From: an uncultured archaeon
GTDB lineage: Archaea > Thermoproteota > Bathyarchaeia > Bathyarchaeales > Bathycorpusculaceae
Length of the DNA stretch: 32,213 nt
Reading direction: 5' to 3'
NCBI GenBank assembly: GCA_963782915.1
Contig: CAWALK010000005.1
Location: forward strand, 1 to 32,213
In this document: piece by piece, positions 1 to 32,213 of the stretch
Layout of the letters: each line of letters begins with the position of its first letter
Numbering within the stretch: position 1 is the first letter of the stretch
The notes under the pieces: model-generated
The model's database searches: none
Seen by the model: only the letters and a program-made list of their open reading frames with translations
Told to the model about the DNA's origin: nothing
Translations under genes and position numbers: made by a program

Positions 1-74
1 GTTCCTGAAGAGACAGCTAAATCTTAAAAAGGTTCTGCACAGCATCTGCTGCTGGTTACCTTGAGCTTTATGGG

Positions 75-140
75 TTTTCTATAGTTTGTTGTAGTGAAAA
101 ATCCCCTATACACAACAACCACGGGTTTGTGTGGCTGCTT
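75..140 (-). repeat. Dispersed intergenic hairpin repeat (GTTGTTG...TATAGGGG...CAAC), copy 1
   Basis: The reverse complement reads cccgtggttgttgtgtataggggatttttcactacaacaaactatagaaaa. This aligns with 14508-14562 (cccattggttgttgttgtgtatagggggtttccgccaacaacacactgtagaaaa) and with 14946-14991. Confidence 0.7.
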
Positions 141-151
141 GCCTCTAATTT

Positions 152-922
152 TTAAATCACTTGGAACGCTATTTCTATCAGGCTTATGGTAACGGCAATT
201 AGGCATGCGCCGAAGATGTTCCTTGTTTTCCAAGTCACGAAAAGTGTGGCGGCGAACGTGAGTGCGCTGCATATCTGCCATGGCAACGAATTAGACATAT
301 AGCTCTGATAAGCCAGCCACGCGATAACCGCGAGCAGCAGGGTGTTTTCTTTTCCGACATATCGATTGAAGAGGATGCCCACGAAGAACACGGTTTGCAG
401 CACAACCGAGACTACGCTGACAAGAACAATCCAAAGGACCATGCCTCCTTGGGTGTATCCCTGGACCCATTGCTGATGAAACATGGCATTTGTCGCCACA
501 AAGAGTGCAGCGGCAAAGACTAATCCAGCGGCGCTGTAAGCCGTTGTCTTTTTCCAGTTGCCAATTCTGAAACCCAACTCGTCAACTGTGATGTGCCTAC
601 TCAATGCCAGTATTGCCAGGATTGGAACAACCGTGTAGGCTACGACGTTTGTTAATGCATAGTTGAGGGTTAAGTTGTTATCGAAGAGTGGGCGCTCGGG
701 TAAAGAGATGGCAAACACTTGCTGTATTATGATGCCGTGGAACGTCTGGAAGACAAAGCCCAGGAGAAAGACTAGTAGTGTCAACTCGAACAGCTTGGTT
801 TGCTTATGTCTTAGTTTTAGGATAGCTGCGATTCCGAAAACAATCAGGGAAACTACGAGGGTGGTGGCGTTTATTCCGATTGGTCCAAAATACATTGGTC
901 GGGCGTAGATTGGGATGCTCAT
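152..922 (-). CDS. CPBP/Abi (CAAX protease type II)-like polytopic membrane protein, catalytic motifs degenerate
   Basis: 256 aa with about 8 hydrophobic segments. Family-like context 'DELGFR', 'QTVFFVGILF', 'WKTRNIFG', but the EExxxR, FxxxH and HxxxN residues are absent. Confidence 0.65.
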   Translation of the reverse strand: MSIPIYARPMYFGPIGINATTLVVSLIVFGIAAILKLRHKQTKLFELTLLVFLLGFVFQTFHGIIIQQVFAISLPERPLFDNNLTLNYALTNVVAYTVVPILAILALSRHITVDELGFRIGNWKKTTAYSAAGLVFAAALFVATNAMFHQQWVQGYTQGGMVLWIVLVSVVSVVLQTVFFVGILFNRYVGKENTLLLAVIAWLAYQSYMSNSLPWQICSALTFAATLFVTWKTRNIFGACLIAVTISLIEIAFQVI

Positions 923-1145
923 GTGCGGTCGGTAGGCCCTTGGTAGTTTGGGGAGATATGCTTTGAGGTACAGTTGTTTACGTGAGCCAGCGGGGTTTTG
1001 TAGGCTCGGTTGATGCTTCTGTATTCGACTTTCTGTTTTTAGTTTAAGAAGAAATAACAGTTGCCCTTACTCATCATCTAGCAGCGGATTTTGGGGGCGT
1101 TGCGTTTTTGCGTGTGCGTTTGGTCGGGGTTGAAGCTTCAAGAGA

Positions 1146-3218
1146 TTATTGCTTGGTTTTCGGCTGGTAAACGCACCATGGGTCCTCAGTCAAGTAATCC
1201 TTTTGTTGCTCCGCTGGCACATGGAGATCGCCGCAGTAGTCGATGAAGTCGCTTGAGAGGCCATAAGCGCGGGCTCTGCAGCCGCCGCATAGCGTCTTAT
1301 ATTCGCATGCGCCGCATTTTCCCTTAAGAGTGTCTAGATTGCGTAGGTTTTTGAATACCTCTGAGTTGAACCAGATATCTTTGAAGCTTTGCTCACGGAT
1401 GTTGCCTAACTTGATTGGCAGGTATGGGCAGGGGGTTACGTCGCCGTTGGGGTAGATGCGGCAGTAGTGCATTCCAGCGAGGCAACCGCGAACCCATTGC
1501 CTCATGTCTAAACCCATGCCTTGTGCGATTCGCATGAACTGCGGGGCGCAAGAGGGTTTGACGTTTAGCCTATGCTTGTGGACTTTGGCAAACGTGTTAG
1601 TTATCATTTCCTCGTATTTCTCTGGCGAAATGTCGGTTAATTTGACACCGCGCCCTGTTGGTACAAGGAAGAATAGGTGGAAGTTTTCGACGCCTATGGA
1701 TTCGGCGAGTGTCATGATGTCGTCTATTTGGTTGTAGTTGTCATGTGTGAGGGTGGTGTTAACTTGTACTAGGATACCGTTGTTTCGTAGTGCTTTGCAG
1801 GCGTTTACTGCTTTATCCCATGCGCCCGTTACTCCTCTGAATTCATCATGCTGCGCTGGAATGCTTGAATCTATGCTGATTGAGACAGTAGCGATGCCTG
1901 CTGCTTTAAGTTTCTTGGCCATATCTTCGTCGATTAAGTAGCCGTTGCTTCCCAACCCTATCTTTAATCCTTTCTTTGAGCCGTACTCGATGAGTTCGAA
2001 AATGTCTTGCCGCAGTAGTGGTTCGCCGCCGCTAAGGATAAGCAATGGGCTGCTGACCTGGTGGATTTGGTCAATTACATTTTTTGCTTCTTTGGTGGTT
2101 AATTCGTCGTCGAGTTTCTTGTCTGTAGCGTTGATGTAGCAGTGGCTGCATTTCATATTGCATTCGCGGGTCACGTTATAGGACATGACTAGTGGAACAA
2201 ACCGCTCTTGTGACTTGGCTTCTGGTGAATAAGCCATTTTTAGGTAGTATTCACATATGCCGTCTTTAGCCATGAGTTTAGGTTGCCACAGGGTGAATGG
2301 GAAGGGGAGGACTGTGTCGAGCATGGCTTTGGCATGTGCAAAGCAGAAGTGGTTACAGAAGAGAGCGGATACTTTGGAGTCGATGCCGTATTTTTCTTGG
2401 GCATAGTGGTGGCCGCCATGGATGGGGCAGTTGAGGAACTCCATTTTGCCGTCGAGTGTTGATCCATCCATCGCCATGTTGATGAAGTGGTCTGCCAGCA
2501 TGACCGATTGGAGTTTTTCCCGGCGCATACCGACTTTAAGCGTTACGTCGAGAGCGATGTTAACGGTTTTTTGGCCAAAATCATCTTTGACTTTTACCAT
2601 TGCCGCTTCAACTGTTTCATAACCCATGGTTTTCACGAGTTCACTCAAAACGAGGAGGCCTTTGATTGTCTCGTATTCTTGAGTAAACCTCATTAAAACA
2701 ACTTGTTGTGCCCAATCGTCAAACAGCTTCTCCAGCGCTTGGGCTGCTTTGGGGTCTTTGTTTGTTAGCTGGGTTTCGATATTCTTTTGGGTTTGTTTTA
2801 ACTTGGTGAATAATGCGATTTTTTCTTCGCTGTTTAAGTGTTTAGTTTCGGCTATAACATCCGCGTCATAGCTTAGTTGCATGGTGCCTTTGGTTAATTC
2901 CTTGGCATCAGCGTAGAATTCGCCATAAATATTGTTTAGTCCTGAGGTGACGTTGGGTAAAGGAACGTTTAGTTCGTCGAGTAGGACTTGGGTTTCGGAC
3001 TCCATTTTGGTAACCATAGCCATATGGTAGAGCAAGGAACCTGCCATGCCGGGGTCGGCCTGTTTGCCCATTACGCCGGCGAAGATTTGACCGCTTAGTT
3101 TTTTGGCTGTATCAAAATCTTGTTTTTCAATAGCGCATAAAGCTTGGTCAAGTTTAGCTTTGCGTTCAGTTAGAAGTTGTGCCCATTTATGGCAGTGCCT
3201 AACATCAAAGTTGGTCAT
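1146..3218 (-). CDS. Radical SAM/SPASM protein of the AhbC/AhbD/NirJ-like group with a ~340-aa N-terminal extension
   Basis: CxxxCxxC (CNMKCSHC), SGGEPLLR, FFLVPTGRG, PSCAPQF, and SPASM cysteines CLAG..C..NGDVTPCP and GKCGACEYKTLCGGCRARAY...EDPWC. Confidence 0.85.
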   Translation of the reverse strand: MTNFDVRHCHKWAQLLTERKAKLDQALCAIEKQDFDTAKKLSGQIFAGVMGKQADPGMAGSLLYHMAMVTKMESETQVLLDELNVPLPNVTSGLNNIYGEFYADAKELTKGTMQLSYDADVIAETKHLNSEEKIALFTKLKQTQKNIETQLTNKDPKAAQALEKLFDDWAQQVVLMRFTQEYETIKGLLVLSELVKTMGYETVEAAMVKVKDDFGQKTVNIALDVTLKVGMRREKLQSVMLADHFINMAMDGSTLDGKMEFLNCPIHGGHHYAQEKYGIDSKVSALFCNHFCFAHAKAMLDTVLPFPFTLWQPKLMAKDGICEYYLKMAYSPEAKSQERFVPLVMSYNVTRECNMKCSHCYINATDKKLDDELTTKEAKNVIDQIHQVSSPLLILSGGEPLLRQDIFELIEYGSKKGLKIGLGSNGYLIDEDMAKKLKAAGIATVSISIDSSIPAQHDEFRGVTGAWDKAVNACKALRNNGILVQVNTTLTHDNYNQIDDIMTLAESIGVENFHLFFLVPTGRGVKLTDISPEKYEEMITNTFAKVHKHRLNVKPSCAPQFMRIAQGMGLDMRQWVRGCLAGMHYCRIYPNGDVTPCPYLPIKLGNIREQSFKDIWFNSEVFKNLRNLDTLKGKCGACEYKTLCGGCRARAYGLSSDFIDYCGDLHVPAEQQKDYLTEDPWCVYQPKTKQ

Positions 3219-3365
3219 GCGTCCACACCCTTAAAGCATAAGGATTGACACTTGACCCTAAAAAAGGCTAGCAATGAATTGTTGCTTACCATCGATGCAT
3301 CTTGCATGTTTACGTTGACCCAATAAACTAATTAGGCGCCATTGGGAACATAGCCAACTAGAAGG

Positions 3366-3686
3366 GTGTACCGTTTGGATTTAGACGCAAACATGATTAA
3401 CTTAATTCTGGCTTTAGTCGGTTTCCTAATAATGTTCGGATATCTCGGCGGCATAGGTATCAACAAGCCTCGTGGAATGAGCATGAAAACTTGGTGCATG
3501 GGCTATTTAGGCATCGCAATCGTTTTCGATGTGTTAGCCGTTGTCGGTATGGCTTTTGGTTATATGTGGTTAACCTATTTGCTTGTTGGTCTAGCTGCAG
3601 GTGCATCCACTGGGCTGGCATTCCACGTTGCACATCATATTAGTGAGGAAAACGAGCACGAGCATAACCCAATGATGGGAATGTAA
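3366..3686 (+). CDS. Small 3-TM membrane protein with His/Glu-rich C-terminal tail
   Basis: 106-aa ORF filling the gap between neighbouring genes; three hydrophobic stretches; tail HVAHHISEENEHEHNP. Confidence 0.65.
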   Translation: MYRLDLDANMINLILALVGFLIMFGYLGGIGINKPRGMSMKTWCMGYLGIAIVFDVLAVVGMAFGYMWLTYLLVGLAAGASTGLAFHVAHHISEENEHEHNPMMGM

Positions 3687-3692
3687 CTCGCT

Positions 3693-4940
3693 TTACCCTT
3701 TTTTAGACTCCAACAATTCATTAAACAGTATCAAGTAATCCCTCAGCTGGCTTACGATCAAAAAGTTTTCGCGCACATGCTCACGCCCACTGACACCCAT
3801 CTGCTTCGCCATCTCTCTATTCTTCAATAAACACAGCGTTCTCTCAGCCGCTTGCTCAACAGTATCCACCAAAAACCCGTTCACTCCATCAATTATTTGC
3901 AGGGGGATTCCGCCGACTTTGCGGCCGACGACAGGCACGCCTTTCCATAGCGCTTCAGCTACCGTTAAGCCGAAGCCTTCACGTGTGGACATTTGAAGCA
4001 CTACCTGCGAGGCACGCTGTAACGCGTTTACTTCATGGTCTTTGACACCTTTCAAATCCGTTAGCAAATGCACGTCTGGGTCTTCACCAGCGTGTCGGGC
4101 ACTCTTTTCCAAATACAGCCATCCTTCGGGATCATCCGCCGCCATACCCGCAATAAGCAGCAACTGTGCTGTTGGAAACTGCTTCTTAACTATACGATAT
4201 ACGTCGATGGCTCCCGAGGGGTCTTTCCATGGGTCAAAACGTCCCACTTGAGTTATGATTGGCTGGTCAGGTTTTATTTCGAAACGTTGCAGTACATCCA
4301 TTACTTCTTGGTCTGTTAATTCGCGGTTCTTTTCGCTGAGCGGATTGATTGATGGGGGTCGGATTGTTAGTGTTGGTACGGTTAAGCTTGGAACTACGTA
4401 CTGTTTTGCGGTGAATATTGCTGCGTCATAGCGGCTAATGTAGGATTCAAGGAACTCCCAAACGGTTAAGTTAGGTGTGGATAAGTCGACGTGGCATCGC
4501 CAAATCCATTTGTTGTTCTTGTTTGGATAGAATTGAATTAGCGCGGCTGGTTGGGCATCATGGATCATGACGATGTCTGTGTCGAGGATTGAGAGTTCAC
4601 TGTTCATCTTGTTGTATTCGAGGTAGAGGCGTTCTTCCTCTTTGGACAGCGGGGCATTCATGCCTTGGAGGGCGTTGTGGATTTTTTTTGTAACTGTAAA
4701 AAAATCGAAGCCACCTTTGATTACTTCCCAATGCACATCCAAACCCGTATCCTTCATCAATGGTACTAAGCTGTGGAGGATTTCTGCTACCCCACCGCCG
4801 AAAGCTGTGGAATTCACATGAGTAACCGATTTACCCTTCAACTTATTGCCAAGTTCACGCACGACCTCAATTTGGCCCTCTTTGACTATGCCCTCAAAAT
4901 CTTTAAGCTCAATTTTCTTATTCAACTCAACACTCAACAT
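3693..4940 (-). CDS. treT: Trehalose glycosyltransferring synthase TreT (GT4 family)
   Basis: HVNSTAFGGGVAEIL, TKKIHNALQG, IHDAQP, WRCHVD, RFDPWKDP, DDPEG, REGFGLTVAEALWKG. Start taken at ATG 4940; the ORF track extends to 4991. Confidence 0.88.
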   Translation of the reverse strand: MLSVELNKKIELKDFEGIVKEGQIEVVRELGNKLKGKSVTHVNSTAFGGGVAEILHSLVPLMKDTGLDVHWEVIKGGFDFFTVTKKIHNALQGMNAPLSKEEERLYLEYNKMNSELSILDTDIVMIHDAQPAALIQFYPNKNNKWIWRCHVDLSTPNLTVWEFLESYISRYDAAIFTAKQYVVPSLTVPTLTIRPPSINPLSEKNRELTDQEVMDVLQRFEIKPDQPIITQVGRFDPWKDPSGAIDVYRIVKKQFPTAQLLLIAGMAADDPEGWLYLEKSARHAGEDPDVHLLTDLKGVKDHEVNALQRASQVVLQMSTREGFGLTVAEALWKGVPVVGRKVGGIPLQIIDGVNGFLVDTVEQAAERTLCLLKNREMAKQMGVSGREHVRENFLIVSQLRDYLILFNELLESKKG

Positions 4941-5118
4941 AACAAAAAACCCCAAAAACAAAAAACAGTTATCCGCAAAAGGTTGGGACAAAGTATTATT
5001 TAGTTCGTCTGCAATAATAAATGTTGACGTTGTTGGAGTTTTAACGGTAAAATCCTAAGCTAACCGCTTTTCTGAACCTACTATCTAATAATAACGTTAG
5101 AATCCGACACTGATTGGT

Positions 5119-6975
5119 ATGAGGAATCCTTGTTTGCATGTTGGTGCTGATTTTCAAGATGGAAGTTGTCGTTTTGTAGTGTGGGCTCCCAACCATAACC
5201 ACCTCACATTGTTGCTTACGAAGGATGATCAGCATATTCCAATGGATAAAGCAGGTGGAGGTTACTGGACGCATACCGCTGAAGGTTTTGAATCCGACAC
5301 CACATATATGTTCGAGCTGGAGGGCAAAGATGTTAAGCCTGATCCAGCCTCGCATTTTCAGCCCGATGGCGTTTTTGGGGGTTCACAGGTAATTGATCAC
5401 GACACGTTCTGTTGGAAGGACCGTGATTGGTCTGGATTAGACGTTAAAGACCTGATTTTTTATGAGTTGCATGTCGGAGCCTTTACGCCCGAGGGCACCT
5501 TTAAAGCAGTTATTCCGCGAATTAAGGACCTTCAAGAGTTAGGTATCAACGCGGTTGAACTGATGCCCATCACCCAATTCTCGGGAAAACGCAACTGGGG
5601 ATACGACGGCGTGTTTCCATTTGCTGTCCAGAACAGCTACGGCACACCAGACGACCTAAAAGCCCTTGTAAACGAATGCCACCAGCATGGCGTTGCTTTG
5701 TTTGCAGATTTCGTCTACAACCACCTTGGTCCCGAAGGCAACTGCCTAAACAATTTCGGTCCCTACTTCCCCGATACAAAGATGGGCCTCTGGGGAGCCA
5801 ACATAAACCTTGATGGACCACAAAACGATGGCGTACGAAACTACTTTTTGGAAAACACGCTGCACTGGTTTAGCCACTACCACCTAGACGGCATACGGTT
5901 AGACGCGGTGCTATCAATGCATGACAGTAGCCCTCAACATTTTCTATCTGAACTCAACGAGAATGTTCATTCCTACGCAGAAGGTGCGGGCAGAAAAATG
6001 CATCTTATCGCTGAAACAGGTTTCAATGTCCCCAACATTTTAGCCCCCATAAGTACTGGTGGCTGTGGCTTTGAAGCACAATGGCTGGACGATTTTCAAC
6101 ACGCCGTCTTTGCGCTGGTAACAGGCGAGCGAGAAGGTTACTACGGCAATTATGGCAGCATCCAAGACCTAATCGAAGCCTTAACCGAAGGATATGTCTA
6201 TGTGGGTGACGAAGCCGCCTACAAGCGTAATAGCCCAAGCGAATCCTATAGTTGGGTTGGCGCAGACAAACTCATCGTTTTCTCCCAAAACCATGACCAA
6301 GTAGGCAACCGCCTCTTAGGCGACCGCTTAACAACAATAGCTGGTTTTGAAGCAGCCAAATTGGCAGCTGGCATAGTACTGCTATCGCCCTACGTTCCTC
6401 TGCTGTTTATGGGTGAAGAGTACGGGGAGACTGCGCCGTTTCTATTCTTCGCCGACTACCAAAGCAAGGAATTGGCTGATGCCGTTCGAGTGGGGCGTAA
6501 GCGGGAGTTTGCAAATTTTCATTGGCAGGGCGAAGTGCCTGATCCTTTGAGTTCGGCGACGTTTGAGAAGTCAAAGCTCAACTGGCAACAGCGCACTTCA
6601 GGATCTGGACAAAAAATTATGGCATATTACCATGCCTTAATTGAGCTAAGAAAAAAATATCCGATCTTCCAAGCCCAAGTCGATAGGCAAATAAAAAATG
6701 TCTCAAACCAAGGAAGTGTACTGTTTATTCAAAAACAAAACCGAAACACCGAATCCGCCATAATCGCCAACACTCAAAACCAACCAGCTACCTACGATTT
6801 TCCGTTCGACAACGGCACCTACACCAAGGTTCTCGATTCAGCGGATTTCGTTTTTAACGGGGGAGGTCCGACGCTTCCAACACTAGCCGCCAAAGGCGAC
6901 GAGCATATGATTAGTGCATTCAATCTGGCAGTTTATATGAAAACGCCTCATCAGGGTGTGGAGCCTATTGGCTGA
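5119..6975 (+). CDS. treZ: Malto-oligosyltrehalose trehalohydrolase (GH13)
   Basis: FVVWAP, PDPASHFQPDGV, YELHVGAFTPEGTF, NWGYDGV, catalytic GIRLDAV / IAE / QNHDQVGNR, LLFMGEEYGE. Confidence 0.93.
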   Translation: MRNPCLHVGADFQDGSCRFVVWAPNHNHLTLLLTKDDQHIPMDKAGGGYWTHTAEGFESDTTYMFELEGKDVKPDPASHFQPDGVFGGSQVIDHDTFCWKDRDWSGLDVKDLIFYELHVGAFTPEGTFKAVIPRIKDLQELGINAVELMPITQFSGKRNWGYDGVFPFAVQNSYGTPDDLKALVNECHQHGVALFADFVYNHLGPEGNCLNNFGPYFPDTKMGLWGANINLDGPQNDGVRNYFLENTLHWFSHYHLDGIRLDAVLSMHDSSPQHFLSELNENVHSYAEGAGRKMHLIAETGFNVPNILAPISTGGCGFEAQWLDDFQHAVFALVTGEREGYYGNYGSIQDLIEALTEGYVYVGDEAAYKRNSPSESYSWVGADKLIVFSQNHDQVGNRLLGDRLTTIAGFEAAKLAAGIVLLSPYVPLLFMGEEYGETAPFLFFADYQSKELADAVRVGRKREFANFHWQGEVPDPLSSATFEKSKLNWQQRTSGSGQKIMAYYHALIELRKKYPIFQAQVDRQIKNVSNQGSVLFIQKQNRNTESAIIANTQNQPATYDFPFDNGTYTKVLDSADFVFNGGGPTLPTLAAKGDEHMISAFNLAVYMKTPHQGVEPIG

Positions 6976-9403
6976 ACGATTCATCTGCATACACGGCCAC
7001 TTCTACCAGCCCCCCCGCGAAAACCCATGGTTAGAAGAAGTAGAATTCCAAGAATCCGCCCAACCCTACCATGACTGGAACGAACGCGTAACCGCCGAAT
7101 GCTACGCCCCAAATGTCGTCTCACGCGTTATGGATTCAGATTGGCGCATAATCGGATTAATCAACAACTACACACGAATAAGCTTCAACTTCGGACCCAC
7201 ATTGCTCTATTGGTTGGACAAACATAAGCCGAAAGTGTATGAGTCTATTCTAAGCGCCGATAAAGAGAGCATGAACAATTTTTCGGGGCACGGTTCAGCA
7301 ATTGCTCAAGTTTACAATCATATGATTATGCCGTTGGCTAACCGTCGGGATAAGGAAACGCAGGTAAAGTGGGCGATAAAAGATTTTGAGGTACGGTTCG
7401 GCAGGTTTCCTGAGGGTATGTGGCTGCCTGAAACGGCGGTAGATACGGAGTCACTTGAGGTTTTAGCAGAAAACGGAATAAAATTCACTATCCTTTCGCC
7501 TCATCAAGCGTTAAAGATGCGCAAGTTAGGTGAGGAAGAATGGGCTGATGTTTCTGTGAGCAAAATTGATCCAAGACGTAGCTACAAATGCAACTTGCCC
7601 TCTGGAAAGAGTATTAGTTTGTTCTTTTTTGATAGGCGAACTGCTAGCGATATTGCTTTTGGTAATCTGCTTGAGAATGGGGAAGCCTTTGCAAAGCGGC
7701 TTATCGAGTCGCTTAACGGAGACAAAGATGAGGTCTTTATCGAGAGTGTGGCAAGCGACGGCGAACTCTACGGTCACCATCACCCACACGGCGACATGAC
7801 GCTAGCATACTGCATCTACTATATCGTCGCCAACGACACTGCCAAACTCACCAATTACGCCGAATACTTGGAAAAGCATCCACCGCAGCATGAGGTGCAA
7901 ATTGCAGAGAACACTTCCTGGAGCTGCATCCATGGCATAGAACGCTGGCGAAGCGACTGCGGCGACAACATGGGCCATGAAGGCTGGAAACAGGCTTGGC
8001 GCAAACCTCTAAGAGATGCGATGGATTGGCTACGAGAAACCCTTGCACCACATTTCGAAACAAACGCGGGACAATACCTCAATGACCCCTGGAATGCACG
8101 CAACGATTACAACACTGTAATTTTGGATCGCTCAAAAGAAAACATAGATGCCTTCCTATCAAGACACCACAAAAAAGAACTAACCATAGAAGAAAAACGC
8201 CGAGTAATCAAACTACTCGAGATGCAACGCCACGCTATGCTCATGTATACTAGTTGCGGCTGGTTCTTCGACGAAATCTCAGGCATCGAAACCGTGCAAG
8301 TAATGATGTATGCAGCACGAGCTATACAGTTAGCCGAGGAACTATTCGACATAGAACTCGAAAGCCAATACGTCAAAATGCTAGAGCAAGCTCCAAGCAA
8401 CATACCCGAATTCCAGAATGGCGCAAAAATCTACAACATATTCGTAAAACCCTCAGTCGTTGACTTCACCAAAATAAGTGCCCAGAACACAATCCGTGAA
8501 CTCTTCTCCAAAAACAATCACTCAACTCCAACAACATCAAAGATACCCAATTGCTGCTTTAAAACAACCCCTGACATCATCGAAAAGTGGGATGACGGAA
8601 AATTCCGTTTCATCGTAAACCGCTCAACAATTTTTTCTTCCATCACCCTTGACGAACAAACCTTTAGTTGTGCAGCCATTTGGCTAGGCGACCACAATGT
8701 TACCTGCGGAGCCAGATTTGACATGCAAAAGAAAGCTTTTCAATCAATGCGCAACAAACTTGTCGGATGCTTTGAGAAGGGGCAGATAAACGAAATAATT
8801 GTGGGGTTATCGCGGTATTTTGGTAAAAATAATTATTCTCTCAAGGATCTTTTCAAAGATGACCAACGCTTTGTTCTCGATTATATCGTTGCTGATGGAT
8901 TGAAGAAAGCTAAGGACCTCTATGACATAGTTTACCATGATAATTCAGCTATGCTGCGTTTTATGAAAGAGAATCGTGTTCCATCTCCTAAACCGCTGCT
9001 GTCGGCGGCTGAAATAGTGCTTAACATGGAGATAGAGCAACTGCTTTTAGCAGAAACCACTGATTTAGAGAGCCTTCATAAACTCATCAACGACTCTAAA
9101 CATCTCTCCGTAACGCTTGATTCTACCCTTATAGGCTTTCAAGCTAGCGAAAAAATAGCTGAGGAATTCAACAAGTTAGCTCAGGCACCCGAAAACCTTG
9201 AAACATTAAACAATATAACTGCTTTAATCCGCACGGTACGCGAGTTACCAGTGCAGCTTAATCTTTGGCAATCCCAAAACGTAGCCTTCAAAATAGCCCA
9301 AAATCAATACCAAACCATTAAACAAAACATCGATGAATCTTCGTTAGCATGGGTTTCAGCGTTTGCAAAGTTATGTGACTTAATAGGGATACGGCTGGTG
9401 TAA
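6968..9403 (+). CDS. GH57 glycoside hydrolase with DUF3536 domain
   Basis: CIHGHFYQPPRENPW, SFNFGPTLL, YNHMIMPL, GMWLPETAV (nucleophile E), SDGELYGHH, MYTSCGWFFDEISGIE. Likely TTG start at 6968 after GGAG; the ORF track begins at 6956. Confidence 0.9.
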   Translation: MAERFICIHGHFYQPPRENPWLEEVEFQESAQPYHDWNERVTAECYAPNVVSRVMDSDWRIIGLINNYTRISFNFGPTLLYWLDKHKPKVYESILSADKESMNNFSGHGSAIAQVYNHMIMPLANRRDKETQVKWAIKDFEVRFGRFPEGMWLPETAVDTESLEVLAENGIKFTILSPHQALKMRKLGEEEWADVSVSKIDPRRSYKCNLPSGKSISLFFFDRRTASDIAFGNLLENGEAFAKRLIESLNGDKDEVFIESVASDGELYGHHHPHGDMTLAYCIYYIVANDTAKLTNYAEYLEKHPPQHEVQIAENTSWSCIHGIERWRSDCGDNMGHEGWKQAWRKPLRDAMDWLRETLAPHFETNAGQYLNDPWNARNDYNTVILDRSKENIDAFLSRHHKKELTIEEKRRVIKLLEMQRHAMLMYTSCGWFFDEISGIETVQVMMYAARAIQLAEELFDIELESQYVKMLEQAPSNIPEFQNGAKIYNIFVKPSVVDFTKISAQNTIRELFSKNNHSTPTTSKIPNCCFKTTPDIIEKWDDGKFRFIVNRSTIFSSITLDEQTFSCAAIWLGDHNVTCGARFDMQKKAFQSMRNKLVGCFEKGQINEIIVGLSRYFGKNNYSLKDLFKDDQRFVLDYIVADGLKKAKDLYDIVYHDNSAMLRFMKENRVPSPKPLLSAAEIVLNMEIEQLLLAETTDLESLHKLINDSKHLSVTLDSTLIGFQASEKIAEEFNKLAQAPENLETLNNITALIRTVRELPVQLNLWQSQNVAFKIAQNQYQTIKQNIDESSLAWVSAFAKLCDLIGIRLV

Positions 9404-9405
9404 CC

Positions 9406-11952
9406 TTGAAGGTGCCTATTGCAACTTACCGCGTGCAACTGAATACGAACTTTACTTTTAGCGACCTCAAAGCTGCGTTGCCTTACCTGAGCCAATTGGG
9501 GATATCCCACATTTATGCTTCGCCGATTTTCCAAGCAAAAAAAGGCAGCCTGCACGGCTACGATGTAACCGACCCGAATATAATCAGCGAGGAGTTGGGC
9601 GGTAAAGCAGGCTTCGATGACCTCATGAAAGAGGTTTCAGCCTATGGTTTGGATTGGCTACAGGACATTGTGCCAAATCATGTCTCATACTCGCTTGAGA
9701 ACCAGCGGATATGCGATGTATTAGCGAAAGGTGCTGATTCAGAGTATGCCTGCCTTTTTGATATTGACTTTGGTTATCCATCAGCCAAACTGTACGGTAA
9801 ACTGCTAGTGCCTTTCCTGCCTAATCCATACATGCGGAGTTTAAAACAGGGACAAATAACCCTCACCCATAACAATGATTTCAAAATAAAATTTAGCGAT
9901 CTCATGTTTCCAATTAACGCTCCAACTGCACAGCACTTAGAACTAAACGGCCCCGTACAGCAAACCCTTGAAAAATTCAACAGCGACCCCCGATTCCTAA
10001 ATGCATTACTCGCCAGACAATACTACCGCCTTGCCCACTGGAAAGTTGCACTTAAACACATTAACTACCGCCGCTTTTTCGACGTTATCGACCTCATCGG
10101 CGTCCGTATGGAAGACCCCGCTGCTTTCGAATGGGCTCACGGCTTAATTTTTGAGTTACTCGCTTCGGGAGCATTTTCGGGGCTAAGGGTCGATCACATC
10201 GACGGTCTCTATAAACCCGAAGAATACCTGAAAAAATTACGTGAACGATGCCCTGATACCTACATGGTGGTAGAAAAAATATTAACTGATAAGGAGCAGT
10301 TGCCTGATGAGTGGCCGATTGAAGGCACAACTGGATATGACTTCCTAAATTCGGTGAACAAATTATTCGTTAAAAGTTCTGCTCAACCAGAAATCGAAGC
10401 CCTCTACGGGAACTTCACAGGCAACACCCATGCTTTCAGCGACCTCTTGCATGAAGCAAAGAAAGCTGTAATCGAAGCCTCCTTTATGGGTGAAGTAGAG
10501 AACCTATCACGACTGTTTAGCACCACTCTGCAGCATCTGGACTATAATGTAACGTTTGAGCGTGACACTGTTGAAAGGGCTGTGGTGGAATTACTGGCTA
10601 ATTTCCCAGTGTACCGAGCATACCTCGACGAGCAGCATCAAGATGATACCTCTTTTAGGGTGGCGCTTGGGCTAGCCGAACAGCATAACCCGCAGCTAGC
10701 AGACGAATTCAAAGCATTGACGTACCTGCTAAAGGAAGCAAAAAACTCGCCTGAAGCATTAGCGGCGGTTATGCGTTTCCAGCAGTTCACAGGCGCCGTC
10801 ATGGCTAAGGGCTTCGAAGACACCGCACTATATCGCTATACACGACTGCTATCGCTTAACGAGGTTGGCTCAAGCCCTGCCCAATTTGGTCTTTCAGTGC
10901 AGGAATTCCATGACTTCACCCGTGTGCGGCAGCAAAAGTGGCCTGTAACACTCAACGCCACAAGCACACATGATACTAAGCGCGGGGAAGATGTGCGGGC
11001 AAGACTAAACGTGTTAAGTCAAATTCCCGATGAGTTCCACACTAACGTTACAGCATGGGCACAAGTTAACGCTGCTAAAAAAAGCCAAGTCAATGGCGTG
11101 GTTGCTCCTGATGGTAACGAGGAATACTATCTCTACCAAACGCTCCTCGGCGCTTATCCATGGCGCAGTGGTGATGCAGAATTTGCACAGCGAATTAAAC
11201 TGCATATGGTAAAGGCGCTGCGGGAAGCCAAAATTCATACCAATTGGCTCTCACCCAACTTGCAATACGAAGAGGCAGTTACAACTTTTGTCTCAGAAAT
11301 CCTTACGCCCAGTGGCTTCTTGGACCAATTTTTGCCCTTTCAAAAAAAAGTCGCCTTCTACGGCTGCTTCAATTCCCTTGCACAAACCTTACTCAAAGCC
11401 ACTTGCCCAGGCATCCCCGATTTCTATCAGGGCACCGAGCTTTGGGACCTGAACCTTGTTGACCCCGACAACCGTCGACCCATAAACTTCCAATTAAGGA
11501 GGAAGATGCTAGCAGAAATCATCGAGTTAAAGCCAGCTAAAGCGCCAGAGCTTCTCCAGACTCCCGCCGATGGCCGAGTTAAGCTCTATGTAATTTACAA
11601 GATCCTCCAGTTACGTAGGAAAAGGCGGGTGCTGTTTGAACAAGGTGACTACCTTCCGTTAGCCGTGAAGGGTACGTATGCTGAGCATGTGGTTGCTTTC
11701 TGCAGAAAAAAAGAAAATGCCTACGCTATCACAGTTGCCCTGCGTTTCCCAACAGCCTTGCATAATATCAATGAGAAAGGCAGCATCGTTGATTGGTCAG
11801 ATACCTACATAAGCCTACCCGAGGGAACACCGACAAGATGGAACGAAACCTTCACCGATAGAACTATCATTTCATGCTGTGGACGATTGCCCCTCCGAGA
11901 AGTTCTAACTCAATTTCCAGTTGCACTGCTAACAAGTGATTTAGATGCTTAA
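9406..11952 (+). CDS. treY: Malto-oligosyltrehalose synthase (GH13)
   Basis: PIATYRVQL, SHIYASP, HGYDVTDP, DIVPNH, NYRRFFD, GLRVDHIDGL, VVEKIL, TSTHDTKRGEDVRAR, PDFYQG, LVDPDNRRP. Confidence 0.93.
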   Translation: MKVPIATYRVQLNTNFTFSDLKAALPYLSQLGISHIYASPIFQAKKGSLHGYDVTDPNIISEELGGKAGFDDLMKEVSAYGLDWLQDIVPNHVSYSLENQRICDVLAKGADSEYACLFDIDFGYPSAKLYGKLLVPFLPNPYMRSLKQGQITLTHNNDFKIKFSDLMFPINAPTAQHLELNGPVQQTLEKFNSDPRFLNALLARQYYRLAHWKVALKHINYRRFFDVIDLIGVRMEDPAAFEWAHGLIFELLASGAFSGLRVDHIDGLYKPEEYLKKLRERCPDTYMVVEKILTDKEQLPDEWPIEGTTGYDFLNSVNKLFVKSSAQPEIEALYGNFTGNTHAFSDLLHEAKKAVIEASFMGEVENLSRLFSTTLQHLDYNVTFERDTVERAVVELLANFPVYRAYLDEQHQDDTSFRVALGLAEQHNPQLADEFKALTYLLKEAKNSPEALAAVMRFQQFTGAVMAKGFEDTALYRYTRLLSLNEVGSSPAQFGLSVQEFHDFTRVRQQKWPVTLNATSTHDTKRGEDVRARLNVLSQIPDEFHTNVTAWAQVNAAKKSQVNGVVAPDGNEEYYLYQTLLGAYPWRSGDAEFAQRIKLHMVKALREAKIHTNWLSPNLQYEEAVTTFVSEILTPSGFLDQFLPFQKKVAFYGCFNSLAQTLLKATCPGIPDFYQGTELWDLNLVDPDNRRPINFQLRRKMLAEIIELKPAKAPELLQTPADGRVKLYVIYKILQLRRKRRVLFEQGDYLPLAVKGTYAEHVVAFCRKKENAYAITVALRFPTALHNINEKGSIVDWSDTYISLPEGTPTRWNETFTDRTIISCCGRLPLREVLTQFPVALLTSDLDA

Positions 11953-13441
11953 CCGCCAAAGAGCCAGCGGCATACTGCTCCATATTACTTCGTTGCCCTC
12001 AGCGTTTGGAATCGGAGATTTAGGACCAGAAAGCTACCGCTTTGCAGATTTGCTAGCTGCCTATAAGCAGCACTACTGGAGCATCCTGCCGCTTTCTCCT
12101 ACACGCCTTGAAGATGGGAATTCACCGTATCAAACCAGCAGCGCTTTTGCAGGAAATCCAATGCTGATTAGCTCCGAGTTACTCGTCGAAGATGGGTTTC
12201 TACCAAAGGCGAGCGTGAAAACCTCAGAGAAGCCTTCTGATAGTGTTGACTTTAAAATTGTTTATCCAATAAAGGAAGCCTTCATCCAAAAAGCATATGC
12301 TGCTTTCAAAAGAACTGGGCTCCAAGCATTAGAGTTTAAAGCTTTCTGCGACCAAAACGCAAAGTGGCTAAACGATTATGCCCTCTATGTTGTGCTTAGG
12401 AAAAAAGCAGGCAAGCCTTGGCAGGAGTGGCTCCCTTCCCTGCGGCAGCGAGACAAAAAAACGCTTGCAAGAAAGCAGCAATTGCTAGCTCAAGATATCG
12501 AGGAAACCAAGTTTGTGCAATACCTCTTCTTTAGCCAATGGCGACGCCTAAAAGAGCACTGCCAAAAAAGGGGCATCAAAATAATCGGTGACATACCCTT
12601 CTACGTTGCACATGACAGCGCCGACGTTTGGGTGCATCCCGAACTCTTCAGCCTGCACGGCAACGGCAAACCTCGTTATGTCGGCGGCGTTCCACCTGAT
12701 TATTTTAGCGCAACTGGGCAGCTTTGGGGCAACCCCGTCTATAACTGGGCAAAGCACAGAGAAACAGGGTTTGAATGGTGGATGGAACGCATACGCCACA
12801 ACCTTATGCTATGTGATATGCTGCGGCTGGATCACTTCCGCGGTTATGTAGCATACTGGCAACTTTCTGGTATAGCTAAAACGGCTGTTCGGGGCCGCTG
12901 GGTTAAGACGCCATCGGATGCTTTTTTTAAGGCGCTCAAGGGTGCGTTTCCTTCGTTGCCTTTTATAGCTGAGGATTTAGGGTACATCGACAAACCAGTC
13001 GAAGACGCAATAAAAGAGCTTGGCATTCCAGGGATGCGAGTGATTATCTTCGGATTAGATGGTGCCAAAGATAGCCTGCATTTCCCAAGTAACCACATAG
13101 AGAACGCAGTGGTTTACACTGGAACCCATGACACCAATACTGCGAAAGGCTGGTTCACGACTGAAGCCTCTGAGAAAGAAAAGGCTAATCTCTTCAATCT
13201 TGTCGGCAAAAAAGTAACTGAACAAGACGTAAGTCTTGAAGTAATCAAATTGGCATTGTCCTCCGTAGCTGAATTGTCAATTGTTCCGTTTCAGGATGTC
13301 CTCGGTTTAGGTGCAGAGGCACGAATGAATAATCCAAGCCAACCAACTGGCAACTGGCAATGGCGAGTAACAGCAAATCAGTTAGCCAGCAGCAAATTCG
13401 TTAAACTGGCTGATTTGACTGCTAACTACCTGAGATGCTGA
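11945..13441 (+). CDS. malQ: 4-alpha-glucanotransferase (amylomaltase, GH77)
   Basis: SGILLHITSLP, SPYQ..SAFAGNP, GVPPDYFSATGQLWGNP, RLDHFRG, IAEDLG, YTGTHDTNT, ARMNNP...GNWQWR. Confidence 0.93.
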   Translation: MLNRQRASGILLHITSLPSAFGIGDLGPESYRFADLLAAYKQHYWSILPLSPTRLEDGNSPYQTSSAFAGNPMLISSELLVEDGFLPKASVKTSEKPSDSVDFKIVYPIKEAFIQKAYAAFKRTGLQALEFKAFCDQNAKWLNDYALYVVLRKKAGKPWQEWLPSLRQRDKKTLARKQQLLAQDIEETKFVQYLFFSQWRRLKEHCQKRGIKIIGDIPFYVAHDSADVWVHPELFSLHGNGKPRYVGGVPPDYFSATGQLWGNPVYNWAKHRETGFEWWMERIRHNLMLCDMLRLDHFRGYVAYWQLSGIAKTAVRGRWVKTPSDAFFKALKGAFPSLPFIAEDLGYIDKPVEDAIKELGIPGMRVIIFGLDGAKDSLHFPSNHIENAVVYTGTHDTNTAKGWFTTEASEKEKANLFNLVGKKVTEQDVSLEVIKLALSSVAELSIVPFQDVLGLGAEARMNNPSQPTGNWQWRVTANQLASSKFVKLADLTANYLRC

Positions 13442-13494
13442 GAGCAAAGATGCTATATAGTAATTCAGCCCTAACTACTCAGAAGATGATTAAA

Positions 13495-14250
13495 ATGAGA
13501 AAAATCCTATTAATCGTACTAGTAGCAGTTCTTATTATCGTAATCACCGGCGGTTACCTTGCCTGCATATATTTACCAAGCCAAAACGGAAACAGCGACA
13601 ACCAAAACAATGAGCAACAAACAATCCTCTCAACTGTCGAGCAAATTCGCGGTGGCGCATTACTCTATTTAGCTGCAAACCACACCCAAGCCCTTCCTCT
13701 GATGGGTGAATTCTCATGGAGTGGCGGCAAACAAGACACAGGCGGACTTGGCGCAGAAACCTACGTGTACACCAATGGCAGTTGGTCTGTTGTCATCGAT
13801 TACCCAGTAGTACCTAACCCATTATACACTATAACCGTTGATTACTCATCACAGGATGTCTCAGTGAACTGGATGGGCACCTTCCAGAATCAAACATTTA
13901 CCGAAACAAGCTGTACAATCAACGCTCCAGTCGTATACATAACGCAAGAGCAAATGCGCGACTTAACAATGATGTACCTAAGAATCTACCATAACGAAAC
14001 TAGCGCATACATGCATGGCATGTCATGGACAGGCGGCAGAATGGATCAGGGCATGATGGTTGGCTCAGACAAATACAACTACCAAAGCAACGGCTGGAAC
14101 TTCACCATGCAGAACCCAGTAGTGCCAAACCCAATCTATACAATAACCGCAGAATATACTCCAGCGGACATGCATTCAACATTGATGGCTTGGGAAGGAA
14201 CGCTGCAAAACGGCACAATAACCCAAACAATCTATAAATATACCCCATAA
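13495..14250 (+). CDS. Membrane-anchored hypothetical protein with a tandemly duplicated ~100-aa extracellular domain
   Basis: N-terminal MRKILLIVLVAVLIIVI anchor (start 13495 or 13486; the ORF track begins at 13435). The two repeats share EQ(I/M)R...YL...H...SW(S/T)GG...Y....W.....PVVPNP(L/I)YTIT..Y...W.GT.QN.T. Confidence 0.8.
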   Translation: MRKILLIVLVAVLIIVITGGYLACIYLPSQNGNSDNQNNEQQTILSTVEQIRGGALLYLAANHTQALPLMGEFSWSGGKQDTGGLGAETYVYTNGSWSVVIDYPVVPNPLYTITVDYSSQDVSVNWMGTFQNQTFTETSCTINAPVVYITQEQMRDLTMMYLRIYHNETSAYMHGMSWTGGRMDQGMMVGSDKYNYQSNGWNFTMQNPVVPNPIYTITAEYTPADMHSTLMAWEGTLQNGTITQTIYKYTP

Positions 14251-14451
14251 AATTTTCTTTATTTCTTTTTATTTAGAATCTTTAGCAAATGTATAGCTTT
14301 CCAAATTAGACTATCTGCCTTTGTTTAGGGTTAAGAGTTATTTTGTGTGTTTTGTTGATGCTTTCGTATACAGAAAACGCACGGACGTTTTTCAGGTTGA
14401 CCTCCCTCCTGTTAGTAGACCCGACATTCTGATCTGTTTGTGTTTGCTCCT

Positions 14452-14580
14452 CAACCAGCCAGCAACCCAAACCAGACGCTAAACGCCAAAAGCAATCGCC
14501 AGCGTCGCCCATTGGTTGTTGTTGTGTATAGGGGGTTTCCGCCAACAACACACTGTAGAAAAACAAGCAACAAACAACTT
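14452..14580 (+). repeat. Dispersed intergenic hairpin repeat, copy 2
   Basis: caaccagc..aaccagacgc..ccaaaagcaat..ccc.ttggttgttgttg..tatagggg..caacaac..aaaaa.caag..aaacaactt aligns with 14890-15017. Confidence 0.75.
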
Positions 14581-14889
14581 GATTTACTAATATAATGAAG
14601 GGAAAATTGGCAGAGCAACAAGCATCCACTGGTACACCGAATCGCAGAAGTCTCCGGCGTAGATGTATAGCAAACCCGCAAATCAGCCTGCAACCGCACA
14701 AATCCCGCAGCCGCCAAACAACAAACGCCGCCCTTAAGCTGGCTCATTCATGCAGTTGTTGAGCCTATAAATAAGGGAGGGGGTCTAGCTCAGAGCAGCA
14801 AAAGCGCTCCTTATAGGGGATAGGGGGTCAGTGGCAAAGCAACAAACCCTGTTATAGGCTGTTTCTGGCACTGTTTGCAGAAGTCTCCA

Positions 14890-15017
14890 CAACCAGCAAG
14901 CTAACTAAACCAAACGCAGAAAACCAAAAGCAATGCACCGCACAGCCCGTTGGTTGTTGTTGAAATAATAGGGGTCCACAGCAACAACCAAGATAAAAAA
15001 CCAAGACTAAACAACTT
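14890..15017 (+). repeat. Dispersed intergenic hairpin repeat, copy 3
   Basis: Contains a perfect TTGGTTGTTG/CAACAACCAA stem (14950-14991) around a loop with ATAGGGG; aligns with 14452-14580. Confidence 0.75.
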
Positions 15018-15039
15018 TAGCTCTACTATTCTGCAACGG

Positions 15040-15618
15040 TCAAGGGTTAACCCATTTTTGAGCAGCAACAAGACACTTTTCAAAGCCACCCAAATATGTG
15101 AACAGTTGGTTTGGCGGTGCCTGTTCAACCACCAACAGTTTACTGTTTGCGTTTACACAACCATCTATCATAAGATTATCCACCAAACAATTTTCCTCAA
15201 TGAACATACCTTGAGCATCGCGCAGTTTACCATCAAATTCACGGTTGACTTGCCCATTAAGCGCTGCCACTGTACGTTCAGTAAATGAAGCCGCAATATT
15301 AGTGTAAGCAAACACCTTTTTGCCCAATGCATGAGCAAACCCCATCTCATACACGGTGCCCACATCAGCACTTGGACCCCTAAACGGAGTAATATTAGCG
15401 ATTACTATCTCGCAGCTTTTAATCAAACCCTCATTGACATCGCTGATGCATAAGCCGAATTCTTTGGGGCTTTTACCGTCAGCGTTTATCTCGACATCTA
15501 TAGGGTAAACGCCTTCGAACCCATACTTTTTACATAGGGCTTTTTTGTGTTCGCCGATTTCTTTGGCGTTGCATAGAAAGACCTCTGGACCAGCAAGGTA
15601 AACACGACTAGGTGGCAC
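15040..15618 (-). CDS. Nucleoside 2-deoxyribosyltransferase family protein
   Basis: RVYLAGPEVF, IANITPFRGPSADVGTVYEMGFAHALGK (catalytic Glu), C-terminal NLMI. Confidence 0.88.
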   Translation of the reverse strand: MPPSRVYLAGPEVFLCNAKEIGEHKKALCKKYGFEGVYPIDVEINADGKSPKEFGLCISDVNEGLIKSCEIVIANITPFRGPSADVGTVYEMGFAHALGKKVFAYTNIAASFTERTVAALNGQVNREFDGKLRDAQGMFIEENCLVDNLMIDGCVNANSKLLVVEQAPPNQLFTYLGGFEKCLVAAQKWVNP

Positions 15619-15862
15619 GATGAATCTCCTAACATAGTACGATATTCAAGTGCTTATAAAATGAAGCCGTTTTCTATTTCAGATTACCCCATAAAATGGT
15701 TGCCCCTTGAATTTGGCTGAACCAAAATAGACCTAAAATGACACTTTTCTTTTTAGACCAAGCGGTTTGTTTAGTTTGAAAAGACCTCTCTACAGAATAA
15801 TGCTTTATGCTCAATTGATAAGCACCTTTAAATCCAATTTATGAATACTTTCCGAGGAATAG

Positions 15863-16582
15863 GTGGATTTGTTGCCCTACAACACCCTTACATACAACAC
15901 TCTTATGGTAATAGGAATCGTAACTATTCCCATAGCCATCGCTTTATCCTACCTATTCTTTAAAGTCTACCGATACCAACGCTCCATCACCTTACTCGGC
16001 CTACCAGTTGGATTCCTATTCCTAACGATATCCTACGTTTTCCTTGGGGCACATCTTGTATATCCAGCGATGGATCCCATCTCAAGCTCTCTTATGTGGC
16101 TCCGTGTAGCAACTCAAACTTGGGGATTTACTTTAATTGCAGCTTCCTATTTTATGGCAAACCGAACTCAAAAGATAACAAAGCATAGCTACTTGGCACT
16201 ATCATTGTGGTCGATTGTTGCTGTAGTTTGCATCTTTGCCCTATTGTTAGTCATTAACCCAGTAGGCTTGTCATCGGTTTACGCTGACAATGGCCTGTTT
16301 ACTGCCGCTAATCTTGGATTGTTAACTTACATTATGTTCTGCCTAATTAGAAAAATAAAGTTGACCACAGGAAAGGTTTCCAGTTTAGTAGGTGCACCAA
16401 TAGCGTTTGGTTTACTTTGGTTAGGCCAATTGTCTTTTCTACTCTGGGATCTCAATAATGGAGGAACCGTTTGCCTATTTGGATCCGAAGTTACAAGATT
16501 GGTAAGTTTGGCGTTATTCATTCTCATCTACTACCAAGCAAGTAAGGAGGTATCAGCCATTGACAAGTACGAAACGAAGTAA
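15863..16582 (+). CDS. 7-TM membrane protein (putative sensor), paralogue of 28146-28841
   Basis: About seven hydrophobic helices and no soluble domain; shares K.Y...R....GLP.GF.FL..SY, NL..LTYI, QLS.L and RL.SLA.F with 28146-28841. Confidence 0.8.
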   Translation: MDLLPYNTLTYNTLMVIGIVTIPIAIALSYLFFKVYRYQRSITLLGLPVGFLFLTISYVFLGAHLVYPAMDPISSSLMWLRVATQTWGFTLIAASYFMANRTQKITKHSYLALSLWSIVAVVCIFALLLVINPVGLSSVYADNGLFTAANLGLLTYIMFCLIRKIKLTTGKVSSLVGAPIAFGLLWLGQLSFLLWDLNNGGTVCLFGSEVTRLVSLALFILIYYQASKEVSAIDKYETK

Positions 16583-16838
16583 GGTTGATATTTACTCCGC
16601 TGTTCTGGAATGCTTAATCCAAGAGGGCGCGAAACTTGGAAAAGCCAGTCCTACTCGCGTTGCTCACCGAGCGAACCTCCCATATGATAGATTCCAGAAA
16701 ATTTTAGATCACTTTATCGAGTTAGATATGGTTAGTCGAACAGAGGCAGGTCTTTTAATAACTGAGAAAGGCATCAAATGCCTTGAGGAATTCCATAAAG
16801 CTAACGAGTTCTTTAGAAGAATGGGCCTCTATACGTAA
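16560..16838 (+). CDS. Winged helix-turn-helix transcriptional regulator (archaeal HTH_45/COG3432-like)
   Basis: KRSKVDIY..VL, SPTRVAHRANLPYDRF, ITEKG. Strong RBS AAGGAGG before the TTG; overlaps the 7TM gene. Confidence 0.85.
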   Translation: MTSTKRSKVDIYSAVLECLIQEGAKLGKASPTRVAHRANLPYDRFQKILDHFIELDMVSRTEAGLLITEKGIKCLEEFHKANEFFRRMGLYT

Positions 16839-17683
16839 CTATTTTCTTCTTCGATACTCTTTTTAGATTTGCTCCACCATAACGTTTCGAAGTAATCTTG
16901 GAATACTTTGGTAAGCATAGGATTATTCGACCATAATATTGGTGCTTGAGAAAAGTCGCCCTCTGTTGAAGTTGCCATCTGAGCTTCATTGCCGTCATAA
17001 ACAGCTAAGAATGAAACAGGTAACTCCTCGATGTATTTAATTTGACAAGCAGTTTGGCATAATTCTGGCAGAATTTTCGAAAAAGGCTTATTCATACTTG
17101 TCCTATCTAGAATAAACCGAATTTTGACGCCTCTATTTGTTGCTTTTATGATTTCTTCGCTCGCAGTTAAAAGTGTTTGATTGAACTTCTTAAATGAAGT
17201 TATACAATCTATGCTGTCTTGAGCGCCTGCAATAGCTGTCATTCCCTTATTGAAGCTGGCTTTTCCCTTGGGAACCAAAACAAATTCGTCACCAAAAGCA
17301 TTTGTTTGTTCACCGCCTTTATTCTCGTATTCTTCCAGCAATTTTCCAGTCTTTTCTTTTAAATCCCTTATCTCTTCATGTTTCTGCCCAATCAAAATCG
17401 ATACTGCTTCATGTAATGATAGCGGTTTATACTTCGTGGGTGAGCATAAAATCGTTTCAATTAAACCCGCGCGCTTGAGTTCAAGCATCGCTCGATAAGT
17501 ATCTGGGCGGCCTACACCTGAATTTTCGGCTACGGCTCTAATGGTTGAGGTTCCTTTTTCAATGAGGGCAAGATAAATTTTGGCTTGTGTCCTACTAATC
17601 CCTAAATCAACTAGAGTCTTTATGCTTTTTTCTCTGTCCCGCATACCCATCTTTTCTCTTGTTGATTTTCCAAAAAGTACCAT
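16829..17683 (-). CDS. TrmB family transcriptional regulator
   Basis: LVDLGISRTQAKIYLAL..G.ST...VAENSGV.R.DTYRAM.EL...GLI, PTKY.P; C-terminal effector domain A..SID / RGVKIRFI / D....YFETLW. Confidence 0.9.
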   Translation of the reverse strand: MVLFGKSTREKMGMRDREKSIKTLVDLGISRTQAKIYLALIEKGTSTIRAVAENSGVGRPDTYRAMLELKRAGLIETILCSPTKYKPLSLHEAVSILIGQKHEEIRDLKEKTGKLLEEYENKGGEQTNAFGDEFVLVPKGKASFNKGMTAIAGAQDSIDCITSFKKFNQTLLTASEEIIKATNRGVKIRFILDRTSMNKPFSKILPELCQTACQIKYIEELPVSFLAVYDGNEAQMATSTEGDFSQAPILWSNNPMLTKVFQDYFETLWWSKSKKSIEEENSYV

Positions 17684-17836
17684 AAGTTAGAATATAAATT
17701 GGATGAACTTCTAGTGCATAACGCTTCCGCGTTTGTTGGAGCACCAACCAACACCTTCTTAATAATTTGTTAATCCATCGTCTCGGCTGGGCAGGTGCAA
17801 AGTTTTTACTAAACTAGTCCTTGCCCGAAAAAAATT

Positions 17837-17855
17837 GGAGAAAAGAAAAAAATTG
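17837..17855 (+). promoter_or_regulatory. Conserved leader/RBS motif GGAGA(A/T)AAGAAAAA(AA)TTG of the surface-protein genes
   Basis: GGAGAAAAGAAAAAAATTG here; GGAGATAAGAAAAATTG at 25059-25075; AGAGGAAAGAAAAAAAATG at 28968-28986; GGAGATAAGAAAAAATTG at 32139-32156. Confidence 0.7.
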
Positions 17856-20408
17856 AAAACTCTAAACAATAAAATCATCGCAAGTCTTATCGCAGTAATT
17901 CTAGTATCCTCAATGGCTATCGCAATCGGAAACCTACCCAATGCTAGCGCACACAACCCTGCTTGGGAAATCCCAACATGGTGCTACATGCAGGTTTCAC
18001 CAAACCCTGTCGGTTTGGGACAACCAGTAGCATTCGTCATTTGGAACACTCGTGTTCCTGACGGAGCGTTAGTAACTAACGACATCAGATGGAAAAACTA
18101 TACCATCGTTCTAACAAAACCTGATAACACAACCGAAGTTCTCGGTGGATTCAACTCTGACCCCACTGGTTCAACATACACACAATACACACCAAACCAA
18201 ATCGGCAATTGGACAGCTAAACTAATCTTCCCAGCACAAGTCCTCACAACAACAGGCACACTCGCAAACGACGTATTCAAAGAAAGCACGTACACAACCA
18301 CCTTCACAGTACAGCAAGACGCAATTTCCACCGTAAGCTACCAATATCCATTACCCACAGAATATTGGACTCGTCCAATCGAGGGTCAAAACAATGATTG
18401 GTTCACACTAGGCTCAAACTGGCTTCGAGGCTCTCAAGTCCAGATCGCACCAAGCGGAACTGGAACTTCTGGCAGAGTTCAACTAGACGGTATTGCACCA
18501 AACAGTGGACACATCATGTGGACAACACCCCTTGAAGACGGCGGAGTAGTCGGTGGAACCAACACCGCTATCGACGGAAACGTCTTCTATTCTGGCACAC
18601 AATACAACCCACGCTTCAATAACGCAATCATTATGGGCGGAAGAATCTACTATTCTGAACCAAAGGAAAACACTGGCACAGGCGGCGACGTTGTATGCCG
18701 TGATCTACGAACTGGCGAAGAACTTTGGAGACGCAGCGACATTTCAATGTTCTCATTCGGTATGTACTACGCAATGGAATACTATAACCAGCACGGAGTT
18801 ATTCCACCAGGAGTACTATTCACAACATCAGGCAGCACAATAATCGCATACAACCCCCTCAACGGTCACGAGATGGGCTGGAACCTAACCAACGTTCCAA
18901 CCGGATCAATCGCTAACGAAGCAGTCGGTCCATCAGGCGAAATCCTAAGATACCAACTACAAAGCTACGGCACAGGCGCAAACCAAATCTACAAAATACA
19001 ACAATGGAACCTATCCAGAGCATACATCATCAACACTAACCCAACAAACCCAGCAACACTACAAGCAAACGCATCAGCATTCTATGACTTTAACCAAACA
19101 GTAACATACCAAGGCCAACCATTCAAAGTAACAGGCGCAAGCGCACAAGCAGTCATCTACAATGACCTATTACTATTCAGAAACGGCAGCCTACAAACAC
19201 AAACAAGCGGCAACGCACAACCATACACATACTTCGCAGTAGACATCAACGCATCACACACAACACTAGGCAACGTCATATGGATGAAAAACTATGACCA
19301 ACCAACCGGCAACCTAACCCTGCTCTCAACAGCAGCAGGCGACGGCGTTTGGACAATGATGTACAAAGAAACATACCAATGGATCGGATTCGACATGCAC
19401 ACCGGAGCAAAACTCTGGGACCACGCAGCAATGGACTTCTCTGAACTAGACTACAACCCATATGGCTACTACAGCTCAACCACCGGCAACATGCTAACAC
19501 ACGCAATCTACCAGGGCAAACTATACTCAACAGGCTACAGCGGAATGCTCTTCTGCTACGACCTCTACACTGGAAAACTCCTCTGGAAATATGAAGCTCC
19601 AGCAAACATGGAAGTTTTCAAGTACTACACACTACACATCGGCGCAGTCGCAGACGGAAAAGTCTACCTCGGCTCACACGAACACTCTGCAAGCACACCA
19701 CTACTCAAAGGCAACCTAGTAAGATGCGTCAACGCAACAGACGGAACTGAAATTTGGACTCTACCCGGATGGGCAGCAGCATACAGTCCAGTAGTTGCAG
19801 ACGGCTTCCTAGCATACGCCAACCTATACGACAACCAAGTTTACGTCGTCGGTAAAGGTCCAAGCGAAACCACAGTCGAAATCGAAGACAACGTTATCCA
19901 AAGCGGCAGCAGTGTAATGATCACAGGTACAGTAACAGACATCGCTTCAGGCACCACACAGACTGAACAAGCAGCACGTTTCCCCAACGGCGTCCCAGCA
20001 GTTTCAGATGCAAGCATGGGCCAATACATGGCATACGTCTACGAACAAAAACCGCTCCCAACAAACGTAACCGGTGTCCCAGTGACACTAAGCGTTGTTG
20101 ACGCAAACGGCAACTACAGAACCATCGGACAAACCACCACTAACGACGGATTCTTCAGCTTAAGCTGGAAACCAGACGTTGAAGGTGACTTCCAAGTCTA
20201 CGCTTCATTCGGCGGATCTGAATCATACTGGCCATCACATGCAATAACAGCATTCACCGTTGACTCTGCAGCAGCAACACCAGCACCAACACAAACACCA
20301 GCAACACCAATATCTGAGCAATACTTCGTCCCAGCAATCGCAGGTCTACTCGTTGCAATCATCGTGGTCGGTCTATTGACCATCATGATGCTCAAGAAGC
20401 ACCCATAA
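17853..20408 (+). CDS. Secreted, C-terminally anchored PQQ-like beta-propeller surface protein (paralogue 1)
   Basis: Signal peptide; Ig-like SPNPVGLGQ domain; repeats DLRTGEELW, DMHTGAKLW, DLYTGKLLW, NATDGTEIW; RFPNGVPAVSD; P/T linker; TM helix and KKHP. TTG start at 17853 follows the shared leader motif (ORF track 17835). Confidence 0.88.
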   Translation: MKTLNNKIIASLIAVILVSSMAIAIGNLPNASAHNPAWEIPTWCYMQVSPNPVGLGQPVAFVIWNTRVPDGALVTNDIRWKNYTIVLTKPDNTTEVLGGFNSDPTGSTYTQYTPNQIGNWTAKLIFPAQVLTTTGTLANDVFKESTYTTTFTVQQDAISTVSYQYPLPTEYWTRPIEGQNNDWFTLGSNWLRGSQVQIAPSGTGTSGRVQLDGIAPNSGHIMWTTPLEDGGVVGGTNTAIDGNVFYSGTQYNPRFNNAIIMGGRIYYSEPKENTGTGGDVVCRDLRTGEELWRRSDISMFSFGMYYAMEYYNQHGVIPPGVLFTTSGSTIIAYNPLNGHEMGWNLTNVPTGSIANEAVGPSGEILRYQLQSYGTGANQIYKIQQWNLSRAYIINTNPTNPATLQANASAFYDFNQTVTYQGQPFKVTGASAQAVIYNDLLLFRNGSLQTQTSGNAQPYTYFAVDINASHTTLGNVIWMKNYDQPTGNLTLLSTAAGDGVWTMMYKETYQWIGFDMHTGAKLWDHAAMDFSELDYNPYGYYSSTTGNMLTHAIYQGKLYSTGYSGMLFCYDLYTGKLLWKYEAPANMEVFKYYTLHIGAVADGKVYLGSHEHSASTPLLKGNLVRCVNATDGTEIWTLPGWAAAYSPVVADGFLAYANLYDNQVYVVGKGPSETTVEIEDNVIQSGSSVMITGTVTDIASGTTQTEQAARFPNGVPAVSDASMGQYMAYVYEQKPLPTNVTGVPVTLSVVDANGNYRTIGQTTTNDGFFSLSWKPDVEGDFQVYASFGGSESYWPSHAITAFTVDSAAATPAPTQTPATPISEQYFVPAIAGLLVAIIVVGLLTIMMLKKHP

Positions 20409-20429
20409 ATAACAAACATAAAAACAAAA

Positions 20430-20455
20430 CTTTCCCACCCTTTTTTAGTTTAAAT
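20430..20455 (+). terminator. Conserved pyrimidine/oligo-T tract after beta-propeller gene 1 (putative terminator or processing site)
   Basis: CTTTCCCACCCTTTTTTAGTTTAAAT; near-identical tracts at 27676-27701 and 31609-31635. Confidence 0.6.
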
Positions 20456-20463
20456 GGTAAGTC

Positions 20464-20579
20464 AACTGGGGCTGAGAAGGCGACTGGTTACGATTTACGA
20501 TGTTTGCAATCATCGTGGATCTAATTTGCAGTTGTGTTCTACTCTCCTTAATGGTCCAGTCGCCTCAGCAAACCCAGTT
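20464..20579 (+). ncRNA. Putative structured ncRNA, copy A of a 4-copy family
   Basis: AACTGGG/CCCAGTT; GCTG/CAGC with an AAA bulge; perfect AGGCGACTGG (20478-87)/CCAGTCGCCT (20556-65); inner ACGATG/CATCGT hairpin with TTTGCAAT loop; TTTGCA...CTCTCCTTAA segment. Confidence 0.7.
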
Positions 20580-20644
20580 AACAGTGCCAAATTTTAGTTA
20601 TGCCAAGCGACGATTTATTTAATTAGCTTTAGATTTGAAGCCGT

Positions 20645-21601
20645 TTAGAAGGTTGAGAGGAATTCTCTACGGAGTGGCCATACAGGAAATAATCTGGAAA
20701 CAGATATCTCCCAATTAGTTAGGTTATTTATTGCCAGAATCTGCTCCTTGAAACCCACAAATTGGTCAATATCTCTAATCATCAAGCTCGCTATGCAATC
20801 AAATTTGCCGCTGGTTTTATGAATAAAGTTAATGTCAGGAGATTGAGAAATGGCTTCTACACTCCTGCTGAGGTTATCTTGAGAGAATGATAATTTGAAG
20901 AGAGCAAAAGCCCTGTACCCAATTTTTAAGGGGTTGATTTGAATTACTGGTTTTATGTCTTTGTTGCGCTTGAGTTTTCCGTATCTTCTAATAACGGTAT
21001 CTGTTGAGATGCCGAGTTCTTTACTGATATTGCAAAATGGGGTTCGCCCATTTGTTACCAATTTTTCAATTATGAATTTGTCAATATCATCAATTTCGAT
21101 ACGATTGATTTCTTTGTCTGTGCTTTGATCATTTTCTCCAGCAACTGCGTTAGCTAGTACAGATAGATTATCTGGGTTGTTACACATTCCTAGCCAAACT
21201 TGAGCTTCTACCTCTAGGACGTAGGGTAATTGCTTGATGGATTGTTTAGTTTGCTCTATCTCCTGCATTGTTTTTACGGTGAATATCGCGCTAAGGTTTG
21301 GATTAACTCCTTCAGGATAAACTTCAATCACGTTGGCTGCATCGTTGAGAAGCTTGATAACATAATCTGCCTTGTGTAGTTGAGTGTAAATGTTGAAGGT
21401 TGCGACAAAATTGCTGTTGTAACAGGCGCAACTGTTTTGGATGGTTGCTCCAACGATTATGCCTTGTTTTTTCATTTGTTTGTATCTGTTAGCGATGACT
21501 TCTTTGGATACGTTGCATTGTTGGGCGATGGCTGTGAAGCTTTTCCGTCCATCTTTTAGCAGTTCTTTTAGGATTGTTGCGTTAATGCGGTCGATCTTCA
21601 T
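20645..21601 (-). CDS. Lrp/AsnC family regulator with two tandem HTH+RAM units
   Basis: IDRINATILKELLKDGRKSFTAIA...VS...R and IDDIDKFIIEKLVTNGRTPF..ISKELGISTDTVIRR; C-terminal TSGKFD. Confidence 0.88.
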   Translation of the reverse strand: MKIDRINATILKELLKDGRKSFTAIAQQCNVSKEVIANRYKQMKKQGIIVGATIQNSCACYNSNFVATFNIYTQLHKADYVIKLLNDAANVIEVYPEGVNPNLSAIFTVKTMQEIEQTKQSIKQLPYVLEVEAQVWLGMCNNPDNLSVLANAVAGENDQSTDKEINRIEIDDIDKFIIEKLVTNGRTPFCNISKELGISTDTVIRRYGKLKRNKDIKPVIQINPLKIGYRAFALFKLSFSQDNLSRSVEAISQSPDINFIHKTSGKFDCIASLMIRDIDQFVGFKEQILAINNLTNWEISVSRLFPVWPLRREFLSTF

Positions 21602-21787
21602 GGATGGTTGCTTCCGATTGTTTGCTTTCTGTTAATGATTGGTTTGACAACGTCTTAAATTACTTTCGGAAATAATGAAAATTCGCACCTGAATTCTTTA
21701 ATTCTTTCCATTTTTATAGTATGTCAGTCGAAAAAACTATATAATAAATTAAAGAAAAATATGGCAAAACGATAGATTAAGATAAAA

Positions 21788-21893
21788 CGGGCTGAATAGG
21801 CGCTGGTAAGTATCACGATATTGCCTGCCCGGTGTTTCGTGGAGAGCTTTTGCATTTAGCTCTTACTCCTTATCCAGAGCCTCAGCAAACCAC
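21788..21893 (+). ncRNA. Putative structured ncRNA, copy D (stand-alone)
   Basis: GGGCTGAATAGGCGCTGG ... CACGATATTG-CCTGCC-CGGTGTTTCGTG ... TTTTGCATTTAGCTCTTACTCCTTAT CCAGAGCCTCAGCAAACC, with the same order of elements as copy A. Confidence 0.65.
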
Positions 21894-22064
21894 AAAAACG
21901 TAGTTACTATTAACCGGCCGCTGATACCACATTATCAATCCTTAGCGGATGCACATGCCTCTGAGGATAGCTTGGTTTTGCTTAGGTTTTACGAATTACC
22001 CGCACAGAGATGCTTAGACAGCAATTAAAATATACCAAGTAAACATTGACTTGCTGGGTAAGCT

Positions 22065-22257
22065 ATGAAGCGAAAGAGCCTGCGAAAATTCAGCATAAAA
22101 AAGAACCTAACTGCATTTTTAGGTTTGTCCCTTGTTTCGCTTGTTGTATTCGGGTTCATAGCACTCAACGGGCAAGATTCAAGAGGCGGTGGCTGCGTTT
22201 TCTGGTAGTCAACCCCAACTCGACGGTATCACCTTTATGATTATGAAAGTGACTTAG
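22065..22257 (+). pseudogene. Internally deleted membrane sensor-PP2C (SpoIIE/RsbU-type) phosphatase remnant
   Basis: ATG 22065 gives MKRKSLRKFSIKKNLTAFLGLSLVSLVVFGFIALNG (N-terminal TM helix). It is followed in another frame by 22177-22257 IQEAVAAFSGSQPQLDGITFMIMKVT*, matching the PP2C C-terminal F.G..PQ.DDIT...K pattern. It lies directly upstream of the RsbW/RsbV-like genes. Confidence 0.72.
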
Positions 22258-22266
22258 AAGGCTTGA

Positions 22267-22704
22267 ATGATGAAAGACAGCGATGGATGGTTTGAACTTA
22301 AAATAGAAAGTGACCTAAAGAACCTAGAAATTGTAGCGGATTTCATAACTAAAACCATGCGTGAATCAGGCGCACAAAATGAAAAAGACATATTCGATGT
22401 CCAATTAGCCGTAGACGAAGCCTTAACAAACATAATCGAACACGCTTACGCCGGCATTAAAGGCGGCAAAATCACAGTACAATGCCGACTATCAGAATCA
22501 AAAAAAGAGTTCATAGTTAAACTTAAAGACTCAGGCAAACCCTTTGATCCCCAAACTGTCGCTTCTCCAGACACCGACGCCGAATTAGAGGAACGCAAAG
22601 TCGGCGGATTGGGAATTTACTTCATGAAACAGCTTATGCAAACCGTTAAATACGCCATCAACGACAAGGAAAACGAATTAACGATGGCTAAGATTCTTAG
22701 CTGA
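22267..22704 (+). CDS. RsbW/SpoIIAB-like anti-sigma-factor Ser/Thr kinase (HATPase_c_2)
   Basis: QLAVDEALTNIIEHAY (N box), DSGKPFDP (G1), RKVGGLGIYFMKQLM (G2), NELTM. Confidence 0.9.
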   Translation: MMKDSDGWFELKIESDLKNLEIVADFITKTMRESGAQNEKDIFDVQLAVDEALTNIIEHAYAGIKGGKITVQCRLSESKKEFIVKLKDSGKPFDPQTVASPDTDAELEERKVGGLGIYFMKQLMQTVKYAINDKENELTMAKILS

Positions 22705-22714
22705 GGGTTTAACG

Positions 22715-23050
22715 ATGAGTGTTGAAGTTAAAACTGTGGGCGACGTAAAAATTATTTGTATCATGAAACGATTTGATGCTTATACTGCAAACCAGGTTGA
22801 GGCAGAATTAACAAGACTTATTGCGGAAGGTTCTCGCAAGATAGTGTGCGATTTCTCACAAACAGAGTACCTTGCCAGTGCTGGACTTCGCGTGCTCATA
22901 ACTGCCACCAGAAGCCTCCAGAAAGTAGGCGGCAAAATTGTGCTCTGCTCAGTCAAGCCCTATGTGCTCGAAGTCTTCGAAATATCTGGCTTAAAGAAGA
23001 TCTTCAAAATATTCGATTCCACCGACGCCGCCCTACAAGAACTAAAATAA
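22715..23050 (+). CDS. STAS-domain anti-anti-sigma factor (RsbV/SpoIIAA-like)
   Basis: RFDAYTA, DFSQTEYLASAGLRVL (phosphoacceptor Ser kept), VFEISGL. Confidence 0.9.
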   Translation: MSVEVKTVGDVKIICIMKRFDAYTANQVEAELTRLIAEGSRKIVCDFSQTEYLASAGLRVLITATRSLQKVGGKIVLCSVKPYVLEVFEISGLKKIFKIFDSTDAALQELK

Positions 23051-23053
23051 ACG

Positions 23054-24787
23054 GTGCCTAAGATGAAATTAACCAGTTCCGATCTTCTCTTAAAATATCT
23101 TGAGAACGAAGGCGTCGAATACATATTCGGTGTCCCCGGACTCAGCTTAATCCCCCTTTTCGAGGCATGCAATCGAAACCCAAAGATCAAGCCGATCCTC
23201 GCCAAACACGAGGAAGGAGCCGCATTCATGGCAGACGGCTATGCCCGAGTCAAGGGAACCTTAGGCGTATGCTTTGCTACCTCAGGTCCAGGCGCAACTA
23301 ACCTCATAACTGGAGTTGCAACCTCCTATCTCGATAACATCCCAGTTATGGTATTAACTGGTCAAGTTGCAACTTCGTTATCAGGCGGCGGCGCTTTTCA
23401 GGATTCCACCAAAAACGGTGTCGACTCGGTAGCCATGTTTGACCCAATTACAAAGTACAGCACTATGATTCTTTCTAAGTATAGAGCTCCTGAAGAGATC
23501 CGTGAAGCCCTCAGAATGGCATTAACGGGCAAAAAAGGCCCCGTACATTTGAGTATGCCCAAAGACGTGATGGCTGAAGAGATAGAATCCGAACTACCAA
23601 CATCTACCTCGTATAGGCCGCCTGCTGAGTACTTTGATCGCCGCATGGTGATTGAAGCCGCAGAGCAACTCGTAAACGCACAAAACCCTGTAATCTTGGT
23701 GGGCAGCGGCGCAGTGGCATCTGGGGCTTGTGAAGAAATCCGTGATTTAGCTGAAACTCTGCGCATCCCAGTTGCGACTTCACCCAAAGCAAAAGGAGCC
23801 TTCCCAGAAGATCATCCACTATCCTTGGGTGTGCTTGGTTTCTGCGGTTCTCCTGTTGCGGAAAACTGTCTAACTTCCGGTCAAACCGATGTGCTATTAG
23901 TTATTGGGCCTAGCCTAAACCAGATGACAACTATGTCATGGGACCCACGCTTAGCGCCAACCAAATGTTTAATCCATATAAACATTGACGCGACCGAAAT
24001 CGGCAGAAACTACAAAGTCGATATTCCATTAATTGGCGATGCCCGAACAATTATTAACGAAATCTCTTTCCGCATTATGAAATACATTGTGGATGAGCAA
24101 AGCCCAAAATGTGACGGAGCGGCAAGGGTTGGAGCTATACGACAGAAGGTGGGGATATGCGTATCACCCGAAAAGATGGAATCTAATAATATTCCAGTTT
24201 TGCCTCAACGCATGGTTAAGGAATTAGAACGCGCCTTGCCAGAAGACGCCATTCTATTCGTTGACACTGGAAATCCCATGTGCTGGGCTATTCACCATAT
24301 GCAAGTCCGCAGACCAGACTCTTTCATCTGTCCCTTCGGCCTTTTAACCATGGGTTACTCTACTGCCGCAGCTATAGGCGGAAAATTAGCTGCACCAAAC
24401 CGTCCAGTTGTATCTCTAGTTGGGGATGGTTGCTTCTTGATGAATGGCATGGAAGTAGCTACAGCCGTCAGCTATGATATTCCAGTCGTCTGGATAGTGC
24501 AGAATAATGCAAAACTTGGTTTGGTGCATGAGTTCCAGAGGTTGAATTTTGGCGAAAAAACTGTTGTTACCCGATTCAAGCCGATTGACGCTGCTAAAGT
24601 GGCTGAAGGATTAGGTGCCAAAGGGTACCATATCGAGCGGCCAGGTGAACTTGAAGCATTACTGCCTAAAGTTATTGAAGAGAATAAGCCGGCTGTTATC
24701 GACTGTAGAATTGCTGATGAGGTACCGCCGCTTGCTCCATTTGTTCAGGGCCTCAAGAACTTCTCCAGCCGCCTAGAAAATATGTAA
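23054..24787 (+). CDS. Thiamine pyrophosphate-dependent enzyme, acetolactate synthase large-subunit-like
   Basis: GVEYIFGVPG, KHEEGAAFMADGYAR, TSGPGATN, AFQD, GPVHLSMPKD, TPP motif GDGCFLMNGME...VQNN. Confidence 0.9.
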   Translation: MPKMKLTSSDLLLKYLENEGVEYIFGVPGLSLIPLFEACNRNPKIKPILAKHEEGAAFMADGYARVKGTLGVCFATSGPGATNLITGVATSYLDNIPVMVLTGQVATSLSGGGAFQDSTKNGVDSVAMFDPITKYSTMILSKYRAPEEIREALRMALTGKKGPVHLSMPKDVMAEEIESELPTSTSYRPPAEYFDRRMVIEAAEQLVNAQNPVILVGSGAVASGACEEIRDLAETLRIPVATSPKAKGAFPEDHPLSLGVLGFCGSPVAENCLTSGQTDVLLVIGPSLNQMTTMSWDPRLAPTKCLIHINIDATEIGRNYKVDIPLIGDARTIINEISFRIMKYIVDEQSPKCDGAARVGAIRQKVGICVSPEKMESNNIPVLPQRMVKELERALPEDAILFVDTGNPMCWAIHHMQVRRPDSFICPFGLLTMGYSTAAAIGGKLAAPNRPVVSLVGDGCFLMNGMEVATAVSYDIPVVWIVQNNAKLGLVHEFQRLNFGEKTVVTRFKPIDAAKVAEGLGAKGYHIERPGELEALLPKVIEENKPAVIDCRIADEVPPLAPFVQGLKNFSSRLENM

Positions 24788-24830
24788 GCCCTTCCGACTT
24801 CCTGGGGCTATTTTTTTTATTTCTCTATTT
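24786..24830 (+). terminator. Hairpin plus oligo-T terminator after the TPP enzyme gene
   Basis: AGCCC...GGGCT stem followed by ATTTTTTTTATTTCTC. Confidence 0.5.
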
Positions 24831-25072
24831 TGAGTTGAAGGGATCAGAGAAACTTCTGGAGAGAATTGATGATTTCAAAATAGTATCGTCACATTGAAAT
24901 TAGAATAGTTGGCGAAGTTCCTAGGTATTGTTCTAATCATTTAGTTTTGTAAAGTAACCGCCAGTTTTTGGTAATGGATGTTTTGTAGTGCTGTGGCTGT
25001 TGGTAACAAACGCATTGTTTTAAATATCAACCGCTGAAAAGTAAGGAAGCACAAACAAGGAGATAAGAAAAA

Positions 25073-27656
25073 TTGAATAAAAAAATCTTTGCAATTTTGC
25101 TTTTTTTGGCTTTTGCATTAGGAACATTTGCAGCTATACCAAATGAAGTAAACGTACAAGCAGCAACAGCAGCAACACAAAAGACCTATTCAATTACTGA
25201 TGCAATCCCCGACAAAATAGGCATTGGCGAAACAACACTTCTCAAAACCGGTATTACACAAGCACTAAACGCAGCCGAAGATGGTTGGAGCGGCCTTACA
25301 ATCACAGTCACAAAACCAGACGGTACAAACACAACATTGGGACCGTTCAAGTCAGACTCGACTGGTTCAACCTTCACCCAATACACGCCAGACGCAGTAG
25401 GCACCTACACTATAACAAGCAACTTCCCACAACAAGAAATGCCAGTAAACACAGACGACGCAGAAAGAGGCATAACTATTCCTAAGGGAACCATCATGCT
25501 TGCAAGCAGTGCATCATGCACATTAGTCGTAACAAATGAGCCTTCACCAGTGTATCCTGGTCATTCCCTTCCAACTGAATACTGGAGTCGCCCAATCGAC
25601 CCACAGCTTAGAGAATGGTTCAGCATCTCAGGTAACTGGGTTCAACGACCAGACAATTCATTTGCACTCTTCAATGACGATGCACCAGACACAGCACACG
25701 TACTATGGGCTCAAGACTTAACAACCGGCGGTATGTCAGGCGGTCTCACAGGCCCTGGTCAAGTCACTGCAGGAATGAACTCAGGCGACGCATACGAAGG
25801 CAAATTCTCCAACTCAGTCATACTCAACGGAAAACTTTTCTACAATACTGGACCCGCACCAGGCTTTTACGGTTCACTTGGCTCATGTAACGTCAAAGCA
25901 GTTGACCTACACACAGGCGAGGAACTCTGGGTAAAAAATGACACCTTCCTATCCTTTGGTCAAGAATTCTACTGGAACAGCTACAACGTAGACGGTGTAT
26001 ACAGTTATCTTTGGACAACATCGACCACTTATGATCCACCATTCTTCATCCCAAAAACCACTTGGACTGCATACGACCCCTTTGATGCTTCTTGGTGCTT
26101 CACTTTCGAGAATGTTCCCTCAGGAACACAAATCTATGGCCCAAGCGGCGAAATCCTGATCTATCAAATTGACCTCGTCAACAACCGACTGATGCTTTGG
26201 AACTCAACCCTCTGCGGTCTACAAAATGCGGCGCCAGATTCACCTGATCTCGGTAGTTGGGCAAGCAACGTCATGATGAGAACATTCGATGCGTCAAATC
26301 CAAAAAGCTACTCTTGGAATGTCTCTATCCCAGCTGGCTTGAAACAGAAGCACAACATTCGGGGCATCAATCGCGAAGATCTACGATGACAGATATGCCT
26401 CATTATTCTTCAACCAAACAATGGTAAGAGTATGGGCAATCAACACTGCAGGCTTAACAAAAACATCCACATCAGCTTCAATGCTATTCGATCAAACCTG
26501 GGCTGCACCAACCGAATGGCTTGCAGGCTCTAACACTCTACATTACACAGGCGCAACAAATTATGTATCCGACAGTACCTACGGCGACGGTGTCATAGCA
26601 GTATGGGATAAAGAACTAAGAACCCACTATGGCTTCAGCATTGTAACTGGTAAATACCTCTGGGCAACTGGCTCTGAAATCTATTCCGATGCTTACGGAT
26701 GGGGTAATGCAGAACACACTTGGTACTTTGCTTATGGCAAATTGTACTCAGTGGGTGTCGGCGGTATCCTCTATGCTTACGACCTCGCAAACGGAGGCAC
26801 AGCATGGACATACAATCTAACTGGCCGCCCAACTGGAGAACCCGTCACAGGCAACAACTGGTGGGGCTGGATTGACCTAATTTCTGATGGCAAAATCTAC
26901 ATCGGCACACTCGAGCACTCAGCAGAGAACCCACTACCAAGAGGCGCACCCTACATCGCAGTTAACGCAACAGACGGCAGTGAAATCTTCCGTGTCAACG
27001 GTATGTTCCGTGAAACCAGATGGGGCGGTAACGGCATCATCGCTGATAGCATCATCGCAACCATGGACACATACGACCAGCGCGTATATGCAATCGGCAA
27101 AGGCCCAACAAAACTAACTATTGACGTACCAGGTATCGGCGTAGCATCAGGACAAAGCATCATGATACGAGGCACATTAACCGACACATCACCAGCCACC
27201 TCGACTTACGCATTAACCTCAAGATTCCCCAACGGTGTCCCTGCAGTATCTGACGACAGCCAAAGCCAATGGATGCTCTATGTATACAAACAATTCGAAC
27301 GCCCAACAAACGCAACTGGTGTTCCACTAACTATCTCAGTCATTGACGCTAACGGCAACTATAGAACTATCGGAGAAACAAAAAGTGACTCAAACGGAGA
27401 CTACAGCTTCAGTTGGCTCCCAGACATCGCAGGCCAATACAGTGTCTATGTAACCTTCGCTGGATCAAAAGCATACTATCCATCAACCGCTGGAAGCGCT
27501 TTCGTTGTTGACCAAGCACCAGACGCAACCGCAGCGCCAACACAGACACCACAAACAATGACTGATCAATACTTCATACCCGCAGTAGTGGCCATAATCC
27601 TCGCAATCGCAATAGGCTTTGTAGTAACAATTCTGGTCCTAAGGAAACGACCGTAA
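25073..27656 (+). pseudogene. PQQ-like beta-propeller surface protein (paralogue 2) split by a single +1 frameshift (ORFs 25073-26389 and 26421-27656)
   Basis: The two ORFs are the N- and C-terminal halves of the paralogue architecture. Removing one base at ttgAAAcag (26342-26344) gives PAGL-NRSTTFGASIAKIYDDR...MVRVW and an 860-aa protein. It may be a true lesion or an assembly error. Confidence 0.8.
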
Positions 27657-27716
27657 AATAAGAAAAATAAACAATCTTTCCCTCCCTTTTTTAGTTTTAA
27701 TTTGACCCAAGAATTC

Positions 27717-27830
27717 AACTGAGGTTGAGTAAGGCTCTTGAATTGCACGGCGATGGTTGCAGTCATCGTAGTTACATCTGAATTCTCTTACGCCTTAAGG
27801 AAAAGTGACAAAAGCCATAGCGGCCTTGGA
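27717..27830 (+). ncRNA. Putative structured ncRNA, copy B (most diverged)
   Basis: After the same pyrimidine tract: AACTGAGGTTGAGTAAGGCT..., GCGATGG-TTGCAG-TCATCGT hairpin (27750-27769), TTACAT...CGCCTTAA. GGCTCTTG/CAAAAGCC and CTGAGGTTG/CGGCCTTGG pairing are possible with G-U. Confidence 0.55.
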
Positions 27831-27864
27831 AGAAGAACCCTGAAGCTAACCATAGCTTGAGGCT

Positions 27865-28143
27865 TTATTTATAGCTCATACCCATGCGTTTCATAAAAGA
27901 TAGAACAGCTTCATATTCGTCTATGTATTGTCTGCCTTTCTCAGTAAGCTTAAGCGACGTCTCGTTTTCAATTAGACCTAACTCCTTTAGGTCAGAAATG
28001 TATTTTTTTAAACGGGTAAATGGAACATTAATTTTCAACTGGATGTGCGTAATAATTATTTTTTCATTAGCGGATTCGGCACGGATTATTAATAGAAGAT
28101 CCCCATAAATTTTCATTTTATCTCTTCTTTGGATCTTCTTCAT
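27865..28143 (-). CDS. Winged helix-turn-helix regulator (HTH_45-like), paralogue of 16560-16838
   Basis: RRDKMKIYGDLL, ITHIQLKINVPFTRL, ELGLI, LTEKG, F(M/F)(K/R)RMG shared tail. Confidence 0.85.
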   Translation of the reverse strand: MKKIQRRDKMKIYGDLLLIIRAESANEKIIITHIQLKINVPFTRLKKYISDLKELGLIENETSLKLTEKGRQYIDEYEAVLSFMKRMGMSYK

Positions 28144-28145
28144 GG

Positions 28146-28841
28146 TTAGTGCCTTTTTTTCTTGATTAGGTAAAAAGTTTTAGAGGCTGATATGAGAAAA
28201 ACGGCCAGACTCGTTAAACGGAGCGCTAAAGATACCCAAAATGCAAAAACGCCTGAATAGAAATTCAATATTAAATATGATAACTGGCTTAGTCCAAGGA
28301 GTGCATAACCACTCAGTACCCATATAGATATTGGGTCAGGCTCTTTTGCTTGCTCCCTGAAGCAGTGAATGAAAATGTATGTAAGGCAAACAAGGTTTAA
28401 GATTCGAATAAAACTACTTAGAGTTAGGTAACTGCGTATTGGTATTTGTGGGGCAATAAAATTTAAAAGAAGTAGGGCCGCTAAGGACACAAATAGTCCG
28501 CTAAATATAATATCCCAAATGTAACGCGTATTTTTGGTTGGTTTTTTTGAGAAATAGTAGGCAACTGCAAGGAATAAAAATGCAAACGCCCTAAAAAGAA
28601 GTTGAATCCACTTTATGCCACTTTCATAGAAATTAGGTTGAGCATATGCTATTGCCGAAAGAGCGTAAGAGGCGCCGAGAAAACCGAATCCGAGCGGTAA
28701 ACCGATATAGCGACCTTCACGAGTAACTATATAGGGTTTAATCATAAACCACAGTAAAACAGCGCAAGCGACCGCTGATATAATTTCTACTGCGATACGT
28801 AGTATTATGTCAGACATAGGTTGGTTCAGCCAGAGGTACAA
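28146..28841 (-). CDS. 7-TM membrane protein (putative sensor), paralogue of 15863-16582
   Basis: KPY...REGRYIGLPLGFGFLGASY, NLVCLTYI, SQLSYL, RLTSLAVF. Its stop lies 2 bp from the wHTH start; alternative ATG at 28817. Confidence 0.8.
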   Translation of the reverse strand: MYLWLNQPMSDIILRIAVEIISAVACAVLLWFMIKPYIVTREGRYIGLPLGFGFLGASYALSAIAYAQPNFYESGIKWIQLLFRAFAFLFLAVAYYFSKKPTKNTRYIWDIIFSGLFVSLAALLLLNFIAPQIPIRSYLTLSSFIRILNLVCLTYIFIHCFREQAKEPDPISIWVLSGYALLGLSQLSYLILNFYSGVFAFWVSLALRLTSLAVFLISASKTFYLIKKKRH

Positions 28842-28955
28842 CTTTTAGTATATTCATCTTTCTTGCTTTTTAGTGCTATCTTATTGAAAAATATGTATTT
28901 ACGTTATACGAACCACAGGTCCATGAGTCTTATTAATTGAAACTGCAAAATATGG

Positions 28956-28971
28956 CTCTATAAATATAGAG
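28956..28971. promoter_or_regulatory. Inverted repeat CTCTATA-AA-TATAGAG overlapping a TATA-like box and the RBS of paralogue 3
   Basis: Perfect 7-bp inverted repeat in the divergent intergenic region between the 7TM-wHTH operon and the surface-protein gene. Confidence 0.35.
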
Positions 28972-28983
28972 GAAAGAAAAAAA

Positions 28984-31584
28984 ATGAAAATTAAATTATC
29001 GAATAAAACTATCAGCGCTTTAATTGCTTTGACTCTAATACTGACAATTGCTATCACAATGTTTACTTTACCCTCTGCCAACTCAGCAACGGTACCTACA
29101 CTTACAAGGAAGGCAAATGTCTACATTGCAGCTACCCCTAATCCAGTAGGAACCGGTCAGGAAACACTGCTTCATATTGGTATGAAAGATGAGCTTCAAG
29201 CAGAGTACCTGGGCTGGAAGGGCTTAAGCATAACGATTCAAAAACCAGACGGTACCACAGAGACACTCACAGATATCAATACTGATTCGACTGGTGGAAC
29301 GGGCAGAATATACGTACCTTCTGTGGCAGGTAACTACACTATACAGGCGCATTTCCCCGCACAATGGCAGAACGTTACAGTTAACGGTGGTGCCAATATA
29401 TTCTATGACGCGGCTGTCAGCCCGAATGTAACACTTACCGTAACCGAAGACCCAATACCCACATATCCAGGGCATTCACTCCCAACCGAATACTGGTCTC
29501 GACCAATTGATTCACAGCTTAGAGAATGGTATGAGGTTACTGGAAACTGGTTAACAACATACCCCGCAAATCGATATGCCAAATACAACAGTGAGGCACC
29601 AGAAAGCGCACACATTCTATGGGCTAACCAACTAGCAGAAGGCGGACTCAGCGACGGTTTGATTGGCTCTGACAATTCAACTCACTCCTACGAGGACGGT
29701 AGCGCATACGAAAACAAGTTCTACAACTCAGTAATACTAAGTGGCGTACTCTACTACAACCTGTATGAAAGTCGTGGCGATCCATATGCTGAACAAATAG
29801 TCGTTGCTGTAGATTTGAAGACTGGTGAAGAGCTCTGGTCTAAACCTCTTATTGGCAAAGTAGCTCGCTCAGGAACCACCGCCGCAGAGACAGTTGCATC
29901 TGCAAATATAGTCATCGATGGAGTAAGCGACCAATTCCCAGATGGCATTGGCAGAAGACTAGCGTTTGGTCAACTCTTCTATTGGAACTCATACAACTAC
30001 GACGGCTCTTACGCATTACTATGGACAACCAGTGGCACAACTTGGATGGCATTTGACGCTTACACTGGACGATGGATATACACCATTATGAACGTACCCA
30101 CCGGCACCACAACCTACGGTATAAACGGTGAACTCTTAAGAGTTGACGTTCAGAACACGAAAGGCTACATAGCTATGTGGAACTCGAGTAATCTAGTATC
30201 AGCCGCAGGAAGCTGGAACCCACATGGAAACGTCTACAACGCAACAGGAACGGGGGCAGGACCTAAGCGTGCATGGGAATGGAACGTAACGATACCAAAG
30301 TTAGCGGGAAGTGTTATGCATATTCTTGAAGATAGAGTGCTTGGTTCAAACTATGGTAGTGACAGATATATTCAGCAAGCGATTGTGCGACAGAATGCTG
30401 ATATTAACTTCTGGGGAATAAGCACAGACCCAGAAAACCCGGGAAAACTGCTGTTTAACACAACATGGACACCGCCAAAGGATGAGACTATATATTCAAA
30501 GGCTGCAAGTCTAGATGCTGGCTTTTTCTTAGTTACTACTAAAGAATCAGCTTCACACTATGCTTTCGATATTGATACTGGTAAACTGCTTTGGGGCCCA
30601 ACAGTACCGCAAAACTATCTCGACTCATTTAGTATTCTACTCTACGGTGCGCCCAAGATCGTCTACGGCAATGTCTACTGCCAAGCTATGAGCGGAATAT
30701 TGTATTGCTACGATGGTGCGACAGGCGAAACTCTATGGACCTATGAACCTACTGACCCCTACAACGAGGTACTATGGTCAGACCAGTGGACATCAACTAT
30801 AATGTTCATCGCTGACGGAAAAATTTACAGTGGCAACTATGAGCACTCCCCAGAGACTCCTAGAGCACGCGGCGCGACATTCACATGCATCAATGCCTCA
30901 AACGGTGGTCTCATATGGAAGCAAGATGGCATATGGCCAACAAGTTACACCCCTGACGCAATGATTGGAGACAGCACAATGGTGCTAATGGACGCATACG
31001 AGAATACCATATACGCTTATGGCAAAGGACCAAGCGCCACTGAAGTCACCGCACCGAGTGTAAGCGTCACTGCAGGCGACAATATAGTGATATCCGGCAG
31101 CGTTACGGACATTTCACCGGGAACCGATGAATATGCATTGACGGCGAGATTCCCCAACGGCGTTCCAGCAGTCTCTGATGAGAGCCAAAGCGCATGGATG
31201 CTCTATGTATACAAACAATTCGAATGCCCAACAAACACTACTGGCGTTGAAGTAATCTTAACTGCTTTGGACCCTAATGGTAACTATATCACCCTCGGCT
31301 CGACTACAACGGATGCAAGCGGCACCTTCGGATACAACTGGGCAACACCTGACATTCCAGGCAAGTACACGATCACTGCCATATTCGCTGGCTCCTCGGC
31401 ATACTATTCTTCAAATGCACAAACCTACGCTATCATAGAGTCTGCACCTGAACCCACCGCTGAACCAACAAAAACACCAACGGCAATCTCAGAAACCTAC
31501 TTTGTACCTGCAATTGTGGGTCTATTCATTGCAATAGTAGTAGGTTTCGTGTTGATGCTATTAGTACTCAGGAAACGACCATAA
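28984..31584 (+). CDS. Secreted, C-terminally anchored PQQ-like beta-propeller surface protein (paralogue 3)
   Basis: Signal peptide; TPNPVGTGQ; LPTEYWSRPID; DLKTGEELW, DIDTGKLLW, DGATGETLW; RFPNGVPAVSD; P/T linker; TM helix and RKRP. Confidence 0.9.
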   Translation: MKIKLSNKTISALIALTLILTIAITMFTLPSANSATVPTLTRKANVYIAATPNPVGTGQETLLHIGMKDELQAEYLGWKGLSITIQKPDGTTETLTDINTDSTGGTGRIYVPSVAGNYTIQAHFPAQWQNVTVNGGANIFYDAAVSPNVTLTVTEDPIPTYPGHSLPTEYWSRPIDSQLREWYEVTGNWLTTYPANRYAKYNSEAPESAHILWANQLAEGGLSDGLIGSDNSTHSYEDGSAYENKFYNSVILSGVLYYNLYESRGDPYAEQIVVAVDLKTGEELWSKPLIGKVARSGTTAAETVASANIVIDGVSDQFPDGIGRRLAFGQLFYWNSYNYDGSYALLWTTSGTTWMAFDAYTGRWIYTIMNVPTGTTTYGINGELLRVDVQNTKGYIAMWNSSNLVSAAGSWNPHGNVYNATGTGAGPKRAWEWNVTIPKLAGSVMHILEDRVLGSNYGSDRYIQQAIVRQNADINFWGISTDPENPGKLLFNTTWTPPKDETIYSKAASLDAGFFLVTTKESASHYAFDIDTGKLLWGPTVPQNYLDSFSILLYGAPKIVYGNVYCQAMSGILYCYDGATGETLWTYEPTDPYNEVLWSDQWTSTIMFIADGKIYSGNYEHSPETPRARGATFTCINASNGGLIWKQDGIWPTSYTPDAMIGDSTMVLMDAYENTIYAYGKGPSATEVTAPSVSVTAGDNIVISGSVTDISPGTDEYALTARFPNGVPAVSDESQSAWMLYVYKQFECPTNTTGVEVILTALDPNGNYITLGSTTTDASGTFGYNWATPDIPGKYTITAIFAGSSAYYSSNAQTYAIIESAPEPTAEPTKTPTAISETYFVPAIVGLFIAIVVGFVLMLLVLRKRP

Positions 31585-31644
31585 GGTGAAAACGAAATGA
31601 AAAACACCCTTTCCCTTCCTTTTTTTAGTTTCAATTTATGTTTC

Positions 31645-31762
31645 AGGCTGGGGCTGAGTGGGCTTCTGGACTACTGTTTTACGCGGTGTTTGCGATCATC
31701 GTGTTTGCATTTTTCTTCTCTCCTTAAGAATAAATGTCTAGGCGCCTCAGTAAACCCAGTTT
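31645..31762 (+). ncRNA. Putative structured ncRNA, copy C
   Basis: AGGCTGGG/CCCAGTTT; GCTGAG/CTCAGT with an AAA bulge; CTGGAC/GTCTAG; ACGCGGTG/CATCGTGT hairpin with TTTGCGAT loop; TTTGCATTTTTCTTCTCTCCTTAA; followed by a T-rich tract at 31766-31788. Confidence 0.7.
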
Positions 31763-31798
31763 AAACCTTTTTTCGTTTTCTTTTTCTTGAAATAATTA

Positions 31799-31868
31799 GG
31801 CGCCGGGGTTAAGGACTCGAACCCCTGTGGGCATGAAGCCTCTGGCTGTCTTGCCATTTCTGGCTCTT
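31799..31868 (-). pseudogene. Degenerate 3' part of a long-variable-arm tRNA (Ser/Leu-like)
   Basis: Reverse complement: GCCAG (3' anticodon stem) A GGC-TTCAT-GCC (variable arm) CACA GGGG-TTCGAGT-CCTT (T arm) AA CCCCGGC G CC. No matching 5' acceptor strand GCCGGGG or D arm is present upstream. Confidence 0.6.
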
Positions 31869-32153
31869 GCCCTTACGATAGGTTTTTTTTAATGTGGGTT
31901 TTTTGCATGCGCTACTTTGGTACTTTATGGCTTAATTTTAGCAACGAGAATTGTAAAAGGCAAAACTGATTTAGCAAAGAATGGTTTGTGCCTTATCTTT
32001 CGTTTATGAATAAAAATAAGAAAAAATGCTATATTCGTAATCGTTATTCATAATTATACTTAATTTTATGGCAAGTTTGAAGCATATTTGCAAAACCATA
32101 AATACGCAAAGGAAACAAAAAAAGAAGCCATAGACATAGGAGATAAGAAAAAA

Positions 32154-32213
32154 TTGCATGTATTAAAAAAAATTGCAACAATAATGTCTGTTTTGTTAAT
32201 TGCTTGTATTGTA
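32154..32213 (+). CDS. 5' end of another secreted protein (truncated by the window edge), possibly a fourth beta-propeller paralogue
   Basis: TTG start after GGAGATAAGAAAAAA; translation MHVLKKIATIMSVLLIACIV resembles the signal peptide of paralogue 2 (MNKKIFAILLFL). Confidence 0.6.
   Translation, partial: MHVLKKIATIMSVLLIACIV

Follow-up and report, generated by a model that had tools for sequence, protein, structure and literature searches.

What are the short intergenic elements A, D, B and C that recur along this stretch of archaeal DNA (the window, 32,213 nt), and which strand of them carries the function? An earlier note on the sequence alone had proposed a four-copy RNA family tied to beta-propeller genes. 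Our analysis indicates that the family is a previously undescribed RNA module, structured and encoded on the + strand, without an Rfam match, and the best reading, to which we give an even chance, is that it may yield an excised, possibly circular, regulatory RNA of ~93 nt.

Copies, spread and gene neighborhood

Family copies were located in the window, in the genome and in its relatives with a covariance model, R1, which recovered all four elements where they had been reported, all on the + strand (Table 1). The shared order of parts described in the note (outer stem, second stem, inner hairpin with TGC in its loop, TT(G/A)CA, CCTTA) is visible in an alignment of the four copies, whose mean column identity is 64%. 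The count of four was far too low: R1 gives 21 matches in this genome, or ~18 places once three allelic duplicates on contig C22 are set aside, and it also finds matches in 28 of 36 further genomes of the genus, where a single genome has up to 24. Across the family there are 5-24 copies per genome and hundreds in all, spread over two families within one Bathyarchaeia order; copies within a genome are only ~65-87% alike. As the note's failure to recognize a described family suggested, an Rfam search of the window returned 0 matches at the gathering score, and around A, D, B and C only chance-level hits at E <= 10. Element lengths modulo 3 are distributed 43/37/32 among the 112 distinct copies, which we count as evidence that the elements are non-coding.

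The expected linkage to neighboring genes is recurrent: 82 of the 112 distinct copies lie ~60 nt behind, and on the same strand as, a gene for a membrane-anchored surface protein, and one of the 112 is inverted. In the window, A, B and C begin 56-61 nt past the stop codons at 20408, 27656 and 31584, in agreement with the ~55-60 nt first estimated. The gene before A has a signal-peptide-like N-terminus and a C-terminal anchor composed of a Pro/Thr-rich linker, a membrane helix and a basic tail. The description of these neighbors as beta-propeller genes holds for A and C, which follow PQQ_2 genes, but not for B: a Pfam search of the gene before it gave no propeller match, and only the C-terminal anchor is held in common with the other two. 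The C-rich/oligo-T tract noted before A, B and C was found at all three. Judged by its sequence, it is likely the terminator of the upstream gene and possibly overlaps a promoter for the element. A run of at least five T lies within 60 nt upstream in 94 of the 112 copies; a consistent T-run after the element was looked for and not found (present in 49 of 112), nor was a promoter at a fixed distance from the element. These three observations weigh against the excised-RNA reading. Copies D, I, M, N and O stand alone, away from surface genes. Paralogues of the regulator encoded between A and D recur beside elements elsewhere: in the 28 loci scanned around relatives of this gene, R1 matched 11 times.

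Table 1. Coordinates of the elements, their parts and the neighboring genes in the window (z, + strand fold against shuffles; BHB, bulge-helix-bulge).
Feature	Position	Strand	Remarks
Surface gene before A	17853..20408	+	PQQ_2 beta-propeller, Pfam PF13360 1.8e-12
Tract before A, CTTTCCC..CCTTTTTT(T)AGTTTnAAT	20430-20455	+	C-rich/oligo-T with A/T-rich box
Copy A, whole element	20464..20579	+	R1 99.8 bits, placed at 20461-20581; complete BHB geometry; z -4.74; fold energy -49.5 kcal/mol
Copy A outer helix	20464-20470 / 20573-20579	+	
Copy A central 4-bp helix	20471-20474 / 20566-20569	+	
Copy A bulges	5' 20475-20477; 3' 20570-20572	+	
Copy A predicted cuts	20476/20477 and 20571/20572	+	each after second bulge base
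Copy A predicted excised piece	20477..20571	+	95 nt; from geometry and published motif definition
Copy A inner helix	20478-20487 / 20556-20565	+	
Copy A hairpin P2	20492..20521	+	ACGAU..AUCGU type, UGC in loop; minimum-free-energy fold
Copy A unpaired 'anti-start' segment	20523..20552	+	UUUGCA.. then CUCUCCUUAA; conserved across species
Double-HTH AsnC/Lrp-type regulator gene	20645..21601	-	Pfam; between A (convergent) and D (divergent)
Copy D, whole element	21789..21891	+	R1 73 bits, placed at 21781-21898; stand-alone, no upstream surface gene; z -2.78
Copy D outer pairs	21789-21790 / 21890-21891	+	
Copy D central helix	21791-21794 / 21883-21886	+	
Copy D bulges	21795-21797 and 21887-21889	+	
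Copy D predicted excised piece	21797-21888	+	92 nt
Copy D inner helix	21798-21806 / 21874-21882	+	
Gene preceding 26421-27656	25073-26389		signal-peptide-like start
Gene before B	26421..27656	+	same C-terminal anchor; weak Ig-like matches only
Tract before B	27676-27702	+	as before A
Copy B, whole element	27717..27830	+	R1 54.9 bits, placed at 27714-27832; degenerate, departs from BHB geometry; z +0.12
Surface gene before C	28984..31584	+	PQQ_2 propeller, PF13360 8.8e-14; same anchor
Tract before C	31609-31635	+	as before A
Copy C, whole element	31645..31762	+	R1 98.5 bits, placed at 31643-31763; z -3.35
Copy C outer helix	31645-31652 / 31755-31762	+	
Copy C central helix	31653-31656 / 31748-31751	+	one G-U
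Copy C bulges	31657-31659 and 31752-31754	+	
Copy C predicted excised piece	31659-31753	+	95 nt
Copy C inner helix	from 31660 / to 31747	+	

Fold, strand and selection

The elements very probably function as a structured RNA of the + strand. In alignments fitted to the model, 95.3% of the cells of the closing stems are paired and 141 cells are changed on both sides, compared with 35.4 ± 4.6 after shuffling and 9-27 when slid; with the two inner hairpins included, likewise on a fitted alignment, 89.9% are paired and both-side changes rise to 315 cells, compared with 83.3. Hairpin P2 is paired in 81.7% of cells across the 112 distinct copies and shows both-side changes at all six of its pairs. 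The G-U compatibility of stem differences claimed for the + strand is borne out statistically, with 175 G-U/U-G against 91 A-C/C-A combinations over 28 pairs in the 112 distinct copies, in an alignment that was itself fitted to the + strand model. In the hand-made model R2, one base of the central helix is mis-paired. Among the window copies, A, C and D fold better than their shuffles and B no better. Covariation, absence from Rfam and recurrent gene linkage thus support the note's proposal of a + strand RNA under structural selection.

The elements are under purifying selection. Two haplotypes that are 98% alike carry identical copies of A, C and D (0 differences over 337 nt); they differ at 19 of the 1137 positions in spacers and at 542 of 28341 overall. 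Moreover, D is kept at the orthologous place in three other species (G005, G014 and G015), where it lies 165-190 nt before the orthologous regulator gene and points away from it, although its flanks have diverged.

The base of the fold and a possible excised RNA

At its base the fold forms a canonical BHB. A 4-bp helix (GCUG/CAGC) is flanked by an outer helix on one side and a long inner helix on the other, and each strand carries a 3-nt bulge. The complete geometry is present in 87 of 108 distinct copies, A, C and D included; the remaining 21, B among them, miss one geometric criterion. Four standard pairs form the central helix in 106 of the 108, the 5' bulge is 3 nt long in all 108 and the 3' bulge in 107, and the first inner pair, which sets the register, covaries (AU 70, GC 21, GU 11). 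Copy B has GUUG/UAGC as its central helix, two of the four pairs being G-U, and its first inner pair is broken, giving an enlarged internal loop; this copy is lost in the C22 haplotype. We place the cut within each bulge after its second base, as in the canonical 37/38 tRNA intron. Relative to the central helix, both bulges are on the 3' side, matching the motif as defined in PMC4090602; the minus strand would give the mirror image. The genome has two splicing-endonuclease subunit genes (PF01974), both on contig C3, and one RtcB gene, all above the curated cut-off. The earlier note had passed over the BHB motif.

The chances that the elements are processed by the splicing endonuclease seem to us evenly balanced. 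A BHB-shaped base together with a stretch complementary to start regions raises the possibility of a small RNA that is excised and modulates the expression of the surface genes. A transcript crossing the module, either read-through from the surface gene or the product of a promoter beside the oligo-T tract, would be cut at both bulges by the tRNA-splicing endonuclease, and the inner piece of ~93 nt would be joined by RtcB, probably as a circle. The released RNA would then expose an unpaired pyrimidine-rich segment (UUUGCAUUU ... CUUUUCUCCU in this genus), which could pair with the mRNA of an anchored surface gene across its GGAG-type motif, A-rich spacer, start codon and first bases, and this pairing would damp or coordinate translation of the surface-protein mRNAs.

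An alternative, which we consider unlikely, is a linear trans-acting small RNA gene or 3'-UTR structure whose likeness to a BHB is incidental, the base stem only closing the fold or binding another protein; such an RNA could act via the pyrimidine-rich segment, or simply shield the upstream mRNA or serve as its terminator. Everything that speaks for a + strand structured RNA speaks for this reading too. The central helix and the 3' bulge (AAA in 102 of 108) are almost invariant in sequence, far beyond what the endonuclease requires, and so may serve another partner. In most genomes the element comes after an A/T-rich box and a purine-rich, leader-like stretch, this flank shows complementarity to the inner segment of the element itself (-9.81 against -7.38 ± 0.22, 86 copies), and D would have to have its own transcription. 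However, the exact 3-4-3 geometry with both flanking helices is hard to reach by chance in so many copies, covariation at the pair that sets the register maintains it in both families, and a linear RNA would lack a consistent terminator after the element.

For the excised RNA, the exposed segment is indeed complementary to surface-gene start regions in two genera with different sequences, although elements and start regions are paralogues, so that the comparison amounts to two lineages and not to many independent cases. In genus g16, 14 elements against 12 surface start regions gave a mean duplex energy of -19.02 kcal/mol, compared with -10.30 ± 0.35 in 40 shuffles, and 16 other start regions gave -11.63, compared with -11.46 kcal/mol shuffled. 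In other genomes of the present genus, the values were -14.57 against -9.38 ± 0.20 kcal/mol for 40 elements and 13 surface start regions, and -11.90 against -10.73 kcal/mol for 30 other start regions. The segments read GCAU / CUCC versus UCAU / UUCCUUC between the genera, and the start regions differ likewise. Within this genome, the segment of copy C scored -14.39 with anchored surface-gene start regions and -10.65 with all genes, and copies A, D and I showed no enrichment for surface-gene start regions; the best single pair, element H with gene C12:199036, reached -30.2, within the range of the shuffle minima (-26.9 ± 2.7, lowest -34.7). By eye, GGAG stands 10-14 nt ahead of the start codon in the listed start regions, with TATA-like boxes only 17-25 nt upstream. 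On that spacing the mRNAs may begin with hardly any leader, in which case the 'anti-GGAG' part may find no RNA to pair with. We offer control of start regions through such pairing as a tentative suggestion, less likely than not. This complementarity to the linked genes is absent from the earlier note.

A miniature mobile DNA element, a MITE- or REP-like palindrome spread by transposition with the stems as its terminal inverted repeats, recognized as DNA, is improbable. The high copy number, the imperfect inverted repeats at the element ends, the copies standing apart from surface genes and the better fold of the minus strand in copy A (z -6.50) would suit it, but compensating stem substitutions with a G-U excess and the orthologous placement of D in four species would not. 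A search of this genome turned up no two such ends set at kilobase spacing (0-1 mismatches), hence no parent element, and by eye no target-site duplication was seen at the four window copies. The copies differ in sequence, lie in one orientation and have no long partner element, so the MITE signatures that the note had named as a refutation were not seen. Least probable is a functional minus strand that mimics a surface-gene start region, as an antisense promoter or start site or a tiny peptide gene: the reverse complement of the conserved segment does resemble a complete start region (A/T-rich box, GGAG, A-rich spacer, ATG), but the open frames from that ATG run 4-48 codons and shift frame between copies, element lengths are not multiples of three, a transcript begun at that point would miss one arm of the best-conserved stem, and G-U bias and BHB topology fit the + strand only.

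Relation to known systems

The closest parallels are BHB introns in protein-gene transcripts: the 46-nt 5' UTR intron of Haloferax volcanii HVO_1309, cut by the endonuclease and recovered as circular RNA, and the intron of crenarchaeal cbf5 mRNA (both as described in PMC7714728). Here, too, a BHB motif, known from its geometry, lies in what would be a protein-gene transcript. Those introns, as the source presents them, are single-copy, lie in the 5' UTR or coding region and yield pieces for which it gives no conserved function, whereas the elements occur in many copies behind genes and have a conserved multi-hairpin interior.

In two further systems, a BHB bounds a functional cargo. The tRNA-Trp intron, a piece of similar size, holds a box C/D small RNA (PMC4090602), so that there the excised piece is the functional RNA; its tRNA host and C/D guide cargo, as portrayed there, have no counterpart in the family, in which a search of the 112 copies found UGAUGA in one and a C box followed by a D box in none. 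Inverted repeats around archaeal 16S and 23S rRNA form long BHB stems, as the elements do, and release the enclosed RNA as circular precursors (PMC7714728); the cargo there is rRNA of 1.6-3 kb.

For the proposed action, the nearest analogy is with the streptococcal csRNAs, multi-copy RNAs with an unpaired region complementary to the Shine-Dalgarno sequence and start codon, for which a block of translation initiation has been proposed, and shown for some targets (PMC3091779). The likeness is one of mechanism only, without sequence relationship: multiple copies and start-region complementarity in an unpaired segment. In that account, the csRNAs are bacterial, have CiaR promoters and consist of two hairpins and a terminator, with neither a BHB nor linkage to target 3' ends. 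Bacterial 3'-UTR-derived small RNAs arise through RNase E cleavage or from internal promoters. Unlike the present family, they are neither archaeal nor BHB-bounded, but they offer a precedent for what we propose here, a regulatory RNA from the 3' end of an mRNA.

The element family and its genomic setting

Copies A, D, B and C were recovered on the + strand by R1, a covariance model of the closing stems built from 14 copies, at the places where an earlier note made from the sequence alone had put them. A, B and C start 56-61 nt past a stop codon (20408, 27656 and 31584, in that order), and a C-rich, oligo-T and A/T-rich tract lies between each of these stop codons and its element. The link to beta-propeller genes drawn in that note held for the genes before A and C, which match PQQ_2, and was lost for the gene before B, which has no propeller match. 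What all three genes have in common is their C-terminus, in which a linker rich in Pro and Thr is followed by YF(V/I)P, a membrane helix and LRKRP. Two frames make up the surface protein before B, the first with a signal-peptide-like start and without a Pfam match, the second with weak Ig-like matches and the anchor; the gene is either broken or in fact two genes. Among public sequences, a neighbouring TPP enzyme gene has its nearest relatives in Bathyarchaeia MAGs, with a Bathy-6 isolate (92% identity) as the best match; a related-locus search with the propeller protein as query gave no match. That genes for extracellular PQQ-domain proteins have expanded in Bathy-6 is already described (PMC11697101).

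Elements and neighbouring features in the window
Feature	Position	Strand	Remark
Copy A	20461-20581	+	R1 match
Regulator gene	20645-21601	-	double-HTH AsnC/Lrp type
Copy D	21781-21898	+	R1 match
RsbW-like kinase (HATPase_c_2) and STAS-domain protein	22267-23050		just downstream of copy D
Surface protein before B, first frame	25073-26389		
Surface protein before B, second frame	26421-27656		
Stretch lacking in contig C22	27324-31131		
Copy B	27714-27832	+	R1 match
Surface-gene start, example	28954-28995		
Copy C	31643-31763	+	R1 match
tRNA 3'-half-like stretch	31785-31885	-	

R1 gave 21 matches in this genome, which correspond to about 18 places because three of them sit on contig C22, the second haplotype of the window. 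Within the same genus, 28 of 36 other genomes carried matches, with a maximum of 24 per genome. In an order-wide draw of 151 genomes, 40 had matches (families f1, 21/35; f7, 17/35; f6, 1/25; f11, 0/34), and in a class-wide draw of 151 genomes at E <= 1e-6 matches were confined to f1 (10/20) and f7 (4/6), with none in the 124 genomes drawn from 28 other families. The absence of a known Rfam family, which the earlier note had named among the supporting outcomes, was borne out: scanning the window with Rfam 15 returned no match at the gathering score, and around the four copies at E <= 10 only chance-level matches appeared, the best reaching 20.1 bits where the gathering score is 74. No description of such an element was found in those portions of the literature on Bathyarchaeia small RNAs and archaeal bulge-helix-bulge motifs that were available to us. 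Guide RNAs were also considered. The hallmarks of the box C/D kind, a C box (RUGAUGA) together with a D box (CUGA), do not fit the family, with UGAUGA in 1/112 copies and the C-then-D arrangement in 0/112; nor does the 3'-end ACA box of the H/ACA kind, with ACA inside the last 12 nt in 9/112.

The expected recurrence of the gene linkage was seen across the family, as 82 of 112 distinct copies trail a gene with a membrane-anchor tail on the same strand within 170 nt, at a median of 55.5 nt from the gene to the R1 model start, and only one of the 112 stands inverted relative to such a gene. The link is not obligatory: 10 of 84 tail-anchored ORFs in a crude list carry an element, and so, counted by eye, do about a dozen of the roughly 30 genes with the specific Pro/Thr ... 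LRKRP tail. Copy D has no surface gene in front of it and lies 180 nt upstream of the regulator gene, divergent from it. The three closest regulator orthologues (genomes G005, G014 and G015; 58-60% identity) have an element at the same place and in the same orientation, with flanks that cannot be aligned.

Paralogues of this regulator often adjoin elements (11 R1 matches at 28 regulator loci, L110-L138), and at E <= 1e-40 within the genus the regulator was present in 23/28 element-bearing genomes versus 0/8 element-less ones, these being related genomes and thus not independent; we regard the co-occurrence as a lead only. By sequence, the RsbW-like kinase and the STAS-domain protein appear to be a bacterial-type partner-switching pair in an archaeon.

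The window is an about 98% identical second haplotype of C22:179478-207732. Comparison of the haplotypes gave no difference across the 337 nt of copies A, C and D, versus 19 differences in 1137 nt of surrounding spacer and 542 in 28341 over the entire alignment. Where C22 lacks a stretch of the window, the alignment falls into two blocks that share 117 nt at the joint. This points to recombination between the 3' parts of two paralogous surface genes, an event in the C22 haplotype that removed copy B and fused the two genes. The tRNA-like stretch resembles a 3' half, with a T-arm containing TTCGAGT and the acceptor 3' strand; a second copy at C22:211121-211195, 87% alike over 75 nt, has CCA. 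No matching 5' half was found beside the stretch in the window, and ARAGORN and Rfam call no tRNA there. Possible readings are a tRNA gene that is split or bears an intron, and the remnant of an integration site.

Fold and bulge-helix-bulge base

In the closing stems of 108 distinct copies, 95.3% of alignment cells were paired, and both sides had changed in 141 cells, compared with 35.4 +- 4.6 after shuffling and 9-27 with a slid partner; these counts use model-fitted alignments, which favour pairing, and the slid controls share those alignments. R2, a second, hand-made model that adds the inner hairpins P2 and P3 and carries one mis-set central helix pair (columns 16-206: AU 86, other 25), gave 89.9% paired cells and 315 double changes versus 83.3. 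P2 was paired in 81.7% and P3, whose loop is UUUGCAUU, in 78.4% of cells, with many pair types per position. RNAalifold on MAFFT alignments recovered the closing stems alone. Element length varies between 101 and 138 nt without a modulo 3 preference, so the element is not coding, and a conserved reading frame, looked for across the copies, was not found. A K-turn was rejected, as no tandem G.A pairs were seen by eye.

The base of the element is by its geometry a motif of the bulge-helix-bulge (BHB) type. In PMC4090602, the motif is defined as a 4-bp helix between two 3-nt bulges, with the first two bases of the anticodon in the central helix. That placement sets both bulges 3' of the helix, each with respect to the strand that carries it, an arrangement that holds for the + strand of our element, the minus strand being its mirror image. 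The central helix is the 4-bp GCUG/CAGC, with four standard pairs in 106/108 distinct copies. The 5' bulge has 3 nt in 108/108 (AGA 48, AGU 37, AAA 17, AAU 4, others 2), and the 3' bulge, which separates CAGC from the outer helix, has 3 nt in 107/108 (AAA in 102). The pair next to the central helix covaries (AU 70, GC 21, GU 11), which fixes the register and hence the BHB layout. The outer helix is GGG/CCC, longer in many copies and reaching 9 bp, also with covariation, in g16, another genus that carries elements; the inner helix has at least 8 pairs. As for the flanking helices of an hBHBh' form, two outer pairs are present in 101/108 copies and three inner pairs in 98/108. All of these BHB features occur jointly in 87/108 distinct copies, and in the window they do so in A, C and D and not in B.

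The canonical topology is that of the 37/38 tRNA intron, cut after the second base of each bulge. Equivalent cuts in the element would excise a predicted piece with a median length of 93 nt (range 75-112), which in A, D and C would be 20477-20571, 21797-21888 and 31659-31753. Two subunits of the PF01974 endonuclease family are encoded in this genome, in the regions C3:14491-14736 and C3:35259-35510; they score 97.2 and 80.9 bits, in open frames 189 and 184 aa long. RtcB has one match, C24:160224-161537, at 591.7 bits. A precisely element-less, "spliced" DNA form was sought in this genome, where 10 short-motif matches turned up, none of them in the usual context. The + strand structured RNA proposed in the earlier note is upheld, and sharpened by the BHB base; the element family is real, under selection and undescribed.

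Complementarity to surface-gene start regions

The elements of this genus leave UUUGCAUUU and CUUUUCUCCU(A) unpaired; the reverse complement of these is GGAG, an A-rich spacer, AUG and CAAA, and several of the anchored surface-protein genes, those with a C-terminal membrane anchor, begin exactly in this way. Genus g16 differs on both sides: its elements carry UUUUUCAUUUUUUCAUUCCUUC, and at the starts of the genes preceding them stand GAAGG-type motifs, A6 and AUGAAAAAA. In g16, 14 elements gave a mean duplex energy of -19.02 kcal/mol with 12 surface start regions, versus -10.30 +- 0.35 in 40 shuffles, and of -11.63 versus -11.46 with 16 other start regions. The 40 elements taken from 13 other genomes within this genus gave -14.57 kcal/mol with 13 surface start regions, versus -9.38 +- 0.20 in 40 shuffles, and -11.90 versus -10.73 with 30 other start regions. 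Reversed-sequence controls agree with these results. Since both elements and genes are paralogues, however, the complementarity amounts to two lineages.

Within this genome, the enrichment was found in copies C, H, G, E and L and was missing from A, D and I. A crude 45-nt test of this genome's elements showed no enrichment (-14.27 versus -14.16), whereas the narrower segment was enriched. The best single pair, copy H with the gene at C12:199036 (25/26 matching), fell inside the range of composition-preserving shuffles.

Judged by eye, no more than 17-25 nt separate the beginning of the TATA-like boxes from the start codons at the surface genes of this genome, whose leaders may accordingly be very short. 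The distance from GGAG to the start codon is 10-14 nt, long for Shine-Dalgarno spacing, and with the TATA-like boxes so near the motif may not be part of the mRNA at all.

Most other genomes (L035-L062) have an A/T-rich box of the CTTAAAA type and a purine-rich UGGAGAARAGAAUAA about 30 nt upstream of the element; this stretch looks like a surface-gene leader and is complementary to the pyrimidine segment of the element itself. For 86 copies, the upstream flank and the copy's own pyrimidine segment gave -9.81 versus -7.38 +- 0.22; in the 12 copies of this genome that complementarity was absent (-5.56 versus -6.06). In g16 (L057, L058, L085-L106), the part facing the start codon is paired inside the element with a look-alike of the start region, AAAAUGAAAAA, which may act as an internal mimic masking the segment, and the anti-GAAGG part remains single-stranded.

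Proposed processing model, rival readings and known systems

We propose that a transcript crossing the module would be cut in both bulges, that the piece of roughly 93 nt would be ligated, probably into a circle, and that the flanking RNA might be rejoined. The freed RNA would then expose its pyrimidine-rich segment and could pair with the start regions of surface-protein mRNAs. Such cutting and release would account for the exactly kept geometry, the near-absolute orientation relative to the upstream gene, the persistence of stand-alone copies, and the fact that a search around the copies turned up no fixed promoter or terminator. Behind the element, T5 occurs in 49/112 copies versus A5 in 36/112, which gives no clear sign of a terminator.

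That the element is instead an unprocessed small RNA or a 3'-UTR structure seems to us less likely. A MITE-like DNA repeat, which the earlier note had named as an outcome that would overturn its reading, is very improbable: orientation is one-sided (82 versus 1), the copies are only 64-87% alike rather than near-identical, and a search of this genome for a longer parent transposon with their ends at 0-1 mismatches found none; by eye, the four window copies showed no target-site duplications. A function of the minus strand is hardly credible, with G-U/U-G combinations outnumbering A-C/C-A by 175 to 91.

The cut-and-release model can be carried further, to a reading in which lineage-specific BHB introns colonised the 3' regions of an expanding gene family for extracellular PQQ-propeller and other anchored surface proteins. 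Transcription of one member would let the tRNA-splicing machinery set free a stable circle, antisense to the starts of the paralogues, so that expression of one surface protein would silence the rest. We hold this fuller reading to be distinctly doubtful. If true, it would describe a post-transcriptional mutual-exclusion or dosage circuit built on the tRNA-splicing pathway, and the first family of circular antisense regulators in archaea. With BHB-bounded modules occurring by the hundreds, their interior conserved and under selection, the tRNA-splicing endonuclease would become a general maturase of regulatory RNAs. The modules would also link this enzyme to the control of the large expansions of extracellular PQQ proteins that mark Bathy-6 genomes, proteins for which an action on lignin has been proposed (PMC11697101).

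BHB introns in archaeal protein-gene transcripts are limited, in the section of PMC7714728 at hand, to two reported cases, cbf5 and the HVO_1309 5' UTR, and the same section gives no known role for the excised piece. In its way of working, and not as a family, the element may be csRNA-like, with an unpaired stretch that could face both the start codon and the ribosome-binding motif of target mRNAs; for the gene class as a whole the complementarity goes well beyond shuffles in two genera, while copies A, D and I lack it and the best single pair lies inside the shuffle range.

What the first reader, a model, noticed from the sequence alone, without database searches (positions are those of the whole stretch)
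31704..31727. The ncRNA carries an anti-RBS/anti-start-codon segment complementary to leaders of paralogous surface-protein genes
Seen: the reverse complement of the conserved segment reads like a translation initiation region in every copy. C is TTAAGGAGAGAAGAAAAATGCAAA, D is ATAAGGAGTAAGAGCTAAATGCAAA, A is TTAAGGAGAGTAGAACACAACTGCAAA (its CAG could pair with a UUG start by wobble), and B is TTAAGGCGTAAGAGAATTCAGATGTAA. Copy C 31710-31725 (TTTTTCTTCTCTCCTT) is complementary at 15/16 positions to the leader of paralogue 2 (AAGGAGATAAGAAAAA, 25057-25072) and at 13/14 to that of paralogue 1. It also pairs with the edge gene leader (32138-32158) through the TTG start with a 2-nt bulge. Pairing to its own host gene leader (AGAGGAAAG...) is weaker. 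Known: bacterial trans-acting sRNAs repress by occluding the RBS. Inference: each surface-protein locus yields an sRNA with a fixed scaffold and variable guide that dampens translation of sibling paralogues, giving mutually exclusive surface-protein expression. Caveats: the sequences are low-complexity; matches for copies A, B and D within this window are largely limited to the SD core; and in A and D the segment may fold into a local hairpin.
Basis: partly seen in the sequence, partly recalled or inferred. Interest (0 to 1): 0.85.

Follow-up and report, generated by a model that had tools for sequence, protein, structure and literature searches.

The report
Anti-start-site RNA behind surface-protein genes
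A small structured RNA encoded just behind a family of archaeal surface-protein genes carries a conserved stretch that mirrors those genes' ribosome-landing sites, so it probably damps translation of the whole family rather than switching single members on and off.

Summary
Window 31704-31727 lies in copy C (31647-31761, + strand) of a ~100-130 nt structured RNA with no Rfam match. The host genome holds 18 distinct copies. The family occurs in some Bathyarchaeia (6 of 101 sampled genomes, 8-18 copies each). Most copies sit 50-100 nt behind the stop codon of a PQQ-beta-propeller surface-protein gene.

The segment is the reverse complement of that gene family's consensus start region: SD, A-rich spacer, start codon and +4 to +7. 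Copy C pairs better with 24 paralogue leaders than with other SD-bearing leaders (median -14.8 vs -10.3 kcal/mol, p=2.8e-5; 0 of 150 shuffles). The CUCC core is predicted unpaired.

The segment is a fixed family motif, not a variable guide. It shows no sibling-versus-host specificity, and copies A, B and D show no target enrichment. Segment and leaders do co-vary between lineages (CUCC/GGAG versus UUCC or UCACC/GGAA or GGUGA).

The closing stem has the layout of a 3-4-3 bulge-helix-bulge, so excision and circularisation are possible.

Best reading: a family-wide anti-start-site RNA. Mutual exclusion is unsupported. No expression data were available.

The parts
31647..31761 (+). ncRNA copy C, 63 nt behind the stop of the surface-protein gene 28984-31584
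   Evidence: Covariance-model hit of 57 bits, E=5e-12. Fold z-score -3.9.
31704..31727 (+). Anti-start-region segment of copy C (the finding): UUUG-CAU (anti-start), U-rich spacer, CUCUCCUU (anti-SD)
31650..31662 (+). 5' strand of the bulge-helix-bulge-like closing stem of copy C: outer GGG, 4-bp helix GCUG (31653-31656), 3-nt bulge AGU (31657-31659), start of the inner helix
   Evidence: Read. The register comes from RNAalifold on 129 sequences and from covariation.
31745..31757 (+). 3' strand of the same stem: end of the inner helix, CAGU (31748-31751), bulge AAA (31752-31754), outer CCC (31755-31757)
20465..20579 (+). ncRNA copy A behind gene 17835-20408. Its anti-start segment lies at 20523-20549 and has CAG in place of CAU.
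   Evidence: 74.5 bits. No enrichment for paralogue leaders, p=0.76.
21785..21896 (+). ncRNA copy D, free-standing, with a TATA-like box near 21738-21750. Its segment at 21849-21873 lies partly in a hairpin loop.
   Evidence: 64.6 bits. Fold. Target test p=0.4.
27718..27831 (+). ncRNA copy B, degenerate, behind a paralogue that is split into two ORFs (25073-26389 and 26421-27656)
   Evidence: 24.5 bits, E=0.004. Fold z-score +0.24. Target test p=0.99.
17837..17855 (+). Start region of paralogue 1 (GGAGAAAAGAAAAAAA-UUG). The likely start is the TTG at 17853.
25057..25075 (+). Start region of paralogue 2 (AAGGAGAUAAGAAAAA-UUG)
28962..28986 (+). Start region of the host gene of copy C (AGAGGAAAGAAAAAAA-AUG)
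32137..32156 (+). Start region of the paralogue that runs off the window end (UAGGAGAUAAGAAAAAA-UUG). It is the best partner of copy C in the window.
31591..31635 (+). Conserved pyrimidine-rich spacer (CUUUCCCUUCCUUUUUUUAGUUU) between the stop codon and the RNA. It also occurs at 20411-20455 and 27657-27701. It may be a terminator, a promoter or both.
   Evidence: Repeat family D3. The same position-specific composition is seen in 114 elements from other genomes.

Best explanation
The segment belongs to a lineage-specific Bathyarchaeia RNA family of about 100-130 nt on the + strand. Each copy is normally encoded 50-100 nt behind the stop codon of a ~850-930 aa PQQ-beta-propeller surface protein that has a C-terminal membrane anchor.

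The RNA has three parts:
- A strongly conserved closing stem.
- One or two variable hairpins.
- An exposed, conserved 20-24 nt stretch.

That stretch is the antisense image of the gene family's consensus translation start region: UUUG-CAU, a U-rich spacer, then CUCCU, facing AGGAG, an A-rich spacer, then AUG-CAAA.

Inferred mechanism: the RNA pairs with the start regions of the family's mRNAs. It covers the Shine-Dalgarno sequence, the start codon and the first codons, and so lowers their translation.

The stretch is nearly the same in all copies and matches host and sibling leaders alike. The control would therefore be family-wide, a dosage or feedback brake, not paralogue-specific.

The closing stem has the layout of an archaeal bulge-helix-bulge motif, and the genome encodes two EndA-type subunits and RtcB. 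The inner ~100 nt may therefore be cut out of a longer transcript and circularised.

What is shown: the family, its linkage to the gene family, the complementarity, its statistical excess, its predicted accessibility, and the lineage-level co-variation.

What is inferred: transcription, strand, pairing in vivo, repression and processing.
For: Family and structure
- The own genome has 21 covariance-model hits, 18 of them distinct.
- 6 of 101 sampled Bathyarchaeia genomes carry it, with 8-18 copies each.
- An exact-pattern scan found more than 114 stretches, nearly all in Bathyarchaeia MAGs.
- There is no Rfam match.
- Stem covariation beats 500 of 500 shuffles, and 95.3% of cells are paired.
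- G-U cells number 88 against 34 A-C cells, which favours the + strand.

Linkage to the gene family
- 98 of 118 elements have a same-strand ORF ending <=200 nt upstream. By eye, roughly 85 of these end in a membrane helix plus a basic tail.
- 49 of 49 full-length host proteins match PQQ_2.
- In genome G090, 14 of 15 full-length paralogues are followed by the RNA.

Complementarity
- Paralogue leaders in the own genome read uAGGAGAAAAGAAAAAUG(C/A)AAA, as do host leaders in other genomes.
- Copy C against 1951 long-ORF start regions: paralogue median -14.8 versus -10.3 kcal/mol for other SD-bearing leaders, p=2.8e-5.
- In that ranking, 5 of the top 20 and 8 of the top 50 are paralogues, out of 24 in the set.
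- 0 of 150 dinucleotide shuffles reach the observed value.
- 5 of the 18 copies are significant at p<=4e-4.

Accessibility
- Mean P(unpaired) is 0.76 for CUCC against 0.51 for the interior. All four CUCC bases are unpaired in the MFE structure in 68 of 118 members.

Co-variation
- Cognate pairs average -14.73 versus -13.67 for non-cognate pairs; 39 of 5000 permutations reach the cognate value.
- Host SD type against anti-SD type gives a 28/2/4/6 table, Fisher p=0.0012.
- In family f5, leaders use GGAA, GGAU or GGUGA and AUG-AAA. GGAG occurs in 0 of 30 leaders.
- The f5 RNAs use UUCC or UCACC and UUU-CAU. CUCC occurs in 0 of 21 RNAs.
- Lineage-matched pairing is stronger both ways: 13 of 13 guides (p=2.4e-4) and 18 of 21 guides (p=0.0025).

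Processing
- The RNAalifold consensus gives a 4-bp GCUG/CAGC helix between a 3-nt 5' bulge and a 3' AAA bulge.
- The first inner pair co-varies: AU 13, GC 9, GU 3, unpaired 2 of 27. The rival register leaves 11 of 27 as A-C.
- The genome encodes two EndA homologues and RtcB.
Against: - No transcript, strand, end or junction data exist. No RNA run could be listed.
- Only 5 of the 18 copies in this genome prefer paralogue leaders. The window's copies A, D and B do not.
- Non-family genes are among the best predicted partners of copy C, including the top one.
- The spacer part of the segment is often inside a hairpin arm (P unpaired 0.39).
- Start codons were called with a crude rule that favours SD-bearing starts.
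- The co-variation rests mainly on two related lineages, so it amounts to few independent events.
- Enrichment against non-family genes was tested only in the host genome.
- Only 8 of 27 paralogue 3' ends in this genome (contig C5 set aside) are followed by a recognisable copy.
- The outer helix of the putative BHB is short: 3 or more contiguous pairs in 85 of 117, mean 3.6 against 2.9 for mismatched flanks.
- The near-invariant sequence of the stem is not something the splicing endonuclease is known to need.
- 115 of the 129 sequences in alignment A3 were picked by a pattern that fixes the stem sequence, so stem conservation there is partly by construction.
Confidence: 0.5

Rival explanations
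1. Each locus makes an sRNA with a fixed scaffold and a variable guide. The guide represses sibling paralogues but not its own gene, giving mutually exclusive surface-protein expression.
For: Copy C pairs somewhat better with paralogue 2 (-17.7) and the edge gene (-19.4) than with its host (-15.2). The gene family is large, about 27 loci.
Against: - The segment is a conserved family motif: TTCTCC is exact in 85 of 118 elements.
- Host leaders rank 6, 21, 17, 19 and 4 of 24, so hosts are not systematically avoided.
- Across genomes, cognate pairs are slightly stronger than non-cognate pairs, not weaker.
- Copies A, D and B show no target enrichment.
Confidence: 0.07
2. Cis model. The element acts as part of the host mRNA's 3' UTR and folds back onto that same mRNA's start region to mask it. 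Excision at the bulge-helix-bulge motif would then relieve or fix the state.
For: - The element sits directly behind the stop codon in most cases.
- There is a cognate advantage across genomes, with 39 of 5000 permutations reaching the cognate value.
- SD type and anti-SD type are associated.
- The BHB-like stem would allow removal from a longer transcript.
Against: - Free-standing copies exist, such as D with its own TATA-like box, and J, K and N.
- There is no host preference within this genome.
- A T-rich tract that could terminate the host transcript lies between the stop codon and the element.
Confidence: 0.2
3. DNA-level model. The segment and the start region of a neighbouring paralogue act as inverted repeats for recombination or inversion, giving phase or antigenic variation of surface proteins. 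No RNA pairing is involved.
For: - Segment C and the edge-gene leader form an inverted repeat about 410 bp apart around that gene's promoter region.
- The assembly holds two versions of this locus that differ by a 3.9-kb tandem paralogue unit, so recombination between paralogues does occur.
Against: - The repeats are imperfect, with a mismatch and a 2-nt bulge.
- Many elements have no paralogue start nearby; A is followed by a minus-strand regulator gene, for example.
- The element shows RNA-type stem covariation and an excess of G-U over A-C.
- The segment is kept single-stranded in the predicted fold.
Confidence: 0.05
4. The RNA is real but works otherwise, for example as a protein-binding or stabilising 3' structure or as a mimic of the 16S rRNA 3' tail. 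On this view the likeness to an antisense start region is a relic of an inverted duplication of a gene's 5' end, or a by-product of U-rich terminator sequence.
For: - The stem sequence is far more conserved than pairing alone requires.
- CUCCU is shared with the 16S 3' end GGAUCACCUCCU.
- 13 of 18 copies show no significant target preference.
Against: - Complementarity extends over SD, spacer, start codon and +4 to +7, and exceeds 150 of 150 composition-matched shuffles.
- It is re-tuned in a second lineage at several positions at once. A relic or a U-tract would not do that.
Confidence: 0.13
5. The - strand carries a real start region and a small protein gene, and the RNA fold is incidental.
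For: The reverse complement has GGAG, a 7-10 nt spacer and ATG in 73 of 118 elements.
Against: - ORFs from that ATG run 1 to more than 40 codons, in different frames through the conserved stem.
- 45 of 118 elements lack SD plus ATG.
- Copy C encodes only 4 codons and copy A has no ATG.
- Stem covariation and the G-U excess favour the + strand.
Confidence: 0.03

Closest known systems
Archaeal sRNAs that mask ribosome binding sites, such as Methanosarcina mazei sRNA41 (and sRNA162)
   Same: A small RNA with a stretch complementary to ribosome binding sites of several related mRNAs. For sRNA41 the proposed mode is repression of translation by masking RBSs (passages of PMC5867862). For sRNA162 I saw only the listing and the start of the abstract of PMC3510493.
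   Different: - This RNA is multi-copy, 8-18 per genome.
- It is physically attached to the 3' end of its presumed target gene family.
- It covers SD through +7.
- It has a bulge-helix-bulge-like closing stem.
- No sequence or Rfam relation was found.
Bacterial 3'-UTR-derived sRNAs and envelope-protein-repressing sRNAs (CpxQ, MicA, RybB, OmrA/B). These names and properties are recalled; they were not checked in any call.
   Same: sRNAs made from or next to the 3' end of an mRNA. sRNAs that pair at the start regions of many mRNAs for surface or envelope proteins and limit their synthesis.
   Different: - Different domain of life.
- No Hfq or RNase E context.
- Here every family member tends to bring its own copy.
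- The antisense stretch co-varies with the family's own leader.
Bulge-helix-bulge substrates of the archaeal splicing endonuclease: tRNA introns, rRNA processing stems, cbf5 mRNA and the HVO_1309 5' UTR intron
   Same: A 4-bp helix lies between two 3-nt bulges on opposite strands, in the same strand order as in pre-tRNA. The definition comes from passages of PMC7714728. The strand order is from my own knowledge of pre-tRNA anatomy. EndA and RtcB are both present.
   Different: - The motif sequence is nearly invariant here (GCUG/CAGC, AAA).
- The outer helix is short.
- The element lies behind protein genes or stands alone.
- Cleavage and circles are not shown.

Membership tests
Rfam families (release 15) | A covariance-model match at the family's gathering score | tested here: not met
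   0 matches over the whole window. Only two chance-level hits (E>9) at the permissive threshold over 20400-22000.
RBS-masking base-pairing sRNA | Complementarity to target start regions covering the SD and/or the start codon | tested here: met
   Segment C against the four leaders in the window gives -14.7 to -19.4 kcal/mol. The consensus leader is the reverse complement of the consensus segment.
RBS-masking base-pairing sRNA | Predicted targets better than shuffled guides and than other SD-bearing leaders | tested here: inconclusive
   Met for copy C: p=2.8e-5 and 0 of 150 shuffles. Met for 5 of the 18 copies. Not met for the window's copies A, D and B.
RBS-masking base-pairing sRNA | The pairing stretch is accessible in the RNA's own fold | tested here: met
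   P(unpaired) for CUCC is 0.76, and above 0.5 in 85% of 118 members. CAU is 0.58 and the spacer only 0.39.
RBS-masking base-pairing sRNA | The RNA is expressed, and target translation changes with it | not testable with these tools
   No RNA holder was listed.
Bulge-helix-bulge (hBHBh') substrate | Two 3-nt bulges on opposite strands separated by a 4-bp helix | tested here: met
   Consensus structure. The first inner pair is kept in 25 of 27 model hits, with 9 G-C for A-U exchanges. The alternative 5-bp register would give 11 A-C mismatches. This is structure prediction only.
Bulge-helix-bulge (hBHBh') substrate | Flanking helices on both sides | tested here: inconclusive
   The inner helix is 8-9 bp with covariation. 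The outer helix usually has 2-5 pairs, mean 3.6 against 2.9 for mismatched flanks.
Bulge-helix-bulge (hBHBh') substrate | The organism has the splicing endonuclease and the ligase | tested here: met
   Two PF01974 matches (open frames of 189 and 184 aa) and one RtcB. ARAGORN calls introns in 4 of the 49 tRNAs it found.
Bulge-helix-bulge (hBHBh') substrate | Cleavage in the bulges and a ligated or circular product | not testable with these tools
   No reads were available.
3'-UTR-linked sRNA | Encoded directly downstream of a protein gene on the same strand | tested here: met
   98 of 118 elements have an ORF ending <=200 nt upstream. In G090, 14 of 15 paralogues are followed by the RNA. Whether it is co-transcribed is unknown.
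Small protein gene on the - strand | A conserved open frame behind the SD plus ATG | tested here: not met
   Frame lengths run from 1 to more than 40 codons in varying frames, and 45 of 118 lack SD plus ATG.
Invertible DNA switch | Near-perfect inverted repeats flanking a promoter, with a linked recombinase | not tested
   The repeats are imperfect. I did not search for a recombinase or for inverted reads.

The most novel reading that the evidence does not exclude
Each surface-protein gene of these Bathyarchaeia carries behind it a cassette that the tRNA-splicing machinery cuts out at a bulge-helix-bulge motif and ligates into a ~100-nt circular RNA. The exposed loop of this circle is an antisense copy of the family's own ribosome-landing site. 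These stable circles would act as a family-wide governor of surface-protein translation that co-evolves with its targets. It would be a new class of archaeal regulatory circular RNA born from 3' UTRs.
Probability: 0.22. Interest if true: 0.88.

Novelty: new variant of a known kind. Interest (0 to 1): 0.74.

Why it matters
Very few archaeal regulatory RNAs have known targets, and none is known for Bathyarchaeia, an abundant lineage that has rarely been brought into culture (this framing is from my own knowledge, checked in no call).

Here the sequence alone gives four things:
- A new RNA family.
- Its likely targets.
- A pairing interface of about 20 nt.
- Natural compensatory variants in a second lineage.

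Together these make the hypothesis directly testable in a heterologous reporter.

If the bulge-helix-bulge reading holds, it would extend the substrates of the archaeal splicing endonuclease to a multi-copy regulatory RNA. It would also link circular RNA biogenesis to control of cell-surface composition.

Tried and rejected
- Rfam: no family at gathering score, and only chance-level hits at E>9.
- tRNA scan of the window: none.
- RNA sequencing runs: no RNA holder was listed.
- Minus-strand small ORF: rejected.
- Host versus sibling preference within the genome: none.
- Co-variation of the base after the start codon with the base 5' of CAU within the pattern-scan set was weak. Host C goes with G in 8 of 8. 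Host A goes with G 14, U 5, C 3, A 1 and no CAU 3.
- Spacer lengths match on average (8.8 vs 9.1 nt) but do not correlate (rho 0.10, p=0.55).
- Pairing of the segment with the purine-rich 5' flank of its own element shows no cognate signal: -9.91 against -9.61 +/- 0.19. GGAG lies within 25 nt upstream in 43 of 116 elements.
- Extension of the outer helix into the flanks is modest.
- A duplex fold of the 16S flanks, meant to show a reference BHB, was uninformative.
- K-turn, C/D-box and integron attC readings of the conserved stem were considered by eye and dropped. The defining GA pairs, boxes and R'/R'' cores are absent. These motifs are recalled, not tested by a tool.
- Paper searches for this family found nothing relevant: bulge-helix-bulge + Bathyarchaeota, Bathyarchaeia + non-coding RNA + surface protein, and archaea + circRNA + splicing endonuclease + UTR + regulatory RNA. 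Supplements were not consulted.
- I did not test enrichment against non-family genes in genomes other than the host genome.
Full report
THE OBSERVATION

Window 31704-31727 reads TTTGCATTTTTCTTCTCTCCTTAA.
- A around 20465-20579.
- B around 27718-27831.
- D around 21785-21896.

The quoted matches hold: 15 of 16 to 25057-25072, directly before the TTG start at 25073, and 13 of 14 to the leader of the first paralogue.

In the window, the 16-mer complement has 8 matches with at most 3 mismatches against 0.40 expected, and 0 of 100 shuffles reach 8. Four of the 8 are the leaders of the four surface-protein genes, two are RNA copies C and A, and two are unrelated.

WHAT THE SEGMENT SITS IN

The four copies belong to a larger family.
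- nhmmer and a motif scan found about 14 members in the host genome.
- A covariance model built from 129 aligned elements (alignment A3, model R1) finds 21 hits there. Eighteen are distinct, once the near-duplicate contigs C5 and C22 are counted once.
- Rfam has no match.
- An exact-pattern scan of one genome per prokaryote species returned more than 114 stretches. Nearly all are in Bathyarchaeia MAGs, and a few short contigs are filed under other names.
- With the model, 6 of 101 genomes sampled across the class have it. All 6 lie in two families of one order, with 8-18 copies each. It is therefore clade-restricted, not class-wide.

Single-sequence folds give z-scores of -2 to -6 for most copies. 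Copy B scores +0.24.

The consensus is a closing stem, one or two variable hairpins, and a pyrimidine-rich stretch ahead of the 3' strand of the stem.

On A3, 95.3% of stem cells pair, and every covariation measure but one exceeds 500 of 500 shuffles. G-U cells (88) outnumber A-C cells (34), which favours the + strand as the RNA strand.

Caveat: 115 of the 129 rows of A3 were chosen by a pattern that fixes much of the stem sequence. The unbiased sets are the 14 own copies (A2) and 27 model hits from five other genomes (A4). The same bases are nearly invariant in both.

LINKAGE TO ONE GENE FAMILY

Copies A, B and C follow genes that match PQQ_2 beta-propeller models. These genes end in an Ig-like domain, a membrane helix and RKRP.
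- Across the pattern-scan set, 98 of 118 elements have a same-strand ORF of at least 80 codons ending within 200 nt upstream.
- By eye, roughly 85 of those end in a hydrophobic helix plus a basic tail and are about 850-930 codons long.
- All 48 complete host proteins, plus the window's own, match PQQ_2: 49 of 49.
- In the single-contig genome G090, 14 of 15 full-length paralogues are followed by a model hit, and 14 of 18 hits follow a paralogue.
- In the host genome the link is looser. Eight of 27 paralogue 3' ends outside C5 have a hit behind them.
- Some copies stand alone (D, J, K, N). D has a TATA-like box upstream.

THE SEGMENT IS A FIXED ANTISENSE IMAGE OF THE FAMILY'S START REGION

TTCTCC is exact in 85 of 118 elements and within one mismatch in 108. 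The consensus is CUUUUCUCCU(U/A)(A/U), and GCAU or UUCAU lies upstream in most elements.

The leaders of the paralogues in the host genome read uAGGAGAAAAGAAAAAUG(C/A)AAA. Host leaders in other genomes read the same. This is the reverse complement of UUUGCAUUUUUCUUUUCUCCUa.

The 16S rRNA ends GGAUCACCUCCU. The RNA shares CUCCU with the ribosome's own anti-SD but extends the match through the spacer, the start codon and +4 to +7.

IS THE COMPLEMENTARITY MORE THAN SD PLUS LOW COMPLEXITY?

I called starts for 1951 ORFs of at least 200 codons with a crude rule that prefers SD-bearing starts; 807 have an SD-like motif.
- Segment C pairs with the 24 paralogue leaders at a median of -14.8 kcal/mol. 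Other SD-bearing leaders give -10.3 and all others -8.0 (p=2.8e-5).
- Five of the top 20 and 8 of the top 50 are paralogues. The single best partner is not one.
- None of 150 dinucleotide shuffles of the segment reaches the observed paralogue median or the observed difference.
- For A, D and B there is no enrichment: p=0.76, 0.4 and 0.99.
- Over all 18 copies, five are significant at p<=4e-4. In these the CAU, U-tract and CUCC are contiguous. The other 13 are not significant.

ACCESSIBILITY

In 118 members the CUCC core has a mean unpaired probability of 0.76, above 0.5 in 85% of members. All four bases are unpaired in the MFE structure in 68 of 118. CAU scores 0.58, the spacer 0.39 and the interior as a whole 0.51.

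SPECIFICITY

Within the genome, host leaders rank 6, 21, 17, 19 and 4 of 24 for their own element. Copy C gives -15.2 for its host, -14.7 for paralogue 1, -17.7 for paralogue 2 and -19.4 for the edge gene.

Across genomes, 40 cognate pairs average -14.73 against -13.67 for non-cognate pairs, and 39 of 5000 permutations reach the cognate value.

There is thus no sign that an RNA spares its host and hits its siblings. Pairing is family-generic, with a small lineage effect.

CO-VARIATION

Host SD type and anti-SD type are associated: GGAG with CUCC 28, GGAG with UUCC 2, GGAA type with CUCC 4, GGAA type with UUCC 6 (Fisher p=0.0012).

In two genomes of the second family (G090, G098):
- The 30 paralogue leaders use GGAA, GGAU or GGGA (16), GGUGA (6) or other (8), and never GGAG. 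They mostly continue AUG-AAA (16 of 30).
- Their 21 linked RNAs use UUCC, AUCC or UCCC (12), UCACC (6) or other (3), and never CUCC. UUU precedes CAU in 18 of 20.

In the host genome, 13 of 13 RNAs have CUCC and 14 of 24 leaders have GGAG.

Lineage-matched pairing is stronger in both directions:
- -15.19 vs -11.35, with 13 of 13 guides favouring their own lineage (p=2.4e-4).
- -15.05 vs -13.02, with 18 of 21 guides (p=0.0025).

This is a crossing interaction, which base composition alone cannot produce. It rests on few independent lineages and on my own start calls.

THE CLOSING STEM

RNAalifold on A3 pairs GCUG with CAGC (4 bp) and leaves A-R-N unpaired on the 5' strand. It starts the inner helix with a purine opposite the U or C that precedes CAGC. 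AAA is unpaired on the 3' strand before the outer GG/CC pairs.

In the 27 unbiased hits the first inner pair is AU 13, GC 9, GU 3 and unpaired 2. The alternative register, with the invariant A paired, would give 11 A-C mismatches.

This is the 3-4-3 layout that passages of PMC7714728 give for the bulge-helix-bulge motif. The strand order is the one I know from pre-tRNA: 5' strand outer helix, central helix, bulge; 3' strand central helix, bulge, outer helix. That order is my own knowledge, not a tool result.

The genome encodes two EndA homologues and RtcB. ARAGORN calls introns in 4 of the 49 tRNAs it found.

Against this reading, the outer helix is short. Also, the sequence of the motif is nearly invariant, which the endonuclease is not known to require. 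Excision and circularisation are therefore an inference.

RIVALS CHECKED

- A - strand small ORF is rejected.
- A cis fold-back of the 3' UTR onto its own start region remains possible.
- A DNA inverted-repeat or inversion role is unlikely given the RNA-type covariation, but it was not tested with reads.
- No paper describing this family was found.

VERDICT

The pairing idea is supported by statistics and by lineage-level co-variation. The 'variable guide, mutual exclusion' model is not supported.

The best reading is a family-wide anti-start-site RNA attached to surface-protein genes, possibly released at a bulge-helix-bulge motif.

Noticed in passing
window 25073-32213, and contig C22 of the same genome: The window (contig C5) and part of contig C22 are near-identical versions of one locus. 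C22 lacks one ~3.9-kb tandem paralogue unit: the distance from copy A to copy C is 11183 nt in C5 and 7280 nt in C22. C22 carries what looks like a chimeric gene. This suggests recombination between tandem paralogues in the population, or an assembly of two strains.
   Followed up: partly
window 25073-27656 and 27718-27831: Paralogue 2 is split into two ORFs in different frames (25073-26389 and 26421-27656). The RNA copy behind it (B) is the most degenerate one, at 24.5 bits with fold z-score +0.24. Gene and RNA seem to decay together.
   Followed up: partly
window 20411-20455, 27657-27701 and 31591-31635; also the 5' flanks in L011-L124: A conserved pyrimidine tract, CUUUCCC(U)CCCUUUUUUAGU, lies 28-50 nt upstream of most elements, preceded by an A-rich stretch. 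It may be the host gene's terminator, the RNA's promoter or both. A looser form occurs 112 times in the genome, and 7 of those are followed by an element.
   Followed up: partly
5' flanks of elements in L011-L124: In 43 of 116 elements from other genomes, a GGAG-containing, start-region-like string (such as UGGAGAAAAGAAUGG) lies directly upstream of the stem. It could pair with the anti-start segment, but it shows no cognate-specific signal. The window's copies lack it.
   Followed up: partly
window 21785-21896; G000:C24:139981-140098: The free-standing copies D and J share a hairpin subtype (GCCUGCCC loop). Each lies shortly downstream of a gene-linked copy: A to D is 1.3 kb and F to J is 0.44 kb.
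   Followed up: no
G000:C20:383531-383638 (-) and C20:389902-389994 (-): Two divergent members lie 1.6 and 8 kb beyond the 16S rRNA gene. The second keeps the anti-start segment but has only one bulge in its closing stem.
   Followed up: no
window 22267-23050: A pair of genes matches HATPase_c_2 (anti-sigma-factor-type kinase) and STAS. This looks like a partner-switching module, and it lies beside a TPP enzyme gene in this archaeal contig.
   Followed up: no
window 14447-14524 and 14885-14962: A 78-nt direct repeat at 77% identity, 438 nt apart, near short ORFs of unknown kind.
   Followed up: no
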